This document shows, one piece after another, positions 1-64,000 of a stretch of DNA of 64,000 nt. The first letter of the stretch is position 1. Each line of letters starts with the position of its first letter. A program made the translations under genes and the position numbers. The stretch is taken from NCBI GenBank assembly GCA_002898395.1, contig BEHE01000003.1, positions 55,519 to 119,518 of the forward strand, given 5' to 3'. The notes under the pieces were generated by a model. It was not told the origin of the DNA and ran no database searches. It saw nothing but the letters and a program-made list of their open reading frames with translations. Source of the stretch: Candidatus Calditenuaceae archaeon HR02 (GTDB lineage: Archaea > Thermoproteota > Nitrososphaeria_A > Caldarchaeales > Calditenuaceae).

Positions 1-408
1 CAGCTCCACAAGATATCCCACACCACCATACTCCTTTGGATGATATACGACGCCCGGCGACCTGAACTTATTCACATTATAGGCCGTGACCACAGTGTAT
101 CTGAGGTCTCCAGCCTCTCCGTGGTCGCCCGTCGTAACAAACACTTTAGACCTGCATGAGACGCTCACGAGCCCTGACATACAGTTTTTCGCAGCTACTA
201 TAGTTGTTCTCTCTGGAGAGGTTACTTTTGCTAGGTCATTGGCCGAGAGGTGGTCGAAGTGGTCGTGCGTAATGAATACTACATCTGCCGCCATCTTGGT
301 CTTAGTCTTGAGCTGGTAGGGGTCAAACACTACCTCGCGGCCGCTCCAGCGGATGCTGAAGCCCGCGTGGCCAAGCCATCTTATCTCAAGCCCCTTGTAT
401 ACCAGCAT
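1..408 (-). CDS. MBL-fold metallo-hydrolase (runs off window start)
   Basis: Manual translation MLVYKGLEIRWLGHAGFSIR...VVFDPY...DVVFITHDHFDHL with the HxHxDH motif; absent from the ORF track. Confidence 0.85.
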   Translation of the reverse strand, partial: MLVYKGLEIRWLGHAGFSIRWSGREVVFDPYQLKTKTKMAADVVFITHDHFDHLSANDLAKVTSPERTTIVAAKNCMSGLVSVSCRSKVFVTTGDHGEAGDLRYTVVTAYNVNKFRSPGVVYHPKEYGGVGYLVEL

Positions 409-523
409 CGAGATAACTAGCTATACCTTCCCCTATATATCAGTAGCCATACATCACTCCATAGTTATATCGCAGGTGGTCATGCATCGGACTTGTACTT
501 AAGGCGAGGCTTTCAAAACCTTT

Positions 524-652
524 ATGGTTAAGAGGACGGCATCGGCTTGAGATGGATCGAAGTTGTTGATCGAGAAGATCGCACTCGAGCTTGGGCCTGA
601 GATTGACGTGGCTCTTGTGGAAGGTGATGTTAAGATTAATGAGCAGGTGTGA
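524..652 (+). pseudogene. Possible HypB/UreG-like GTPase remnant
   Basis: Reads MVKRTASA*DGSKLLIEKIALELGPEIDVALVEGDVK; resembles the post-P-loop ...IAVIEGDV segment of HypB; internal stop, no intact Walker A. Confidence 0.3.
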
Positions 653-1647
653 ATCCCTTGAGTGATGGATTGGCTCTGCAGGAGACCATACCGTGGATTG
701 AGAAGTATCGCCCTCGAAGCCTCTCCGAGATAATCAACCAAGAAGCAATCGTGAACAGCCTCAAGACGATACTGTCCACACACTCCGTTCCACATATGCT
801 GTTTACTGGGCCGCCCGGCGTCGGGAAAACCGCCACAGCCCATGCCTTTGCCATCGACCTTTATGGCGGAAGATACGTTGAAGATGGACACTTCCTGGAA
901 ATTAACGCGAGCGATGAGAGAGGTATAGACGTCATAAGGGATAAGGTTAAGGGGTTCGCCAGAACCATACCTATAGGAGGAATAGGGTTCAAGATCCTAC
1001 TACTAGACGAGGCGGACCAGCTCACAGCTGACGCCCAGCACGCCTTTAGAAGGGTCATGGAGCAGTTCTCAGCAACTTGCAGATTCATCCTAGCAGCAAA
1101 CTACGCCAACAGGATAATCGAGCCTATACAGTCGAGGTGTGCAGTCTTTAGGTTCAAGCCGATAGAGCTGGAGCACATGAGGATTGCTGTACAAAGGATA
1201 GCCTCCAAAGAGGGCCTAGAAGTTACGGGCAGGGCAGTTGAGGCCCTATACGAGGTCACGGAGGGCGACCTGAGAAGGTGCATCAACCTACTCCAAACAG
1301 CGTCAACCTACAGCAAGAGAATAGATGAGAACCTTGTCTTTCAGGTTGCGGGGCTCGCTTGGGGGAGTGAGGTTCGTCGGCTACTGGAATTGGCCGCGGC
1401 TGGCAAGATAGAGGATGCCAGAAAACAGCTTAAGCTCATACTCTACGTCAACGGGGCCTCGGAGAGGGATCTTATCGGCCAGATATACCGCGACCTATTC
1501 TACCTCTCAATCCCGGAGAAGAAGAAGCTGGAGCTGATATCGCTGCTAGGTGAGGTTGACTTCCGGGTCTCTCAGGGAGCTAACCCCGAGCTGCAGATTA
1601 TGATGTTCTTGGCGACCCTATACTCTGCATCTCAGGTGGGTAAGTAG
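649..1647 (+). CDS. rfcS: Replication factor C small subunit
   Basis: PWIEKYRP, GPPGVGKT, LEINASDERG, LDEAD, SRC motifs. Confidence 0.97.
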   Translation: MNPLSDGLALQETIPWIEKYRPRSLSEIINQEAIVNSLKTILSTHSVPHMLFTGPPGVGKTATAHAFAIDLYGGRYVEDGHFLEINASDERGIDVIRDKVKGFARTIPIGGIGFKILLLDEADQLTADAQHAFRRVMEQFSATCRFILAANYANRIIEPIQSRCAVFRFKPIELEHMRIAVQRIASKEGLEVTGRAVEALYEVTEGDLRRCINLLQTASTYSKRIDENLVFQVAGLAWGSEVRRLLELAAAGKIEDARKQLKLILYVNGASERDLIGQIYRDLFYLSIPEKKKLELISLLGEVDFRVSQGANPELQIMMFLATLYSASQVGK

Positions 1648-1651
1648 CCGT

Positions 1652-2965
1652 TTGAGCCTGCCCTGGACCGAAAAGTATAGGCCGAGGCGCGTCGCCGAGG
1701 TGGTGGGCAATGAGGAGGCTAAAAGGCAATTTGAGATGTGGATGAGGGATTGGGAGAAGGGCAATCCCTCCACCAAAGCCGCCCTACTAGTGGGGCCCCC
1801 AGGAACCGGCAAGACGTCTCTCGTGTTGGCCTACGCCTCTGAGCATGGCTACGACGTTGTAGAGATAAACGCGAGCGATGAGAGGAGCTCTGAAAAGCTG
1901 AAGACTATTGTGGGAGAGTCTGCGCGGCAGACCACGCTGAGCGGAACCAGGAGGAGGATTATACTGCTGGATGAAGTTGACGGGATTGCGGGAAGGGAGG
2001 CGGCTGGCGGCATAGCCACACTTTCCTCGATAATAAAGTCTACGCGAACCCCTATCGTCATGGTTGCCAACGACCCCTGGAGCCCTCGGCTAGCGCCGCT
2101 GAGGGAGAGTGCCCTAATGATAAAGTTCAACAAGCTCAGGCAGCGGGAAATAGTCTCTCGCCTGAAGAGGATACTGGAGTCGGAGGGGGTCCACCTCGAC
2201 GAGGAAATTCTGGCCGAGATAGCTAGGCGCAGCGAAGGCGACATGAGAAGCGCAATAAACGACGCCCAGGTCCTCATATCAACACGCGGCTCAGCCGAGT
2301 CACTGCTAGCCACTCTCGGACTTAGGGATAGACAGAAGACATCCTTCGAGGTCTTGGCAGAGATCTTCGGCTCAACCTCGGCAGCATCAGGCAGAGTATC
2401 GGTCCAAGGCTCAGACATGGAGATAGAAGATATCGTGACTTGGGTATGTGACAATATTTTAAACCAAATACATAGCCCGCAGGCCATTGCCGACGTCTTT
2501 AAGCTACTGGCAGATGCTGACCTTCACTACTCGAGGGTAAAGAGGCTTCAGAGGTGGGAGCTTCTGCGCTATGTCGCCCCCCTACTAGGTGCCGGCCCCG
2601 GCGTTGTGAAACACATGTATGGTGAAAAGGGGGTGAGATTTGAGTTCCCCTCAACAATCAGGTTTATGCAGCAGACAAGGGAGCAGAGGGCTCTAATCCA
2701 GTCTGCGCTGGCAAAGGTGGCCGCAAGGACTAAGATGTCGAGAACTAAGGCGGCTAGTGAGATGCTGCCATTCCTAGCGGAGATGCTCAGGAGGGGGGAG
2801 AAGGGTGTTGCGCGCTATTTCGAACTGTCAGACGAGGAGGTAAAGGCCTTAATCGGGCTAGGCGGCCGGCAGCCATCTGAGGTCACCCACGCGACAAAGG
2901 CCGCGCCGCCGAGGGGGAAGGCTACTCGCCCTCGGCAGACTCGAGGAGCGCGGAGATCTCCCTAA
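1652..2965 (+). CDS. rfcL: Replication factor C large subunit
   Basis: PWTEKYRP, GPPGTGKT, EINASD, LDEVD, GDMRSAIND; follows rfcS. Confidence 0.95.
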   Translation: MSLPWTEKYRPRRVAEVVGNEEAKRQFEMWMRDWEKGNPSTKAALLVGPPGTGKTSLVLAYASEHGYDVVEINASDERSSEKLKTIVGESARQTTLSGTRRRIILLDEVDGIAGREAAGGIATLSSIIKSTRTPIVMVANDPWSPRLAPLRESALMIKFNKLRQREIVSRLKRILESEGVHLDEEILAEIARRSEGDMRSAINDAQVLISTRGSAESLLATLGLRDRQKTSFEVLAEIFGSTSAASGRVSVQGSDMEIEDIVTWVCDNILNQIHSPQAIADVFKLLADADLHYSRVKRLQRWELLRYVAPLLGAGPGVVKHMYGEKGVRFEFPSTIRFMQQTREQRALIQSALAKVAARTKMSRTKAASEMLPFLAEMLRRGEKGVARYFELSDEEVKALIGLGGRQPSEVTHATKAAPPRGKATRPRQTRGARRSP

Positions 2966-4073
2966 CCATGATCGATGCGGGGATGCCGGGCAGTGTTATG
3001 AAGCTCTTTCTCCCATGTAACTCACCCTTGCCTATCTTTATCCTAATTAGGCCAAGGTCTTCTAGGCGCTGCATATGTTCCCAAAACCTCGTGTAGGCCC
3101 TTGCCGGGGCTCCAAACTCCTCGCAAACGACCTTGTATGCTTGATAGAGCTCGGTGGAGGAGATATGTGACTTGCCGCTACTTAGCAGGAGCCGAGCTGC
3201 TGCCAGTAGCAGGAGCTTCTCATGCCTAGATACGTATGTGAGAACCTCCCTCTTGATGGAGGGATATATGCTAGCAGCCGCCTTCCTGACATGCTCTGGG
3301 ACCACCTTTGTCGCGCCCTCATTCTCCGCGTATTTCCCAGCCCTCCATAGGAGTTCAACAGCATACCTCGCATCACCCCTCTCCGATGCCATTTCAACGA
3401 TGAGGCTCTTAGCATCCTCAGTCATTACGCCTGGATAGAAAGCCTCCGAGCACCTATACTCCACAATATCCGCTAGCTGGCTGTGGTTGTACTCCTCCAA
3501 GTAGATCACGCCGGCTTGAAATACTCCTCTCACACTCTCATCCATCTCCTCCAGAATCTCGGCATTCCTGCTGATCGCTATGATTGAGATTCTAGCCCCT
3601 CTATCAGTCTCCTCTCCCAGACGGAGAAGGGTGTAGACGCCCCTCGGGTCCGAGTGTAGAAAGCCGTCAAACTCGTCCAGCCCGACGACTGCGAGAATCT
3701 TCTTACGCTCCAGAAGATCCACTATCCTCGCTCCAAGCTCCTCAGCGGCGAGTCCGCGCGAAGGAATCGGCGCCCCAAGTGTCTCGACTATCTTCTTTAG
3801 GATGGAGCTAAGTGTTGCGTGTATCCTGCAGTTTATGTGGATGTATTTGGCTTGGCTGCTGGACTCCTCTAGCTTCCGGCCGAAGAGCTTGCTTAAAGCA
3901 GTCTTGCCAGTCCCTACAGCTCCCACTATCAAGACCCTAACCGAGACGGCTGGTCGCCCAGCCATGTAGCTGGAGAAAAAAGTCTCGAGAAGACCCAGCT
4001 CCTTCTCCCTATGAGGAAGTCTCGGCGGTACATACTCGGGCGATAGCTTCTCCTCACTCTTAAAAATCCTCAA
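2922..4073 (-). CDS. cdc6: Orc1/Cdc6 family replication initiator
   Basis: LSPEYVPPRLPHRE, GAVGTGKT, LDEFD, GDARYA, C-terminal winged helix. Confidence 0.93.
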   Translation of the reverse strand: MRIFKSEEKLSPEYVPPRLPHREKELGLLETFFSSYMAGRPAVSVRVLIVGAVGTGKTALSKLFGRKLEESSSQAKYIHINCRIHATLSSILKKIVETLGAPIPSRGLAAEELGARIVDLLERKKILAVVGLDEFDGFLHSDPRGVYTLLRLGEETDRGARISIIAISRNAEILEEMDESVRGVFQAGVIYLEEYNHSQLADIVEYRCSEAFYPGVMTEDAKSLIVEMASERGDARYAVELLWRAGKYAENEGATKVVPEHVRKAAASIYPSIKREVLTYVSRHEKLLLLAAARLLLSSGKSHISSTELYQAYKVVCEEFGAPARAYTRFWEHMQRLEDLGLIRIKIGKGELHGRKSFITLPGIPASIMVREISALLESAEGE

Positions 4074-4141
4074 TCTCCAGCCAACATGCCTCTCTCAACA
4101 GAATATTAAAGTGTTAAAGAGGAACCAGCACGTACAAGGCC

Positions 4142-4435
4142 TTACCTATTTTTCAGGCGCTTTGAGGGAAGCTTCAGAAGGCTTCCTTGGCCAAGGCCAG
4201 GGGGCAGTCCCACGGTGGCCTGCTCGCTGAAGACAACCACGACCACGTCGCCGGCGCTATCAACTATCCTACCTCTCCATGGATTGCCATTGTAGTCCTC
4301 GTACAGCGCCTCCTCTCCGACGAAGGAGGTGAGCTGGGAGGGCTCTATAGGTGAGGTGGGCGAGGCGAGTATCCTCTCCTCCTCGTCGAACCCGACCACT
4401 ATTGCGTCGATCCACTCAACCTCCTCATCAGACAT
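4142..4435 (-). CDS. Acidic small beta-barrel protein, eL33 (L35Ae)-like fold
   Basis: FVG..A.Y...NG..WRGRIV..AG..VVVVVF...GLP pattern parallels L35Ae by eye; acidic rather than basic. Confidence 0.5.
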   Translation of the reverse strand: MSDEEVEWIDAIVVGFDEEERILASPTSPIEPSQLTSFVGEEALYEDYNGNPWRGRIVDSAGDVVVVVFSEQATVGLPPGLGQGSLLKLPSKRLKNR

Positions 4436-4527
4436 ACGTGAGAAAAGTCTGCGTCTCCCATTTTTAAATCCTTCCCAGACCGCCGCCTCATAGATACTGC
4501 TATATCCCTCTAATCTGGTTTTTCTGT

Positions 4528-6021
4528 GTGTGCGCGAAGTATTCTCTGGGCTCTGAGTTTAAGTTTGGCTTTTCAACTGTAGGCGTGCAGCATGAGATGG
4601 GTGTCCCGGGCTCTGAGTTCAGCTCCGACTGGGTTGCCTGGCTTCATGACCCGGAGAACATACTAGCTGGGATTGTGAGCGGCGACGCTCCCGAGGATGG
4701 GCCTGGATACTGGAGGCTTTTCAGAGAGGACCATGAAAGAGCGCGGAGCATCGGAATGGATGCGGCTTGGATAACGGTCGAGTGGGCGAGGATATTCCCA
4801 AGGCCGACCTTTGATGTGAAGGTACCTATGGAGAAGGCTGGCAGAGTCATTACCCGGGCCTTAGTTGAGAGGAAGCATTTAGAGGATCTTGAGAGGATAG
4901 CCGACATGCAAGCGCTCAACCACTACAGGGAGATACTCTCTGACTGGAGGAGCAGGGGCGGCCTCGTAATCGCAAATCTCTTCCACTGGTCCCTACCACT
5001 CTGGCTCCACGACCCTATCAAGGTGAGGAAGCTTGGGCCTGACCGGGCGCCATCCGGCTGGATTGATGAGAGGTGCGTCACAGAGTTCGCCAAGCTCTCA
5101 GCATTTCTAGCCCACCACCTAGATGACGTGGTTGACATGTGGTATACGATGAACGAGCCACTTGTCATCGCCAACGCGGGCTATCTCCAAGTAAACTCTG
5201 GATTCCCACCCGGTTATCTCGACCTAGAGACCTTTATGACTGTCATCAAAAATCTCGAGATGGCGCATGCAGTCGCCTACGACGCTGTAAAGAGCTATTC
5301 TAAGAAGCCTGTCGGCGTGGTGGAGTCGGTGGCCCACTGAACCCCCTTAACAACCGAAGACCAGGCCGCGGCAGATAGGGGCTTCGAATTTAACATCGCG
5401 ATATATGATGCGGCTGTGAGGGGGCTTGTAGGTGGAGAGGTTGTTGACGAGGCTCGAAATAGGATTGACTGGATTGGTCTCAACTACTATTCCAGAATGG
5501 TTGTTAAGGCTGAGAGTAGGTCGCCCACAGGGTTTAGGATTGTTAGCGGCTATGGCTATGGCTGCCAGCCTAGAGCATACTCGCTCGATGGGAGGCCAAC
5601 AAGTGATTTCGGTTGGGAGGTTTACCCAGAGGGTCTCTACCACGTGGCTAAAAGGCTCTACGGCCGCTATCGATTACCAATCTACGTGACTGAGAATGGG
5701 TGTGCGGACTCTGAAGACCGTCTAAGACCAAGGTTCATTGTCTCACACCTTTACCAGATATACCTCGCCAAGAGAGAGGGTGTGGATTTGCGGGGATACT
5801 TTCACTGGAATCTTACCGACAACCTGGAGTGGGCGAAGGGGTATAGCATGAGGTTTGGGCTATTTGAGGTTGACATGTCTTCTAAGAAAAGATTCGCTAG
5901 GCCTAGCGCTTTGGTCTTCAGGGAAATAGCCACCTCCAAGGCGATACCTGAAGAGTTTGAGAACATCACTCATCCCCCGTCGAGAAGAAATAGATGCCCC
6001 GTTCACACAGATATTTGTTAG
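4528..6021 (+). pseudogene. GH1 beta-glycosidase (LacS/CelB type) interrupted by one in-frame TGA at 5338-5340
   Basis: Both ORF halves are in one frame; TMNEP acid/base motif, IGLNYY, VTENG nucleophile, DNLEW..G motif. Confidence 0.85.
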
Positions 6022-6029
6022 TATCTTCT

Positions 6030-6389
6030 TTAGGGCTGTTCGCTGGTCCACTCGGACATTAGTCTATCGTACCAAGAGTCTTCCTCTTCGATCTCCTCAT
6101 ATAGCTTCTCCCTCAGCGCAATCTCTAGGGCCTCTAGGTGATAGCATCTTGCCTTCTGCCTATGTAGGACCCTGAAGTAGAAGTCGTCACAACTGCAGTA
6201 TGGCGCCTCTGGGAGGAGCAGATAATCCCTCTCCCTCCCGACCACCACCCACCTAACCCTACCACTCGGCTTGAATACATATCGCTTAACCCTCCCGCTT
6301 TCCGCCAGGATGCGTGGAGCCTCTATACTATTACCAGAGCTCTCTCGATCTGACACACCAATCGACACTCCCGAGCCTCGACCCATCAA
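6030..6389 (-). CDS. SWIM zinc-finger protein
   Basis: YCSCDDF...CYH (CxCxnCxH). Confidence 0.8.
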   Translation of the reverse strand: MMGRGSGVSIGVSDRESSGNSIEAPRILAESGRVKRYVFKPSGRVRWVVVGRERDYLLLPEAPYCSCDDFYFRVLHRQKARCYHLEALEIALREKLYEEIEEEDSWYDRLMSEWTSEQP

Positions 6390-7140
6390 GCATCAGGACA
6401 CTAGCATCGCTGAGACTGAATAACCCGCTTCTAAGCAGGGGGCTAACACCCCTACCCCCCCTTAGGAGCTGTGAGAGCTCTACCCCCTGTAGGGCATTGT
6501 TAAAGTGAGGCATGACGAGAAGTGTGACCTGACGCCTACGCCGCGCTGTGAGGGCTCCACCCATCTTACTCGAAAGCACTTTGACGACCCTGCTTCCAGA
6601 TGCTTTCATCATCAGGAATACCTTCCGCCTCGAACCCGGCTCACGCGCCAAGCTAATCACAGGGTGTGTATGCCCTATTATTATGATCTTGGCGTCTGCT
6701 GCCTGGGGTGGAGGCCAGCAGTGGCCGTGAAGCATCCATGCCTCTCCGATCCTTATTCCCCGCCCCGAGACCACTTTAGCCATATCGCCGGCAAGGTTCA
6801 TTATGCCCGCATCATGGTTTCCAGGCGTAATTATGATTTCTCTTACCCTTGCTTTCACGGAGTGTAACAGATCTACCACCTGTCTAGACTCTCTCCAGCT
6901 AACTCCAGCCACCCTGTGCTTCACGTCTCCGAGAAGAACAAGGGCGTCCGCTCTATGATCCTCTAGGAGCTTCAGGAGCCTCTCGAGTATGTTGGGGAGC
7001 TGGTTGGGGAAGTGTATGTCTTCACGAGCAAGCTCCACCTCGTATCCAAGGTGCAAGTCCGAGACAATCAGGTATTTCTTACCACCGCTCTCTAAGACAA
7101 TCGCTGCCTCGTCTCCAGGGAAATTCAGCATCACTGGCAA
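6331..7140 (-). CDS. Calcineurin-like metallophosphoesterase (COG1407-like)
   Basis: SDLHLG, LGDVKH, PGNHD, LHGH, GHTHP motifs. Confidence 0.9.
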   Translation of the reverse strand: MPVMLNFPGDEAAIVLESGGKKYLIVSDLHLGYEVELAREDIHFPNQLPNILERLLKLLEDHRADALVLLGDVKHRVAGVSWRESRQVVDLLHSVKARVREIIITPGNHDAGIMNLAGDMAKVVSGRGIRIGEAWMLHGHCWPPPQAADAKIIIIGHTHPVISLAREPGSRRKVFLMMKASGSRVVKVLSSKMGGALTARRRRQVTLLVMPHFNNALQGVELSQLLRGGRGVSPLLRSGLFSLSDASVLMLDGSRLGSVDWCVRSRELW

Positions 7141-7169
7141 GAGAATGATGTATTTGGGGCTGTTTATCC

Positions 7170-8300
7170 TTAGCGCTTCTGTAGCTCGGCAAGCCTCTCG
7201 GGTAGGAAGTCCTTCACAATGAACTCGAGCCCATATCTCGAGAAGGCCTCCAGCTCGGCCTTCCGCTTAATCTTTCCGAAGAACTGGACCTCACGCCTCC
7301 ACGGGTCCACCGTATATCTCGGGTCCTGCTCAAGTTCCCTGAGCCTCTTAAGGTCCTGCTCCGTCAGCCTCATCGCAGGCAGCCTATACTTTGTGATGTC
7401 TGTAGCGTATACTCCTGCCCATACCGCGTCCGGAACATTTATCTCCCTAATATGCGCGGATAGGGCCGACCCGTGGATAAGTACGCTAGCTATGTGGACA
7501 CCGTAAGGATCGGCATCCGTAAATATGTATACTGGCAAATTCAGCTCCTCTCTGAGTCTCCGTATAAGTTTTCTACAGTTCCTTGGCGACTGTCCCGCCG
7601 TGTGAATGAGGAGCGCCTTGAACTTCTTATCAGCCCTCTCCTCAACGAACCTGCTGAACACAGCACCCTTCTCTATCACGAAGACCTGCTCCGCCCCGCA
7701 TTTCACGAACTCGGACGTCGTCAATGCCGGCCCGATCGCGTAGCCGTCTGGATGCGTGGACAGGTCAACCCTCTGACCCCTAAAACCCGGTACCGTGTAC
7801 TCAATAACTAAGTCGCCGTATATAGAGGCCCTCTCTTCAGGGAAGATATTCATGTCTTCTCTTGGATGGTTGATGAGGCTCTCCACCTCCATGATTATGT
7901 CGTCGCTCTCGTCTTGAGACTCGAAATCTATTCCTTCACCTATTGCGACATAGTATGTATCCCTAAGCGTTGATGTCTTACCATTTGTTAAGAGCTGTTT
8001 TGCGAATTTAGACACCCAGATGAGCTGGGCGAAGGGTCTCAAATGCCGGATATTTGCTACAGTCCTCTCCGCCTTCTTAGAGCCCAGAACATATTGGCGT
8101 AGACTGTGGTCGTAGACTATGTTCTTGGTGCTTCTCACCGGGAGGTAGAGGGTTGGCCAATCACCCCTATTGAGGGCCTCCACAACCTCCTCGCCTATCC
8201 TTTTCAGCTTGGCTAAGACCGCCCTTTTCACCTCGTCAGACTTGTAGTGCTGCCCCACTCTACCTTCGGTCCCAGCAGTCTCGCCACGCTTCTTGGGCAC
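7170..8300 (-). CDS. top6A: DNA topoisomerase VI subunit A
   Basis: TLRDTYY catalytic Tyr, toprim IEK and DADPYG, KAELEA. Confidence 0.93.
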   Translation of the reverse strand: MPKKRGETAGTEGRVGQHYKSDEVKRAVLAKLKRIGEEVVEALNRGDWPTLYLPVRSTKNIVYDHSLRQYVLGSKKAERTVANIRHLRPFAQLIWVSKFAKQLLTNGKTSTLRDTYYVAIGEGIDFESQDESDDIIMEVESLINHPREDMNIFPEERASIYGDLVIEYTVPGFRGQRVDLSTHPDGYAIGPALTTSEFVKCGAEQVFVIEKGAVFSRFVEERADKKFKALLIHTAGQSPRNCRKLIRRLREELNLPVYIFTDADPYGVHIASVLIHGSALSAHIREINVPDAVWAGVYATDITKYRLPAMRLTEQDLKRLRELEQDPRYTVDPWRREVQFFGKIKRKAELEAFSRYGLEFIVKDFLPERLAELQKR

Positions 8301-8368
8301 GAGTATCTAATGTATAGGGCGCCTAATTAACAAGACTCGAGAAATAGCCTTCTATACACTTAGGTGCC

Positions 8369-9850
8369 TCACACCTGAGATAGGTGTGAGGCAAGCTGGA
8401 AAACGATTGAGAGGAATGGTGAGGAATAGACTCCTATCAGGACGCATAGAGCCGCTAGGACTAGGAGTGGGGCAAGCATCGCCGGGCCAGCCTCTTGACC
8501 GGCAGAGGACTTCGCGGTCTCCGGCTTTAGGAAGAGTGTCTGGACAACCCTAAGATGGTACATAGCTCCAATGATTACGTTTACCAGCATTATCGCGCCG
8601 GGAACAAAGTAGCCTGCCGAGAAGGCGGCCAAAATTATGGCATACTCGCTTACGAAGGAGTTTAGTCCAGGGATTCCTGCAAGGCTAAAAGCCCCTATAG
8701 AGTATGTGGCGGCTGAAAGTGGCATCCTTTTACCCACCCCTGATAGCTCGTCTAGGCTCCTCGTCCCAGTCGACTCTATGAGGCAGCCAGCGGAGAGGAA
8801 GAGCAGGGCCTTCGCGATTGCGTGGTTCATTACGTGGAGGAGTGCGCCAGCCAACGCCAGCGGGGTATTAATGCTAAGCGCAAGAACAATGTAGCCTATG
8901 TTTGCTATGCTGCTGAAGGCTAGAAGCCTCTTAATATCGCTCTGTAAAGCGGCCATAAGATTGCCAATACTCATGGTTAACAATGCAAGGGCCATAAGGC
9001 CGCTTCCCCATCCGTACATCTCAGGGGGATACAGAAGAGTAAACACGCGAACCATTGCGAAGACACCTGTCTTGATCACAACACCTGAAAGCATAGCGCT
9101 GATAGGGCTGGGAGCAGCCGGATGCGCGTCCGGAAGCCAGTAATGGAAGGGGGACATGGCTATGTTGACTCCGAGCCCACCCACGATCAGGACAAGGGCC
9201 GCCATGTTCCAGAGCTCGGATCTTACCCCCTGACTTGCCAAGATGTTCGACAGCCCATCGAACGTGAGCGTCCCCGTCAAGCCGTATAGGAGGGAGAGGC
9301 CGAAGAGGATGGCCGCTGAACCTGTAGAGCTCATTATCAAGTATTTCAGCGAAGCCTCGACAGCCTCCCACTCCCTATAGTTGAAGGCTACAAGCAAGTA
9401 GGAGGAGATGCTCATGACCTCCCAGAATACGAAGAAGGTGACAAAATCGCCTGAAAAGAAGACGCCAACCATGCCTAGAACCATGACCAATAGGAGCGTG
9501 TAGAACTCCGCTATCCTCTCTTTGACGTATCCGAGAGAATATATCGCTGACAAGAGCCCTATGCCGAGGATTATTGACGTGAAATAGTATGTGAGTCCGT
9601 CAGCGAGAATCATAGAGCCCTGCACCTGGTTGAACCTCGTCGATAGTGTTCCGGAGTGTGTTGCCTTGTTGAGGCTCTCCCAGAGCGTGTAGGCCAATAC
9701 CAGTGATGCATACACGCCTATTATCCGCGGAGCCTTCGATACCCTCGCCAACACCATCAATACCGGCGAGATGAACACAGCAGCTAGAAGGAGGCTCAGA
9801 ATAGGAACGGTCACAATCCCCGGAATCGGTTCAGCCATGCTTGACACCAC
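8369..9850 (-). CDS. Proton-conducting membrane subunit (MrpD/NuoN/MbhH-like)
   Basis: FFVFWEVMS, EASLKY, PFHYWLPDAHPAAPSPISAMLSG, KRLLAFSSI. Confidence 0.88.
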   Translation of the reverse strand: MVSSMAEPIPGIVTVPILSLLLAAVFISPVLMVLARVSKAPRIIGVYASLVLAYTLWESLNKATHSGTLSTRFNQVQGSMILADGLTYYFTSIILGIGLLSAIYSLGYVKERIAEFYTLLLVMVLGMVGVFFSGDFVTFFVFWEVMSISSYLLVAFNYREWEAVEASLKYLIMSSTGSAAILFGLSLLYGLTGTLTFDGLSNILASQGVRSELWNMAALVLIVGGLGVNIAMSPFHYWLPDAHPAAPSPISAMLSGVVIKTGVFAMVRVFTLLYPPEMYGWGSGLMALALLTMSIGNLMAALQSDIKRLLAFSSIANIGYIVLALSINTPLALAGALLHVMNHAIAKALLFLSAGCLIESTGTRSLDELSGVGKRMPLSAATYSIGAFSLAGIPGLNSFVSEYAIILAAFSAGYFVPGAIMLVNVIIGAMYHLRVVQTLFLKPETAKSSAGQEAGPAMLAPLLVLAALCVLIGVYSSPFLSIVFQLASHLSQV

Positions 9851-9885
9851 TCATTTAGAACTGAAATTTATGGTTACCATACCTT

Positions 9886-10686
9886 CTAGGCCGACCTGGA
9901 GAAGAAGTCCATTCTCCCCCCATCTACGGAGATTACTTGGCCGGTGATGAATCCGGCCCGGTCGGAGGCTAGGAAGGCGACTACCTCCGCTATGTCCTCG
10001 GGCTCACCTACCCGCCTCAAAGAGGTTATCGACTCCAGTTGCCTGATAGCCGCCTGCAGCTCCTCGGCTGGCCTATTCATCGTCATATCGGTCTTCGTGA
10101 AGCCAGGTGCTACAGCGTTCACTGTTATCCCATACTCTCCCAGCTCGAATGCAAGCCTCTTGGTCAGAGTTATTATCGCCCCCTTGGTCATGGCGTAGTA
10201 GGTCGTGTTCCGCGAGGTGGTTCCGAAGGCTGCTATAGAGGCTATGTTGATGATTCTGCCATACCGCTGCTTTATCATGTATTTGAGGCTCGCGGCTATG
10301 CAGTAAATGACGCCCTTGACGTTGACCTCGAACACTCGGTCCAGTATGCTTATGTCGTCAAGCACTCCACCCCTTATGAGGATTCCTGCGTTATTGACGA
10401 GTATATCCAGCCTGCCGAAGGCTTTAACAGCCTTCTCGACCATCGCCTCAACCTCCACTTTTGACGAGATATCCGCTCTAATCGCTATCGCCTCCCCACC
10501 CCACTCAACTATCCGAGAAACCACTTTACTCGCAGCCTCCTCACTCTTGCTATAATTACAGACGACCTTCGCACCACTGAGCCCAAGTTTAGTCGCTATC
10601 GCAGCACCTATCCCGCGCGAAGCACCAGTCACAAGTGCTACACGACCCTTCAGAGAATCGGAGACCATCAGAACACCTGTAAGCAC
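9886..10686 (-). CDS. SDR family oxidoreductase (FabG-like)
   Basis: TGASRGIG, NNAG, YAMTK (YxxxK). Confidence 0.92.
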   Translation of the reverse strand: MLTGVLMVSDSLKGRVALVTGASRGIGAAIATKLGLSGAKVVCNYSKSEEAASKVVSRIVEWGGEAIAIRADISSKVEVEAMVEKAVKAFGRLDILVNNAGILIRGGVLDDISILDRVFEVNVKGVIYCIAASLKYMIKQRYGRIINIASIAAFGTTSRNTTYYAMTKGAIITLTKRLAFELGEYGITVNAVAPGFTKTDMTMNRPAEELQAAIRQLESITSLRRVGEPEDIAEVVAFLASDRAGFITGQVISVDGGRMDFFSRSA

Positions 10687-10737
10687 TCCACGATTTATGT
10701 AATACGTATTTGTCTAAGTCCTCTATCTCTTTATCAT

Positions 10738-11286
10738 GTGCGGTTCGGAATAGTGACTGCAATCATAACTCTCGGAGCGTATACTGTGCTAGGTTTGGCA
10801 TTAGCTCCTATCGATGGTAGGGAGGGGTTTGCCTTAATCCCAAGGGATGTGGCTTCATTCTTTCCCCACATCATAGCCGTAATCAATCTGTCCACGGTGG
10901 TTCTTCTTCAGCTAGGGTACCGAAGCATCCGGGGAAAAAGGATATCCCTGCATGCAGTTTTCATGGGCGCCTCCTTCACACTTATAGTAGCATTCCTAGT
11001 CCTATATGTTTTGAAGGTTGCCACACTGGGTCCAGAGGCCTACAAGGGGCCAGAAATCCTGCGAAACTTAGTCTACCTCCCCGCCTTAACAATACATCTG
11101 ACACTCTCCATCATATCTGTCCCACTCGTAGTATACAACGCCCTGACTGGACTCTGGCTCAGAGCGCAGGCGGGGATATCACATCATCGACGTGTGGGGA
11201 GAATAGCCTACCCTGCGTGGACAGTCAGCCTAGTCTTGGGGCTACTCGTCTATGCTATGCTACGACTTCCGATAGGTGGGGGTTAG
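10738..11286 (+). CDS. DUF420 family membrane protein
   Basis: Several TM helices, ISLHAVFM, AFLVLYV, IHLTLS, HRRVGRIAYPAW pattern. Confidence 0.75.
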   Translation: MRFGIVTAIITLGAYTVLGLALAPIDGREGFALIPRDVASFFPHIIAVINLSTVVLLQLGYRSIRGKRISLHAVFMGASFTLIVAFLVLYVLKVATLGPEAYKGPEILRNLVYLPALTIHLTLSIISVPLVVYNALTGLWLRAQAGISHHRRVGRIAYPAWTVSLVLGLLVYAMLRLPIGGG

Positions 11287-12284
11287 GTGACGGAAACAGC
11301 CCCACTCATTATCTCCAAGGCTCTGTGACAGGCTACAAAGTGACCCGGCAAATACTCGATTAGCGCCGGCTTCTCGATTCTACATCTCTCAGTAGCTACT
11401 GGGCATCGTGTGTGGAATTTACAGCCGCTGGGCGGGTTCAGGGGGCTGGGCGGCTCCCCCCTAATCACTGGCCTCTTTTTCCGCCTGTTGGCCGGGTCAG
11501 GCTCGGGAACACTGTTTAAGAGCAGGATGGTGTAGGGGTGGATTGGCGTCTTCAGGACGCTTGCCGTTAAACCGGTCTCAGCTATCTCGCCGAGATACAT
11601 GACGGCAATCCTCTCCGAGACATACCTAGCCGTAGCTATATCGTGTGTGATGTAGAGGACACCCATCTCCCTACTATCCCTTATGCTCTTCAGGAGTAGG
11701 AGAATCTCAGCCCTGCTTGATGCGTCGATCATCGAGACCGGCTCGTCGGCGACGATATACTCTGGGCCGAGGACTAGGGCCCTAGCTATGTTGACTCGCT
11801 GCCTCTGCCCGCCGCTGAGCTCGTGCGGATACCTGTTCACAAATTCCTCAGGCGGGACCAGCTTAACATCCTCAAGAGCTCTATAGACTGCCTCCCTGAT
11901 CTCCTCTTTACGGTATCCATGTATCTCCAGCGGCTCCGCGACTATGTCGCCGATCCTCATAAATGGGTTAAGACTGGAGTATGGGTCTTGAAAGATTATC
12001 TGCATCTTCTTTCTGAAACCCTTAGCGCGAAGCTCCTCTTCCTTCATCCTCGAGATGTCCTGGTCCTTGAAGACTACTTTCCCCGCGGTCACATCTAAGA
12101 GTCTGAGAGAGACCCTTCCGAGAGTGGATTTTCCACAGCCTGACTCTCCTACAACGGCCACGGTCTCTCTCTTCCTAATCGAGAGCGTCACGCCGTCTAG
12201 AGCTTTTAGAATCTTCGAGCCCAGCAGCCCTGACCTGACCTCGTAATATTTTTTAACATTCTCGAGACGTATTACCTCCTCCAC
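11283..12284 (-). CDS. Peptide ABC transporter ATP-binding subunit (OppF/DppF)
   Basis: GESGCGKS, LSGGQRQR, ADEP, C-terminal GCKFHTRCP. Confidence 0.95.
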   Translation of the reverse strand: MEEVIRLENVKKYYEVRSGLLGSKILKALDGVTLSIRKRETVAVVGESGCGKSTLGRVSLRLLDVTAGKVVFKDQDISRMKEEELRAKGFRKKMQIIFQDPYSSLNPFMRIGDIVAEPLEIHGYRKEEIREAVYRALEDVKLVPPEEFVNRYPHELSGGQRQRVNIARALVLGPEYIVADEPVSMIDASSRAEILLLLKSIRDSREMGVLYITHDIATARYVSERIAVMYLGEIAETGLTASVLKTPIHPYTILLLNSVPEPDPANRRKKRPVIRGEPPSPLNPPSGCKFHTRCPVATERCRIEKPALIEYLPGHFVACHRALEIMSGAVSVT

Positions 12285-12287
12285 TCC

Positions 12288-13250
12288 TCACTCACCGTGA
12301 AGCCAACACCTAGCTACGTGTCCCTCACCAACTTTGAAGAGTGGTGGCTCTTCACTCCTGCACTTGTCAAAGACATAGGGGCATCTTGGATGGAACCTGC
12401 ATCCGGGGGGCGGGGATGCTAGGTCTGGTGGGCGGCCCGGAATGAATTCGGGTATAGTCTCTCCCCTGAGCCTCGGTATGCTCGCCAGCAGCTTCTCGGT
12501 ATATGGGTGCTTAGGTGCTTCGCCTAGAACCCTCTCAGCCGACCCAAGCTCAACAATCTGCCCACCATACATAACCATTATTCTATCCGCAATATCGCTG
12601 GCCAGTGCTAAGTCGTGTGTGATGAACATTACACTTAGGCTGAGCTTCTCGATGAGGTCTTTGACAAGGTTTATTATTTGGGCTTGGATGGTCACGTCGA
12701 GTGCCGAGGTTGGCTCATCGAGTATCAGAATTCTAGGGTTCATGACCAGCGACATAGCGATGACGATTCTCTGCCTCATTCCCCCGCTCAGCTCGTGAGG
12801 ATACCTGTAGTAGAACTCGCGCGGCAGCCCTACGAGCTCAATCATGTCCATAGCCCTTCTCTGAGCTTCTCCCCTTGAGGCCCCGCCGTTATATATGAGA
12901 GGCTCGGCAATTTGATCGCCCACCTTTAGGACAGGGTTCAGAGAGTTCATCGCCCCTTGGAAAACCATCGATATGACCCTCCAGCTATACCTCCTCCTGA
13001 AATCGGATAGGCTAAGGGATAGGATCTCCTCACCGTTGATGTAGACGCGGCCTGAGACTATAGAGGCGTTGGCTGGGAGAGCCCTTATCAGGGTTAAGCC
13101 TAGGGTGGACTTGCCGCTCCCTGACTCGCCTACAACGGCGAGGCTCTCACCCCGCGCCAAGCTGAAAGACACGTCGTCGACAGCCCGTACAGTCCCTTTC
13201 TCCGTTCTGTAGTAGACCTTCAGCCCCTCAACTGTTAGTGCCTCATTCAT
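12288..13250 (-). CDS. Peptide ABC transporter ATP-binding subunit (OppD/DppD)
   Basis: GESGSGKS, LSGGMRQR, LDEPT, GCRFHPRCP. Confidence 0.95.
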   Translation of the reverse strand: MNEALTVEGLKVYYRTEKGTVRAVDDVSFSLARGESLAVVGESGSGKSTLGLTLIRALPANASIVSGRVYINGEEILSLSLSDFRRRYSWRVISMVFQGAMNSLNPVLKVGDQIAEPLIYNGGASRGEAQRRAMDMIELVGLPREFYYRYPHELSGGMRQRIVIAMSLVMNPRILILDEPTSALDVTIQAQIINLVKDLIEKLSLSVMFITHDLALASDIADRIMVMYGGQIVELGSAERVLGEAPKHPYTEKLLASIPRLRGETIPEFIPGRPPDLASPPPGCRFHPRCPYVFDKCRSEEPPLFKVGEGHVARCWLHGE

Positions 13251-14675
13251 CTATGCTCTGGTCCTCCCCCTAACCCTCGGGTTGACGACAGGCTCAAGTC
13301 CCAGAGAGATCATCACGAATGTGAGCGAAGTAATTATTATTAGTATTCCAGGTGGCAGTATCCACCACCAGTAGCCAAGATATACCGCCGCGCTTCTGAA
13401 TCCAAGCTCGAGTATCTGACCCCAAGTTGGGAGAGAGGGGTCTCCGAGACCGAGGAAGCTCAGCGCAGCCTCAAGGAGTATGAAGCTGGGTGTGAAGAAG
13501 ATAATCTGTGCGATTATGAAGGGGGCTATGTGTGGGAAGATGTGCCGCGCCAGTATTCTCAGCCTAGAAGCCCCTACGGCGCGGGCCGATTCTATGAACT
13601 GTGTTTCGCGGAGCTGTAAGACGATCGATCTCGTAACTATTGTTAGACCTGGCCAGCCGAAGGCCACGAAGGCGAAGATGATTATCCATAACTTAGCGCC
13701 GAAGCTGAAGACTAGGAATATCAATATGGGGAGTAGCGGAATGTTATTCACAAAGTCTGCCAGCCTCTGGATTATATTGTCTATTCTGCCACCCATGTAT
13801 CCGCTCACTAGTCCTAGTGTAGCACCTATGCCCGTTACTATGACAGAGGTGATTACGCCTATGAATAGAGATATGGGGAATCCTAGGAGAAGACCAGTGG
13901 CTAGGTCACGCCCAATCACGTCAGTCCCCATCACGCCATACGCCTCGCCGCCTATCAGGATTCTGACCCGCTCTATACTAGTCTCACCTGTACTCTGAAT
14001 GGCCGTCAGTGTAAATCTATAGACACCATTCAAGGGGGTGATTGAGTCCTCTCTCGGAGTCCCCATCAAGTACCGCTGAGGCCCCTCCTGCAGAATCCTG
14101 TTAGGAGAGACAAGCATGTCGAATCTATCCCCATAGAGCTGTGCTAGGTTTCTCGCAAATTCATCACTAGAGGATATCAATATCCTCTCGGGGGCCTGCT
14201 CAAACCGGAGAATAGGTGGACTCTCACCCGGCCTTGGTGGCGGCACTGTAAGCCTGGCAGCCTCGACCGAGTAGCCATCAGGTCTCACGATAGTTAGGAC
14301 TAAAACTGGGGGTGTGCCTGTGTATCTGAGCTTTTCAACGGCTAGGGTTAAGTATGAGGGATACGTATCAGCCCTGTAATCATAGAGCAAGTCTATCGAC
14401 TTTGTGTTGCCCGAGAGCTGAACACTGCTTGCGATCAGGGTAGTGGTTTCGAGGAGTTTTTTCTCTGAAAACAGGTTAACCCATGCCGGAGGTCCGCTTT
14501 TAGGATAGTCCACCCAATACTGGGGGTTATTCCACTGGCTAGAGATTTCTGCAACTGGGAGGGCCGTAACCGTGTAGAGGGAAACTCCTGTCAGGATGAT
14601 CAGGAGTGCTAGGCCGACCCTTCCTGTCCAGGTTGACCAGAAAATTTTGAAACCTCCCTCGAGCTTAATGCTCAT
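13251..14675 (-). CDS. Peptide ABC transporter permease (OppC-like, large external loop)
   Basis: MGTDVIGRD, FIESARAVGAS (EAA loop), EAALSFLGLG. Confidence 0.92.
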   Translation of the reverse strand: MSIKLEGGFKIFWSTWTGRVGLALLIILTGVSLYTVTALPVAEISSQWNNPQYWVDYPKSGPPAWVNLFSEKKLLETTTLIASSVQLSGNTKSIDLLYDYRADTYPSYLTLAVEKLRYTGTPPVLVLTIVRPDGYSVEAARLTVPPPRPGESPPILRFEQAPERILISSSDEFARNLAQLYGDRFDMLVSPNRILQEGPQRYLMGTPREDSITPLNGVYRFTLTAIQSTGETSIERVRILIGGEAYGVMGTDVIGRDLATGLLLGFPISLFIGVITSVIVTGIGATLGLVSGYMGGRIDNIIQRLADFVNNIPLLPILIFLVFSFGAKLWIIIFAFVAFGWPGLTIVTRSIVLQLRETQFIESARAVGASRLRILARHIFPHIAPFIIAQIIFFTPSFILLEAALSFLGLGDPSLPTWGQILELGFRSAAVYLGYWWWILPPGILIIITSLTFVMISLGLEPVVNPRVRGRTRA

Positions 14676-15718
14676 ATCCTCACCCTTGGGTCAACGACTA
14701 TGTATAGTACCTCTAAGATAAATCTGGCCACTACGTAGACAAGCGTGAACATGTACACAAGCGACAGTATTAATGCCTCATCCGACTGAACTATTGCCTC
14801 AAAAAACAATGTCCCCATGCCCGGCCAGGTGAAGACGGTCTCCGTGAGTATTGCGCCGCCTATAGAGCCCGCAAGTCCCAATATTATGTTTGTCAAGATG
14901 GGCGGTGCGGCCACCCTCATGATATACCTCCTATTTACGAGGTTTTCAGGCAAGCCCTTGACCCGGGCCACTTGGACGAAGTCCTCCTGCGCGATATTCA
15001 AGACAATAGTCCTTGTCACATATATTGTTAAACCGACATTGACGATGACTAAGACTGATATTGGGAGTGCCGCGTGCCAGATAACATCCAGTGCCCGAAG
15101 GAGTGGTTCTGACGGCGGGGGTGAACTGTAGAGACCACCATATGGGAAGAACTTGAGATAGAAAGCAAATATCAGGATGAAGAGTATACCCAGCCACCAT
15201 GTCGGCACAGCGTAACTTATTGCTGAGAGGAAGGACGCGGCCCTATCCAGTCTAGAGCCTGGCCTTGTAGCAATCCTCACGCCGAGGAATATTCCTATCA
15301 GGAAGTTAATCGCAATCGCCGTTGAGACAAGTATCACGGTGTTGGGCAGCCTCTCCATGATTATGTCTGAAATCCGGTTGCTTCCCGTGAATGTTTGGGC
15401 GAGCCTAGCCCTCCCGAGGTCTAGAGTGATGACTCTGAGCAGCATATTGGGCAGACGCTCATACCATGGCCTGTCGAGACCATAGCTCCGGATCAACTCC
15501 CTTCTATACTTGGCGACTGCCTCTTCGAGGGCCTGCGTGTCGTGGATCTGACCCGCAATTGACTGCCTATACAGCCTAACCTCCTCGTTTATGATTGAGG
15601 ACAGTACCCGGTCTGAAAGACCCGTAGCGCCGAATATTACTACTACGAAGAAGAGGACGCCGAATAGAACTAGAATTAGTGATAGCGCCTTGAGGGCGAG
15701 CCTGGTGTATATCCCCAA
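14672..15718 (-). CDS. Peptide ABC transporter permease (OppB-like)
   Basis: YGLDRP, ERLPNT, DFVQVARVKGL, ETVFTWPGMG; TTG start at 15718 inferred. Confidence 0.92.
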   Translation of the reverse strand: MGIYTRLALKALSLILVLFGVLFFVVVIFGATGLSDRVLSSIINEEVRLYRQSIAGQIHDTQALEEAVAKYRRELIRSYGLDRPWYERLPNMLLRVITLDLGRARLAQTFTGSNRISDIIMERLPNTVILVSTAIAINFLIGIFLGVRIATRPGSRLDRAASFLSAISYAVPTWWLGILFILIFAFYLKFFPYGGLYSSPPPSEPLLRALDVIWHAALPISVLVIVNVGLTIYVTRTIVLNIAQEDFVQVARVKGLPENLVNRRYIMRVAAPPILTNIILGLAGSIGGAILTETVFTWPGMGTLFFEAIVQSDEALILSLVYMFTLVYVVARFILEVLYIVVDPRVRI

Positions 15719-15841
15719 GCTGAGGTATTGAATGTGGGAAGCAGTATTAATTCCTAACCCGGAGAGCTTATACGAGAAGACTACTAAGTGCACAGGTTTT
15801 CTTGTAAAAGCTTATATCTGTCAACGGGTCATCCTAGTGCG

Positions 15842-18616
15842 ATGAAAACTGTCCTAAGCAGGTTCGGTTTAAGCGCCTTTGCGGCTGTCATTGGTGTTCT
15901 CCTTCTGCTGTCTAGCACGGCTGTTCCAGTGTATGCGCAGTACGTGGCGCCTCACAGCAAGCCGGGACCGGCCGTCGACTCGATAACGTTTAAGAGGGTT
16001 CCCCTAGACTTGGCCGCGGCAGCGGTAGAGGGTAAAGAAATTGATGCCTACATATTCGGATTAAGGCCGTCACAGGCTAGAGCGATAGTCGGTAAACCAG
16101 GCATTAAACTGTATCCGGCGCCTAGTGGCCTCTATTCCCTTATTCTAAACCCTGCACCGGCTCCGGCAGGCGAGCTGAATCCATTATCAGACAGGGAGAT
16201 ACGCTTTGCACTGAACTACCTCATAAATAGGGATTTCATTGTTAGGGAGCTTTTCGCAGGTTTCGGAGCACCTATGGTCGTGTATCTGACGCCCTGGGAC
16301 TACGACTACATTGCAAACATCGACCTGATACTCCGGTACGACTTCCGCTACGACCCTGCCTACGCATCCCAGATAATTGATGCGAGGATGAGGGCCCTCG
16401 GTGCCGAGAAGATAGGTGGTAAATGGTATTATCAGGGCAAGCCGGTGACGATTAAGTTCATCATCAGGGTCGAGGATGAGAGGCGGCAAATAGGCGATTC
16501 TATTGCATCTGATCTCGAGAAGGCAGGGTTCACTATTGATAGGATGTATATGGAGTTCGGGCCAGCTATTGAGACAGCGTACAACACAGATCCTGGAGAG
16601 TTGAGATGGCACATCTATACTGAGGGCTGGGGAAGGACAGGTATTCTAAAGTATGATAGTGATCCTGGCGCATATATAGCGCCTTGGGAGGGTAACATGC
16701 CCGGCTGGGGCGTGGAGGGGTGGTGGCAATACCAGAACGCTGAGATAGACGAGCTGACGCAGAGGCTCTTCAAGGGTGAATTTGCATCCAAAGAAGAGAG
16801 GGACGCTATGATGAAAAGGGCTCTTGAGCTGGGACTTACAGATGCCGTTAGGCTCTGGATTGCAACGAGGTTAGACTCTTACCTTGCTAGGGAAGAACTC
16901 ACCGGAATTAGCCAAGACATTGGAGCCGGCTTGCGGTCGCTATTGGTCTGGAGAAACGCCTATGTTCGCGGCAAATCGGACTTGACACTCGGGCACCTCT
17001 GGGTCTGGACAACAAGGACCGTCTGGAACCCCATGCAGGTAGCATTAGTTGGCGGATTCGTCGATGTATACTCAGTTGACGAGGCGTATCTCACGTCCGA
17101 CCCAAGTACTTGGATCCACCCCTATACGGGCATTCCAATCCCATTCCGCTCCAGCTGGGAGGTTAGAACGGCAGGGCCTGCTGGCTCGATCAATGTTCCG
17201 GCTGACGCCTATGTCTGGGACGCAGCAAACGATAGATGGGTCTCTGCAGGTGGTGCTACCGCAAAGAGCGTAGTGACCTTCGACTATTCAAAGTTCTTAC
17301 AGAGCGCATGGCACCATGGAATACAAATATCTCTCGCAGACCTACTCTACCATGTAGCTACACGGTTCGAAGTAGCGTTCGATGAAGAGAAAAAAGCCCT
17401 CGAGCCCGCTATATCGGGGACACTATCCCCCTCACTTGAACCGGTTAAGGGGATACGGATTCTGCCAGATAATAGGGTTGAGGTATATATCGACTACTGG
17501 TTCTTCGATAATGCATACATCGCGCAGTTCGCGGAGCTGTGGCCTGCTCTAATGGTGCCCTGGGAGGTTATAGCGGCTACTGACAGGCTTAACTATGTCG
17601 AGAAGAAGTATGCGTATGGCGGCAGCTCCGCTGCAGCGAGAGGAGTTAAGTGGATTAATCTAGTCCTTGCTGAACACGCCGCGGATGTGGTGGCCGAGCT
17701 GGAAAAGATGAAGTCTGAGGGATTCTTCCCCGAGAACTACTTCAGGATGGGTGACAGAGTCTTCGAGACGATAGATGATGCCATGGGGAGATATGAGGCG
17801 GCCATTGGATGGGGGAATGAGCATAAACATATGTGGATAAGCAACGGCCCATTCTACCTCGACACATTCGACTCAGCCGCCCAGACCTCTGTTCTGAAGG
17901 CCTTCAGAGACCCTACCTACCCGTTCAAGCCCGGAGACAACTTCTACCCCTTCATCACTCCTGTCCAGATACTCAGGATAGGTAAGGGCACCGTGGTTCC
18001 TGGCTCCTCTGCCCAGTTCCTAATAGATGCTGAAGGTGAGGGGGTGTTGAAGTCTAGATATCTTATCAGGGATGTGGCGACGGGTCAGATACTGACTGTT
18101 GGCGACTCGGAGTCCGTGACGCCCAAGAGGATGCTCATCCGCCTATCACCAGATTTCACGTCAAAGCTTACACCTGGAGCACTCTACGAGCTAATAGTCG
18201 CCACTTATAGCGAGGACGCTGCGACGATCTCTGTCTCCAGGGACTTTTTCGACGTCCTAAGCTTAGCGCCTGTGGAGCGGGAGATCGAAGCTGTCTCAAA
18301 GGAGCTCACAGATAGGCTCAGGACTGTCTCAGAGGATCTTGCAAAAGCCATCTCAGGACTTGGAGCAGCAGTATCGAGTGTAGACAGTAAACTTGACAGG
18401 ACGGCTGACAATATCCGGAGTGAGGTGAGGAGTAGCGTGGAGGACGTGAGAGCTCGTGTCGATGCAGCCACAAACACTCTGACCAACGATATAAGAAACC
18501 TCCAGGCAGTGGCTCAGAGCACGCTGACAGTAGCGCAGATAGTCATGGCCTTAGCCGTAGTAGCCATTATACTGTCAGTCGTTTCAGTAGTCAGGCGTCC
18601 TAAGGCACCAGCATAA
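15842..18616 (+). CDS. Peptide ABC transporter substrate-binding protein with C-terminal coiled coil and membrane anchor
   Basis: Signal peptide, NPLSDREIRFALNYLINR (SBP family 5), heptad-rich tail and C-terminal TM helix; divergent from the permeases. Confidence 0.85.
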   Translation: MKTVLSRFGLSAFAAVIGVLLLLSSTAVPVYAQYVAPHSKPGPAVDSITFKRVPLDLAAAAVEGKEIDAYIFGLRPSQARAIVGKPGIKLYPAPSGLYSLILNPAPAPAGELNPLSDREIRFALNYLINRDFIVRELFAGFGAPMVVYLTPWDYDYIANIDLILRYDFRYDPAYASQIIDARMRALGAEKIGGKWYYQGKPVTIKFIIRVEDERRQIGDSIASDLEKAGFTIDRMYMEFGPAIETAYNTDPGELRWHIYTEGWGRTGILKYDSDPGAYIAPWEGNMPGWGVEGWWQYQNAEIDELTQRLFKGEFASKEERDAMMKRALELGLTDAVRLWIATRLDSYLAREELTGISQDIGAGLRSLLVWRNAYVRGKSDLTLGHLWVWTTRTVWNPMQVALVGGFVDVYSVDEAYLTSDPSTWIHPYTGIPIPFRSSWEVRTAGPAGSINVPADAYVWDAANDRWVSAGGATAKSVVTFDYSKFLQSAWHHGIQISLADLLYHVATRFEVAFDEEKKALEPAISGTLSPSLEPVKGIRILPDNRVEVYIDYWFFDNAYIAQFAELWPALMVPWEVIAATDRLNYVEKKYAYGGSSAAARGVKWINLVLAEHAADVVAELEKMKSEGFFPENYFRMGDRVFETIDDAMGRYEAAIGWGNEHKHMWISNGPFYLDTFDSAAQTSVLKAFRDPTYPFKPGDNFYPFITPVQILRIGKGTVVPGSSAQFLIDAEGEGVLKSRYLIRDVATGQILTVGDSESVTPKRMLIRLSPDFTSKLTPGALYELIVATYSEDAATISVSRDFFDVLSLAPVEREIEAVSKELTDRLRTVSEDLAKAISGLGAAVSSVDSKLDRTADNIRSEVRSSVEDVRARVDAATNTLTNDIRNLQAVAQSTLTVAQIVMALAVVAIILSVVSVVRRPKAPA

Positions 18617-18769
18617 ATCTGAAAACCTTTTTTATATATAAAACATCAATCTGATGAAAATTCAAAAATTTTTAGACATTTTTTACAATTAAATGGGATT
18701 TTTTGCGAACATCTGACGGCATATTTATATTCTCCTACGGCGTCGCTTTTATCTCAAAGTGAGCTAATC

Positions 18770-19990
18770 ATGGTAGATACTGGTGATACCTCCTGGGTAC
18801 TGGTCTCAGCCGCGCTTGTTATGTTGATGACGCCGGGTCTCGGCTTTTTCTACGCCGGCCTCTCGAGGAGGAAGAATGTTTTAGCCGTCTTGATGCAGTG
18901 CTTCATAGCTGTGGCTACAATCTCTGTCGTATGGACGCTCTGGGGGTATAGCCTGGCCTTCGGCCCCAGCCGGGGGGGATTTATAGGTGGTCTGGATTGG
19001 CTCGGCCTATCCGGTGTTGGTGGTGAGCCTAACCCCGACTATGCTGCCACAATCCCGCATTCAACATATATGCTGTTCCAATTAATGTTCGCCATAATAA
19101 CTCCAGCACTGATAGTTGGGGCATTCGCGGAGCGTGTCAGGTTCGGGCCATTCCTACTATTTCTCGTCCTCTGGTCGACACTTGTCTACTCGCCGATAGC
19201 TCACTGGGTCTGGGGTGCTGGGGGCTGGCTGAGGAGTTTAGGTGCCCTTGACTTCGCAGGCGGGACGGTCGTCCACATAAGCTCTGGAGTCTCAGCCCTC
19301 GTGGCGGCGATGGTGATAGGTAGGCGGATAGGCTATGGTAGCTTTGCGATGGAGCTAAGCAGCCCTACGCTTGTCATACTAGGCGCGGCGCTCCTGTGGT
19401 TCGGCTGGTTCGGCTTCAACGGCGGCAGTGCACTGTCCTCTGGTGGCCTCGCCTCAAGCGCTTTTATGGCCACGCACCTAGCAGCCTCAGCAGCCGCTCT
19501 GACTTGGATGGTAGTGGGCTGGATACATAAGGGCAAGCCCAGTAGCATAGGAGCCGCAAGCGGAGCTGTGGCTGGCCTAGTAGCAATAACGCCAGCCTCA
19601 GGTTTTGTAGGGCCTCAATCGGCTCTATTGATAGGCGGAGTAGCCGGAATCCTATGCTACGTGGGTGTGAACCTAAGGGCGATGCTTGGCGTTGACGACT
19701 CACTCGACGTATGGGGTGTCCACGGTGTAGGAGGCACCTGGGGGTCTATAGCAACAGGAATATTCGCAGACGCTACGATAAATCCCGCAGGTGCCAATGG
19801 ACTTCTTCTAGGCAACCCCTCACTACTGGGAGTGCAGCTTATAGGGGTCGCCGCAACCTGGGCCTACGCTGGCGCCATGACATTCATCATAGTCAAGCTC
19901 GTGGACAAGCTGGTAGGACTGCGCGTTAAGCCGATGGAGGAGATGATAGGGCTGGATATAACGCAACACGGTGAATACGCGGTTGTGTGA
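18770..19990 (+). CDS. amtB: Ammonium transporter
   Basis: DFAGGTVVH, LWFGWFGFNGGS, DDSLDVWGVHG. Confidence 0.97.
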   Translation: MVDTGDTSWVLVSAALVMLMTPGLGFFYAGLSRRKNVLAVLMQCFIAVATISVVWTLWGYSLAFGPSRGGFIGGLDWLGLSGVGGEPNPDYAATIPHSTYMLFQLMFAIITPALIVGAFAERVRFGPFLLFLVLWSTLVYSPIAHWVWGAGGWLRSLGALDFAGGTVVHISSGVSALVAAMVIGRRIGYGSFAMELSSPTLVILGAALLWFGWFGFNGGSALSSGGLASSAFMATHLAASAAALTWMVVGWIHKGKPSSIGAASGAVAGLVAITPASGFVGPQSALLIGGVAGILCYVGVNLRAMLGVDDSLDVWGVHGVGGTWGSIATGIFADATINPAGANGLLLGNPSLLGVQLIGVAATWAYAGAMTFIIVKLVDKLVGLRVKPMEEMIGLDITQHGEYAVV

Positions 19991-20005
19991 GGGGGTGGGA
20001 GCTGG

Positions 20006-20347
20006 ATGAAGATGGTGCACGCTGTTATAAGGCCTGAGCTCCTTGAAGAGGTAAAAAGGTCGCTTGAGAAGGAGGGATTCTTCGGGCTCACAGTCTACGA
20101 CGTGAGGGGGCGCGGGAGGCAGGACAGCTTCTCGTGGAAGGTAAGGGGGAACGTCTACAAGATAGACCTGCTGCCTAAGCTAAAGATAGAGATAGTGGTT
20201 GAAGATGACCAGGCCGGAAGAGTCGCAGAGATAATACAGTCAGCGGCTTCAACTGGAGAGATAGGTGATGGAAAAATATTCATCACACATGTCGAGGAGG
20301 CCATACGAATTAGGACGGGTGAGCGGGGCCCCGAGGCTGTAAAGTAG
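20006..20347 (+). CDS. glnK: P-II nitrogen regulator
   Basis: GRGRQ, DLLPKLKIEIVV, TGEIGDGKIF, IRIRTGE; follows amt. Confidence 0.95.
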   Translation: MKMVHAVIRPELLEEVKRSLEKEGFFGLTVYDVRGRGRQDSFSWKVRGNVYKIDLLPKLKIEIVVEDDQAGRVAEIIQSAASTGEIGDGKIFITHVEEAIRIRTGERGPEAVK

Positions 20348-20352
20348 AGCCC

Positions 20353-22764
20353 TTAACCTACGCTACCACTCATCTCAAGCTCTATGAGCCTGTTAAACTC
20401 TATCGCATACTCCATAGGGAGCGTTTTTGTGAAACTCTCCAAGAATCCGAGCACTATCATATTTAGGGCGTCCTGCTCAGGAATTCCCCTGCTCATCAAA
20501 TAGAAGATCTGGTCCTCACCTATCTTGCCCACAGTGGCCTCGTGCGTAACTGTAGCATCGTCCTCGTGGATCTCGTTGTAGGGGTAAGTATCTGTTCTGG
20601 ACCTGTCATCGAGTATGAGTGCATCACATCTAACACTCGACTTCACACGCTTAGCTCCCTTCGCGACGTGAAGCAAGCCCCTATAAGATGTCCTGCCCCC
20701 ATCCTTGCAGACAGACTTAGAGGTTATCCGGCTGGTGGTATCCGGTGCGAGGTGGATTGCCTTGGCACCCGTGTCTTGGTGCTGGCCTCTGCCCGCAAAG
20801 GCTACCGAGAGGATTTCAGCCCGAGCCCCGCGGCCCAGTAGATAGACGCTCGGATACTTCATCGTAACCTTGCTGTTGTGGACTATCATTCCTTGTGCTA
20901 TGAAGTTGGCCGTTCCTTCAACCTCTATATCATATGTTTTCTTTTCACCCGCTGGTTCTATCTTAATAACAGGAACGAAGTATACCTCTGTATCTGGTAT
21001 TTGATCGCTGAAGTATAGGAAGTAGTGGGTATAAGTTTTCTTCCTCCTACCTAATGGCTTTTTCTCCTTTCTCTGCCATTTACTTATTTTAAGCGGGTTA
21101 AGACCACACGTGATGGCAAGCAGCTTGGTGTCCTCTAGCAATTTCTTATTAACGCTACATACGCTGAGGTTTTTATGCCCCGACCTCACATAACCATCTG
21201 CTGCTATGTAGCCTTGTATTAATGCGAGCTTCTGTGAACGAGGTAGTTTAAAGACCCATTTCGGTATCCTCTTTTCTCTAGCTTTTTTGGCTAGGCCTAG
21301 TGATGTTAAGAACATGGCTAAGTTTTTAGAATTAACTCTTAAGACGTTTCCCTGTCGCTTAGCATCTACCCCGAATATCTCACTAAGTAATGTTTTAACA
21401 CGCTTAGCCGCTGGATCATTCTCCGCAACCGCAAAGCATACACGACCCTCACCGTCTAGATATCCATCACCTAAGTAGAATCCGATTAACCACATAAGGT
21501 CGTCTGTTGTTTCAGGGGGCCATTTTATTGGCTTAGCATTTACGCTTGGTTTAAAGGTAATTTTATACGGCTTGCCTTTATCTGGAATCATGCCCACCAC
21601 GCCCACTAAATCTCCTGGCTTAATATCCCTGAGCATTCTCCAGTGTAATTTAAAGAACCTGCCTTCTTTGGACAATGTCAGGAATGGGTGGTTATCAGTT
21701 GCAACGATCTCTCTGTAATTTGCTGTGGTTAGCTTATAAACGGGGCGGGGCGGATTAGACTTCTTCCCAACAACCCTTGAAGTCCTTATCCGGAGGTCGG
21801 GCCCTACAGTATAGACTAAATCACCAACCTCCACATCCCTAATCTTCTTGACATCATTATTGGTGAAGACGGCAGTTTCAGGAACCAAGCACCCTATGTT
21901 AGCGTCAACCCACTCGACAACGGCGTCCTCATACGCGAAGGCCCTCTTTGTCACGAGGTTGTAAACATCTGTGCTCCAGTTCTGGAGAGTCGTATACCTC
22001 ACATAGGCCCCCTTCATTGCAATAATCTCCACAACAGCCGAGTGTAGGCTCTCTGAACTGTAGATGGGTGCGGTGCAACCTTCTATATAATGGACTTTGC
22101 TTCCTGGCTCGGCTATTATCAGCGTCCTCTCAAATTGGCCGACATTCGCGGCATTAATCCTGAAGTATGCTTGGAGTGGAAACTCTACATGTACACCCTC
22201 AGGTACATAGACGAAACTGCCGCCGCTCCAGACCGCCGTGTTTAGGGCCGCGAACTTGTTGTCGTTTGGTGGAACGACCGTCCCAAAATACCGTTTAACA
22301 ATAGAGGGATATTCTCGAAGCGCTGTATCCATGTCGCAGAAGATGACACCCTGCTTCTCAAGCTCTTTCCTAACATTGTGGTAAACGACCTCTGAGTCAT
22401 ACTGAGCCCCCACGCCTGCGAGGAACTTTCTCTCCGCCTCGGGAATTCCCAGCCTGTCAAACGTCCTCTTTATGTATTCGGGAACCTCCTCCCAGCTCCT
22501 AAACTTCCTGTCAGTCGGGCTGACGTAGTATCTTATCTTGCCGAAGTCTAGGCTACTAAGGTCCGCCCCCCACGTAGGCATACCCCTCTCTACGAAGTAT
22601 CTGTATGCCTTGAGTCGGAGCTGAGTCATCCACTCAGGCTCATCCTTAATCCTGGAAATCTCTTCGACAACCCTCTCCGAGATTCCGGGCTGGAAAATAT
22701 ACTTGTATTCTACCTCGTCTCTGAAATTATATTTACTGTAGTCGAAGCTTATCTCTGTTGTCAT
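20353..22764 (-). CDS. sufB: Fe-S cluster assembly protein SufB (intein-containing)
   Basis: GQFERTLII, YIEGCTAP, KVTMKYPS, HEATVGKI; 464 aa after intein removal. Confidence 0.96.
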   Translation of the reverse strand: MTTEISFDYSKYNFRDEVEYKYIFQPGISERVVEEISRIKDEPEWMTQLRLKAYRYFVERGMPTWGADLSSLDFGKIRYYVSPTDRKFRSWEEVPEYIKRTFDRLGIPEAERKFLAGVGAQYDSEVVYHNVRKELEKQGVIFCDMDTALREYPSIVKRYFGTVVPPNDNKFAALNTAVWSGGSFVYVPEGVHVEFPLQAYFRINAANVGQFERTLIIAEPGSKVHYIEGCTAPIYSSESLHSAVVEIIAMKGAYVRYTTLQNWSTDVYNLVTKRAFAYEDAVVEWVDANIGCLVPETAVFTNNDVKKIRDVEVGDLVYTVGPDLRIRTSRVVGKKSNPPRPVYKLTTANYREIVATDNHPFLTLSKEGRFFKLHWRMLRDIKPGDLVGVVGMIPDKGKPYKITFKPSVNAKPIKWPPETTDDLMWLIGFYLGDGYLDGEGRVCFAVAENDPAAKRVKTLLSEIFGVDAKRQGNVLRVNSKNLAMFLTSLGLAKKAREKRIPKWVFKLPRSQKLALIQGYIAADGYVRSGHKNLSVCSVNKKLLEDTKLLAITCGLNPLKISKWQRKEKKPLGRRKKTYTHYFLYFSDQIPDTEVYFVPVIKIEPAGEKKTYDIEVEGTANFIAQGMIVHNSKVTMKYPSVYLLGRGARAEILSVAFAGRGQHQDTGAKAIHLAPDTTSRITSKSVCKDGGRTSYRGLLHVAKGAKRVKSSVRCDALILDDRSRTDTYPYNEIHEDDATVTHEATVGKIGEDQIFYLMSRGIPEQDALNMIVLGFLESFTKTLPMEYAIEFNRLIELEMSGSVG
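20875..21891 (-). mobile_element. Intein with LAGLIDADG homing endonuclease (339 aa)
   Basis: NIG|CLVPET...ATDNHPF...MIVHN|SKV junctions; WLIGFYLGDG and LIQGYIAADG motifs; visibly more AT-rich than the exteins. Confidence 0.95.
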
Positions 22765-22909
22765 TAGGCTCGGTATAACAGTGTTATTCCGCTATATAAG
22801 TTAATGGTGACAACAACCGGGCGGCTAACAGCCAAAATATTTACAACATATATACACACAAGCCGTTAATACGACACATTTAAATCAGCAAGAACCCAAA
22901 CATCGACTG

Positions 22910-23404
22910 GTGATAGGAATGCTAGCAGTAGAGCAGGAAAAGGGGCTAAAAACTGCAAGTAGCAGGAAGATTCTGGTATATGTTGACGGGAATGGAAAGG
23001 ATGTTAAGGCGTTGGAGGCCGCTGCTAAAATGGCTATAGAAGAGGGTGCAGAGCTTGTCGTTATGACGGTTTTGAAGAAGGTTAATAGAGTTCCTTACGA
23101 ATTTATAAAGTTCGTCAACTCGGAGAGGTTTACCGACCCCCCACACTACCTCTACTATCAGTACTTAGGTAGAGCGGTTCTCGAACCATATGTAGAGATG
23201 TTGAGGACCATGGGTGTACCCTACGAGCTCCAGATAGAGTTCGGAGACAAGAAGGAGAGGATCGAGGCTGTCGCTAAAACCATAAAGCCGTATAAGGTTG
23301 TCATGTCGGTGAATGGCGGGATACGCAGACAGTTCTTTGGTCTCCCGCTCTTTAGGGCTGAGGAAGGCCTAAGACTCGATTGCCCCATAACGCTGATACC
23401 GTAG
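22910..23404 (+). CDS. Universal stress protein-like
   Basis: KILVYVDG...ALEAAAKMA...GAELVVMTV; ends CPITLIP. Confidence 0.7.
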   Translation: MIGMLAVEQEKGLKTASSRKILVYVDGNGKDVKALEAAAKMAIEEGAELVVMTVLKKVNRVPYEFIKFVNSERFTDPPHYLYYQYLGRAVLEPYVEMLRTMGVPYELQIEFGDKKERIEAVAKTIKPYKVVMSVNGGIRRQFFGLPLFRAEEGLRLDCPITLIP

Positions 23405-23451
23405 AAAGAGAATAATCACCCGCTACTACAGGCCTCAATGCGTGTCTTAAT

Positions 23452-23790
23452 TTATGGGGTTTTTATTTTAAATTCTTTCCCCTCACAGTCCACGACCCCC
23501 TGCACGCGTCTGATGAATGAGACGCAGTTGTAGCACATGAGGAATGGGATGGTCTGGCTAGCCACAGGGCACTCTACATACTCCTTCTTCATCTTCGCTA
23601 TCATCTTATTGCTCAGGGATTTCCTCAGGCTCTCTATAATCTTTTGATCTACCTTGAGCGCCTTCTGAGATGTCTTAACCTCTACTCGATATTGCGGAGA
23701 CCTCAAATCCTGTTGGCGCAATTGCTGAGCCTCGTTATAAATCATCCGCCATCGGTCTAATCCCTGATACACTGTGTAAGGCTCAGCCAA
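23452..23790 (-). CDS. Hypothetical protein with four C-terminal Cys
   Basis: Clean ORF; VECPV...CYNC...VDC. Confidence 0.65.
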   Translation of the reverse strand: MAEPYTVYQGLDRWRMIYNEAQQLRQQDLRSPQYRVEVKTSQKALKVDQKIIESLRKSLSNKMIAKMKKEYVECPVASQTIPFLMCYNCVSFIRRVQGVVDCEGKEFKIKTP

Positions 23791-23870
23791 ACAGGTATGC
23801 GCGGCTCAACCGTTGATGGAGCGGTTTGGACCATGTGGATTCGTTAATGTTTATATATTGACCAATAGAC

Positions 23871-23999
23871 ATGTTCAGGCACAGGCGAAGGGTGGTAGTT
23901 ATTGCTTGGAGCCGTGAACTAGCTCCGCACATCCTACGTGTCACCGACCCTATTGAAAAATCTGCTCCGTCCCTTCGCATCCTCCTTCTTCTCTGGTGA
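23871..23999 (+). promoter_or_regulatory. Candidate leader peptide/attenuator of the leu-ilv operon (42 aa)
   Basis: MFRHRRRVVVIAWSRELAPHILRVTDPIEKSAPSLRILLLLW*; stop overlaps the GGTGA SD of leuA; alternative pairings present. Confidence 0.6.
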
Positions 24000-24008
24000 G
24001 GGTGGACT

Positions 24009-25544
24009 ATGAGCTGGAGAAGTTTCTTGGAGGGGATATATGTTCTTCCAAGTCGTGTACTCTTCTTCGATACTACGCTGAGGGATGGTGAGCAGACCCC
24101 TGGGGTCGCGCTACGCGTAGAGGAGAAGATGATGATCGCTGAGGCGCTGTCTGATTTGGGGGTTGATGTGATAGAGGCGGGGTTCGCCGTTGTCTCGAAG
24201 GGGGAGTATGAGTCTGTCAAAAGGATATGTAGCTTGGGGCTGAGCTCCAAGATCTGCTCCCTGAGCAGGTGCGAGACGAGGGATGTTGACGCTGCTGTTG
24301 ACGCGGGTTGCGACTGGGTCCACCTATTTATCGCGACCTCCGAACTCCACATGAAGTATAAGCTGAACATGACGAGGGAGCAGGTAGTTGAGAGGGCAGT
24401 TAAGATGGTTGAATATGCGAAGAGTCGGGGTGTTGTAGTCCACTTCTCGGCGGAGGATGCGACAAGAAGCGATCCCGAATTTCTGATGGAAGTTTACCGG
24501 CGCGTAAGGGACGCGGGGGCTGACAGTTTAGATATTCCTGACACGGTCGGTGTTGCTGTTCCACACGTGATGAGGTCGCTTGCTAGTAGGGCAAAGTGTG
24601 AGACCGGCCTACCTATCGCCGTCCACTGCCACGATGATATGGGGCTAGCTACGGCTAATACCTTGGCTGGCGTTGAGGGTGGGGCAGAGATAGTGCATGT
24701 TACCGTGAATGGGATTGGCGAGAGGGCTGGAAACACGAGTCTGGAGGAGGTGGCTGTCGCCCTCAAGTTCCTCTATGGCGTCGAGACTGGGATAAGATAT
24801 GAGAATATTGCGAGGGTCTCGAGGCTGGTTGCCCGGCTGACTGGAATCCCGATCCCTAAAAACAAAGCCGTCGTCGGGGAACACGCCTTCTCCCACGAGA
24901 GTGGAATCCATGTACATGGGGTGATCAATAATCCTGCCACATATGAGCCCATTATGCCTGAGCAGGTGGGGATGAGTAGGCGGATTATCATTGGCAAGCA
25001 CTCGGGAGCACACTCGGTCAACACGATTCTGAGGCAGTATGGATTCGTCTTAGAGACTGATGAGGTCAGGGCTGTTCTGGAGAGGGTTAAGAATGTTGCC
25101 GACTCAGGGCATAAAATAAGTGATCAAGAGTTGCTACAGATCGTTAACGAGGTTATAGGTTTAAAGGCCGCTAGGCCGGTGACTTTAAGGGGTTTCCAAC
25201 AGATTACGACAGAGCATGGCGATAGGTGTGTAGCTGAGTTTGAAGTTAACGGGGAGACGCTTCTCGTTGAGGGTGTTGGTGATACGCCGCTTAAGTCGGC
25301 GATAGATGCCTCGATGAGGGCGTTTACCAACATTTTAGGAGATATTAAGATTGTCGACTACTCTGTATTTGCATCACCATACGAGGATAGACACCCCTAC
25401 GAAGCCGAGGTAATTATAAGGGTTAATGGAAACACCATCGTCGGGAGGGGGATAGGCAAGACGAGTGGCCACACAATACTAAACGCCGTATCTAACGCCG
25501 TTAATCAGTATCTGCTAACCCAGTCACGGGGGGTTGGGAGATGA
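24009..25544 (+). CDS. leuA: 2-isopropylmalate/citramalate synthase (LeuA/CimA family)
   Basis: DTTLRDGEQ, HCHDD, GIGERAGN, HESGIH; C-terminal regulatory domain; LeuA versus CimA not resolved. Confidence 0.88.
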   Translation: MSWRSFLEGIYVLPSRVLFFDTTLRDGEQTPGVALRVEEKMMIAEALSDLGVDVIEAGFAVVSKGEYESVKRICSLGLSSKICSLSRCETRDVDAAVDAGCDWVHLFIATSELHMKYKLNMTREQVVERAVKMVEYAKSRGVVVHFSAEDATRSDPEFLMEVYRRVRDAGADSLDIPDTVGVAVPHVMRSLASRAKCETGLPIAVHCHDDMGLATANTLAGVEGGAEIVHVTVNGIGERAGNTSLEEVAVALKFLYGVETGIRYENIARVSRLVARLTGIPIPKNKAVVGEHAFSHESGIHVHGVINNPATYEPIMPEQVGMSRRIIIGKHSGAHSVNTILRQYGFVLETDEVRAVLERVKNVADSGHKISDQELLQIVNEVIGLKAARPVTLRGFQQITTEHGDRCVAEFEVNGETLLVEGVGDTPLKSAIDASMRAFTNILGDIKIVDYSVFASPYEDRHPYEAEVIIRVNGNTIVGRGIGKTSGHTILNAVSNAVNQYLLTQSRGVGR

Positions 25545-27274
25545 AGGCGAGCGACGCCCTAGTCAAGAAGATGGAAGAGCTGGGTGTTGAGATAGTCTTC
25601 GGTATTCCAGGGGGCGCTAACCTACCACTATACGACTCTCTACATGACTCTGAAATCAGGAGTGTGCTTGTGAAGCATGAGCAGCAAGCCGCCCATGCCG
25701 CTGAGGGGTATGCCCGGGTCAAAAAAAGGCCGGGGATAGCCCTGGCCACTTCTGGCCCAGGGGCTACAAACTTGATAACAGGAATCGTAAACGCCTCGAT
25801 GGATAGTGCGCCCCTAGTAGCCATCACAGGCCAAGTGGTAAGATCCTTCATGGGTACGGACGCCTTCCAGGAGGCAGACATAGTTGGCATGATACTCCCC
25901 CACGTAAAGTACGCCTCCGTTGTTTTCGAGTCGTCAAAGCTAGTGAAAGAATTTGTAAATGCTTATCGGTGCGCCATAAGTGGGCGACCTGGGCCAACTC
26001 TGATAGATATTCCCAGGGATGTTCAACAAGAGGATGTAGGGGATTACGAGCAGCTTGACGACGATGTCGAGGAGAGATTCATCAAACCCGCCCCACAGCC
26101 CGATGATGGCCAGTTTAGGAGGGCTGCTGAGCTGCTGGCTGATGCCCAGCGCGTTTGCATACTACTAGGTGGTGGAGCGTACTTTAGTGATGCGACAAGG
26201 GAGGCTCTAAGACTTTCTGAGCTTCTCAACGCCGCTGTGATCGCCACTACACCAGGGAAAACCGCCCTCGTCGAAGACCATCCAAATGTCCTCGGGGTGG
26301 TTGGAATGCATGGCCGCTTCGAATCAAATCTGGCCGTGATCGAGGCCGACGTCATATTATGTGTTGGTACTAGGCTCTCCGACAGGGCTATCGGCCCGCC
26401 CACAGAGTTCAGGAAGGGCAGAAAAATCATCCACATCGACATAGACGGCAGCGAGATTGGAAAGAATGTTGTCCCAGACGTAGGAATTGTCTGCGACGCC
26501 AAAGTAGCCCTCATGAAAATACTGGAAAACCTCTCAGCGCTGGATATCAAGCCTAAGGATCCGGGATGGGTCTTGGGCCTTAAGGAGATTGGGCGCAGTT
26601 TTGACGACTACATGTTTAACCAAGCTGATGGTAGTAGGCTATCGTCTTGGAAGGTTGTCAAGACTATTAGAGATGAGCTGCCGAAGAATGCTATAGTGAC
26701 TACGGGGGTGGGGCAGCATCAGATGTGGTCTCAACTCTTCTTCAAGGTTTTAGAGCCCGGAACCTTCATCACGAGCGCGGGCCTGGGTACAATGGGCTTC
26801 GGTCTTCCAGCAGCTATGGGCGCTAAGGCTGCCGCCCCAGATAAAATCGTGCTCAACATGGATGGGGACGGTAGCTTCTTAATGACTTGTCAGACCCTCG
26901 GTACCATCGTTGAATACGACCTCCCAGTAATCACGGTGATCTTTGACAACCGCTCGCTAGGCATGGTGAGGCAGTGGCAAGACCTATTCTACAAGAAGAG
27001 GTTCAAGGATGTTGACATCGAAGATAGAACAAACTTGGTCAAGCTCTCTGAGGCCTTCGGGGTTGAAGGGATATTTGTTGAGAGCTATGAAGAGTTGAGG
27101 ACCGCCCTTAGGAGGGCTATCAGAAATAATGAGGCTCTCGTCATAGACGTGCCTATAGACAAGGACGAGAAAGTGTTCCCAATGGTGCCGCCTGGAAAGT
27201 GGCTTGCGGATGTCATTCTCCCACCGGGGTTCAGCTCATATGTCGAGGAGAAGACTACTAGTCCGGCTAAGTAA
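25541..27274 (+). CDS. ilvB: Acetolactate synthase large subunit
   Basis: FGIPGGA, KHEQ, TSGPGATN, GDGS...N ThDP motif, GMVRQWQ. Confidence 0.96.
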   Translation: MKASDALVKKMEELGVEIVFGIPGGANLPLYDSLHDSEIRSVLVKHEQQAAHAAEGYARVKKRPGIALATSGPGATNLITGIVNASMDSAPLVAITGQVVRSFMGTDAFQEADIVGMILPHVKYASVVFESSKLVKEFVNAYRCAISGRPGPTLIDIPRDVQQEDVGDYEQLDDDVEERFIKPAPQPDDGQFRRAAELLADAQRVCILLGGGAYFSDATREALRLSELLNAAVIATTPGKTALVEDHPNVLGVVGMHGRFESNLAVIEADVILCVGTRLSDRAIGPPTEFRKGRKIIHIDIDGSEIGKNVVPDVGIVCDAKVALMKILENLSALDIKPKDPGWVLGLKEIGRSFDDYMFNQADGSRLSSWKVVKTIRDELPKNAIVTTGVGQHQMWSQLFFKVLEPGTFITSAGLGTMGFGLPAAMGAKAAAPDKIVLNMDGDGSFLMTCQTLGTIVEYDLPVITVIFDNRSLGMVRQWQDLFYKKRFKDVDIEDRTNLVKLSEAFGVEGIFVESYEELRTALRRAIRNNEALVIDVPIDKDEKVFPMVPPGKWLADVILPPGFSSYVEEKTTSPAK

Positions 27275-27470
27275 CTCATACGAGGCTGTCCTGAAGCTTT
27301 TACTCTTCGCGAAGCAGGGGAGGATATCGTTAAGGGAATTGCATCTAAAGTCCGATGATGACGAAATATCTGCCGAGATGGTTGTCGAGGCGCCGCCCGA
27401 GAAGGTTGACTGGTTCGTGAAAAAAGCCAGCGGCTCGCCCATAGTCATAGAGTGTAGGAGTCTCGAGTAG
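27240..27470 (+). CDS. Single ACT-like domain protein (probable AHAS regulatory subunit)
   Basis: 76 aa with ACT-like pattern, directly after ilvB. Confidence 0.6.
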   Translation: MSRRRLLVRLSNSYEAVLKLLLFAKQGRISLRELHLKSDDDEISAEMVVEAPPEKVDWFVKKASGSPIVIECRSLE

Positions 27471-27478
27471 CAAGTGGC

Positions 27479-27751
27479 ATGTCTGCGGGGCTCATAGTCA
27501 GGCTCTTGTTCAAAGGGTTAAGAAATGCGCTCACCGCAGTCCGACTTGTTAGCGAATTGGAGGGTTTAGAGGTTAGAGCTATATACATCGGACGGGAAAG
27601 TGTTGAAGAAATGTATGAGGTGGTATTAGAATTGTCAGCAAACTCTGTGGTGGTTAACGACTTCTTAAGAAACGTGTCGGCGAGCAGTGGCTTCATAGAG
27701 GCTTGCGTGGAGGACTTGGACGCCCGTGCCGTCTGGGAGGGGATTAGGTGA
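27479..27751 (+). CDS. Second ACT-like domain protein
   Basis: 90 aa between the first ACT gene and ilvC; alternating beta/alpha pattern. Confidence 0.5.
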   Translation: MSAGLIVRLLFKGLRNALTAVRLVSELEGLEVRAIYIGRESVEEMYEVVLELSANSVVVNDFLRNVSASSGFIEACVEDLDARAVWEGIR

Positions 27752-27757
27752 GGAATC

Positions 27758-28738
27758 TTGGCTAGGGTCTATTACGACTCTGATGCCTCTCTCACCCCCC
27801 TCCAGGGGAAACGGGTAGCGGTGATCGGCTATGGCAGCCAGGGTAGGGCTCAAGCCCTAAACATCAGGGACTCCGGGATAGAGACTGTTATCGGCCTGAG
27901 GGGCGAGGGTAAGTCCTATGAAGCGGCGGTCAAAGACGGCTTCACACCATTACCGATAGAAGAGGCCGTCAGGATATCTGATGTGATCTTGATGCTTATC
28001 CCCGACGTGCCCATGCCTGAGACCTATAAGATGTATATCGAAAACAGCCTGACACCTGGCAAGACGCTAGTCTTCGCCCACGGCTACAACATACATTATA
28101 AGAGAATCGTTCCACCCCCCTATGTGAACGTAGTACTCGTGGCTCCTAAGGGCCCCGGCCCACTCGTGAGGCAGAAATACCTTGAGGGGCGAGGCGTCCC
28201 CAGCCTTATAGCAGTCCACCAAAACCCAACTGGAAACGCGAAGGAGGTCGCCCTCGCGATAGCCAAGGCAATCGGCGCCACTAGGGCAGGCGTCATAGAG
28301 ACGACATTCCAAGAGGAGACTGAGACAGACCTTCTCGGAGAGCAGGCTGTTCTGGTTGGCGGGGTCATGGAGCTTATCAAGAAGGGATTTGAGGTGCTGG
28401 TCGAGAATGGATACCAGCCTGAACTCGCCTATTATGAAGTCTGCAACGAGCTGAAACTGATAGTTGACCTGATATACTCGGGGGGTCTAATGCACATGCT
28501 TCGCTCCGTCTCCGACACGGCTAAGTTCGGAGGCCTGACGATCGGCCCCCAGATAATTGACGAGTCTGTGAAACAGAAGATGCAGGAGGCGTTGAGAAGG
28601 ATAAAGTCGGGCGAGTTCGAGAAGCTTTGGACAGGAAACCCTGACGCATACAAGATCCTAGATAAGATGATGGAGAAGACGGAGCAGCACCCGCTTGAAG
28701 TTGTGGGAAAACGCCTCAGAGAAATGGCACTAATATAG
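27758..28738 (+). CDS. ilvC: Ketol-acid reductoisomerase
   Basis: IGYGSQG, FAHG, APKGPG, ETETDLLGEQ. Confidence 0.97.
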   Translation: MARVYYDSDASLTPLQGKRVAVIGYGSQGRAQALNIRDSGIETVIGLRGEGKSYEAAVKDGFTPLPIEEAVRISDVILMLIPDVPMPETYKMYIENSLTPGKTLVFAHGYNIHYKRIVPPPYVNVVLVAPKGPGPLVRQKYLEGRGVPSLIAVHQNPTGNAKEVALAIAKAIGATRAGVIETTFQEETETDLLGEQAVLVGGVMELIKKGFEVLVENGYQPELAYYEVCNELKLIVDLIYSGGLMHMLRSVSDTAKFGGLTIGPQIIDESVKQKMQEALRRIKSGEFEKLWTGNPDAYKILDKMMEKTEQHPLEVVGKRLREMALI

Positions 28739-28875
28739 CATCAACTAAAGCCCCCTATGCTGCTGGCCTCATAACTATTTTCACTCCTTCTCGCGGAAGC
28801 CACAACAAGAGAATGCAAAGGAGATGGCGCAAATCGGTGAGAGCAGTGCACTACATCGATTATTCCCAGATCACG

Positions 28876-29295
28876 CTAGGCCTCAAATTCCTGGAACAGC
28901 TTCTTGACAAATTCGTATGCCTCCCTAGCCATTTTAAAGGCCTCCTCCGCTTCGGCTCTACTGAAAAGAAGGTCTGCCGGGGTCATCGAAATCTCATCAC
29001 CGTACATCGCCGGCTCTCGTTTCTCTGACAGCTTCCTAGAGATTAATGCTAAACTATCAACTGGAAACCATTTCGGGAATCTGTCTTTAAACTTGATCAA
29101 CACCGGGCCTACATCGTGTTTCTTTGGATACTCTATTCCCAGAAGTCGTAGGGCTGCCTTCAATCCCAATTCGACAGACTCTTGCGAGCTTCGAATTGAG
29201 TAGGCTAGGCTTCCTCCCCTTAGCTCTCTTTCAGCAGTTTCTAGCCTTCTGGTTGACTGGTTGAGAAGAGATTTTGCGGCCTCGATATTTCTCAT
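28876..29295 (-). CDS. HEPN domain protein
   Basis: SQESVELGLKA, PKKHD, REPAMYG (RX4Y); ATGA overlap with the MNT stop. Confidence 0.88.
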   Translation of the reverse strand: MRNIEAAKSLLNQSTRRLETAERELRGGSLAYSIRSSQESVELGLKAALRLLGIEYPKKHDVGPVLIKFKDRFPKWFPVDSLALISRKLSEKREPAMYGDEISMTPADLLFSRAEAEEAFKMAREAYEFVKKLFQEFEA

Positions 29296-30041
29296 ATCTC
29301 TATCACTTCCCCAATCTTTGCGTCTGGTTTCAGTAGCCAGGCCCACTCATCCCCTGTTAGCCATATTCTCTTTGCCCCCAGCTCTCTCATTCTAGCTCGC
29401 ATTTTTTCCGCCTCTCTCTCGTATGTTCCGTCGTCGACTAAGGTTATGCCCTCCTCCACTATGTCGAGGATAATAGGCGGATGGTTTTGGAGGCTATGGG
29501 TATTTATCGGATGAAATGATATATGGGTCGATATTCCATTGTTCTCTAACCACTCTAACTCTCGGGCAACTCTGGGGGAGTATTCCACATCTACTAGTCT
29601 ATCGATAGCTTCTCCAAGCGATTTGAATGTGTCTGAAACTATCAGGAGATCTACGTCGCTGTCTAATTTTGCGCTGCCTCTGGCTACGGAGCCGAAGAGC
29701 ACGATGCTCTTTAAACCAATGTTCTCTCTCAAGGCCTCCGTGCAGAAAATTCCGACTAACCTAGAGTATCTCTGCTGTGGTATGTTTTCGAGATTTTTTA
29801 TTACTTTGCCTACGCTTAGTAGATATGTATCTGGTTCTGCAAGCCTATAGAGCCACTTTTTGGGTCTCTTTTCATGGACATATATCGCTCCCGCCTTTCT
29901 CATTCTTAGCAGCGCCACTCTTCCCGCAGCTTCACTCCCTAACATTTCTGTGATATCGTTTGAAGTGAACGTGTTTGGTCCGAATCTTCTGTAGAGCTCT
30001 GCGTATAATGCCCCGAGCTTTCTTGAGAGCCACTCAGCCAT
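29292..30041 (-). CDS. Minimal nucleotidyltransferase with N-terminal wHTH-like domain
   Basis: VLFGSVARG...SDVDLL (GSx10DxD). Confidence 0.88.
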   Translation of the reverse strand: MAEWLSRKLGALYAELYRRFGPNTFTSNDITEMLGSEAAGRVALLRMRKAGAIYVHEKRPKKWLYRLAEPDTYLLSVGKVIKNLENIPQQRYSRLVGIFCTEALRENIGLKSIVLFGSVARGSAKLDSDVDLLIVSDTFKSLGEAIDRLVDVEYSPRVARELEWLENNGISTHISFHPINTHSLQNHPPIILDIVEEGITLVDDGTYEREAEKMRARMRELGAKRIWLTGDEWAWLLKPDAKIGEVIEI

Positions 30042-30042
30042 T

Positions 30043-30061
30043 CGTTACAAAATTTGTAACG
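30043..30061. promoter_or_regulatory. Palindromic operator upstream of MNT-HEPN
   Basis: CGTTACAAA-A-TTTGTAACG (perfect 9-bp arms) between the minus-strand TTATATA box and the start codon. Confidence 0.7.
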
Positions 30062-30076
30062 CTCATATATAAGAAG

Positions 30077-30283
30077 CTATTCGAGGACCTTCTCCACCCT
30101 GCCCAGAATCTTCGCCTTACCACCCGTCGGCATGGCCAATGGCTCTCCACACACGTTGCAGGCCACCTGTGTCTTCGCTGTGTCGGGGAAAATCTGCTTA
30201 TTGCCGCAATGTAAGCATGTGACAAGAAGGAAGCGGCTCCTGGGCCTCGGGATTAGACGCTCAATAACCTGCTCCCGAGACAA
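30077..30283 (-). CDS. rps27e: 30S ribosomal protein eS27
   Basis: PRSRFLLVTCLHCGN...CNVCG..LAMPTGGKA. Confidence 0.95.
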   Translation of the reverse strand: MSREQVIERLIPRPRSRFLLVTCLHCGNKQIFPDTAKTQVACNVCGEPLAMPTGGKAKILGRVEKVLE

Positions 30284-30293
30284 GCCCTACTGC

Positions 30294-30572
30294 TCACCTC
30301 ACCATCTCAAGTTTCCTCAGCCTTACTCCTTCCCTCATAGACTTCCTACCACACTTGGAACACGTCAAGACCAGTGTCTTCTTATCCGTCGTCTTGGCCT
30401 TATTCCTCTGGATTGGATACTTCTGGCCACCATACCCCTTCAGCTCCCGCTCATGCCTCCTCGCGCCTATTGCCATCCCCCTCTCCTTTCCCTTCTTGTA
30501 GAGGGTGACCTGGTGCTCGGTGTGCTCGTTACATTTGGGGCAATAGCTGTTAAGCCTCGGCGGAACCTTCAT
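30294..30572 (-). CDS. rpl44e: 50S ribosomal protein eL42 (L44e)
   Basis: YCPKCNEHTEH, KGYGGQKYP, LTCSKCG. Confidence 0.96.
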   Translation of the reverse strand: MKVPPRLNSYCPKCNEHTEHQVTLYKKGKERGMAIGARRHERELKGYGGQKYPIQRNKAKTTDKKTLVLTCSKCGRKSMREGVRLRKLEMVR

Positions 30573-30667
30573 GCTAAAAGAGATGTGGAGGGGGCTGGTT
30601 TTTTAATATTATGCGGCTGGAGCAATAGGTTCTGGCCTTCTCTTGGTTAACGGATAGTTTCCCCTAT

Positions 30668-30694
30668 ACGGTACTTAACCCTTTTAAGTACCGT
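30668..30694. promoter_or_regulatory. Inverted repeat overlapping the TATA box of the DUF763 gene
   Basis: ACGGTACTTAA-CCCTT-TTAAGTACCGT (perfect 11-bp arms). Confidence 0.6.
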
Positions 30695-30722
30695 GAGGCT
30701 CTAGGCATGTAGTGGCGGCTGG

Positions 30723-31826
30723 TTGAGGAGGGTTGGGAGGACGGAGCTGCTGCTGGTTGAGGGCGGTGTCCCCCATTACAGGGAGATGGTAGTGCTGGGG
30801 AGGGAGATCTCCCGGCTCATTGTGGATGAGTATGGGGCTGATTTCCTTGTAGAGCGGCTTGCAGACCCTTTTTGGCTCAGCTGCCTCTCTTGCGTCCTCG
30901 GCTTCGAGTGGAATACGTCTGGTCAGACTACCGTCACACTTAGGGCGCTCAAAGACGCCCTTAAAGGCTGTGACTTAGGAATCGTCTTGGTTGGTGGTAA
31001 AGGAGAAGCGATGAGAGAGACTTCCCACGAGCTAAAGGAATCCCTCAAGCGAATTGGGAGAGAAGACCTAGCGCCCCAGCTGTTGAAGGCATCGACGTTG
31101 AGCTGCAAGATCGACAACAATGCCGTCCAAGACTCCTACAATATCTATTTCCACTCTGTAGCGGTCACGGGCTCCGGCTCCTCAGCAATGATTAACCAAG
31201 GTATGAACATTGAAGCACAGACGGCAAGGAGGTACCAGTGGCTAGGATCAAGTGTTAGTGTCGAAGAACCCCACACCGCTATCTCCTCTGAAGCTGTGGA
31301 AGAAGTTGTCTTAGACTTAACAAGTAGGCAGTCAAGGGAGTGTAGGTATTGTATCCTTGACGTTTTGAGGGACTCCCCGATCAGGACGATACAGTCAGAC
31401 CTCGCGAGGGTGAGGAATATCCTTGCCGGGCAGACTACACTCGATGAGCGGCCGTTTAGCGAGGCTCGACCCATAAACCCCCACCTAAGGCCTCCTAAAA
31501 AGCTGGATGACGAGATCCTGCGTAAGGCTAAAGAGAATGCTGAGAGCTTCGAATCTCTCCTACTCTGCGAAGGGGTAGGCCCAGCGACGCTCCGGGGATT
31601 AGCCTACATCTCAGAGCTGGTTTATGGTGCTAGAGTGTCTTGGAAAGACCCTGCGAGATATGCCTATGCCTTCGGAACCAAGTCAGGCAGCCCATATCCT
31701 GTTGATAGACGCGCAATGGTCAAGGCTGCAGAGACCATAAGACAGGCCCTGGAATCCTCAGATTCAAACGCTTCGAGGGTTATGTTGAGGCGGCTAGGCT
31801 CACTGCTGACCAGTATAGAGGTGTAG
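30723..31826 (+). CDS. DUF763 family protein
   Basis: RLADPFW, GFEWNTSGQTT, KIDNNAVQD, QGMN, GVGPATLR, DPARYAYAFG.K.G.PYPVD. Confidence 0.85.
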   Translation: MRRVGRTELLLVEGGVPHYREMVVLGREISRLIVDEYGADFLVERLADPFWLSCLSCVLGFEWNTSGQTTVTLRALKDALKGCDLGIVLVGGKGEAMRETSHELKESLKRIGREDLAPQLLKASTLSCKIDNNAVQDSYNIYFHSVAVTGSGSSAMINQGMNIEAQTARRYQWLGSSVSVEEPHTAISSEAVEEVVLDLTSRQSRECRYCILDVLRDSPIRTIQSDLARVRNILAGQTTLDERPFSEARPINPHLRPPKKLDDEILRKAKENAESFESLLLCEGVGPATLRGLAYISELVYGARVSWKDPARYAYAFGTKSGSPYPVDRRAMVKAAETIRQALESSDSNASRVMLRRLGSLLTSIEV

Positions 31827-31832
31827 TTTGGG

Positions 31833-32414
31833 TTGTCAGGGAAGACAGTGTATGACGAGGTTGTCGAGATTTGGGATCTTGAGAGGACTTCGAAGAGTCT
31901 AGTTAAGGTCTCTGACGAATGGGTGAAGAGGCTTAAAGAGTATGCAGAGGGGCTGCGGGTCCGGCTGAGACTTGCGGTAGACCGTGATAGCATACATTCA
32001 AGGCTCTGCGAGAGGGAGTTGGAAGTGCTCTCAACTCTTATCGCAGATATCTTTAATGCAAGGTTGGAGAAGATCGTGAGGGCCGCCATAAGAGGCGAGG
32101 CTATTGAAAACCTACTCCCAGCCGAGAGTAGGCTCTACGAAAGCCTCACCAAATCCCTAGCAGTCTACAAGGAGTATATCGAATATTGTTCTGAGACGCT
32201 TGACCTCACCAGGGAGCTTGCAGAGTCTGTCGACAAGGTTGTAGTAGGGTTTTTGAAGGATGCACCGGCCATAGTTGACGCAGATGGCGTCACTAGGGGC
32301 CCATTCCGCGAGGGCTCCATCGCATCGTTGGATCACCGGACCGCAGACTTGCTAGAAAAGGGTGGCTACGTCAGACGTCTCCCACTCATTAGAGGCGCGT
32401 CTCCCGAGGGATAG
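31833..32414 (+). CDS. GINS subunit (Gins15/51 type)
   Basis: Helical A domain (RLEKIV, ENLLPAE) and C-terminal FLKDAPAIVDADG..RGPF..G..A.L domain. Confidence 0.8.
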   Translation: MSGKTVYDEVVEIWDLERTSKSLVKVSDEWVKRLKEYAEGLRVRLRLAVDRDSIHSRLCERELEVLSTLIADIFNARLEKIVRAAIRGEAIENLLPAESRLYESLTKSLAVYKEYIEYCSETLDLTRELAESVDKVVVGFLKDAPAIVDADGVTRGPFREGSIASLDHRTADLLEKGGYVRRLPLIRGASPEG

Positions 32415-32466
32415 GTAGAATCACGTATTTGTATTAGGTTTGGTTAGGAATTCCTAGGACCCTGAA

Positions 32467-33558
32467 ATGCAGGGAGACATGGACCGGGAGACACGGCTGA
32501 TCGAGGAGTTCGGCCTAAGAAGTATAACTGGGCAGGAGCTAGGGATTGATCACTATTTTGCGAGGAGGGGCATCATCTATGCGTGCAGGGGGTATGAGGA
32601 GTTGATGGAGGCTCTACAGAGCGGCAACTTTTACACTCTGACCGGAATCATGCCCTCATCAGAGCGGATCCACCTAGGTACAATGGCTGTGGTGGAGGCC
32701 GTAAAGTGCTTCTCCGACAGGACTAAGCAGACCATCCTCCTAGTCGCTGATTTGGAGTCTCTAGCAACTAGGGAGGTGAGCTTGGAAGAGGCAAGGAGGA
32801 TAGCCTTTGAGTTCCACATTCCCACTTATCTGGCTCTGGGAATAGATCCTGAGAAGTGCGTCTTCTACTTCCAGTCAGAGAACAAGGATATCCACAAGAT
32901 AGCTGCTGACGCCTCGAGGGAGATTACGCTCCAAGAATTCAGGGCTGTTTACGGCCTCCTAGAGCCGTCCCGTATAATATCATCTCTCTACCAGATAGGT
33001 GATATCCTATTTCCCCAGCTTGTAAGGCCTATGATAGGCGTAATCCCAGTGGGTCTGGACCAGGACCCACATATCAGGCTCTGCCGGGACTATGTTAGAC
33101 GCTCCAAGTTCTTCCAGTTCAAGCAGGCTGTCGGCGTATACATCAGGGATGTGCCCAGCCTGAAGGGAGAGGGGAAAATGAGTAAGAGCGAGCCACACGC
33201 AGCAATCTTCCTGCCCGAAGACGACTACAAAGAGCTGAAAAGAAAAGTATACAAGGCCTTCTCAGGCGGAGCCAACACGCTGGAAGAGCAGAGAAAATAC
33301 GGCGCAGACCTGGAGAAGGATGTTCCCTACAAAATCCTACAATTCATCCTAAAGGACGACTCCGAACTCCAGCGCATAGCAGAAAGCTACTCGAGCGGTC
33401 AAATGATAAGCGGCGAGATAAAGGAATACCTGTATCAGAGGCTAGTCGAGCTGATGCAGGACCTCAAAGCCAAGATCGAGCAATACAGAGAGACGGTCAA
33501 ACGGAAGGAGATCAGGATAATAAGTTCGGCCAGAGAGCTGGCTGAATACCTCGCCTAA
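32467..33558 (+). CDS. trpS: Tryptophan--tRNA ligase
   Basis: TGIMPS..IHLG, PVGLDQDPH, KMSKS. Confidence 0.92.
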   Translation: MQGDMDRETRLIEEFGLRSITGQELGIDHYFARRGIIYACRGYEELMEALQSGNFYTLTGIMPSSERIHLGTMAVVEAVKCFSDRTKQTILLVADLESLATREVSLEEARRIAFEFHIPTYLALGIDPEKCVFYFQSENKDIHKIAADASREITLQEFRAVYGLLEPSRIISSLYQIGDILFPQLVRPMIGVIPVGLDQDPHIRLCRDYVRRSKFFQFKQAVGVYIRDVPSLKGEGKMSKSEPHAAIFLPEDDYKELKRKVYKAFSGGANTLEEQRKYGADLEKDVPYKILQFILKDDSELQRIAESYSSGQMISGEIKEYLYQRLVELMQDLKAKIEQYRETVKRKEIRIISSARELAEYLA

Positions 33559-33745
33559 GTATTCTAGCGGGGATCGCGGAGGCTCTAAGTACGCTCACAT
33601 TATGTGGAAGTGTTTTAGAAGCATGGATCATTAAATCAATAATCGGGCTCATTATATGTAATTCATTAAATTGTTCTTAACTAGCTAAAATCCTAAATAA
33701 TTAATTGACTTTAAGTGCTTCCGACAGCTTATAAATCTCCCATAC

Positions 33746-34486
33746 GTGATTGAGGGTGGAGACCTCATGAAACGTAGAGCATTTCTGGCATATATTCTTG
33801 TCCCGGCTTTATCAGTTCTTGTATTAGCCTTGATTGGCTATGGCGGACGTGATAGAAGAATATCGAGACCACTTGAGAAGATATCTTTGCCGCCTCCAAG
33901 ATATAATAGCAGCGTATCTATCGAGTATGCTTTGAAAGTTAGGAGGTCTATAAGGGAGTACGAAAATAAGCCTTTAACATTAGAACAGGTGGCTCAACTG
34001 GCTTGGGCTGCTCAAGGGATAACAGATGAAAGATATGGTTTTAGAACTGCCCCATCTGCTGGAGCCACATACCCTCTCGAGATCTACATAATTTGTAAGA
34101 AGAATGGTGTAGAAGGATTGTCTGAAGGAGTATACCATTATCTACCAAGAGAACATGCATTGGAACTAGTCAAGAGAGGAGATTACAGTAGAGAGTTGAT
34201 GAGTGCATGTCTCGATCAAGAATGGGTTAGGGATGCAGCGGTAAATATTGTCATCACAGCTAACTATGAGAGAACTACCTACAGGTATGGAGAGAGAGGT
34301 AGAATTAGATACGTACACATGGAGGTGGGGCACGTCGGCCAAAACGTATACCTGCAATGTGTAAGCCTTGGACTAGGGTGCGTAGTCATCGGGGCATTCT
34401 ATGACGAGGAAATAAAGAGAATATTGGGTGTCGATGAAGAACCTCTTTACGTGATTCCCGTTGGAGTTAAGAAGGGCGGATGGTAG
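33746..34486 (+). CDS. SagB/ThcOx-family nitroreductase with N-terminal hydrophobic segment
   Basis: RRSIR, RTAPSAGATYP, EVGHVGQN, IGAF. Confidence 0.88.
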   Translation: MIEGGDLMKRRAFLAYILVPALSVLVLALIGYGGRDRRISRPLEKISLPPPRYNSSVSIEYALKVRRSIREYENKPLTLEQVAQLAWAAQGITDERYGFRTAPSAGATYPLEIYIICKKNGVEGLSEGVYHYLPREHALELVKRGDYSRELMSACLDQEWVRDAAVNIVITANYERTTYRYGERGRIRYVHMEVGHVGQNVYLQCVSLGLGCVVIGAFYDEEIKRILGVDEEPLYVIPVGVKKGGW

Positions 34487-35066
34487 TAGTAAAGGGGCGG
34501 TTAGTAGAATAGGTTCACGAATATTAGGTATATCTGTTATTGTTTTTCTCCTTGTATATGCATATCCCCGTTTCTATCTATCCTTGATGGAGTCGCCTAG
34601 TTATCTTGTAGAGGAGTTCAGGGGCGGCGGTGTGATCGGATATAGGTATGCCTATGTGGGCGCATGGATGATTATTCTCTCCCAGCTATACGTATTCGCG
34701 AAATATCTTGTCAAGTATTTCAGAGTAAGGATTAAGCTTGCGAGATGGCTAGATATACACTGTACTCTAAACGTTACAGGCTTCGTCTTGGTGCTCATCC
34801 ACGCAGGGTTTCCATACGCTTTTAGATACTGGGAACCCTTTACGAGATTGGAAATTTTTGGAGGGCTTGAGGGGTTAATAGGCATTAGAGGACTGTTAAC
34901 ATGGCTGCTCATATCGGCGTTCATCTCAGGCATGCTAAGTAGGTATGGGGGCAGCCTCCGTCTGAAAAGAATCTTAAGCAAGGTGCACGTCTACTCGGTG
35001 TTATCAACATATGTTTCCGCATCTATCCACATATTACTATCAATAACTTTTCCAGAAACAAGGTGA
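34461..35066 (+). CDS. Membrane protein with paired His (possible b-heme binding)
   Basis: WLDIH, LIHAG, KVHV, IHI within TM helices. Confidence 0.6.
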   Translation: MELRRADGSSKGAVSRIGSRILGISVIVFLLVYAYPRFYLSLMESPSYLVEEFRGGGVIGYRYAYVGAWMIILSQLYVFAKYLVKYFRVRIKLARWLDIHCTLNVTGFVLVLIHAGFPYAFRYWEPFTRLEIFGGLEGLIGIRGLLTWLLISAFISGMLSRYGGSLRLKRILSKVHVYSVLSTYVSASIHILLSITFPETR

Positions 35067-35228
35067 AGACTCATACTAAACCTTAAACTGAATATACGGA
35101 GCGGCTGTGAAGAATATTTAGTTGAGCCAACCGCAAAAATCCTACCCTAGCGGGGCTCCCTACTCTCGCAAACTTTACAGTTTTACCTGGAAAGCCTTTA
35201 ATGCTTAGAAGAGCAGCTAGGTATTCTT

Positions 35229-35550
35229 GGGGTGGCGGGTAGGGCCGGGGGGCTAGCCCTCCCCTACAACCTGAAACGGGCTTAGGCAGGGGCCAGCAAC
35301 CGACTGGAAGGGGTGTCCGGCCCTCTGCACGGCCTAGACGAAGGGTGTGAGGCCGCGTCCCACCGGAGAACGGTAGGGTGCGGCGCCACGCGTAAGCGTG
35401 GCCTCCCACACCCGCATGCACCGAACCGCGTCAGGCCCGGGAGGGAGCAGCGCTAAGGTGCAGCCGGGCTGCTGGTGGGGGTGCGTGGCTGACTGAATCG
35501 TCTAGGCGCGGCAGAGGCCCCGGCCCTCGACCAGCCGGAGCCGCCACCCC
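35229..35550 (+). ncRNA. ffs: Archaeal SRP (7S) RNA
   Basis: Helix 1 GGGGTGGCGG/CCGCCACCCC; helix 8 TCAGGCCCGGGAGGGAGCAGC; GC-rich, 322 nt; TTTAAT promoter box upstream. Confidence 0.93.
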
Positions 35551-35600
35551 CTCTAACAATGTAGAGTTTTAATTAGGGCGCACAAATACGTGGGATAGGC

Positions 35601-36068
35601 ATGGCTAGTGAGGAGGATTTTTCATTGGAGGAGGAGTTGAAGCGGCTTAGGGAGGAGAACCTTTACCTCAGGGCCGAGATTGAGAACCTCAAAAAGTTGA
35701 TGGCTAAAGAAGTAGAGAAAGCCAGCCGCGCAGTCGCTGAGAAACTACTGTTAGACATGGTCTTGATCTATGAGGAGGTTGAGAGAGTATTTGCGAGCAT
35801 CCTAAACAACTCTGACCAGAAACAGGTCACGGAGGGTATCGGCATTCTCCTGAAAGAGATAAGGAAGCTGCTGGCTGAGCAAGGTGTCAACCAATTAGAA
35901 ACGATAGGGAGGAAGTTTGACCCATTCATCCACGAGGCGGTCGGCTTCGTAGAGAGAGACGACGTTGAAGATGAGACTATAGTGGCAGAGATTAGCAAAG
36001 GGTATGAATACGTTGGTAAGATTCTAAAACCCCCAAGAGTTATAGTGGCTAGAAGGAGCCGGTCGTAG
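35601..36068 (+). CDS. grpE: Nucleotide exchange factor GrpE
   Basis: LRAEIENLKK, KFDPFIHEAV, KGY....LKPPRVIV. Confidence 0.9.
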   Translation: MASEEDFSLEEELKRLREENLYLRAEIENLKKLMAKEVEKASRAVAEKLLLDMVLIYEEVERVFASILNNSDQKQVTEGIGILLKEIRKLLAEQGVNQLETIGRKFDPFIHEAVGFVERDDVEDETIVAEISKGYEYVGKILKPPRVIVARRSRS

Positions 36069-36140
36069 CTTCTCGACCGCGCATAAGCGTGAACATAGGT
36101 TTAATCTGTTCCCTCTCCTAACTATCAACGGGGGAGGAAA

Positions 36141-36791
36141 GTGGCGCGGAATAGATGGCTCGCGGAGAGGCGTGCCGATCCTTGGGTCAGGATGGCTAAG
36201 AGGGAGGGCTACCCATCCAGGGCGGCATACAAGCTCAAACACATCCAGAGGCTATACTCAATCATAAGCCCTGGAGATGTTGTAGTCGAGCTTGGGGCTG
36301 CACCTGGCGGGATGTTGAAGGTGGCCTCCGAGCTGGTAGGTGAACGTGGGCTTGTTTTGGGCGTTGATATTAGGCCGATACACTGCACTGAGGAGAATGT
36401 CAGGCATCTAAAAATCGACATCTACGATCCCTCAGCGCCAAGAGAAGTAATGAGGCTCCTAGATGGTGTGAGATGTGACGTTCTCATATCCGACGCCTCC
36501 CCAAACCTAATAGGTGTCCCCGAGATAGATACGCTTAAGCAGCTAGACATAGTTATAAGGTGCTGCGAGATTGCAGACGAAGTGTTGAAAGATGGTGGCA
36601 ATATCATGCTCAAGGCCTTCGAGTGCCCAGAGCTCGCGCGGTTAGACAGAGTTCTCCGTAGCTGCTTTGACAACTACAAGAGAGTCACTACTCCACCAAG
36701 CCTGAGGAAGCATAGCTCGGAGGTCTATCTGGTGGGTATCGGTAGGTGGGAGGCGCCAATTGCCCCACTGCTAAGGGCTGCGGTTGGGTAA
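36141..36791 (+). CDS. rlmE: 23S rRNA methyltransferase RlmE/FtsJ
   Basis: SRAAYKL, ELGAAPGG, SDASP, SSEVY. Confidence 0.93.
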   Translation: MARNRWLAERRADPWVRMAKREGYPSRAAYKLKHIQRLYSIISPGDVVVELGAAPGGMLKVASELVGERGLVLGVDIRPIHCTEENVRHLKIDIYDPSAPREVMRLLDGVRCDVLISDASPNLIGVPEIDTLKQLDIVIRCCEIADEVLKDGGNIMLKAFECPELARLDRVLRSCFDNYKRVTTPPSLRKHSSEVYLVGIGRWEAPIAPLLRAAVG

Positions 36792-36798
36792 ACCTGCT

Positions 36799-38250
36799 TC
36801 ATCGCGTAAGAGTCAGTAAGTGAACCGAACAAGCCGGTAGACTCAATATAATCTCCCCATTTCTACTCTCCACCTTTTCACTGTCTCTCGGAACAACTTT
36901 ACCCGGCTCTTCGAACGTATTTCTGTCATCGGGAGTGGAGCCAGCCAGGTATCTATGCTTCACGCTCTTAAAGTCAAAGCCTGCAACGCGGATACTGCAA
37001 TCAACCGCCTCATCTTGTGACCCATTCACTATGTGCACATACATTTTATTACCATCGCAGCTAGCCACCGCATCGACTGCCTGGACATTCTCCTCGGCCT
37101 CTTCCGAGTATAGTGTTGGTCCAACAACGCCAGTCCAAGCAACCTGTCTCCCAACGTTGGGTGCGAAGAGCTCATAGACATAGTACTGGGGGCTCAAGAC
37201 CATCCTCTCGTCGTCCCCTGTCGAGATAAGTGGCAGAACATTCACGGTCTGTGCGAAACAAGCTATCGGAACCATCCTCGATATCTTCTGGAGCTTAATC
37301 AACACTAGGCCCGTAAAAACGGCGTCCCTCATCGACGTGAATTGAACATGCATAGGGGGTACGGCCTCCTTGTACCAGACATTCCACTCATCAAATGCTA
37401 GTCTAATCCTCTTTACACCGAACTTGCGGCATGTAGCCTCCACAGTTTTGTATATCGAAGTTAGGTTACGCTCAATCTGTAGTGCGGCGGCGATAAGGTC
37501 TTCATGCTTTTTGGGACAGAAAACGTATGTGTGTACAGAGAGATAGTCGATGTAGTTGCCGGCAATCTTTATCATGTCTATATTCCACTCTGGATCGTTA
37601 TCGATGCCGCAGCCCACAATCTCGATGCTTTTATCAACTCTCCTCATTAAGTTTACAAACTCGATTGTCCTCCGCGCACACTCGGCGCCATCGATACAGA
37701 AGCCAACCTGCCAGCGGCCATATAGTTCGTTCCCGACACCCCACAGCTTGACGTTGAAGGGCTCAGACCATCCATCTCTCTTCCTGAGAGACGAATAGTA
37801 TGTATCGCCCCTAGAGTTGCAGTACTCTACCCAGGCTGCCGCCTCCTCCGGCGTACCACTACCCGCGTTAACGACGATAAATGGCTCGGTGCCCACAAGC
37901 CTACACCACTCGATAAATTCCACAGTCCCAAACTCGTTGGGCTCAACCCCCTCCCAAGCTAGTTCGAACTTTCGGGGACGGTGGAGTCTAGGCCCAATCC
38001 CATCCATCCAGTGGTAGGCAGAGGAGAAGTTCCCTCCAGGCCACCTAGTAAGTGGAGGGGATATTCTTTTCACAGCTTCGAGCACGTCAAATCTATAGCC
38101 TCTCAGGTTTGGGATTGGTGAGTTTTCTCCCACCCAAATCCCCCCGTATATGCAGCGACCTAGATGCTCAATGAACTGGCCGAAAACCCGCCTATCAAGA
38201 GGCCCAGCTTTGGAACTGGCGTCCACCCAGACTGTGGCGTGCCTTCTCAC
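36799..38250 (-). CDS. GH51 alpha-L-arabinofuranosidase
   Basis: FIEHLGRCIYGG, RWPGGNF, GNE, FDEWNVW, AQTVNV. Confidence 0.93.
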   Translation of the reverse strand: MRRHATVWVDASSKAGPLDRRVFGQFIEHLGRCIYGGIWVGENSPIPNLRGYRFDVLEAVKRISPPLTRWPGGNFSSAYHWMDGIGPRLHRPRKFELAWEGVEPNEFGTVEFIEWCRLVGTEPFIVVNAGSGTPEEAAAWVEYCNSRGDTYYSSLRKRDGWSEPFNVKLWGVGNELYGRWQVGFCIDGAECARRTIEFVNLMRRVDKSIEIVGCGIDNDPEWNIDMIKIAGNYIDYLSVHTYVFCPKKHEDLIAAALQIERNLTSIYKTVEATCRKFGVKRIRLAFDEWNVWYKEAVPPMHVQFTSMRDAVFTGLVLIKLQKISRMVPIACFAQTVNVLPLISTGDDERMVLSPQYYVYELFAPNVGRQVAWTGVVGPTLYSEEAEENVQAVDAVASCDGNKMYVHIVNGSQDEAVDCSIRVAGFDFKSVKHRYLAGSTPDDRNTFEEPGKVVPRDSEKVESRNGEIILSLPACSVHLLTLTR

Positions 38251-38285
38251 GTTTTAGTCTCTGACTCGCCATGATATATTCATAG

Positions 38286-39308
38286 TCATGGTTTTTCAGC
38301 AGATATTCTCTCGCGCGCACCTAGGTTTAGCGTGACTTCGCAGATGTCCGAGCTATATTCTGCGATTCGACGGATGTCTTGGGCCAGCATGATGACACCA
38401 ACGTCAGTCTCCCATCTTCCTCCCTTTTTCTTTGTAATGTCCATGAGCAGAAGCTCAAACGCCTCGATCTTCTTCATGGCTTGACGGGCTTTCGAAATAC
38501 TTCGCTCCAGCAACGCGGTCTTAGCCTCGGTGAAGAGGCTGCTAGCCTCGTAGCCGGCCCTAATTAGCTCTGGTGGCGGGGTCTTAGTCTGTCTCTCACC
38601 TACTAGGAAGTAGGCTATAGACGTTGCATGGTCTGCCGCTCTCTCGATTGTTTTAGCGGCTATGATATAGGATAGGCACTCTTGTGGGTTTTTGAGGCCG
38701 AGTGCCGCAAGTCTTCGGGGGCTTGAGATGCCTATGTTGAGCTGCCTCACTGCGAAGTGGTAGAACCTGTCCACGTCGTAGTCCCTCTGTATTATGTCTT
38801 GGGCAAGTCCCTCATCGTTGTTCTCAATCGCGTATAGGGCGTCCATCTGCATACTCGCTGCGAGGTCCGCCATCCTCTCGATAACCTTGACCGGCTGTAG
38901 GCTGTCATGGGTGGGCAGGCACTGCGTGACTATTCCGTGGAAGGTCTCGCCGACTATCTCGACACCAACTAGCCACCTCCTCATCATATCCTTCAACTCT
39001 TTAGTGTGCCTGTACCCAGACTCCCCGAACTCAAGCCTAATGACATTAAACCCTGCAATGTACATCGAAAGATAGAGCCGCAGAACCTCCTCGGGCCCCG
39101 CATCGGCAGGAACCTTGACAACGGCCTCCTCGATGGCTTCCTGCCCATCCAGCGCAGTTGGCCATATGATAAGCCCCCCACCAGGCTCCTCCATCAAGTA
39201 GAGCTCGTCATGGGGCTTCAGACCGACCCTTCTAACCCACTCCTGCGGCAATGAAACGATGAGTGTCGAGCCACCTGTTTTCTGCACGCGGCGGGAGTAG
39301 ACAGGCAT
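38286..39308 (-). CDS. AbrB-PhoU phosphate uptake regulator
   Basis: RRVQKTGGSTLIVSLP AbrB domain plus PhoU repeats (DVDRFY, ERAADHA). Confidence 0.9.
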   Translation of the reverse strand: MPVYSRRVQKTGGSTLIVSLPQEWVRRVGLKPHDELYLMEEPGGGLIIWPTALDGQEAIEEAVVKVPADAGPEEVLRLYLSMYIAGFNVIRLEFGESGYRHTKELKDMMRRWLVGVEIVGETFHGIVTQCLPTHDSLQPVKVIERMADLAASMQMDALYAIENNDEGLAQDIIQRDYDVDRFYHFAVRQLNIGISSPRRLAALGLKNPQECLSYIIAAKTIERAADHATSIAYFLVGERQTKTPPPELIRAGYEASSLFTEAKTALLERSISKARQAMKKIEAFELLLMDITKKKGGRWETDVGVIMLAQDIRRIAEYSSDICEVTLNLGARERISAEKP

Positions 39309-39444
39309 ATTGCCTCGACTATGTAGTGGCGATGGTTGAATATATAGGCACCACTTTATTTTATCTCCTATATAGAGATGTGTGAATAAAATATGGAATA
39401 TAGGTTTGGCTTAAATAGTCAATATAGCGCTGTTAAGGCCGAGA

Positions 39445-40523
39445 TGATGGCAAATCCGAAAATGTTTGGTTTAATCTTGACGTTCCTGCTGGTAGGGGGT
39501 GTTGTTGGATACGTCGGCGGCTGGTATGCTGCGGGGTCTTCAAATGCTGGCGTTCTGACAGTCACGGAAAAAATAACTGTGACCGCGGGAGGACAGACCC
39601 AGACAGGTGGCCAGCTGGTCGGTGAGATCGTCATCGATGGCTCAAGTACTGTCTATCCAATAACCGAGGCAGTTGCGGAAGCCTTCATGAAGATTCATCC
39701 TGAAGTGAAGATATCAGTCGGAATATCGGGGACCGGGGGCGGCTTTAAAAGATTCGTAGTGGGTGAGACAGACATCAACGACGCCTCTAGACCTATTCTG
39801 AAGAGCGAGGCTGAAGCAGCCCAGTCCAACGGAATCGAGTGGATCGAGATACCCGTCGCTATAGACGGCTTAGTGGTTGTGGTGAGTAGGCAGAACGACT
39901 GGGTGGACTGCCTAACGATCTCAGAGCTTAAGAAGATTTGGGAGCCGGGAAGCAAGGTATCAAAGTGGAGTGACATAAGACCTGGATGGCCCGATGCACC
40001 TATACTTCTCTACGGCCCGGGCCCCGACTCAGGCACATTCGACTACTTTACCGAGAGGATTGTTGGGAAGCTAAAGGCCAGTAGGACAGACTATGTTGCT
40101 TCCGAGGACGATAACGTCTTGGTAGCTGGCGTAGAGGGTGAGAAGAACGCGCTAGGATACTTCGGCTACGCATATTATCCCCCAGCGGCCAATAGGATTA
40201 GAGTCGTACCAATACGGGATGACGCCGTATCGGGTTCAGAATGTATCGTGCCTACGGACGCGACTGTAAGCTCGTTTGCATATCCTCTCTCGAGACCAAT
40301 ATTCATATATGTCAACAAGAAGGCGTGGAATGAGAAGCCGTGGCTGAGAGAGTTTGTGGTCTTCTACCTTGAGAATGGGGAGGGATTTGTGAAACAGGTG
40401 GGCTATACACCGTTTTTGTCGCAGTACTATAAAGCGGCTGCTGCACTCCTAAGAGCCGGTGTAACCGACGCGCTATACTCGCTCTCGATGGTCACTAATT
40501 GGAAGAATGCGGGGCCGCATTAG
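39445..40523 (+). CDS. pstS: Phosphate ABC substrate-binding protein
   Basis: DGSSTVYP, SGTGGG, SGTFDYF, YPLSRP; start inferred. Confidence 0.94.
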
Positions 40524-40548
40524 CTAATAACTATGAATAAGGTGGCGA

Positions 40549-41478
40549 TTGGCGATGGCGGTAACTGTCAGCATTAAAAGGTTAGAGAGATCAATTGAGA
40601 GGAGGAGGCGCGTAGACAGGATTTTTTATATTATCTTCCTATTATCTACACTAATTTCAACTGTCTCATTGATAGTTATCTTCACTACTCTTGGTTTCGA
40701 GTCTTTCAACTTTTTCACACATGTCTCAATAGTAGAGTTTCTGACAAGCACTAAGTGGACTGCCCTTTTCTCAGAGAAGCATTTTGGAGTTCTTCCGCTT
40801 CTCAACGCGACTATTCTTACCTCGCTGATAGCCATAGCCATTGCCGCCCCTCTAGGCGTGATGATAGCACTATTCTTAAGTGAGTATGCCTCATCGGATA
40901 CGCGGTCAGTGGTTAAGCCATTGGTTGAGACACTTGCAGGCATACCTACTGTCGTCTACGGCTATTTCGCCCTTTACTTCGTCACACCCAATCTGCTGAG
41001 GCCGTTATGGGAGGGCCTACAACTTCACAACGCTCTGGCAGTAGGACTGATGATCGGCATCTTGATAATCCCGATAGTGGCCTCCATTAGTGACGACGCG
41101 ATGGCCGCCGTGCCCTCAGACCTTAGATTAGCGGCATACGCTGTGGGTTCTAGGAAGTCTGATGTGGCTCTAAGAGTCGTATTACCTGCAGCCCTCTCGG
41201 GCGTGTCCGCATCGATAATACTAGCCTTCGCTAGGGCGATGGGTGAGACTATGATCGCCGCCATCGCAGGAGGGTTCAGGAGCATCTTAACCTTCAATAT
41301 AGGGGAGAGCATGGAGACAATGACGGCATACATCGCGCAGGTTGCAACCGGAGATGCTCCACACGGAACAATAGAATACCAGTCGCTCTTCGCGGTGGGA
41401 TTATTTCTGTTGTTGATCACAGCTTCTCTTAACTATATTGGCATCAAGGTGGTGAAGAGGTGGGCCATCAGGTATTGA
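40549..41478 (+). CDS. pstC: Phosphate ABC permease
   Basis: LAGIPTVVYG, ARAMGETM. Confidence 0.94.
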   Translation: MAMAVTVSIKRLERSIERRRRVDRIFYIIFLLSTLISTVSLIVIFTTLGFESFNFFTHVSIVEFLTSTKWTALFSEKHFGVLPLLNATILTSLIAIAIAAPLGVMIALFLSEYASSDTRSVVKPLVETLAGIPTVVYGYFALYFVTPNLLRPLWEGLQLHNALAVGLMIGILIIPIVASISDDAMAAVPSDLRLAAYAVGSRKSDVALRVVLPAALSGVSASIILAFARAMGETMIAAIAGGFRSILTFNIGESMETMTAYIAQVATGDAPHGTIEYQSLFAVGLFLLLITASLNYIGIKVVKRWAIRY

Positions 41479-42356
41479 CTGGCTTCGAGCGCCGTTATAT
41501 AAGGCTTAGAAAGACCATTGACCGCCTACTGCCGATAATCCTGAGCTTAGCAGTCTTCATTGCTGTTGCCACTGTCGCTTCCCTTCTCCTCATCGTGATA
41601 ATTACCGGCGGCCACAGGCTATCATGGAACCTGATCCTTAACTATCCGTCGGCCAACCCTGAGGAAGCCGGTATGAGGTCTGCCATTATGGGCAGCATAT
41701 TTACTGTGGGCTTGTCTGCGCTTATTTGCATCCCCCTCAGCATAGCCACCGCGATATATCTCGTCGAGTATTCGAAAGGAGGTAGGCTTTCCTCAATCCT
41801 CAGCTATAACATAGCAAATCTGGCGGGCGTCCCATCCATAATCTTTGGTGTTGTAGCACTGGGCTTCCTAGGATACTGGTTGGGGATGGGGCGGACAATA
41901 ATCACCGGCGCTTTCACACTTGCCATCCTAACTCTACCCCTAGTGACCGTGACTTGCGTCGAGGCATTGAAGGCTGTTCCTGACGACCTGCGGTTGGGTG
42001 CATACGCTCTGGGGGCGACGACCCTTCAAGTCGTTAGGCACATCTCCCTCCCCAGGGCTCTCCCCATGATGCTGACTGGTGGGATACTCGGCATAAGCAG
42101 GGCTCTTGGTGAGGCGGCTCCAATACTCGTTGTGAGCGGCCTCCTATTCATAAGGGAAGACCCGACCTCCCTCTTCAGCAAGTTCACAGTCATGCCGCTC
42201 CAGCTCTATAACTGGATAAGCAGGCCACAGCCAGCCTTCGTAGAGCTATCCTCCGCGGGGATCATCGTCTTGTTGCTGATACTTCTAGCGCTCAATGGTG
42301 TTGCCATCGCGTTGAGGCAGTATTTGATAAGGAGGATTGGGCAAACTTGGAGATAG
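41460..42356 (+). CDS. pstA: Phosphate ABC permease
   Basis: [19 protein letters not shown]. Confidence 0.94.
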
Positions 42357-43195
42357 AGTCATATAATCAGTTACTCAAGAACTATGTGGAGCTGAGTAAG
42401 GAGGAAATGTCAGATATAACGGGGCCTGAGGTCGTGAAGGTGGAGAACCTCAAGGTTGTTTACGGAGATAAAACAGCCATTGATGGCGTCAATATATCGT
42501 TCAAACGTAACAACATAACAGCGATCATAGGGCCATCGGGCTGCGGCAAATCCACCCTCCTAAGGTCGATAAACCGGATGAACGACCTCATCCCAGGCGC
42601 TAAGGTAAGCGGCAAAGTATACTTCAACGGAGTAGACGTTTACTCTAGAGATGTTGACCCGGTCTTTATCCGCTCTAAAATTGGGATGGTCTTCCAGAGG
42701 CCGAACCCCTTCCCCTTCAGCATATTCGATAACGTAGCCTTTGGGCTGAGGGTTAACGGATTCAAGCTCTCGAAGTCCGAGCTTTATGAGAAGGTGAAGG
42801 ATGCACTGGTTAAGGCGGCTCTCTGGGATGAGGTGAAAGATAGGCTAAACAAGCACGCGTATAGCCTATCGGGTGGACAGCAGCAGAGACTCTGTATAGC
42901 GCGTGCACTGGCCGTAGACCCTGAGGTATTGCTGCTTGACGAGCCCACCGTCTCGCTCGATCCCATATCCACAGCGCGGATAGAATCTCTACTTCGCTCA
43001 ATAAAGGACGAGTACACGATAATAATAGTCACACACAATATGCTTCAGGCTGCGCGTGTCTCAGACTACACGGCCGTCATGATGCCTGATGAAAATATGG
43101 TTGGCCGGATAATAGAGTTCGGGGAAACTCGGCAGATATTCACAAACCCGAGGGATAAGAGAACTGAGGACTACATCAGCGGGCGCATAGGGTGA
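42347..43195 (+). CDS. pstB: Phosphate ABC ATP-binding protein
   Basis: [28 protein letters not shown]. Confidence 0.96.
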
Positions 43196-43839
43196 GAGAG
43201 GGTTTGAGCAGGATACTCGATATGGGGCTTCAGCTACTAACCCAGCGCCTAGAGGAGATGTTCAACATAGGCATAAACTCATTCTACAGAAGTATCGACG
43301 GGCTACTACAGTACAGAGACGTCGAGAACGAGGTCTTTGAATCTGCGAGAAAGCTGAGGGACCTGCACGAAGAGATTAGTGAAATTGCTACAGAGCTTAT
43401 AGCCAGGTATCAGCCAGTTGCCAAAGATCTAAGATACATTCGCTCTTGCTACAATATCTCGTATGACATTCTGAGGATGGGGAGATATGCCCTAGAGATC
43501 ACGAGGAGTAGCCGGATGCTAGGCTCTCTCCTCGAATGCGACCTCACACCAATCTCAGAGGCTAGCGAGGTTATAGGTCAGATGCTAAGGAACTCCCTCC
43601 AAGCGCTTCAGGAGCTGAATGTTGAGATGGCTAGGAAGGTCAGGGAGATGGATGAGAAGATAGATGAGATCTACCGGGAAAGGATTAGGGCGATAACGCT
43701 CGAGAGAAACGGCTCGCGGGAGTGTGACGTGGCTATTGTCCTTACTCTCAGGAACCTCGAGAGGATTGCAGACCATGCTACCTATATTTGTGACGCCGTC
43801 GAGTATATCGTCACAGGGACCTTGAGGCACCGTGAATAA
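43192..43839 (+). CDS. phoU: Phosphate signalling protein PhoU
   Basis: [19 protein letters not shown]. Confidence 0.92.
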
Positions 43840-43846
43840 CCCTGCT

Positions 43847-44794
43847 TTACGAGAGCTTGGCTAGGAGTATGGAGGCGACCGCTGCGTCCTGAGCGGCTGT
43901 ACCCACCGTCTTAAAGATAGTGACTTCGCTCTTATCGACACGTCCAGCCTTCCTCCCAGCTATTATCTCCCCAATCTCAGCATACACATCCTCCCACCTC
44001 ATTAAGCCCGACTTAACCGCCTGAATTATCTCCCCAGCCTCCTCCTTGGCCGCGTTTAGAAAGTCAACAACAACCTTGCTGGACGCTAGTAGCCGCGGGT
44101 CTATCTCAGCCATTTCCGGGGTGTAGGCTCCTATAGCCGAGATATGGGTTCCAGGTCTCACCCACTCCTTCAAGACTACTGGCGTCTTGCTAGTTGTGGC
44201 AGTTATAACGACATCGCAGGACCTGACCAGAGTCTCTGCAGAGCCACATACCTCCACCTCTCCCCCGATCTTCTCCCGCATCTCTTCGGCGAATCTCTCA
44301 GCCCTGTCTCTATATATGTCGAAGGCATAGACTTTATCCGGTCTCATGACCCGTTGGGTTATAGATAGCTGCCAGCGGGCTTGGTATCCGCAACCTATAA
44401 TTCCTAGGCTTGAGGCGTCGCTCCTGGCTAAGTGCTTCACGGAGAGGGCTGTGGCCGCCGCAGTCCTTAGGCCCGTGAGCGCTCTCGCCTCAGCAACCAG
44501 CTTGGGGATACCGTCCGCAGGGTCAACTGCCACGACAACTGCGTTGGTGGTCGGCAACCCCTTCTCCAAATTCCGCGGAAAGACGGAGACAACCTTGAGA
44601 GAGAATACCCTTAGGCTTGGAGCAAGACACGGCATCAAAAGTATGTCCCCAACACCTTGAACATTTATCCGGCTACGGGGTGGCATAACGACCTCTCCAA
44701 GGCTGAGGGCCTTAAACGCCTCGGCAACTGCGCTCAGTAGCTCCTCCACCGATACAAGAGTCTCAACCTCGCCATCGCTGAGGGTTGCGACCAT
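43847..44794 (-). CDS. Ornithine cyclodeaminase/mu-crystallin (alanine dehydrogenase-like)
   Basis: MP..KVVSVFPRN, LTGLRTAA, IGCGYQA, FKTVGTA.QD. Confidence 0.9.
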   Translation of the reverse strand: MVATLSDGEVETLVSVEELLSAVAEAFKALSLGEVVMPPRSRINVQGVGDILLMPCLAPSLRVFSLKVVSVFPRNLEKGLPTTNAVVVAVDPADGIPKLVAEARALTGLRTAAATALSVKHLARSDASSLGIIGCGYQARWQLSITQRVMRPDKVYAFDIYRDRAERFAEEMREKIGGEVEVCGSAETLVRSCDVVITATTSKTPVVLKEWVRPGTHISAIGAYTPEMAEIDPRLLASSKVVVDFLNAAKEEAGEIIQAVKSGLMRWEDVYAEIGEIIAGRKAGRVDKSEVTIFKTVGTAAQDAAVASILLAKLS

Positions 44795-44922
44795 GCCCGT
44801 CCAGCAGCGAATATCCGGCTAGCTATATAGAGTTTAAGGGCCACCACCAAGCATAAAGCTGATAATCGCTAAAGCCTGCCCGTCATGCGAGAAACCTTAA
44901 AAGTGGAGACCAATGAAGTATA

Positions 44923-45186
44923 GTGGAAACCTTGTCCACGGATATATCGCTGAAGATGCTGGCACGATCGTTGGGTGGCACGGTGCTGGTTAAGCTGAGG
45001 AATGGCCGAGCAATACGCGGACAGTTGAAGGGGTATGACCAGCACATGAACCTCGTCCTCGAGGGCGCAGAGGAGATTAGGGGGGAAAACAACTCTGTCA
45101 AGCTGGGGCTCATTGTCGTGAGGGGTGACAACATAGTAATGATCTCGCCTTCCCAGATTAAGCAGGAGGAGGCTGGTGGAGCGTGA
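44923..45186 (+). CDS. Sm-like (Lsm) protein
   Basis: GQLKGYDQHMNLVL, VVRGDN. Confidence 0.95.
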   Translation: METLSTDISLKMLARSLGGTVLVKLRNGRAIRGQLKGYDQHMNLVLEGAEEIRGENNSVKLGLIVVRGDNIVMISPSQIKQEEAGGA

Positions 45187-45356
45187 AGGGAACACCCTCG
45201 ATGGGAAAGTTTAAGACACCGACGCACGGTCGCTGTAGGAGGTGTGGTAGACGCTCCTTTAACTACAGGCGTGGACGCTGTGGGCACTGTGGGTTTGGAG
45301 CCACGAAGAAGTGGCGGAGTTATAGGTGGCTGAAGAGCTTGAAGGAGCGTCTTTGA
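45183..45356 (+). CDS. rpl37e: 50S ribosomal protein eL37 (57 aa, not in ORF track)
   Basis: MKGTPSMGK...THGRCRRCGRRSF...CGHCGFG; GTGA overlap with the Sm gene. Confidence 0.95.
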   Translation: MKGTPSMGKFKTPTHGRCRRCGRRSFNYRRGRCGHCGFGATKKWRSYRWLKSLKERL

Positions 45357-45364
45357 GATAAGAG

Positions 45365-48139
45365 CTAAGCTGCAGCCTTCTCGCCGAGAATCTTCCTGAC
45401 AACGTAGGGGAGGATTCCTCCATGCCTATAGTATTCTATCTCTATTGGCGTGTCAAGCCTCAATATTGTTTCGAATGTGATGGATGTGCCGTCCTCCTGT
45501 CTCGCTGTTACTTTAACGCGTTTCCGCGGCTGTAGCTGTCCTATCTCAATGTCATAGACCTCTGAGCCTTTGAGGCCGAGGTTCCTCCAGCCTTCCCCCT
45601 CCAAGAATTGGAGAGGCAGCACCCCCATGCCCACCAGATTACTCCTGTGAATCCTCTCGAAACTCTCAGCTATCACCGCTCTAACGCCGAGGAGGCTAAC
45701 GCCTTTTGCAGCCCAGTCCCTAGAGCTCCCAGCACCATATTGCTTCCCGGCAATAATTATCAGTGGCACCCCCTCCTCCTTATATCTCATAGCCGCGTCG
45801 TAGACGGTCATCTTAGCACCTTCGGGGAAGTGTATCGTCCACCACCCCTCACCATCATGGAGTAGATAGTTTCTCAGACGGTGGTTTGCGAGGGTCCCTC
45901 GAATCATTACCTCGTGGTTGCCCCGCCTCGAGCCGTAGGTGTTGAATTCTGCGGGGTCTACTCCGAGGCTCTTGAGGTAGAGACCAGCAGGGCTGTTTGG
46001 CGGTATAGCCCCGGCCGGGGAGATGTGGTCTGTCGTTACACGGTCTCCAAGGAGAACTAGGACGCGCGCCCCCCTTATGTCGCCAGGTGGGCTGGGCTCC
46101 CTCTGGAAGCCCTCGAAGTATGGGGGCTTCCTAATGTACGTTGAGTTGGGGTCCCAGCTGTAGATAGGGGTCCTCGGCGCCTTCAGCTCCTCCCACTCAC
46201 CCACGCCTCTAAATATCTCGGCATACCTTTTCCTAAACATCTCCGTTCTGATGCTCGACTCCATTATTCTTCTAATCTCCTGCCTGTCCGGCCAAATGTC
46301 TCTGAGGTAGACTGGCTTGCCGTCGCTGCCCACTCCCAGCGGCTCGGAGTGGAAGTCAACATCTATTCGGCCGGCGAGCGCATATGCCACCACCAGTATA
46401 GGCGAGGCCAGGAAGCTTGCCTTGACCAAGGGGTGTATCCTCCCCTCAAAATTCCTGTTACCACTCAGCACCGCCACGGTGAAAAGGTCTCTCTTCTTTA
46501 TCTCCGCCTCAACCTCGGGGAGGAGTGGTCCACTGTTTCCAATACATGTGGTGCAGCCATAGCCAACAACCTCAAACCCGAGCTCAGACAGGTAGGACAG
46601 GAGGCCTGCCGCCTCAAGATAGTCAGTAACAACGGCTGAGCCGGGTGCGAGGCTCGTCTTGACATAAGGCTTCCGCATCAACCCCTTCTGGACAGCGTTT
46701 CTGGCGAGGAGGCCTGCGCCAATCATGACCTCGGGATTAGAGGTGTTCGTGCAGCTGGTTATCGCGGCTATTACTACTGCTCCATCCAGGATCTCTGTCT
46801 CCTGACCACCAATCCTAACTCTCCCAGCAGTCCCGCCAGTGGCTAACTGGACACCGCTCGCTCCTCCCTCACTGTGCCAGTCCCCTAGTCGATTCTCAGA
46901 AGCACCTACAACCGGTTTGGCCCGCCTCAAGATATCAAGTATAACCTTCCTAGCCTCCTTAAGTCTAATCCTGTCCTCGGGGTTTGCGGGACCAGCTATG
47001 GAGGGCTCAATATCGTCCAAATTAATCTCTACTACCTCACTGTACCTCGCCCCCCTCTCATAGTCTGCTGTGAAGAGGCCTTGAAGCTCTGTGTAGGTTC
47101 TGACCATCTTAATGTGTACCTCATCCCTCCCCGTCATCCTGAGGTAGCTGAGAGTCTGCTCGTCTATGGGAAAGAGGCCGACCGTTGCGCCGTATTCTGG
47201 AGCCATGTTGGAGACAGTGGCCCTGTCTGGGACGCTCAGCTTAGCCACGCCGGGGCCGAAAAACTCTACAAATTTTCCTACAACTCCTTTCCGCCTAAGC
47301 GTCTCCGTCACAGTCAACACAAGGTCCGTCGCCGTCGCGGGGGGCTGCAGCTCACCGACCAGCCGGACCCCAACCACCTCCGGGACGCTCATGTAGTAGG
47401 GCTGGCCTAGCATAACAGCCTCGGCTTCAATCCCGCCAACCCCCCAGCCCAAAACCCCGAGACCATTAACCATGGGTGTGTGCGAGTCTGTCCCTAGGAG
47501 GGTGTCGGGATACATCGCCAGCCCGTCCGCCTCATTTCTAACCTCCACCACCTTAGCCAGACTCTCTAGGTTCACTTGGTGGACAATTCCACGCCCAGGA
47601 GGGACTACATAGAAGTTCCTGAAAGCGTTTTGAGCCCACTTCAAAAGCACATACCTCTCCCTATTCCTCTCGAACTCTAGTGTCAGGTTCCTCCAGTAAG
47701 CGTCCTTTACCCCGAAGTAGTCGACTTGGATGGAGTGGTCGACGACAAGGTGGGTTGGGATGGTGGGATTGACCCGTGAGGCGTCTCCGCCTAGGCTGTG
47801 AACCACCTCCCGCATCGCGGCAAGGTCAACGATTAAGGGGACCCCGGTGAAATCCTGCAACAGGACTCTGGAGGGCATAAACGGTATCTCAGTGTCGCTC
47901 CCCACCCTTCCTTCGCCGACAGCTTTCACATCTTCGAGCGACGCAATACCCGCACCTGCACTCCTAGCCACATTCTCGAGAAGAATCTTCAGGCTCAGCG
48001 GCATAGAGTCCAGATTCCTCGCAAGGCCAATCTCCTCGAGTGCGGAAAGACTGTAATAGTATGCTCCACCCACTGGTGTGGATATCTTCCTCCTAACTCC
48101 TCTGATCTCAGACCTCAAATCCATATATCTGTCGTGCAT
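45365..48139 (-). CDS. acnA: Aconitate hydratase A
   Basis: QDFTG, DSHT, AITSCTN, GCTTCIGNSG, GSSRDWAAKG. Confidence 0.97.
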   Translation of the reverse strand: MHDRYMDLRSEIRGVRRKISTPVGGAYYYSLSALEEIGLARNLDSMPLSLKILLENVARSAGAGIASLEDVKAVGEGRVGSDTEIPFMPSRVLLQDFTGVPLIVDLAAMREVVHSLGGDASRVNPTIPTHLVVDHSIQVDYFGVKDAYWRNLTLEFERNRERYVLLKWAQNAFRNFYVVPPGRGIVHQVNLESLAKVVEVRNEADGLAMYPDTLLGTDSHTPMVNGLGVLGWGVGGIEAEAVMLGQPYYMSVPEVVGVRLVGELQPPATATDLVLTVTETLRRKGVVGKFVEFFGPGVAKLSVPDRATVSNMAPEYGATVGLFPIDEQTLSYLRMTGRDEVHIKMVRTYTELQGLFTADYERGARYSEVVEINLDDIEPSIAGPANPEDRIRLKEARKVILDILRRAKPVVGASENRLGDWHSEGGASGVQLATGGTAGRVRIGGQETEILDGAVVIAAITSCTNTSNPEVMIGAGLLARNAVQKGLMRKPYVKTSLAPGSAVVTDYLEAAGLLSYLSELGFEVVGYGCTTCIGNSGPLLPEVEAEIKKRDLFTVAVLSGNRNFEGRIHPLVKASFLASPILVVAYALAGRIDVDFHSEPLGVGSDGKPVYLRDIWPDRQEIRRIMESSIRTEMFRKRYAEIFRGVGEWEELKAPRTPIYSWDPNSTYIRKPPYFEGFQREPSPPGDIRGARVLVLLGDRVTTDHISPAGAIPPNSPAGLYLKSLGVDPAEFNTYGSRRGNHEVMIRGTLANHRLRNYLLHDGEGWWTIHFPEGAKMTVYDAAMRYKEEGVPLIIIAGKQYGAGSSRDWAAKGVSLLGVRAVIAESFERIHRSNLVGMGVLPLQFLEGEGWRNLGLKGSEVYDIEIGQLQPRKRVKVTARQEDGTSITFETILRLDTPIEIEYYRHGGILPYVVRKILGEKAAA

Positions 48140-48185
48140 AGACAGTTACTGGCTGAGTTTTTAACCTTGATTTTTAAACAACAGT

Positions 48186-48707
48186 CTACATGCGCGCCAC
48201 ATGTACCATGTGGGGGAGCTCCGGCCCTATCAGCTTGAGCGCCGTCTCCACCGCGTCGGGGGAGCCTGGCAAGACCAATATAATAGAACCTGAGATAACG
48301 CCGGCGATGCATCTCGAGAGCGCGGCGTGAAATCCTATCCTCTTATAACTCTCAACCCTGAAGATCTCTCCCACACCCTCGATCTCCTTCTCGAGGAGGG
48401 GCCGCACAGCCTCTATGCTAACGTCCCGCCTCGATATTCCTGTTCCACCTATCACGGCCACTACATCGTAGCCTTCCGCCAATGCTTTGGAGAGCTTAGC
48501 CCTTATGCCTATAATCTCGTCGCCAACTAGCCCAAGGTGCTTGACCTCGTGGCCCAGCTCCTCCAGCATCCTTCGCGCAACGGCTGATGAGTCGTCCACG
48601 TATGGCTCCCCCCTCAACATTGCCTGATAGCGAGAAGTGCTAGACCTTATGATTGCTATTCTTAGCTTCTTCGGTGCCGCTGACCTGTGCGACTCCGCGG
48701 CAGACAT
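48186..48707 (-). CDS. MoaB/Mog molybdopterin biosynthesis protein
   Basis: GGTGISRRD, SR, LPGSP. Confidence 0.88.
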   Translation of the reverse strand: MSAAESHRSAAPKKLRIAIIRSSTSRYQAMLRGEPYVDDSSAVARRMLEELGHEVKHLGLVGDEIIGIRAKLSKALAEGYDVVAVIGGTGISRRDVSIEAVRPLLEKEIEGVGEIFRVESYKRIGFHAALSRCIAGVISGSIILVLPGSPDAVETALKLIGPELPHMVHVARM

Positions 48708-48825
48708 CGATGTATTGTATCGATAGCTAGTATTAAGACTAGTGGGGCTCTGCAGAGCACAAGTATTGATCGAATGCTAGATAATGGTTTATATCCTGCC
48801 TGAGTGGATTCTGGTCAGGTGATCT

Positions 48826-50052
48826 GTGCTATCCGGCGTACAAGTGTTTCTAAGATGTAGGGAGTGCGGAAAACCCTTCGGACACGTACTGGCACACGTA
48901 TGCGATGAGTGTTTTGGAGCCCTGGAAGCAGCGTACAGCCCAGATCGGTACTCAGTGAGTAGGACTATGATAGAGGCGAGGCCACCATCTATGTGGAGGT
49001 ACTGGGAGTTTCTCCCCCTACTCGACGCATCCAAGAAGGTTGACATAGGTGCAGGTTACACCCCCTTGCTGAGGGCGGAGCGCCTCGCGAAGAAACTGGG
49101 CGTAACAAGGCTCTACATAAAGAATGATACCGTCAACCCCACATTCAGTTTTAAGGACAGGCCCTCTAGCCTGGCAGTCTCAAAGGCTAGGGAGTTCGGT
49201 CTGGGCTCTGTGGGATGCGCATCCACCGGCAATCTAGCGGGTGCGACGGCCGCCCACGCAGCATCTGCAGGAATTCCCTGCTACGTCTTCATGCCCAACA
49301 GTGTTGAGAGGACAAAAATTAAGCAGGCCGCACTCTATGGAGCGGAAATACTACTAGTCCAGGGGACCTATGACGACGCCAACAGACTGGCAGCACTCGC
49401 AGCCGATAGGCTCGGGATAGGAATCGTCAACGTGAATCTGAGGCCGTATTACGTAGAGGGGTCGAAGACAATGGGCTTGGAGATCGCTGAGCAACTGGGC
49501 TGGCGGGCGCCTGACAGAATAATTGTGCCGACGGCTAGTGGAGCTCTACTATCAGCGATATTCAAGGGCATCAATGAGGCAGAGCAAGCAGGTCTAATAC
49601 GTGATAGCAATGTTGCCATGACCTGTGCGCAGCCGCTTGGATGCTCGCCAATAGTAAAAGCCTTCAGGGAGAGGACCGACCGTATAGAGCCTGTAAGACA
49701 CCCCGACACCGTCGTGCAGAGCTTGGCCATCGGCGACCCAGGAGACGGCTACCAGGCCCTAAAAATCTTGAAGGAGAGCGGGGGGACAGCGGTCGCCCTG
49801 ACTGATGACGAGTGCTTAGAGGCGGTCGAGTTACTGGCATCAACTGAAGGCATCTTCGCAGAGCCCGGCGGCGCCATATCAGTGGCAGCCCTCAAGAAAT
49901 TGGTGGAGCTGGGGGAGGTTGGGAGAGACGAGGAGGTTGTCTGCTGCGTCACAGGCACGGGGTTAAAGACAGTAGAACTCCAGCCAGAGCCCAACCGCGT
50001 AAAAACTATACCACCTACACTCGAAGGTGTAAGAAAGGCTCTAAACCTATAA
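48826..50052 (+). CDS. thrC: Threonine synthase-like PLP enzyme
   Basis: N-terminal Zn ribbon, NPTFSFKDR, ASTGN, EGSKT, TGTGLK. Confidence 0.85.
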   Translation: MLSGVQVFLRCRECGKPFGHVLAHVCDECFGALEAAYSPDRYSVSRTMIEARPPSMWRYWEFLPLLDASKKVDIGAGYTPLLRAERLAKKLGVTRLYIKNDTVNPTFSFKDRPSSLAVSKAREFGLGSVGCASTGNLAGATAAHAASAGIPCYVFMPNSVERTKIKQAALYGAEILLVQGTYDDANRLAALAADRLGIGIVNVNLRPYYVEGSKTMGLEIAEQLGWRAPDRIIVPTASGALLSAIFKGINEAEQAGLIRDSNVAMTCAQPLGCSPIVKAFRERTDRIEPVRHPDTVVQSLAIGDPGDGYQALKILKESGGTAVALTDDECLEAVELLASTEGIFAEPGGAISVAALKKLVELGEVGRDEEVVCCVTGTGLKTVELQPEPNRVKTIPPTLEGVRKALNL

Positions 50053-50262
50053 TCAGGAAAAACATATTGGTGTATAGTTTCTTCACCTTCTGGTCTTTCT
50101 GTGTATTATTTTTATGCTGGATTTAGGTACGAGGCCGAGATATATGAGGAGTCTATGAGGCTATCTTTTAACCTATATGCAGTAGGGGTGGCTGAGGCTG
50201 TCCCGGAGAGTTCTGACCCAAATGAGCATTTATATCATCCCCTCCACATGAATCCCTTAAAG

Positions 50263-50544
50263 ATGTCCCCGAAAGTTCGGGTAACAGTAACTGCCGTCCT
50301 TGCAAACTATCTCGGGGGACAGAGGGATTTCATAGTTGAGGCCGACTCTGTGAGGGCCGTGATAGAGGAGCTGGCTAAGAAGTATGGCTCAGAGATTAGG
50401 AGGAGGCTGTTTGATGAGGAAGGACGGCTAAGGAGGTACATCAACATCTACGTAAATGATAGGGGTCTGAGCCACCAGGAGCTAGACATGAGGCTTCAGG
50501 ATGGTGATGAGGTCTTAATTCTTCCAGCAGTGAGCGGTGGATAG
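50263..50544 (+). CDS. MoaD/ThiS/SAMP ubiquitin-like sulfur carrier
   Basis: Ends ILPAVSGG; start inferred from TTTATAT at about 50229. Confidence 0.9.
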   Translation: MSPKVRVTVTAVLANYLGGQRDFIVEADSVRAVIEELAKKYGSEIRRRLFDEEGRLRRYINIYVNDRGLSHQELDMRLQDGDEVLILPAVSGG

Positions 50545-50562
50545 GATCTGAGACCCCAGGCA

Positions 50563-50949
50563 GTGCTTCCCACACTCCTCGCAGTTGGCCTGTTGGTCCA
50601 GATTGTGATGGGTGAATCCGGGCTTGCTGCGAGGGTCCTAAGAGAGATACATGCGGCCATCGGTTTGGCAGGGCTGGTTTTGACCGCCTACGCGCTCTGG
50701 GCGTCGCGGGGTAGAAGAGCATCCCTCTCATATCTTGCGGTTCTTCTCATACTCGTACTGGTTCAAGCGATACTTGGGCTAATACTCTTCGGCCTATTTA
50801 GGGTCGATTTAGGGCTTTTCGAGCTTGTAGAAACAATTCATAGGTATAATGCATACTTGATGCTGGTGGTTGGGCTGGTGGGCGGAATTGTTGTTGCAAT
50901 GGTTAGGAGAAGAGCAGGTTCAGCTGATGCTGTCGCGAAGGGCGGATAG
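50563..50949 (+). CDS. Small four-TM membrane protein
   Basis: Hydrophobic helices containing two His. Confidence 0.6.
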   Translation: MLPTLLAVGLLVQIVMGESGLAARVLREIHAAIGLAGLVLTAYALWASRGRRASLSYLAVLLILVLVQAILGLILFGLFRVDLGLFELVETIHRYNAYLMLVVGLVGGIVVAMVRRRAGSADAVAKGG

Positions 50950-51663
50950 TTTAGAAGCTAAGCTAGTAAGTAGTTCGTCGACGAACTGGTTTACTGCATT
51001 GACGTATTGTTCATAGCTGGGTGGCAGAGAAAATAGCCACTGGACTATAGCCTCTGCTGATGCGTTCTCGCCCGGATACCTTCCTATCCATTCGTAATAG
51101 TCGAATAGGCCGTTCACGTTGTTTATCACCCTGTCCACCGATGGTGTTAATGCTGGCTCGAAGGATGCTACAAGCCCCTTTATGTCGAGCCAGTAGTTTA
51201 TTGTGGCGTTCCTATCAGGGCCTAATGCCTCCACCCCTCTCAGCTGGTTCAGGATTGGTATTGCCTGTGATACAGTTTTCACCTGTGACTCTACGCGCTG
51301 CATCCGGGCTTCAACCTCGCTTAGCCTTCTGGACAGGTCTGAATTACTTCTTCTTAAATTCTCAAGCTCGTTTGAGAGTGTTGTTTGAAGAGCTGTCACA
51401 CGCTCCTCACTCTCTGAGAGCAGCCTCTTGCTTTCGTTCAAAAGCGCGTCCAACCTTTCTACATTGTTGAGTGCGGAGTTGAGTTCTGACTGTTTCGAGG
51501 CCAGTTCTGCCTCCAGCTGTCTGACCCTCTCTCTTTCACTTGCTAACAGTTTCTCCGATTCGAGAGCTGTAGAATATGAGCCATAGCTCATGCCGGCCAC
51601 AAAGCTTGAAATAGCTACAGCAACCACAACGACGGCTATAACAAGCGTCCTATACGCCTGCAT
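50920..51663 (-). CDS. Membrane-anchored coiled-coil protein
   Basis: N-terminal TM helix followed by a long heptad region. Confidence 0.7.
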   Translation of the reverse strand: MQAYRTLVIAVVVVAVAISSFVAGMSYGSYSTALESEKLLASERERVRQLEAELASKQSELNSALNNVERLDALLNESKRLLSESEERVTALQTTLSNELENLRRSNSDLSRRLSEVEARMQRVESQVKTVSQAIPILNQLRGVEALGPDRNATINYWLDIKGLVASFEPALTPSVDRVINNVNGLFDYYEWIGRYPGENASAEAIVQWLFSLPPSYEQYVNAVNQFVDELLTSLASKLSALRDSIS

Positions 51664-51724
51664 GCCAGATAGACCGCGCTGCCAGCTAATAAGTGATTTC
51701 CAGCTTCTCGGCTATTTTGAATGG

Positions 51725-52696
51725 TTACCCCGTGCCCCTCTCCTGCATCCTTAATTCAAGTGTCTTCAGGTCGAGTCCAGCCATCGCCTTTGTCTCATCA
51801 ACCATCTTCTGGGCCTCCGCAACAATGTCCGGCTTATCCCAGTAAGTGGTTGCCAAGACTATGGCCTCAGCCCGCGCCCTCGGGTCTGACGACTTGAATA
51901 TTCCCGAGCCGACGAACACGCCATCGCATCCCAGGCTCATCATTAGGGCGGCGTCGGCTGGTGTGGCTATTCCTCCTGCGGCGAAGTTCACGACTGGAAG
52001 CCTCCTAAGCCTCGCAGTCTCGAGGACCAGCTCGTATGAGACTCGGAGCTCGCGGGCAGCCTTTATAAGCTCCTGCTCATCACCATCCTCATACAGGGCT
52101 GCGATCCTTCTAAGCTCGTTGTTCAGAATCCTGACGTGCTTCACGGCCTCTGCCACGTTTCCAGTTCCAGGCTCACCCTTCGTCCTAATCATCGACGCTC
52201 CCTCCTCTATCCTGCGCAGGGCCTCCCCCAGGTCGCGGGCACCGCAGACGAATGGTGTAGTGAAGTCCCATTTCCATATGTGCCTCTCCTCGTCGGCCGG
52301 CGTTAAAACCTCAGACTCATCGATCATGTCTACTCCCGCCTCCTCGAGGACCCTAGCCTCCCAAGTATGTCCGATTCTACACTTAGCCATGACCGGGATA
52401 GTGACGTGGTCTAACACTTCCTCGATCACTCTGAGGCTTGCAGTCCTCGCGACCCCTCCCGCCTTCCTTACGTCGTAGGGCAGCTTATCCAGTACCATAA
52501 CCCCGACCGCGCCAGCATCCTCCGCTATTTGGGCCTGCTCAACGTTTGTTACGTCCATAACGACGCCGTGTTTAAGCATGTGGGCGAATCCTCTCTTCAC
52601 AAGCGTGGAGCCCCTCTTGACGGATAATCCCTCATACACTTCAATCCGGAGCCCTGGGGATTCCCTCTGGCTGAGGGTGAGAGATATCAAGTCCAT
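51725..52696 (-). CDS. pdxS: Pyridoxal 5'-phosphate synthase lyase subunit
   Basis: [36 protein letters not shown]. Confidence 0.97.
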
Positions 52697-52735
52697 CCAT
52701 AGTGCCGCTCACACGATATATAAACCAATCGCGCA

Positions 52736-52900
52736 ATGAGGGGTGTTGGAGATAGATATTTCATCGAAGAGTCTCTTAAAGTCGCGCGTGTCCCAAGGGA
52801 TCACTTGGTCCCTATCAAGCGTGTGCTTATGAGCGAGCTGGTGGAAGAGCAGCTATTCGACAGGCTCGTAGAATTTGAATTACTAAGGTCGCGAGTCTGA
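52736..52900 (+). CDS. Small hypothetical protein (54 aa)
   Basis: MRGVGDRYFIEESLKV...FELLRSRV*; TATATAAA upstream, though it may serve pdxS. Confidence 0.35.
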   Translation: MRGVGDRYFIEESLKVARVPRDHLVPIKRVLMSELVEEQLFDRLVEFELLRSRV

Positions 52901-53037
52901 GATACTACCCAGCTGCTGGAAGCGGTGCATACAATAGGGGGTTTAAATACTCCTCAAAATCTCAACAATACATAAACACAGAGCAGATTAGATGCCCTAG
53001 ATGCAACACAAAACAAAGAAACAAGCCAAGAAGATAA
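52897..53037 (+). pseudogene. Degenerate small Zn-ribbon protein
   Basis: GAYNRGFKYSSKSQQYINTEQIRCPRCNTKQRNKPRR; first CxxC appears as SxxS; only a CTG start is available. Confidence 0.4.
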
Positions 53038-53070
53038 TGGGTGTGGGATGGATGGTGGGGTGTGGAGTAG

Positions 53071-53217
53071 ATGCTTGTTAGGGTGGCACTCATCCAGATG
53101 AGGATGTCTGACGACATTGGAAAAAAGGCTGCCAAGGCCGGAGCAAATATTGCCTGTCTACCAGAGCTATTCACCACAACTTATTTTCCGAGGGGTATGC
53201 GGGGTTGGGGTGGATGA
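53071..53217 (+). pseudogene. N-terminal fragment of a carbon-nitrogen hydrolase (nitrilase family)
   Basis: MLVRVALIQM...AAKAGANIACLPELFTTTYFP; truncated after the catalytic Glu motif. Confidence 0.75.
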
Positions 53218-54881
53218 GTTTAGGGCGGGTTAGGATATTAGCTCTGGTTTTCCTGGCTGGGGCTGCAGTCATGGTTATAGAGCTGGCCGGGAGCAGGCTT
53301 CTCACTCCTGTCTTCGGAAGCTCAGTATTCGTGTGGGGCAGCATTATTGGAGTTGTGTTATCCTCTCTTGCCGCTGGCTACTATTTGGGTGGGAGGATTT
53401 CTGACCTTAGGCCCGACCCGCGCCTCCTAGACACAATCGTTTTCACTGGAGGTGTTCTCGTAATCTCTATCCCCTTCCTCTCGCCCGTAAGTATCGAAGC
53501 GGTGGTATCAGCTGGGTTGGAGGAGCGGTGGGGGGCTCTGCTCGCGAGTCTGGCACTCTTAGCACCATCCAACCTGTTACTGGGTATGGTGTCACCATTC
53601 GCGGTCAAGCTAGCTACCAGCGAGCTAGGGGAGCTTGGAAGCAGCGCAGGATACTTATATGCAGTCTCGACGCTGGGAAGCATATTCGGAACTTTTGGAA
53701 CAGTTTTCATTCTGATTCCCGCCCTAGACGTCCGCACGATTTTTCTCGGAGTTGGTTTAGCGTTGATGGCAGTCTCAATGGTGAGGCTTGGAACCTCATC
53801 GAAGGCTACTTTCGCGGTCATTCTTCTATTCCTCCTCTCTCCGCTCGGTCTTGTGGGCGGGCAGGTGGTCGCTGCCTCTGGCCAAGTGGTCGAGTCGAGG
53901 GAAACCCCATACAACAGCCTCGTGGTTGCTAGGAGCGATGACCTCCAAGTCCTATACCTCAATGGCCTCCCACACAGCGGCATGAGTCTCAAAAACCCGC
54001 ATGAACTAGTCTTCACATACACTAAGTTCTTCGAGTCGGCCTTAGCACTAAACAGCGGTGCAGATGACGTGCTCTTCATAGGTGGGGGAGGGTTCTCAGG
54101 CCCCAAATACTTTCTCAGAAAATACACCAACATCACTGTCGAAGTGGTGGAGATAGACCCAGTGGTGGTCGAGGTAGCCAAAAAATATTTCCATGTACCC
54201 GACGATGAGCGTCTCATCATTCACATAGACGATGGCAGGGTTTTTCTGCAGCGTGTCGGTAAGAAGTTTGACGCCATCATCATAGACGCATACGCGAAGA
54301 CCTACATTCCATACCACTTACTGACCCTCGAGTTCTTCAGGCTGGTGAGGGATAAGTTGGAGAGTGGCGGCGTGGTGGTTAGCAACATAATTGCCTCAGT
54401 TACTGGCGACACTTCCGAGATACTCTGGTCTACATACAAGACTATGAGCCTGGTCTTTCCCAAGATTTATGTGGTGAAAGCATCCGATCAGGGAGCACCT
54501 CTTGTCCAGAACATAATACTCGTAGCCTGCGTGGAGGAGGACTGCGACCTTATAGGCTCACTCTCAAGGTGGGGGAGCCGGGAGGTCGAGTACCTTGTAG
54601 CTAGGGGTCTGTGGAGTAGGGTGCCAGACCTAAGCGAATACAAGGTACTGACAGACAACTACTCGCCTGTCGAGTCACTGATAAACCCCGTCACTGGGAA
54701 GCCCTACTCAGTAGAGCTAGAGTCAGGCGAGTTCAGCGTCCCCGCCATCTTAATGGGTGGAAGCAACTCCCTAGCCCTGGCCGTAGTCACGCTAGCCGCA
54801 ACCTATTGGCTGGCTGTGTTAATCTCGGACGTGACCCCCAGGCGTGGAGTTGGGCAGAGAGAATATACCGTTGGGGGATGA
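53214..54881 (+). CDS. Fused membrane domain/spermidine synthase-like protein
   Basis: N-terminal TM bundle (FGSSVFVWG), FIGGGG, VEIDP, IIIDAY, LTDNYSP. Confidence 0.9.
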   Translation: MSLGRVRILALVFLAGAAVMVIELAGSRLLTPVFGSSVFVWGSIIGVVLSSLAAGYYLGGRISDLRPDPRLLDTIVFTGGVLVISIPFLSPVSIEAVVSAGLEERWGALLASLALLAPSNLLLGMVSPFAVKLATSELGELGSSAGYLYAVSTLGSIFGTFGTVFILIPALDVRTIFLGVGLALMAVSMVRLGTSSKATFAVILLFLLSPLGLVGGQVVAASGQVVESRETPYNSLVVARSDDLQVLYLNGLPHSGMSLKNPHELVFTYTKFFESALALNSGADDVLFIGGGGFSGPKYFLRKYTNITVEVVEIDPVVVEVAKKYFHVPDDERLIIHIDDGRVFLQRVGKKFDAIIIDAYAKTYIPYHLLTLEFFRLVRDKLESGGVVVSNIIASVTGDTSEILWSTYKTMSLVFPKIYVVKASDQGAPLVQNIILVACVEEDCDLIGSLSRWGSREVEYLVARGLWSRVPDLSEYKVLTDNYSPVESLINPVTGKPYSVELESGEFSVPAILMGGSNSLALAVVTLAATYWLAVLISDVTPRRGVGQREYTVGG

Positions 54882-55813
54882 GCAGGATGGACGGCTCGGA
54901 GGGGGTGGTCTCGGAGCCAGGCCCTGAGGGGCTGGACCGGCTGAGGCAGGCAGGGTCCATTGCCACCTCTGTCCTTAGAGAGGCAGTTCTAAGAGTTAGG
55001 CCGGGAGTAGCGTCTTTACAGATATGCGAATGGGTTGAGGCTAGGATCAGGGAGCTTGGGGCTAGGCCCGCTTTCCCCTGCAATATCGGGATAGACTCCG
55101 TCGCCGCGCACTATACACCAACCATTGGAGACGACACCGTAATTCCGTTAGGCTCGCTGGTGAAACTTGACATAGGGGTGGAGCTTGATGGATACATTGT
55201 CGACACAGCCGTATCCGTAGACCTCAGGAGCCCGCACGGCTATTTGGTGGATGTTGCGCGGGAGGCTCTGAGGAATGCGCTCAGTATTTTGAGGCATGGC
55301 GTCAAGGTAGGGGAGATTGGGAGCATAGTCTACGAGACTGCCACAAGGTACCGGTGTAGACCGATCGCAAATCTCTCGGGGCATGAGATTAAAAGGTTCA
55401 ACCTTCATGCTGGGGTCTCAATACCAAATATCCCGGTTGGCGAGTCACAAAGACTTGAGGCCGGACACATATATGCTATCGAGCCCTTCATAACCTTGCA
55501 GGAGGCACCAGGCCTAGTCATAAACACTAAGACAGTGAATATTTTCTCGCTCAGGGAGACCTCCAGTAGAGCTAAAGGCCTTAGCCAAGAGGAACAGGAG
55601 GCGCTGAGAGAAATTAACGCAATCTCGCGGGGGCTTCCCTACACTGTTAGGTGGCTGAGCGAGCGGGTGGCCTCGATTCACTCACGCCTCTACAAACGTG
55701 GACTGGTCTTCGGCTACCCTGTGCTAGTTGAGAAGAGCGGGGCGCCGGTTTCACAGGCGGAGCATACCGTCGTAATCTATGAGGATGGATGTGAGGTATT
55801 GACCGCGGGTTAG
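54878..55813 (+). CDS. map: Methionine aminopeptidase type II
   Basis: AFPCN, AAHYTP, KLDIG..LDGYIVDTA, GH, IEPF, QAEHT. Confidence 0.95.
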   Translation: MSRMDGSEGVVSEPGPEGLDRLRQAGSIATSVLREAVLRVRPGVASLQICEWVEARIRELGARPAFPCNIGIDSVAAHYTPTIGDDTVIPLGSLVKLDIGVELDGYIVDTAVSVDLRSPHGYLVDVAREALRNALSILRHGVKVGEIGSIVYETATRYRCRPIANLSGHEIKRFNLHAGVSIPNIPVGESQRLEAGHIYAIEPFITLQEAPGLVINTKTVNIFSLRETSSRAKGLSQEEQEALREINAISRGLPYTVRWLSERVASIHSRLYKRGLVFGYPVLVEKSGAPVSQAEHTVVIYEDGCEVLTAG

Positions 55814-57057
55814 GCCCTCTGAACTTGTACTAGTTGGCTGTAAACTTCTAAAGTCTTCTCAGCCGCTCGACGCCATGTAAACTCTTCAAGTACCCGCCTC
55901 CTACCGTTGCGTCCCATCCTCCTTGCGCGGTCGCGGTCCCTAAGAACCTCTTTCACCCCCCAAGCAATGTCGAGCGGGTTTGAACCATCTACATGCATCC
56001 CGCACTGATTCTCCCCTGATGGAATAACCTGTTCCCTGAACCCTACAACCCCCCTTGCACCGACAACGACGGGCTTCTCCATGGCCATAGCCTCGAGACT
56101 CACTATCCCGAAAGGCTCGTAGACTGAGGGGAAGACGCAGACATCTGAGGCGGCATAGTGTAGAATCCTCTCCCGCTCCGATACAAACTCTGTCCTTAGG
56201 ATAACACGGTCCCTCAGCCCGAGGCCTCTAATGAGATTATGTAGTGCATTCTCCATCTCTCCCTTACCTAGGATGACGAGCTTCGTCTTGGGAAACTCGC
56301 TCAAAATATGTGGCATGGCTTGAACAAGCTCTTCAACACCCTTGACATGCACCAAGCGTCCAACAAAGAGTATCATATTTTCATCGGCGCCGATCCCATA
56401 CCGCTGCCTGAGATTCTCCCTGTCTTGCTGGTTTATGGATGAAGGGTCATAGACATCGGGGTCTACGCCGTTCCACACCACGCGTATTTTATCTGTAGGC
56501 CAACTATGTATCTGCAGGTCTTCCTTCATCGCGTTGCTAACCGTTATTATTATTGATGCGTATTCTGCACCGAGCCTCTCAATCTCGGAGACCGTCTTAG
56601 AACCTCTACCCATGGTCCTCCCCCATTCCGTGGAGTGGACGTGATAGACTGTCGGAACCCCGCCTAGGCTGGATAAAGAAATGCCCGAAAGGGCGCAAAG
56701 CCAATCATTAAAAGCAACAACATCGAACCTGCCACCCAAAACCTTCGAAACAATCCTAGAAGCAACAGCAGCGTTAAATGTAACAACGTTGCTGATGAAC
56801 CTGAGTCCTTCACCCCACCCCCTTACCTCATCATTCACTACATGCCTCAACCCTGCCGAGAGGTCGGGCAGATCTATCCAGTTCACCTCCACCTTCTCCA
56901 CCCCTACTACTGGGGGGTGAAAGCCATGCGGGAGAGGGGCATAAACCTCCACCTCGTGCCCTAGCCTAGACATCCACACGGTGATGTAGTAGGAGTATGT
57001 GCCAAGACCCCCTACAATGAATGGGGGATACTCCCAAGTAATGAACGCGACCCTCAT
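55810..57057 (-). CDS. GT4 glycosyltransferase
   Basis: WEYPPFIVGGLG, VGRLVHVKG, EPFGIVSLEAM. Confidence 0.93.
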   Translation of the reverse strand: MRVAFITWEYPPFIVGGLGTYSYYITVWMSRLGHEVEVYAPLPHGFHPPVVGVEKVEVNWIDLPDLSAGLRHVVNDEVRGWGEGLRFISNVVTFNAAVASRIVSKVLGGRFDVVAFNDWLCALSGISLSSLGGVPTVYHVHSTEWGRTMGRGSKTVSEIERLGAEYASIIITVSNAMKEDLQIHSWPTDKIRVVWNGVDPDVYDPSSINQQDRENLRQRYGIGADENMILFVGRLVHVKGVEELVQAMPHILSEFPKTKLVILGKGEMENALHNLIRGLGLRDRVILRTEFVSERERILHYAASDVCVFPSVYEPFGIVSLEAMAMEKPVVVGARGVVGFREQVIPSGENQCGMHVDGSNPLDIAWGVKEVLRDRDRARRMGRNGRRRVLEEFTWRRAAEKTLEVYSQLVQVQRA

Positions 57058-57175
57058 CCAAGCACTTATCCCCTCTTTACTGTTTAAAGTAGGTATCATA
57101 CTTAGAGGGGTGTGGGAGCCCTGATAATACCGTGCATATGCTTAAGTATTATCATGGCGACAGTCGGAGGGCGGA

Positions 57176-57427
57176 ATGGTCACCGAGAAGGACGAGTCGA
57201 CCCTCCTCCTAACATTCCTACACAACATGGGCTACGTTGATGAGGAGAGAGCAGTGGAGGTTGGAGAGCTATCCGCGGCGCTAGATCTCGATACTGAGCG
57301 GGTGGAGGAGATTCTGAGGAGGCTTGAATCCGACGGCTACGTCGCGAGAACTAGGCAACGAGGGGGGATGGTTAGCTTTTATCTCACTGGGAAAGGAGTG
57401 ATAAGGGTCTGCTCAATATACACATAG
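57176..57427 (+). CDS. Small winged-helix protein
   Basis: LRRLESDGYV...FYLTGKG. Confidence 0.8.
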   Translation: MVTEKDESTLLLTFLHNMGYVDEERAVEVGELSAALDLDTERVEEILRRLESDGYVARTRQRGGMVSFYLTGKGVIRVCSIYT

Positions 57428-57436
57428 GGTCGCAGA

Positions 57437-58048
57437 ATGAGGGTTGTTTTTCTATCCTGGGAATTTCTTCCGCGCATCGTGGGCGAGCTGGCATGGCTGG
57501 TCCAGTCCCAGATAGAGAGGCTAAGAAAGAGGGGTTTAAAAATCGAGTTAGTGACAATTAGTGACTCCGGATATTATGTCGAGGAATCCGCACCCAATTT
57601 TAGGATAACGAGGATAACCAGCCCTGTCTCACCCCACTCCACAATCATAACGTGGATAGTGAGTATAAATGTCGAGGCTGCCAGAGTTGTTGCCGACATC
57701 TATCATTCAGAACCTGACAGAATTATACTTCATACCCACGACTGGCACTTCGCCCCCGCCTCCTCAGCCCTGAAAAAAGCCCTCAAAATCCCGTGGATAG
57801 CCTCCCTATACAGCCTCGAGCAACACAGGTCATTAAACCCCAACTCGCCGCTCAGCTCCTGCATAAGGACAATAGAGTGGCACATGGTTCGCGAGTGTGA
57901 CTTCCTACTGGTCAGGGATGAGTGGATGCTGAGGGAGGTCAGGAGCGCTCTATCCTTAGACAGGGAGGTGGTCGCAGTATCTAACCCATCCGCCGCTGGC
58001 TGGGAGGACAGGGTCTTGCAGCTCTACAACACGCTGGTGAGTCTCTAA
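57437..58048 (+). CDS. GT4 N-terminal-domain-only protein
   Basis: SWEFLPRIVG, HTHDW; lacks the GRL..KG and EPFG domain. Confidence 0.8.
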   Translation: MRVVFLSWEFLPRIVGELAWLVQSQIERLRKRGLKIELVTISDSGYYVEESAPNFRITRITSPVSPHSTIITWIVSINVEAARVVADIYHSEPDRIILHTHDWHFAPASSALKKALKIPWIASLYSLEQHRSLNPNSPLSSCIRTIEWHMVRECDFLLVRDEWMLREVRSALSLDREVVAVSNPSAAGWEDRVLQLYNTLVSL

Positions 58049-59254
58049 TTGAGCCTGAGCGTTTTAATGCTTAGCTGGGAGTTTCCTCCCAGGATAGTTG
58101 GGGGGCTGGCCGCCCACGTCCACGACCTCTCAGTCGAGCTAAGTAGGAAGGGAGTCGAAGTGCATGTCCTCACCCTTGAATTCCCAGGTGCAGCAGAGCG
58201 GGAGAGAGTGGATGGGGTAAAAGTCTACCGCGTAGACTCCTACAAGTATCCGGCACCAGACTTCGCCTCATGGATTGCCATGATGAACGTGAACCTACTG
58301 GACTATGCCTGTGGGCTGCTTAGAGGTGTGTTGCAGAAACCCTCCATAATCCACGTACATGACTGGCTTGTAGCATATGCTGGAATTGCTCTCAAACACC
58401 TCTTCAGAATGCCGCTAGTGGCGACTATTCACTCTACGGAGTACGGCAGACGTGGAGGTATACACGACGACTATCAGAGAATGATTGCTTCGACTGAAGC
58501 TTATCTCTCGAGAGAGGCTTGGAGGGTGATTTGTTGTAGCAGGTACATGGCAGAGGAGGTTAACAGAGTATTGGGCACGCCGCTGGACAAGATTGACATA
58601 ATACCGAACGGCGTTTATATTGAGAACTTCCAGCCTAGAGGTAACCGCGCCGAGCTGCGGTCGAGGTTCGCACTACCGCACGAGAAGCTTGTCCTCTACG
58701 TGGGCAGGCTAGTACATGAGAAGGGCGTCCACCTGCTGGTAGAGGCGATTCCCTACATCCTCCAGAGCGTAGACGCAAAATTTGTCATAGTGGGTGAAGG
58801 ATATCTCAAAGAGTGGATTAAGAGGCGGGTGGGAGAGCTTGGTGTCTCACAGAAAGTATATATCACCGGCTTCCTAGATATCAATACTCTCAGAAACCTG
58901 TACACGGTAGCAGACGTCTTGGTTATGCCCTCGCTCTACGAGCCCTTCGGTATAGTAGCCCTTGAAGCTGCAGCCTCGCGACTCCCTATAGTCTCAACGT
59001 GCGTAGGCGGGATAGGCGAGATCGTGAGCCACATGGAGAGCTGTGTAAGCGTGTATCCCAGCCCAGACTCTATTGCCTGGGGGGTAGTCCAAGTGCTCTC
59101 TAATCCAAGCCTGGCGGAGCACATCAGGAACACTGCATACGAGAGGGTAAAAAGTACATTCACGTGGGGGAGAATCGCCGAACAAACACTAGGGGTTTAT
59201 CACAGAGTATTGAGCGAATACAGTTCGATAAAGGATTGGAAGCCCAGGCTATAA
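58049..59254 (+). CDS. GT4 glycosyltransferase
   Basis: SWEFPPRIVGGLA, HVHDW, VGRLVHEKG, EPFGIVALEA. Confidence 0.93.
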   Translation: MSLSVLMLSWEFPPRIVGGLAAHVHDLSVELSRKGVEVHVLTLEFPGAAERERVDGVKVYRVDSYKYPAPDFASWIAMMNVNLLDYACGLLRGVLQKPSIIHVHDWLVAYAGIALKHLFRMPLVATIHSTEYGRRGGIHDDYQRMIASTEAYLSREAWRVICCSRYMAEEVNRVLGTPLDKIDIIPNGVYIENFQPRGNRAELRSRFALPHEKLVLYVGRLVHEKGVHLLVEAIPYILQSVDAKFVIVGEGYLKEWIKRRVGELGVSQKVYITGFLDINTLRNLYTVADVLVMPSLYEPFGIVALEAAASRLPIVSTCVGGIGEIVSHMESCVSVYPSPDSIAWGVVQVLSNPSLAEHIRNTAYERVKSTFTWGRIAEQTLGVYHRVLSEYSSIKDWKPRL

Positions 59255-59342
59255 CCTCCCCAGCCCGGCCTAGCGATAACTTCTAACACACTACCTAAAC
59301 TCCTCAGCGAAGTTTATATTCAATGGGGAGAATAGAATATGT

Positions 59343-59711
59343 GTGGAGAAACATAAACCAGGTCCTCGACAGGTATCGAGAGGGCGCGGCGCAAATATAT
59401 TTGAAACCATCGAGAGGATTGATTTTGTAGAGGGGTTCGGCGAAATTATACGCTCTGCACGGGAGAAGCTGGGCCTTACCCAAGAGGAACTGGCCAGCCT
59501 AGTCCACGAGAAGGTCTCCGTAATAAAGAAGATTGAGGCCGGCTCGTTCAGACCGCCCATAGAACTGGCGCGGAACATAGAGAAGGTTCTCAAGATCCGG
59601 ATCGTAAGGGAGCTGAGGGACGAGGACATACACATCGCCCCACCCAAGACATTGAGGCGAGGTGTGACACTGGGCGACCTACTGTCCACTAAGACTGAGG
59701 AGAAGGAGTAG
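59343..59711 (+). CDS. mbf1: Multiprotein bridging factor 1 (HTH)
   Basis: IRSAREKLGLTQEELA, IKKIEAG, VTLGD; upstream of hflX. Confidence 0.85.
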   Translation: MEKHKPGPRQVSRGRGANIFETIERIDFVEGFGEIIRSAREKLGLTQEELASLVHEKVSVIKKIEAGSFRPPIELARNIEKVLKIRIVRELRDEDIHIAPPKTLRRGVTLGDLLSTKTEEKE

Positions 59712-59850
59712 CCAGCTCTATTCTGTTGGTTTAGCGTGCCCTGTTAGGTAACAGGTTAAATACTCTGATGGAAAACTCCATACCGGGGTTAGGGAAGGGT
59801 GATGTGACTCGCAGCTCGGCGAAAGAAGGGTCGCGATAGTACATAGATTT

Positions 59851-61083
59851 TTGGATGACGAGGAGCCTAACTTGGAGGAGCTGGCAGAGCTCTGCGAAAC
59901 AGCTGGGTACGAGGTCGTCTACGAGCTATCCCAGAAACGGCATCCCCACAGCCAGTACAATATCGGGCCCAGCAAAGTGAAGGAGCTTTCTGAGGCGGTA
60001 AAAAGGCTAGGCATAGAGAAGGTCATCTTCGAGAACGAGCTGAAGCCTGTGCAAGAGTACAATTTAGCCAAGGCTCTCGGCGTCGAGGTTATTGACAGGA
60101 TTCGGCTGATCTTGGAGATCTTTACCCTTCACGCCTCGAGCCTAGAAGCTAAACTCCAGATAAAGCTTGCGGAGCTGAGGTACGAGCTTCCGAGGGCTAA
60201 GGAGAAGGTTAGGCTTGCGAAGAGGGGGGAGCAGCCAGGATTCCACGGACTAGGCGCCTACGAGGCCGACATATACTACGAGGAGATCAGTAGGAGGATA
60301 CAGAAGCTACAGGAGAAGCTTGATGAGATAAAGATGAAGAAGACCATCTCCATCATGCGCAGCAGGCTTGACGGCACACCCTCGATTGCACTCGCAGGGT
60401 ACACGAACTCTGGTAAATCAACGCTCTTCAAGAGACTTACAGGCTACCCCGCCGCGATATCAAGTAAACTCTTCACAACCCTCTCGACCAAGAAACGAGT
60501 CGCAAGGATCATGGGGAAGCCTGTATATGTCTCGGATACTGTTGGTTTTATAAAGAATGTCCCAGCCATGCTCGTCTCAGCCTTTATGTCTACTTTGATG
60601 GAGGTTGTTGAGTCTGACCTAGTTTTACTACTGGTGGATGGTTCCCTTCCTCTACAAGAGGTAAAGCTACGTCTCAATGTCGCTCTCTCCACGCTGAGGC
60701 AGATAGGCGTAGTTAACAAGCCAATCGTGCTTGTGTTTAATAAGGCGGACCTCATTCCGCCTGAGAAGCAGGAGAAACTTATCGAGATGGTGGATAATGC
60801 CTATCCTGCAGTGGTCATATCTGCTAAGACAGGCGAGAATCTAGACCTCCTTGAGAAGACCATAGACTCTATGCTCTCAGGATTCGTCACATTCACTGCT
60901 AGGATTCCAATAATGGAGGCAAGCCCGCAGCTCATAACGCGGCTCCGCCAGAAGGGCCGCGTAGAGCTAATGGAGTATCGAGATGGATTTTTAGAAATCA
61001 AGGCGACAACGCCGGCTCAGCTCGCCGAGAGGGTGCGGGCCCTCACCTATAACGGTGGAAGCTTCATTCTAGGCGAGACTTAA
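59851..61083 (+). CDS. hflX: GTPase HflX (start uncertain)
   Basis: LILEIF..HA..EAKLQ..LAEL.Y, GYTNSGKS, DTVG, NKAD, SAK. Confidence 0.93.
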   Translation: MDDEEPNLEELAELCETAGYEVVYELSQKRHPHSQYNIGPSKVKELSEAVKRLGIEKVIFENELKPVQEYNLAKALGVEVIDRIRLILEIFTLHASSLEAKLQIKLAELRYELPRAKEKVRLAKRGEQPGFHGLGAYEADIYYEEISRRIQKLQEKLDEIKMKKTISIMRSRLDGTPSIALAGYTNSGKSTLFKRLTGYPAAISSKLFTTLSTKKRVARIMGKPVYVSDTVGFIKNVPAMLVSAFMSTLMEVVESDLVLLLVDGSLPLQEVKLRLNVALSTLRQIGVVNKPIVLVFNKADLIPPEKQEKLIEMVDNAYPAVVISAKTGENLDLLEKTIDSMLSGFVTFTARIPIMEASPQLITRLRQKGRVELMEYRDGFLEIKATTPAQLAERVRALTYNGGSFILGET

Positions 61084-61110
61084 TATACGTGGATAGCGCA
61101 TCTTAAGCTG

Positions 61111-61269
61111 ATGCTTAGGCGGGACGACTTAGGCCCCAGAGGTTTTCAGAGCCCTGGCATAATAATGCCCTCAGACATAGAGAGGCTTGTCCGAGAGGTA
61201 ATGCTACTCAAGGAGGAAGTAAGAAAGATAAGAAAGGCCCTTGAGGAGCATGGCATCAAAGTAGAGTAG
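61111..61269 (+). CDS. Small coiled-coil protein (52 aa)
   Basis: MLRRDDLGPRG...LVREVMLLKEEVRKIRKALEEHGIKVE*. Confidence 0.55.
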   Translation: MLRRDDLGPRGFQSPGIIMPSDIERLVREVMLLKEEVRKIRKALEEHGIKVE

Positions 61270-61801
61270 GAAGGTCACTGTAGACTGCCATTATCAGGCG
61301 GACCAGCCTCCTCGTCAACTTATCCAAAGCTGCAACCTCGGCTCTGCATTTTGCTTTAGCCTCTGTCAATCTCTGCTGGGCATTTGGAGTACGACGGGTG
61401 GTACCTGGCTTGAGTATAGGGTTTACGGGAACCCTGAAAAATCTGCATACTTCGTAGAGGCTGGAGGCACTTACGCCCAAGCGGCTTGAAACCAGGCTGT
61501 AGAGGTCTATGTGCCTCGCGGCGAATAGTGGTGAAGGGTCTATCCCGTAAACCAGCATCTTGGCGGTGAGGAATGACATGCTCTTGACCTCACCCTCCCA
61601 GCTAATGTAAATGTGGCTCCTCCTTAACACCTGCTCAAGGGAGGCTAGGGCTACCTTCTCTCCCGCTAGATTCTTAATAACTCTAATCCTCTCTTTCTCG
61701 CCTAAGAGTTCTTTATATCCGATGCATAGAAGCCGGCCTTTGTCGGGGTGTGGGTCAGTCGTCTCAATTGCCAATATGAGGGTCGTCGGCCTCAGCTTCA
61801 T
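61256..61801 (-). CDS. YprB/DnaQ-like RNase H-fold exonuclease homolog, probably inactive
   Basis: LAIETT (DIET motif with D>A), LLCIG, HIDLY, SLYEVCRFF. Confidence 0.65.
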   Translation of the reverse strand: MKLRPTTLILAIETTDPHPDKGRLLCIGYKELLGEKERIRVIKNLAGEKVALASLEQVLRRSHIYISWEGEVKSMSFLTAKMLVYGIDPSPLFAARHIDLYSLVSSRLGVSASSLYEVCRFFRVPVNPILKPGTTRRTPNAQQRLTEAKAKCRAEVAALDKLTRRLVRLIMAVYSDLPTLL

Positions 61802-61902
61802 CTCCCAAGCTTGTTGAATCCACGTTAAGATTTAATCTATGTTACTGTTCTCACTTTAACATATTGGAAACACAAAACTAAGAAAAATGGGGGAGGGGGT
61901 TA

Positions 61903-62059
61903 GCCGGCGGACAACCAGCCCATCAACATCTAGGAAACCCAAACGAGGCCGGTTGTTTATGTGTTTGACATGACTGGCGAAAATGCCAGTCCGTTTATGT
62001 TAAAGACATACCGGCCCCTTGGGTTTTATCCCTGTTGCTGGGCCGGTATGCCCGCCGGC
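61903..62059 (-). ncRNA. Candidate structured RNA (long hairpin) at the 3' end of the IS110-like gene
   Basis: Nested inverted repeats 61903-28/62033-59, 61947-53/62010-16 and 61972-78/61985-91; two outer-arm mismatches become G-U on the minus strand. Confidence 0.6.
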
Positions 62060-62870
62060 CTCTGGGTCGCCCCTCGAAACATTAGCCAGACTCCCATCAA
62101 CACATCCCCCTTCTCTCTTGCTCTCGACTTATATTTACTAATTACCGCTATCGTAAGTCTTACTAATGCTTTTCGCGCCTCACGGCCATACCTCTTACTA
62201 TTCGACCGTTCTCGATACAGCTTCAAGTATCCTCGAACCCTCCCGAATGACTTACTAAAGTCAACATATGTCAATAGCTCAGCTAGAGAGGCTCTAGCCA
62301 ATACATGGTTATCCCCTGTTATTCCGAGCTCTTCAGCAATTTCTTTGAAGATTGGGTATCTCTCCCCGGCCTCCTCTGAGATCATCTTCGCCAGTATCTC
62401 TTTCTCCGCCTCTGCCTGTCTTAACAGCCTCCTCAAACCCTCTTGTTCAGTCTGAGAAGCCGCCCTGAGCTGGTTTTCCAGCCTCCGCTTAATTCTATCC
62501 ATGCATCTGAAGACAGAAATCTTCCTCCTCATTATGAGGAAGCCTTCATCCACCCTTCTGAACCACTTATCCTCGATATGCATTAACACTTTCACATCAC
62601 CTCGCCCAGACTTTGGAATACCCAGTCTTCGCCGCATCTCCTCTATCAGTGTTAGGCGTCTGAGGCAGTATACCTCGACACCCCTCCTAAGAAGCCCAAT
62701 AAAACCATCCGTGTGGACTACTGGTATAACATCCACGAATAGCTGGTCTCTAGGGCCCGCCGGAATCTCCGTTGGAGAATTAACGTGTCTAAAGTTTCAC
62801 CATCCATTGTATAGGTTATCCTGTAGCCTGAGTCATCCTTTTTCCTGTGGACGTCACAGTAGAACCTCAT
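62026..62870 (-). mobile_element. Compact IS110-like recombinase/Tas-like gene with a frameshift near 62796
   Basis: Joined reading MRFYCDVH...QLFVD...PKSGRGDVKVL (RuvC/DEDD-like), coiled coil KRRLENQL, LGITG...LAELL..DF..F..V.GYL.L; about 281 aa. Confidence 0.7.
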
Positions 62871-62871
62871 T

Positions 62872-63620
62872 CTATACCACCTTCCTGAATGCTAGGACGT
62901 ATTCGTGCCATAGGTCGTGGCTGTGCCCCTTTACCGTATGGTATCTAGCTAGGCCGCTGTTGGATAGCTTGAACCTCAATGTCTCTACGTGTTTAAACCC
63001 GACAATCTCTGCCAGCTCTATTGTCAGGCCTACAAAGTCTCTCGATAGCCTGTGAAGCTTGTTGCTCCTAAAGTTCTTTAGGACTATTACTGCTAGGTCT
63101 CTATTATTGCTGGTTCTGCTTAGGCAGAGGTACATCGAGGCCAGTATCCCTAGCCACGCCGCCCTTAGGTGTCTCCCAATCATCAGTGCCAGATTCCCTC
63201 CACTGGTTATGACTAGTTTCTCAAGCCTTGGCCTGAACTCGCTGTTCACCAGCAGGCCGTATGGCGGTGAAGTTATTATGACCCTCCGCCTATCACCGTT
63301 GAGCCGTCCCCTAGGCCTTATAGCCCCATATAGACATGCCGCATTCATGCTGTAGGCGTCTAGTAGTGTGCTGTGGTTTGTCACGGCAATCATCTCTCCC
63401 AAGAGCTCTTCAACAATCTTGGCATACGTCGGCTCGACATCGTTGACTATTAGATGGTTGTTGTTTGTGAGTCTGCAGGCTATGGCGGGGATAAATCTAG
63501 GCCCCCAAAATGTGGGGAGTACCCCCCTACCCCGGCCATAGGGTCTATAACAACATCTCCAACCCCAACACATCTCCCCCAGAGATAGACAGCTAGATGC
63601 TAAACCCTAGCAGCTTTAGT
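62872..63620 (-). pseudogene. Amino-DNA methyltransferase pseudogene
   Basis: TSPPY motif IV in the ORF; motif I GDVVIDPMAGVG lies in another frame across a G6 run (63522-63527); TAG further upstream. Confidence 0.7.
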
Positions 63621-63670
63621 GGAAGACTTTTACTTGTAGATATGACGTTACTGCTGGCTTCAGGCTTAGG

Positions 63671-63985
63671 ATGCCTGTGAGCAAGAAGTATCTACTCCAG
63701 CCAGAGCTACTTGTCGGGGAGAAGCTCATACGTATCGATTTATGGATTGAGGAAGGGATACCTTGTATATCGTATAGGCCTGGGGAGAAGGCAAATAATC
63801 CACTACCAAACATCCACCCCAACTATAGGGCTGGTGATGGCTACTGCCCCAGATGCATGGTCAGCTGGGAGAGACCCATAGGTGATAAGTGCCTATACTG
63901 TGGAACAAAGCTCAGGAGGAGGTCAAGAAAGATAAATAACGGTGAGAAGAAATACATAAACCCAGAAATAGAGGATCTGGAATAG
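63671..63985 (+). CDS. Small Zn-ribbon protein
   Basis: YCPRC...KCLYCGTKLRR. Confidence 0.6.
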   Translation: MPVSKKYLLQPELLVGEKLIRIDLWIEEGIPCISYRPGEKANNPLPNIHPNYRAGDGYCPRCMVSWERPIGDKCLYCGTKLRRRSRKINNGEKKYINPEIEDLE

Positions 63986-64000
63986 TTAAGGCCTAAGACG

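Follow-up and report, generated by a model that had tools for sequence, protein, structure and literature searches.

We propose that, in Candidatus Calditenuaceae archaeon HR02, the leuA-ilvB-ilvC mRNA has in its 5' leader a short upstream open reading frame (uORF) which serves as a ribosome-stalling sensor of branched-chain amino acid supply, mainly of Leu-tRNA(GAG), and unmasks the leuA ribosome-binding site (RBS) when that supply fails, a reading to which we give a probability of about 0.62. Across the 64,000-nucleotide stretch of DNA analysed here (the window) and its relatives, this leader displays a conserved open frame, a run of branched-chain codons, fusion of its stop codon to the leuA Shine-Dalgarno (SD) sequence and a fixed spacing from the promoter. 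From these features we infer that the frame is translated, probably from an AUU codon, and that stalling, the direction of the regulation and an RNA switch would follow as set out below. Ribosome-stalling leader peptides are the textbook bacterial means of coupling amino-acid synthesis to the supply of charged tRNA, and the uORF looks like such sensors, which are so far known only from bacteria; a literature search for an archaeal leader-peptide sensor found no precedent.

The operon under the leader occupies positions 24009-28738 of the + strand and, by Pfam, comprises leuA (24009-25544, LeuA), ilvB (25541-27274, IlvB), two ORFs of ~90 aa each that have no Pfam family match (27204-27470 and 27479-27751) and ilvC (27758-28738, IlvC), bearing out the identities that an earlier sequence-only reading of the window had given to the three biosynthetic genes. 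The box TTTATATA that it had pointed out is indeed found at 23850-23857, where it reads as the TATA box of the leader/leuA promoter; as the distance from TATA box to transcription start is roughly constant in archaea, we used it to place the 5' end of the leader, and transcription is predicted to start near 23880 (+/-3). The translation initiation region of leuA (23995-24011) consists of the SD sequence GGTGAGGGTGG (23995-24005) and the ATG at 24009-24011, with the TGA of the leader ORF (23997-23999) lying inside the former, as originally noticed, and 9 nt separating this stop from the ATG. We found no terminator-like or oligo-T site on the + strand between 23400 and 24400, and the leader is therefore not a classical transcription attenuator. 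The ilvD and leuC genes of the same genome have short upstream regions in which no uORF was found.

In the window itself, the 42-codon ORF from which the leader-peptide idea arose is present at 23871-23999, encodes MFRHRRRVVVIAWSRELAPHILRVTDPIEKSAPSLRILLLLW with 15 of 42 residues being Ile, Leu or Val (I/L/V), and is in frame with leuA, 138 nt separating its ATG at 23871 from that at 24009. The sequence elements listed with it were likewise recovered: AGGGTGG occurs at 23889 and again at 23999, GCGAAGGG (23885-23892) is perfectly complementary to CCCTTCGC (23971-23978), and both TCACC and ACCCT fall within 23941-23951. Towards the end of the ORF lies the candidate regulatory run ATC CTC CTT CTT CTC (I L L L L; 23979-23993, + strand), in which all Leu codons are CUY; the genome has a gene for tRNA-Leu(GAG), and CUY makes up 45% of the Leu codons in its long ORFs. 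Six of the last eight codons of the ORF are I/L/V against a background of 25.7% in the genome's long ORFs, for which we estimated by hand a binomial P of ~0.005. Taken from this single sequence alone, the leader-peptide pattern would be only suggestive.

We then compared 64 leuA loci from 63 genomes of the order Caldarchaeales (Aigarchaeota). At 47 of them, from 11 genera and three of the four families of the order, the leader contains an invariant T-ATT-GCT-Y motif (TATTGCT with its flanking pyrimidine), situated 13-21 nt 3' of the predicted transcription start and behind an SD-like GGTGR; at 37 of these 47 loci a TATA-like 8-mer (at least 7 of 8 positions matching) is found 43-51 nt 5' of the conserved ATT. 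The frame set by ATT GCT extends without a stop to the leuA RBS in 47/47 loci, the other two frames in 0/47 and 8/47, and the distances from ATT to the stop take 12 values between 72 and 141 nt, every one of them a multiple of three. In the window the conserved core thus delimited comprises 32 codons and the TGA (23901-23999, + strand; IAWSRELAPHILRVTDPIEKSAPSLRILLLLW). As a comparison of sequences, this frame test is decisive against chance. It also bears on the possibility that a gene on the minus strand keeps the frame open incidentally, for a minus-strand ORF of 195 aa (23783-24370) spans the leader and one minus frame is stop-free across the leader in the three loci L001-L003; yet the frame conserved throughout is that of the plus strand, and all three minus frames contain stops in 25 of the 47 loci, including L004, L005, L007 and L008 of the same genus. 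We reject the antisense gene, and consider it very improbable that either such a gene or chance accounts for the pattern.

The position of the leader stop is constrained as well. Outside genus g7 it abuts or overlaps the leuA SD in all 34 loci, at -8 to -19 from the leuA ATG and in 30 of them at -12 to -14, and in g7 the leader ORF overlaps the leuA start itself, with its stop at +11 or +19 (13/13 loci). Leader ORF and leuA share a frame only where the stop is at -12, i.e. in 13 of the 34 loci, so that an N-terminal extension of LeuA by read-through is not conserved, and this candidate was set aside. In a twelfth genus, g6, the 5' part of the leader differs and the Leu-rich end of the ORF is the same. 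The alignment of orthologous leaders that had been suggested as a check on the leader-peptide reading accordingly recovers both the ORF and 3' runs of branched-chain codons, and sustains this reading across 11 genera and three of the four families. Conservation in the alignment is confined to the 5' start module and the leuA RBS, the middle of the leader being variable in both sequence and length. A GACGYC motif recurs in mid-leader, in different reading frames.

The comparison places the start of the leader ORF further downstream than first supposed. The ATG at 23871, originally taken as the start, sits ~9 nt 5' of the transcription start predicted from the TATA box; within the same genus this ATG gives way to TTG (L004), is missing (L005) or is out of frame with ATT GCT (L006, L007), and this comparison leaves the first ten codons from ATG 23871 outside the conserved unit. 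With them falls the proposal that the N-terminal VVVI is regulatory: it is not a conserved codon run, and it overlaps the conserved SD-like and start motifs. These motifs form a purine-rich module (23885-23895) composed of GCGAAGGG and the SD-like AGGGTGG (23889-23895), the latter being the local version of the conserved GGTGR block that lies 5-8 nt 5' of ATT in all lineages, followed by the invariant octamer T-ATT-GCT-T (23900-23907) with ATT 23901 as the putative start and GCT as the second codon. The GTG at 23892, which had been offered as the alternative start, may serve as such in some lineages; as a general start it fails, in-frame GTG being present in only 16 of the 47 loci. ATT 23901 is the only codon common to all lineages at the beginning of the leader: an in-frame canonical start 3' of the predicted transcription start is present in 16 and absent in 31 of the 47 loci, and in ten there are in-frame stops 9-21 nt 5' of the ATT. 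Since there is no shared canonical start and stops intervene upstream, AUU is the only shared near-cognate start, and translation of the leader more likely begins at ATT 23901 or, in the window's genus, GTG 23892 than at ATG 23871. To our knowledge AUU is not an established start codon in archaea, and a literature search for its use as one found no report. In bacteria, the AUU start of infC is conserved, regulatory, preceded by U at -1 and subject to autoregulation by IF3; the archaeal leader shares the conserved AUU and the U at -1, but here the AUU start is putative and nothing ties the leader to an initiation factor.

A further peculiarity of the start region is that UUG 23902, a canonical start codon, overlaps AUU 23901 in the +1 frame and would be expected to win over it. 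From this UUG runs a mini-ORF of six codons, TTG CTT GGA GCC GTG AAC TAG (23902-23922, + strand), with Leu (CUY) in second position throughout; a stop ends the +1 frame after 5-10 codons in 47/47 loci, and the +2 frame within ten codons in only 20/47. This admits the speculative and rather doubtful idea that A-U-U-G is a dual-frame start, on which the initiator tRNA may occupy either UUG or the overlapping AUU. With Leu-tRNA plentiful, the CUY codon in the A site would be filled at once and the ribosome would commit to the abortive UUG mini-ORF; with Leu-tRNA scarce, the complex would re-pair one base back, take Ala-tRNA and translate the long AUU ORF, thereby opening the leader before stalling on the terminal Leu run beside the leuA RBS.

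At the other end of the ORF, the last eight codons outside g7 have genus means of 38-100% I/L/V, with the means of nine genera (g1, g2, g3, g4, g6, g10, g12, g13 and g14) ranging from 0.42 to 1.0; the share in the body of the ORF is 0.14-0.37, that in the genome's long ORFs 0.257. The conserved, putatively regulatory run is thus the C-terminal one. Tails such as LIIVVLLLLVVL, VLLIIIIL and LLLKLIIL, each directly followed by the stop, use AUU and GUA codons, which are unfit as anti-SD sequence, so a need for a pyrimidine tract alone does not account for the tails; the codon choice instead points to selection on the leader tail acting on amino acids. In g7, g9 and g11 the tail is weak (I/L/V 0.31-0.38), yet the ORF is kept, which could be expected if the uORF were a constitutive translational coupler that feeds leuA by termination and reinitiation, without amino-acid sensing, its tail being incidental or otherwise used. 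The fusion of stop and SD in 34/34 loci and the overlap in 13/13 loci of g7 are typical coupling geometries, and the available portion of one source puts forward the hypothesis that leader genes 10-11 bp upstream boost expression via re-initiation (PMC4833913). Mere coupling, however, leaves unexplained why I/L/V-rich tails in differing codons recur in nine genera before the very operon that makes these amino acids, why Leu/Val-rich uORFs have arisen independently before ilvB in other families (see below), and why ilvD and leuC of the same genome lack such a leader. We accordingly regard it as unlikely.

Secondary structure gives less uniform signals than the reading frame. The whole leader of the window folds no better than shuffled sequences (z = +0.34), and single-sequence minimum free energy (MFE) folds of 14 leaders are mutually inconsistent. 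A helix termed P1, between 23885-23892 and 23971-23978, is present in both the MFE and the centroid structure of the window leader; its 3' strand, CCCTTCGC, is anti-SD-like, lies just 5' of the Leu run and can alternatively pair with GGAGGGG at 24029-24035 inside leuA. At 13 of 47 loci the score of P1 is lower than that of shuffles (z < -1.64); the genus mean z is -3.4 (g13), -3.2 (g11), -2.2 (g4), -1.8 (g10), -1.35 (g1) and -1.2 (g2), and P1 does not rise above shuffles in g3, g7, g9, g12 and g14. Just 3' of the start, a local hairpin GGAGC-N9-GCTCC (23908-23926, + strand) is predicted by both MFE and centroid, with variants in genus g1. An Rfam cmscan of 23700-24150 with E up to 10 returned no relevant family, neither T-box nor any other cis-regulatory family, and where a riboswitch would have a conserved aptamer core, with conserved unpaired nucleotides, and covarying helices, the leader has only its 5' module and the leuA RBS conserved.

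These results weigh on a different interpretation of the leader, according to which GGTGR-N-TATTGCTY and the other motifs constitute a binding site for a protein, a tRNA or a small ligand, in the form of either a structured RNA or a DNA operator, with the reading frame being secondary. Nucleotide invariance of the octamer in 47 loci goes beyond what a start context needs; the GACGYC motif is found in varying frames; P1 shows half-compensatory changes, as between L131 and L132; and the module resembles the leuA start in having an SD followed after ~6 nt by AUU GCU UGG, compared with AUG GCN UGG. Against this stand the absence of any Rfam family at E up to 10 and an alignment devoid of a conserved core in the stretch that leads from the 5' module to the leuA RBS. 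Moreover, an RNA element or operator predicts neither a frame open in 47/47 loci with length changes only in frame nor a branched-chain tail, and we consider it quite improbable.

For the stalling sensor that we favour, an mRNA switch at the leuA RBS is predicted most clearly in genus g1. There a sequestor hairpin (23988-24022, + strand) is predicted in the MFE structure between CTTCTCTGG (23988-23996) and CTGGAGAAG (24014-24022, leuA codons 2-5), enclosing the leuA SD and ATG, and for the duplex between the leader tail and the head of leuA, L001-L003 give energies of -21 to -25 kcal/mol (z from -1.7 to -3.1). In the unconstrained ensemble, the final 36 nt of the leader take up 50-56% of the pairing probability of the leuA RBS. 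The hairpin between tail and leuA head is absent in g4, partly present in g13 and close to chance expectation in most of the genera (z averaging -0.59 overall), and masking the footprint of a stalled ribosome left the predicted accessibility of the RBS at 0.42 (from 0.42) at 37 C and raised it from 0.55 to 0.59 at 70 C. By these folding tests the predicted SD switch is only lineage-specific or weak.

In the mechanism we envisage, ribosomes would enter the uORF (~32 codons from AUU 23901, or 35 from GUG 23892) only ~20 nt into the mRNA, at a weak start codon preceded by an SD-like sequence of its own, traverse the poorly conserved spacer and reach the terminal run of Leu, Ile and Val codons, whose stop is embedded in the leuA SD. 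Under Leu scarcity they would stall on the first hungry codons, covering the pyrimidine-rich tail formed by the 3' strand of P1 and the CUY run. In the window's genus this tail, when free, would pair with the first codons of leuA (CUUCUCUGG with CUGGAGAAG, and CCCUUC with GGAGGGG) and so enclose the leuA SD and AUG; with the tail occupied, the leuA RBS, roughly a ribosome's width further 3', would stay single-stranded and allow leuA to be translated. When Leu is plentiful the ribosome would terminate and leave, the tail would re-pair with the leuA start, and P1 (GCGAAGGG with CCCUUCGC) would close over the leader's own SD. A ribosome halted at the stop or on the final Leu codons would sit over the leuA SD, and may therefore bring about the opposite regulation or plain coupling.

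The same stalling sensor could alternatively act on transcript level, with the stalled ribosome blocking termination by FttA/aCPSF1, a termination factor that acts on C/U-rich nascent RNA, or shielding the mRNA from 5'-to-3' exonucleases; bacterial precedents are the TnaC-stalled ribosome, which blocks Rho, and the stabilisation of ermC mRNA by stalled ribosomes. The ORF and its codon run fit this output equally, the ORF starts only ~20 nt from the predicted 5' end, and, with support for an RNA switch being weak and lineage-specific, an output independent of structure would fit genera such as g4 and g14 better. Nonetheless, no oligo-T or terminator-like site is found on the + strand of 23400-24400, and the strict fusion of stop and SD (-12 to -14 in 30/34 loci) points to translation initiation. 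We see the transcript-level output as a less likely, though by no means negligible, alternative.

Comparison with characterised systems helps define what sort of leader this might be. The enterobacterial leader peptides leuL, ilvL and ivbL act by ribosome-mediated transcription attenuation, and like them the archaeal leader places before the first biosynthetic gene a short uORF in which codons for the end products of the operon itself form a run, Leu dominating before leuA and mixed Ile/Val/Leu runs appearing in some lineages. Of the hallmarks of trpL, leuL and ilvL, the end-product codon run is present (ILLLL in the window; nine genera), whereas terminator and antiterminator were not found. 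Unlike its enterobacterial counterparts, the archaeal leader has no terminator hairpin or U-run, nor room for one with the stop in the leuA SD; its codon run is at the very end of the ORF, its start is likely the non-canonical AUU, and its host has a different RNA polymerase and different termination rules. In the translational attenuation of erm, cat and cmlA, a ribosome stalled in the leader melts the helix that holds the downstream RBS, and the mechanism favoured here would similarly free a downstream RBS by a stall within the leader ORF. There, however, stalling is caused by drug and nascent peptide rather than by hungry codons, and the helices are well defined, whereas the archaeal helix is supported only in some genera.

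A resemblance in layout is found in the actinobacterial LEU element, which, according to the part of the report available to us, also precedes leuA and has a uORF with a run of Leu codons and no obvious terminator (PMC1262725). Both systems share a proposed pairing of pyrimidine-rich Leu codons with purine-rich parts of the leuA initiation region, together with a long-range base stem closing the leader; in the LEU element, on the same partial account, the Leu run has the leuA SD itself as its direct partner, and a pseudoknot is enclosed (PMC1262725). The archaeal Leu run, by contrast, is contiguous with the leuA SD, with only TGG and the stop between them, and a base stem of the LEU type was not found: the predicted partners of the run are leuA codons 2-5 (g1 only), and the P1 base stem uses the leader's own SD-like region. 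No sequence relationship to the LEU element is detectable, in that there is no Rfam match, although Rfam may not contain this element. In the sections available, mutations of the LEU Leu codons are reported to have no effect on regulation, for which reason its authors favoured a protein-binding role (PMC1262725). Conserved branched-chain-rich uORFs before ilvB-type operons, among them Corynebacterium ilvB-II, are described in the accessible part of a paper on bacterial motifs (PMC10272879); these uORFs, comparable to the archaeal leader, were recognised first as a conserved RNA motif, and as presented there they differ from it in being bacterial, in having canonical starts and in being interpreted as transcription attenuation.

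Parallels within the archaea were also sought. In another family of the phylum, short uORFs (14-21 codons) that begin with ATG and are rich in Leu/Val at their ends lie 5' of ilvB in 16 of 18 genomes, and in this family archaeal amoA was detected in 3 of 3 genomes tested, as called by PF12942 (PF02461 had no match even in the controls). These ilvB uORFs appear similar to the leuA leader and, on sequence grounds, would represent an independent parallel that includes ammonia-oxidising archaea; some of them are followed by a hairpin and a U-run. An Rfam search of 17 ilvB leaders of other families with E up to 0.1 yielded no match, and the leuA leaders of Bathyarchaeia (5 loci) showed no clear pattern. 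Within the window's genome, GGTGG-N(3-8)-ATTGCT has three matches, namely the leuA leader, a site within the first part of an ABC-ATPase gene and a third on contig C26; a crude genome-wide scan for uORFs ending in single-amino-acid runs beside an SD recovered the leuA leader, the remaining hits looking like noise.

The leuA leader is thus a concrete and phylogenetically well-supported candidate for an archaeal leader-peptide sensor (47 loci, 11 genera), and it makes co-transcriptional control of expression by translation testable in archaea. It also raises the side questions of AUU as an archaeal start codon and of the role of the overlapping UUG mini-ORF. Annotation pipelines miss such uORFs because they have no canonical start, and if the proposal is true they should seek them. 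Should the dual-frame start hold, the leader would be a two-stage leucine sensor; and, together with the ilvB uORFs of other Thermoproteota, it would mean that ribosome-mediated sensing of amino acids is old and widespread in archaea, with a start-selection logic of its own.

Pfam matches place leuA at 24009-25544, ilvB at 25541-27274 and ilvC at 27758-28738, and because the closest upstream ORF lies on the opposite strand, the region before the leuA ATG is apparently the operon's 5' leader. The sequence-only reading had drawn here a 42-codon leader-peptide ORF (23871-23999), and its description of the site holds: the ORF is present, translates as MFRHRRRVVVIAWSRELAPHILRVTDPIEKSAPSLRILLLLW, shares its frame with leuA and ends in a TGA within the leuA Shine-Dalgarno (SD) sequence GGTGAGGGTGG (23995-24005), and both AGGGTGG copies (23889 and 23999), the complementary 8-mers GCGAAGGG (23885-92) and CCCTTCGC (23971-78) and the TATA box at 23850-57 are in place. 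The genome is a 36-contig assembly with an estimated completeness of 93.65%. Between ilvB and ilvC (27204-27751), the expected place of ilvN, the gene for the small regulatory subunit, two ORFs of about 90 aa lie in different frames; they gave no significant Pfam match even at E up to 1 and may represent a divergent or frameshifted ilvN. On the minus strand at 20353-22764, Pfam recognizes a SufB/SufD-type Fe-S assembly protein of 803 aa into which an intein carrying a LAGLIDADG endonuclease domain is inserted.

Among the 76 species genomes of the order, 69 contain a leuA match at E <= 1e-100, and the upstream region was read at 64 loci from 63 of these (the remaining six all belong to genus g15; duplicate loci were left uncounted). 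An invariant octamer, T-ATT-GCT-Y (23900-23907), with an SD-like GGTGR a few nt upstream, occurs in 47 of the 64 loci: eight in g1, the genus of the window, six in g2, one in g3, three in g4, 13 in g7, two each in g9 and g10, one each in g11 and g12, three in g13 and seven in g14. The frame set by ATT GCT (Ile-Ala) is open up to the leuA ribosome-binding site (RBS) in all 47, as against none for the +1 and eight for the +2 frame, and the ATT-to-stop distances, 12 distinct ones from 72 to 141 nt, are all multiples of three. In all 34 loci outside g7 the leuA ATG follows the stop by 8-19 nt (12-14 nt in 30), and stop and SD merge as UGAGGUG, UAGGUG or UAAGGUG; in g7 the frame continues past the leuA ATG to a stop at +11 or +19 (13 of 13 loci). 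A minus-strand gene cannot account for the open frame: in 25 of the 47 loci, four of the eight from g1 among them, each of the three minus-strand frames is interrupted by stops within the leader; a 195-aa antisense ORF covering the leader and leuA start (23783-24370, minus strand) has no conserved counterpart in relatives and is probably a spurious one.

The start of the peptide, by comparison, had to be moved. As drawn from ATG 23871 it is not conserved: its first ten codons vary within the genus, and the ATG is TTG at one related locus (L004), absent from another (L005) and out of frame at two more (L006 and L007). In the 37 loci with a TATA match of at least 7/8, the box lies 43-51 nt 5' of the ATT, a spacing that predicts a transcription start 13-21 nt before it, which in the window falls at about 23880, downstream of ATG 23871. 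Beyond that point only 16 of the 47 loci offer a canonical start in frame, always a GTG within the SD-like motif; the alternative start GTG 23892 occurs in some lineages only. In ten loci in-frame stops stand 9-21 nt 5' of the ATT, and at locus L009 the GCT is preceded only by AAG-ATT-ATT. In light of the scarcity of canonical starts and of these upstream stops, we infer that AUU (23901 in the window), with U at -1 and GCU as second codon, is the only start candidate shared across loci; the literature searched yielded nothing on AUU starts in archaea. In the +1 frame a canonical UUG overlaps this AUU (mini-ORF 23902-23922) and is followed without exception by a Leu codon (CUY); in all 47 loci a stop ends this mini-ORF after 5-10 codons, compared with 20 of 47 in which the +2 frame closes within 10 codons. 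An analogous five-codon GUG mini-ORF was read by eye in genus g6. The leader start (SD, about 6 nt, AUU GCU UGG) also resembles that of leuA (SD, about 6 nt, AUG GCN UGG), and in all leader-bearing loci LeuA begins M-(A/S/I/V)-W-(R/K) (24009-24035 in the window, and the orthologues), this N-terminus being missing in g5 and g15, both of which have no leader; the likeness suggests that either the initiation region was duplicated or the opening leuA codons are constrained at the RNA level.

The last eight codons of the ORF, here the tail, are enriched in Ile, Leu and Val, with mean shares of 0.64 in g1, 0.42 in g2, 0.62 in g3, 1.0 in g4, 0.59 in g6, 0.88 in g10, 1.0 in g12, 0.58 in g13 and 0.75 in g14, against 0.14-0.37 in the rest of the leader ORF and 0.257 in long ORFs of the window's genome; the share is weak in g7, g9 and g11 (0.31-0.38). 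Tails read, for instance, LRILLLLW, PLLLL, SSLLLLN, LIIVVLLLLVVL, LLLKLIIL, VLLIIIIL, TMLLLLL or VLLLVLLL, each followed by the stop. The seven g6 loci lack the octamer, yet their ORF ends in ALLLL or similar at UGAGGUG; in g5 (three loci) and g15 (seven) there is no leader and leuA lies directly behind another gene or a promoter. Of 162 Leu codons in tails, 68 are CUU and 62 CUC; the window's genome has a tRNA-Leu(GAG) gene, and CUY makes up 45% of its Leu codons. A requirement for a pyrimidine tract alone would not give the AUU, AUC, GUA and GUU codons used in the tails of g4, g10, g12 and g14, and these show that selection on the tail acts on amino acids. The open frame throughout the octamer loci and the I/L/V-rich tails of most genera support the leader-peptide reading with its start corrected. 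Judging each claim separately, we put the probability that the leader is a conserved translated upstream ORF (uORF) at roughly 0.9 and consider it probable that it senses branched-chain amino acids by stalling.

As the plus strand at the leader has neither a terminator-like site nor room for one, this is not a classical transcription attenuator. We favor a translational attenuation mechanism like that of erm/cat. Stalling at the first hungry Leu/Ile/Val codons would leave the ribosome covering the pyrimidine-rich tail, and the adjacent leuA RBS would stay open; upon unimpeded termination the tail would re-pair with the leuA start, and a predicted helix, P1, would close the leader's own SD. The sign of this regulation is inferred from biological logic only, and against it, ribosomes that have advanced to the final Leu codons or the stop would be sitting on the SD themselves. 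RBS unmasking as the output is proposed tentatively, at somewhat less than even odds. P1 (GCGAAGGG with CCCUUCGC) is found in both the MFE and the centroid structure of the window leader, and in the MFE the Leu run CUUCUCUGG pairs with leuA codons 2-5 CUGGAGAAG, enclosing SD and AUG; over its full length, the leader shows no better fold than shuffled sequences do (z = +0.34). Of the 47 loci, 13 show a pairing of the 5' SD-like strand with the segment just 5' of the codon run that surpasses shuffles (z < -1.64). By genus, this pairing is strong in g13, g11, g4 and g10 and moderate in g1 and g2; in g3, g7, g9, g12 and g14 it does not exceed shuffles. Taken over all loci, pairing of tail and leuA head is near chance (mean z -0.59); it is strong at L001-L003 (z -1.7 to -3.1) and moderate at L006 (-1.8) and in parts of g13, and g4 lacks it. 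In ensemble calculations the last 36 nt of the leader take 50-56% of the RBS pairing probability; masking a stalled-ribosome footprint barely moves RBS accessibility (0.42 to 0.42 at 37 C, 0.55 to 0.59 at 70 C), and masking the initiation site slightly lowers it (0.38 and 0.51). These predictions are compatible with an RNA switch and do not establish one. The same sensor could instead protect from FttA-type termination or 5'-to-3' decay, an attractive output for lineages without convincing helices. Pure translational coupling by the leader ORF would fit the stop/SD geometry and the g7 overlap of the leuA start, but leaves the codon content unexplained; the re-initiation hypothesis behind this rival is outlined in PMC4833913. 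No Rfam family matches the leader, and in an alignment of 54 leaders conservation is confined to the 5' module and the leuA RBS plus the first leuA codons, so there is no aptamer-like core. In the otherwise variable mid-leader, a GACGYC(G) motif recurs (23940-23950 and aligned positions in g1, g2, g6 and g7) in different reading frames in different genera, which points to constraint at the nucleotide level.

Within the window's genome, GGTGG-N(3-8)-ATTGCT has three matches (the leader, one inside an ABC-ATPase gene and one on contig C26), and ilvD and leuC have no such leader. A wider sample of the phylum (161 genomes, 135 with ilvB; 56 ilvB upstream regions read outside the order) revealed other uORFs. 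In family f5 (L149-L151, L185-L199), ammonia oxidisers judging by archaeal amoA in three of three genomes tested, 16 of 18 genomes (exceptions L188 and L198) have an ATG-started uORF of 14-21 codons, such as MTYILTQPFLVLVELVL, MSIKSTKIIGNVLLVVLL or MITPVAASSILLLEVLY, which ends in a Leu/Val run (FLVLVELVL, NVLLVVLL, SILLLEVLY) and stops 50-84 nt upstream of the ilvB match. In some a hairpin and U4-5 follow; at L149, L151, L192, L195 and L196 the last codons form the hairpin GCUGUA-N-UACAGC, in most followed by a short U-run. Co-transcription with ilvB is not certain here because a second TATA-like TTAAAATT intervenes. In family f20 (L172, L173) the uORF ends in SLVIVVILK or SVNVVILK, and the strong hairpin GCGCCUUAAG...CUUAAGGCGC and U-rich stretch behind it look like a terminator. 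In family f19 (L171, L203) the ends are LYIMLVFRLVVVLKR and GLVCIILNR, each UGA lying within a few bases of the ilvB start region; one f19 genome has MLVFRLVVVLKR with the UGA directly before that region. These are independent architectures with the same logic as the leuA leader, which raises our confidence that the codon runs are functional. A different conserved element upstream of ilvB, in families f13, f17, f19, f21, f27, f32 and f33, comprises a small hairpin and a mini-ORF (A/G)UGAGGGAU..ACCCUCCAAGU encoding, e.g., MRDGTLQV or MMGGYTLQVE, and family f24 has AUGAGGUGYUUUAUUCUUUACGUA (MRCFILYV); these occur at L163, L164, L166, L167, L170, L171, L174, L178, L182, L183 and L200-L204, and also at L176 and L177. 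Seventeen ilvB leaders gave no Rfam matches at E up to 0.1. Five Bathyarchaeia leuA loci (L054, L056, L057, L059, L061) have upstream open frames with short I/L-rich stretches (DRILLILQ, GAILILH) and no clear conserved leader.

The closest analogue of the leuA leader is the actinobacterial LEU element, as presented in PMC1262725, and the bacterial ilvB uORF motifs outlined in PMC10272879 are also close. The literature searched held no archaeal leader-peptide sensor, and PMC8448881 states that archaea have no known mechanism of attenuation or antitermination. The kind of system is a known one, and the leader would place it in Archaea, the domain in which, as far as these sources go, it has so far been undescribed.

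Follow-up and report, generated by a model that had tools for sequence, protein, structure and literature searches.

Near one end of the window (the whole stretch of 64,000 nucleotides that was analysed), the gene for a small protein runs into a conserved hairpin RNA whose internal loop holds two variable 9-nt strands, and in each copy these strands recur as reverse complements 27-53 nt downstream of that copy's own hairpin. The explanation that we prefer, at somewhat less than even confidence, is a compact RNA-guided, single-loop cassette that resides in Nitrososphaerota chromosomes and belongs to the IS110 / TIGR-Tas / Nop5 superfamily; the cassette is probably mobile or was formerly so. An original prediction, made from the sequence, had already proposed an RNA-guided IS110/Tas-like dual-guide system here. 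Its RNA half stands, in the stems and the covarying cores, while its protein half has given only a lead.

Hairpin RNA and the gene that it overlaps

The gene, the RNA and the elements within and just past the RNA are as follows:

62026 to 62870, minus strand: tas/IS110-like gene, 282 codons in intact relatives, with stop codon TAA at 62028-62026
61903 to 62060, minus strand: conserved hairpin RNA of 158 nt, covering the final 11 codons of the protein gene plus its stop codon
61996 to 62004, minus strand: core A of the 5' loop strand, UUUAACAUA, with AUGUC before it (62009-62005) and AACG after
61972 to 61991, minus strand: apical stem-loop between both candidate guide strands, of 7 bp and a 6-nt loop, its first two pairs covarying between copies
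61958 to 61966, minus strand: core B of the 3' loop strand, AAACACAUA, with AUGUC before it (61971-61967) and AACA after
61883 to 61887, minus strand: T5 run after a C-rich stretch, conserved in all copies

Above its long lower stem, the hairpin has an internal loop that is symmetric, 11 x 11, and then an apical stem of 10 bp that ends in a 6-nt loop. The minimum free energy of 61880-62075 is -104 kcal/mol, against -64.5 +/- 4.5 for shuffled sequences (z -8.78; 0/200 shuffles as good), and the stop codon of the protein gene sits in the 5' arm, in agreement with the 157-nt hairpin over the stop codon that had been predicted. The U-rich tract noted at about 61881-87 corresponds to the T5 run, where the RNA probably ends, the run acting as an oligo-T terminator.

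One genome scan gave 157 pattern matches, from which three loci (L001, L002 and L003) were confirmed, all of them in Nitrososphaerota and all encoding intact 282-aa homologues. L002 and L003 are identical and represent the same locus in two genomes, so that only three copies are independent (window, L001 and L002), and L003 was dropped from the cognate tests below. The possibility, raised in the original prediction, that homologues might lack the hairpin did not materialize, as it was found in 3/3 homologous loci. The consensus fold comprises 62 pairs, with 95.7% of 185 cells paired and 7 compensatory pairs (1/500 shuffles equally high), while slid controls pair only 29-51%. The RNA was assigned to its strand on the basis of three invariant G.U pairs. 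In the codons that overlap the hairpin pS is 0.19-0.55, against a saturated 0.68-0.81 in the gene, and the conservation of the 158 nt is far above that of synonymous sites. The gene itself is under purifying selection (pN 0.22-0.27 versus pS 0.68-0.81; dN/dS about 0.08-0.15).

A covariance model of the hairpin (R1) recognized a single unit in the window; across 102 kb (the window plus the 12.7-kb loci) its 8 matches at E <= 10 were the 4 known copies and their opposite strands, and blastn agreed, with one unit per locus. No Rfam family matched the hairpin, neither at the gathering threshold nor at E <= 10, a search that rules out SRP or any other Rfam family as its identity. An H/ACA RNA was likewise ruled out, the hairpin being without ACA box or K-turn.

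In each of the three distinct copies, both inner-loop strands read AUGUC-N9-AAC(R), the N9 differ between copies, and each end of the loop is closed by pairing of UGU with AC(R). The two 18-nt strands around a 7-bp apical stem had been described correctly in the original prediction, with AUGUC at the same two places. Its caveat that the strands can also pair with each other holds for the window copy but not for L001 and L002, the consensus being the 11 x 11 loop; we discarded the alternative helix as a family feature because those two copies do not form it.

In the window the protein gene is broken. Codons 1-25 occupy 62870-62796 and the remaining 256 codons (62796-62029) lie in another frame; alignment with the intact homologues places the missing nucleotide between 62796 and 62795, where the window reads GAA-AC and the 282-aa homologues have GAAGAC or GAAGTC. 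The single base that had been added near 62796 to restore the frame was thus exactly placed, and the repaired protein of about 281 aa compares with 282 aa in the intact relatives. The frameshift after codon 25 is either a genuine mutation or a sequencing error; with a frameshift in each of its two main genes, the window copy may be inactive. A further sign of inactivation, KSG in place of KSD, was wrongly read as such, since the intact homologues have KSA. In a by-eye alignment every copy has A or G at the third DEDD position. The same kind of alignment gives no conserved counterpart of the IS110 catalytic serine, which is absent from L002, and the serine loop looks short, as had been proposed relative to IS110.

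Loop cores and the neighbouring DNA

Three sites in the window match the loop strands:

61868 to 61876, minus strand: site complementary to core B at 8/9 positions, 27-35 nt past the hairpin
61854 to 61863, minus strand: site complementary to core A plus the preceding C at 10/10 positions, 40-49 nt past the hairpin, and the sole exact match to the complement of the core A 9-mer in the 64-kb window
63950 to 63961, minus strand: 12-mer matching the reverse complement of the B strand at 11/12 positions, at the far (left) cassette edge

Cognate sites were scored within 120 nt after the hairpin. The reverse complements of the cores (rcA and rcB) matched their own flank at 8/9 (rcB) and 9/9 (rcA) in the window, 9/9 (rcB) and 7/9 (rcA) in L001, and 8/9 (rcA) and 6/9 (rcB) in L002. 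At most one mismatch was seen in 4/6 cognate tests against 1/24 non-cognate tests, so the loops track the neighbouring DNA as guides do. Duplex energies were -16.3, -17.2 and -17.5 for the cognate pairs, compared with -6.7 to -9.2 for six non-cognate pairs, and the observed values were reached by 0/1000, 0/1000 and 6/1000 shuffles; the summed best match of 26/27 was reached by 0/5000. Within -1800..+900 on both strands there are 10 Watson-Crick matches of at least 8/9, four of which are on the RNA-sense strand at +27..+53. When duplex energy was scanned over 178 windows per locus, the downstream window ranked first, first and second, with G.U-rich competitors within 0.1-2 kcal/mol of it. The comparison of variable loop positions with flanks that the original prediction had suggested therefore came out in its favour: the cores covary with the DNA just downstream in three copies, and differ between copies instead of staying invariant whatever the flanks.

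The loops are AU-rich and resemble TATA boxes, which raises the number of chance matches expected in intergenic DNA, and two matches (L001 5413 and L002 7420) fall on what are probably the TATA boxes of adjacent genes. These features would also be expected if the hairpin were just a strong terminator of the ordinary kind, or a palindromic relic in the DNA, following a coiled-coil protein of unrelated origin, and if the flank matches had arisen by chance among AT-rich, TATA-like sequence; that there are three independent copies only would favour this too. We nonetheless give this explanation next to no credence, given a hairpin conserved far beyond synonymous sites, the symmetric boxes, the clean separation of cognate from non-cognate controls and shuffles, and the conserved position of the sites at +27..+53.

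Downstream, the A and B sites share one strand, which is also the RNA-sense strand, and are ordered and spaced such that a single strand could pair with the loop on both its sides, across the apical-stem base. Together with their covariation with the loops, this fits another explanation, in which the loops would pair with a read-through 3' tail of the same transcript (5'-rcB-linker-rcA-3') in a pseudoknotted four-helix structure controlling mRNA stability, termination or translation. We regard this as improbable: a conserved T5-T6 run stands between hairpin and sites (three such runs in L002), L002 has an A site only, and the downstream A site of L001 covers 7 nt, part of them within the B site. 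Nor does pairing with the tail explain why the boxes are two-fold symmetric, why L001 has an A-sense match at its left edge, or why there is a second exact site at L002 7420.

These last matches bear on the preferred reading of a mobile, RNA-guided cassette. L001 is the one copy with both edges readable. Its left flank contains CTGTTATATA at 5413, left of the zinc-ribbon gene, matching the A-sense strand at 10/10, and its right flank contains TATAAACTA at 6938, matching rcB at 9/9. The left flank is thus identical to the 5' strand and the right one complementary to the 3' strand, and the two matches overlap at TATA. This was compared with the IS110 rule relating bridge-RNA strands to left and right flanks, as given in PMC11208160. 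Since the strands of the copies match nearby DNA, and the L001 flanks show bridge-RNA target geometry, a site-specific mobile element or its remnant is suggested. Modelled on L001, the empty site is predicted to be ...CTGTTA-TATA-AACTAACAG..., one uninterrupted inverted repeat. In the window the right flank matches at 8/9 and the left flank lies beyond the window. L002 and L003 have no convincing B site and no A-sense match in the left flank; their exact 10-nt rcA match at 7420-7429 coincides with a truncation of gatD and with the onset of divergence between both genomes. Unoccupied IS110-type targets (A overlapping rcB) with up to 2 mismatches were not found in 102 kb, and tandem targets of the TIGR type, sought together with two-spacer arrangements of other kinds at gaps of 0-2 nt, gave only scattered matches with 2-4 mismatches.

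Counting the truncated third copy, which lies at L001 2290-2610, the cassette occupies 4 distinct genomic contexts, and the downstream genes are different at each locus. The copies are only 55-64% identical in protein, hence no sign of recent transposition, and near-identical copies within a genome were not found in the one scan and its 3 loci. L002 contains an 18-nt direct repeat of the RNA tail (4468-4485 and 6901-6918, 16/18 identical), which may be a boundary mark or a generic terminator. The identity between L002 and L003 is a mosaic of 100% stretches and is unusable for fixing cassette boundaries.

The protein and the adjacent genes

Profile searches of the protein against Pfam, NCBIfam, PHROGs and PADLOC gave no match to IS110, Tas or Nop5. 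PF01548 (DEDD_Tnp_IS110) was not matched at E <= 10 by the window fragment or by 2 intact homologues, nor did Pfam report PF02371 (Transposase_20). The PDB contained no match by sequence or by profile, including any Tas chain, and tblastn found nothing in phages and 3 chance matches in plasmids (E >= 0.5). Against six IS110 transposases (R751 IS4321 and five phage-borne relatives), hhalign reached a probability of 0.23% (E 0.26), or 0.23-0.4% across comparisons; the sole stretch aligned in this non-significant comparison put KSARTD on KTDxxDA. AlphaFold2 with a 3-row alignment gave a pLDDT of 48.3, below 50 outside the coiled coil, a model of too low a quality for a fold search to tell much, and Foldseek with this model returned coiled-coil look-alikes only, 0/500 of the matches listed having E <= 0.001. 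The structural and profile likeness to IS110, Tas or Nop proteins on which the original prediction was to be checked was accordingly not significant with Foldseek, the PDB or hhalign.

In contrast, the ESM Atlas places PF02371 and/or PF01548 in 22/30 of the nearest clusters (scores 0.95 and 0.94; 183 and 180 shared features) and both together in 16/30, on 19-28% of members; for residues 168-282, PF02371 occurs in 27/30 of the nearest named clusters (scores 0.91-0.92; 139-147 shared features). We treat kinship to IS110 and Tas, which comes only from such language-model features, as a lead. Homodimer prediction gave a median ipSAE of 0.74 over 3 runs, with pLDDT 84-85, while the best of 3 controls scored 0.00; the runs agree in at least 98% of contacts, at an interface formed by residues 114-168 and 50-54. 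The mark applied here is reached by 20/30 solved homo-pairs and 1/23 single chains. As structures of similar dimers exist for Nop5, TasR and IS621, likeness to them may account for the pass; the protein is predicted to be a symmetric coiled-coil dimer. The domain layout claimed originally (RuvC/DEDD-like N-terminus, coiled coil, Tnp/Nop-like C-terminus) has a lead in the predicted coiled-coil homodimer and the ESM Atlas features, but not in any profile match.

Upstream of the protein gene lie the following features:

62872 to 63573, minus strand: methyltransferase-like ORF, directly upstream of the protein gene, with an SPPYG motif and, in another frame, a GxGG motif
63497 to 63518, minus strand: predicted BHB mini-intron of 21 nt inside the methyltransferase-like ORF
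63671 to 63985, plus strand: small zinc-ribbon-like ORF, divergently transcribed

The L001 copy likewise has the zinc-ribbon-like ORF next to it (35% identity, E 1e-11), and a remnant of this ORF survives in the third, decayed copy. The methyltransferase-like ORF is 66% identical to the L002 protein, with one extra G left in a G6 run. In the window, L002 and L003, 2 nt separate its end from the start codon of the protein gene. Purifying selection acts on it (pS 0.82, pN 0.21), and the two L001 copies that lost the rest still have its last ~60 nt. Such a position recalls Nop5, which holds fibrillarin via an inactive RuvC-like domain (bioRxiv 10.1101/2024.06.21.599552), and by analogy the protein could recruit the adjacent methyltransferase-like protein to sites chosen by the guides. 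Guided methylation of this kind appears very improbable to us, as L001 retains an intact protein gene and RNA without the methyltransferase, and the methyltransferase assignment consists of two motifs plus sub-threshold matches (Pfam E 0.005-0.007, PADLOC 7e-5, PHROG 1.5e-4). AlphaFold2 with a 2-row alignment gave a pLDDT of 32.3 for this protein, too low for the model to be of use.

Relationship to known RNA-guided systems

The stem-loop type of TIGR-Tas follows a common plan with the cassette, as described in PMC12045711 and bioRxiv 10.64898/2026.09.09.750476: a small protein that is RuvC-like at its N-terminus, dimerises through a coiled coil and binds RNA with its C-terminal part (here the dimer is predicted and the rest inferred), and one RNA unit with two ~9-nt variable strands, each bracketed by the same short, mutually pairing motifs and closed by a stem. 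There too the guides may lie within or overlap the tas coding sequence, with a hairpin between the spacers, and PateTasR has 329 aa, compared with 282 aa here (10.64898/2026.09.09.750476). The cassette might then be a non-mobile, stand-alone effector, a TasR-like dimer that binds or cuts DNA with one stem-loop tigRNA-like guide, the nearby site being an operator that controls read-through or a neighbour gene; catalytically dead TasR and TasA repressors are known as a precedent, and the cognate sites in cis and the predicted coiled-coil dimer fit as well. We consider this explanation unlikely, if a serious one. TIGR-Tas has an array of units, and here the covariance model found no copy besides the single unit per locus; the closing stem is very long (~50 bp) and conserved in sequence, and the boxes are AUGUC / AAC(R) and not CCA or CUU / UG. 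Spacers A and B of TIGR pair with opposite strands of adjacent 9-bp target halves, according to PMC12045711, whereas here the cognate DNA is beside the locus itself and both matches are on one strand. There is also no common regulon, given that the downstream genes differ at each locus, and copies that are decayed and scattered point to a selfish element. The cassette resides in the chromosome of a free-living archaeon, and 10.64898/2026.09.09.750476 names CPR bacteria as the only known non-viral hosts of arrays.

The likeness to IS110/IS1111 elements, as described in PMC11208160, lies in the position of the RNA immediately 3' of the recombinase gene, where the IS1111 group has its own, in internal-loop strands that would recognise DNA at the element's own edges, and in the L001 arrangement of 5' strand, 3' strand and overlapping core. 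Copies in several genomic contexts, some of them decayed, and nearest named ESM Atlas clusters that carry PF01548 and PF02371 point the same way. The cassette nevertheless has one 11 x 11 internal loop plus small bulges, where the bridge RNA of that source has separate target and donor loops, and a protein of 282 aa compared with ~300-460 aa. It also differs in having no Pfam match, a shortened serine loop without a conserved serine and no third DEDD residue, in carrying extra genes and in lacking near-identical copies. Sites for A and B on the same strand are predicted by neither IS110 nor TIGR-Tas targeting.

With the archaeal box C/D sRNP (Nop5, fibrillarin, L7Ae) the cassette shares a two-fold symmetric dual-guide RNA on a coiled-coil dimer, the latter predicted here, and an archaeal host, with a methyltransferase-like gene directly adjacent. 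The box C/D consensus is RUGAUGA / CUGA; on reading the hairpin sequence no C/D or C'/D' boxes or K-turn motifs were seen, nor was there an Rfam match. The methyltransferase here is of (S)PPY type and not fibrillarin-like, and the guides match nearby DNA, not known rRNA or tRNA.

In the preferred explanation, a 282-aa protein with a RuvC-like N-terminus, a coiled-coil hairpin and a Tnp/Nop-like C-terminus would form a two-fold symmetric dimer on the pseudo-symmetric hairpin RNA, itself made from the 3' end of the protein's own mRNA. In either half of the RNA, AUGUC paired to AAC-R would form an identical closing motif, and one strand of 9-10 nt would be exposed. The two exposed strands would base-pair with DNA, a single loop thereby recognising short AT-rich inverted repeats in intergenic DNA, and the zinc-ribbon gene and the intron-bearing methyltransferase-like gene would be cargo.

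A bolder and decidedly less likely view is that the cassette is a living intermediate between IS110 recombinases and Tas/Nop5 guide-RNA scaffolds. One symmetric loop would recognise both the target and the element's own ends, donor and target being near-identical AT-rich inverted repeats, both guide strands would pair with one DNA strand across the base of the apical stem, and the linked methyltransferase-like gene might be a first step toward guide-directed modification. To our knowledge, guides that pair with one strand across the apical-stem base are so far known only from H/ACA RNAs; if this mode is true, it would be a third targeting geometry in the superfamily. Since natural guide-to-site pairs can be read from the genome, the targeting rule is directly testable.

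Recent work has connected the RNA-guided proteins that share the Nop/IS110 scaffold, from bridge recombinases to TIGR-Tas and snoRNPs. For Nop5, Vaysset et al. infer no descent from any archaeal IS110 clade in their data (bioRxiv 10.1101/2024.06.21.599552), and the present archaeal family, with its single candidate dual-guide loop, its shortened serine loop and the methyltransferase-like gene beside it, falls into the gap between Nop5 and IS110. At 282 aa and ~160 nt, the protein and RNA are among the smallest such pairs. We found no literature specific to this cassette family, although the published TIGR-Tas locus tables (~20,000 tas loci) may already list it. The family had been taken for a small archaeal one in the original prediction; it is not tiny, as the 3 nearest ESM Atlas clusters hold 57, 122 and 956 members, mostly from Nitrososphaerota.

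The protein gene and its downstream hairpin

The putative IS110/Tas-like gene of the window lies on the minus strand as a 50-codon ORF beginning at 62870 and a second frame of 256 codons (62796-62029), with its stop codon at 62028-62026. A single scan covering 185,579 species genomes gave 157 pattern matches, three of which encode a relative. Two of the corresponding 12.7-kb loci, L001 and L003, are separated by 56 kb on the same contig of one Nitrososphaerota MAG, while the third, L002, lies on a Candidatus Caldarchaeum subterraneum MAG contig; L002 and L003 are one locus in two genomes and their proteins are identical. The gene is uninterrupted in all three loci (282 codons), and since the alignment shows one base absent from the window gene directly after codon 25, the frameshift of the original prediction had been placed exactly to the base. 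The protein is under purifying selection (dN/dS 0.08-0.15).

Window 62060-61903, minus strand: main hairpin (fold prediction), with the stop codon of the gene in its 5' arm

Positions 62075-61880 (196 nt) have a predicted fold of -104 kcal/mol, compared with -64.5 +/- 4.5 kcal/mol for shuffled sequences (z -8.78; 0 of 200 equal it). The same hairpin, already noticed in the window from sequence, is kept 3' of the protein gene in all three homologous loci. The RNAalifold consensus, calculated on three distinct sequences, has 62 pairs: above a long stem comes an 11 x 11 internal loop, topped by an apical stem of 10 bp that a 6-nt loop closes. Pairing holds in 95.7% of 185 cells on these three sequences, and both sides have changed in 7 pairs; either value was reached by 1 of 500 column shuffles, and sliding the partners by 1-3 columns left 29-51% paired with 0-1 compensatory pairs. 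Three G.U pairs are invariant, so that the gene-sense strand is the one that folds. Across the protein gene pS is 0.68-0.81 (synonymous sites saturated) against only 0.19-0.55 in the last codons, beneath the hairpin; selection there thus acts on the nucleotide sequence itself. A covariance model built from the inner 105 positions recovered one copy per locus and no other in the 64-kb window or the three 12.7-kb loci, and Rfam holds no family matching the RNA, whether the gathering threshold or E <= 10 is applied.

Loop cores and the DNA around the cassette

The sequence AUGUC-N9-AAC(R) is found on both strands of the loop, and UGU on either strand pairs with AC(R) on the opposite one, which makes the loop similar at its two ends. 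The alternative helix between the strands, raised in the original prediction, can form in the window copy but not in the others. The N9 cores (A on the 5' strand, B on the 3' strand) vary from copy to copy. A new observation is that each copy carries, soon beyond the hairpin and the conserved C-rich/T5-6 tail that follows it, reverse complements of its own cores on the RNA-sense strand.

Loop cores and their matches downstream of the hairpin (all RNA-sense)
Window: A = UUUAACAUA, B = AAACACAUA; B 8/9 at +27..35, then CCAA, then A 9/9 at +40..48 (10/10 when the preceding C is counted)
L001: A = CUGUUAUAU, B = UAGUUUAUA; B 9/9 at +38..46, overlapped by a match to the opening part of A (7/7)
L002 (matches also L003): A = AUGUUAUAA, B = CCAACCUUU; A 8/9 at +45..53

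Complementarity is confined to the 9-nt cores and does not extend into the boxes. With L003 dropped as identical to L002, four of six cognate tests gave a match with at most one mismatch, against 1 of 24 with cores of other copies; loop and flank thus covary, as the original prediction had proposed to check. Summed duplex energies were -16.3, -17.2 and -17.5 kcal/mol for the cognate combinations and -6.7 to -9.2 kcal/mol for the six non-cognate ones. With shuffled flanks the observed energy was reached in 0, 0 and 6 of 1000 trials, and none of 5000 shuffles attained the summed best core match of 26/27. Over -1800..+900 on both strands, 12 tests yielded 10 Watson-Crick matches at 8/9 or better (about 3.5 expected by our own arithmetic), 4 of them at +27..+53, all on one strand. 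When G.U pairs were allowed, an energy scan ranked the downstream window 1st, 1st and 2nd of 178, with competing windows within 0.1-2 kcal/mol, which counts against reading these matches as guide sites; the L002 match to B, rich in G.U pairs, is unconvincing.

The cassette (protein gene, RNA and neighbouring methyltransferase-like and zinc-ribbon ORFs) has a different genomic context each time, and both its edges can be read in L001.

Cassette contexts and edges
Window context: hflX and an RNase H-like ORF
L001 context: rpS26e gene and ATP-grasp gene
L002/L003 context: priL and gatD
L001 left edge, left of the zinc-ribbon ORF: CTGTTATATA, core A sense, 10/10, preceded by ATGTC
L001 right edge, right of the RNA: TATAAACTA, core B complement, 9/9

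TATA ends the left match and starts the right one, and if joined the two would form the inverted repeat CTGTTA-N7-TAACAG. In IS110, according to PMC11208160, the 5' side of the loop pairs with the left bottom strand and the 3' side with the right top strand, the core being in both; the L001 arrangement follows this rule. The right flank of the window copy also fits it (8/9), its left flank being outside the window, and L002 does not follow it. At 7420-7429 L002 has another A complement, exact over 10 nt, and gatD of L002/L003 (6934-7431) is cut short after ~165 codons exactly there (7420-7430). To the left of this point L002 and L003 show 3 differences in 3.1 kb; to the right they diverge densely (~82% identical). 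A further copy (L001 2290-2610, just upstream of proS) is truncated at both ends: the zinc-ribbon ORF is down to a remnant, the methyltransferase-like gene to its 3' end and the protein gene to its first 40 codons. Separately, an 18-nt direct repeat (16/18) of the C-rich/T-run tail at L002 4468-4485 and 6901-6918 brackets a 148-aa ORF, the methyltransferase-like gene, the protein gene and the RNA.

Kinship of the protein and the RNA

The IS110/Tas-like character claimed for the protein found support in ESM Atlas features and a predicted dimer but not in profile, PDB and hhalign searches, all negative for IS110 kinship; that kinship is a lead only. In the ESM Atlas, PF02371 and/or PF01548 occur on 22 of the 30 nearest clusters, or 27 of 30 for residues 168-282. 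AlphaFold2 was confident only for a long helical hairpin (residues ~110-170). The homodimer prediction gave an ipSAE of 0.74 (median of three runs) against 0.00 (best of three controls). Of 30 solved homo-pairs 20 reached the mark, as did 1 of 23 single chains. Similar dimers are already solved, so that the pass may reflect likeness to them. Its interface is symmetric (residues 114-168 and 50-54), with partner pLDDT 84-85 and at least 98% of contacts agreeing between runs.

By eye, DVHRK and VDTIP provide the first and second acidic residues, KS[A/G]xxD stands at the place of IS110 KTDxxDA, and ELGI..G...A..LAEL..YVDFSKSF...R.YL.L.R is followed by a short variable loop at the place of IS110 P..YQSG; all copies lack the third acidic residue and a conserved serine. 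Read in this way, the motifs resemble TasR or Nop5 more than a recombinase.

The logic of the RNA matches that of stem-loop tigRNAs and IS110 loops: a stem closes two 9-nt strands with matching boxes, the guide overlaps the gene and a hairpin separates the spacers. Unlike them, this RNA is a single unit with a very long conserved stem and other box letters, and the DNA cognate to it is in cis, on one strand. We file the cassette in the IS110/TIGR-Tas/Nop5 superfamily, outside both named families (IS110 and TIGR-Tas).

Neighbouring genes

The methyltransferase-like gene ends 2 nt ahead of the protein-gene start codon and carries the motifs DPMAGxGGT and SPPYG, with profile matches below threshold. 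It is under purifying selection (pS 0.82, pN 0.21), looks broken in every locus and has been lost in L001. In L002/L003 an in-frame TAG falls within a textbook bulge-helix-bulge motif (5249-5308; z -3.73), whose exon helix has 16 bp, whose central helix has 4 bp and whose two bulges have 3 nt each; excising the 21 nt between the bulges (5271-5291) removes the TAG and opens a frame of 296 codons (...GIGGT|FIPAIA...). Window 63497-63518 has the same shape around 22 nt, with one extra G left over. Both are predicted to be bulge-helix-bulge mini-introns of 21-22 nt in a protein-coding gene. Archaeal mRNA splicing is rare, cbf5 being the classic case (PMC2738675). A 148-aa ORF of no named family (L002 4572-5018) overlaps the start of this gene in L002/L003, at the place of a divergent zinc-ribbon ORF in the window and L001. 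Immediately downstream of the window cassette, a 181-aa ORF (61256-61801), absent next to the other copies, matches the RNase_H_2 superfamily weakly (PF13482; E 1.4e-4, which is at the cut-off).

tRNA matches at L002 10290-10394 and L003 11096-11200 span 105 nt against a 71-position model, which suggests an intron-containing tRNA gene. The window is archaeal chromosome, with an archaeal SRP RNA at 35233-35546 and housekeeping genes all along. A glycoside hydrolase family 1 gene (4528-6018) is interrupted by an in-frame TGA (5338-5340), its halves sharing one frame, through either nonsense mutation or recoding. At 20356-22764 a sufB/sufD-type gene contains an intein in which Pfam recognises a LAGLIDADG endonuclease domain, and at 28879-30041 a HEPN-domain ORF adjoins a nucleotidyltransferase-domain ORF, the usual toxin-antitoxin-like pair.
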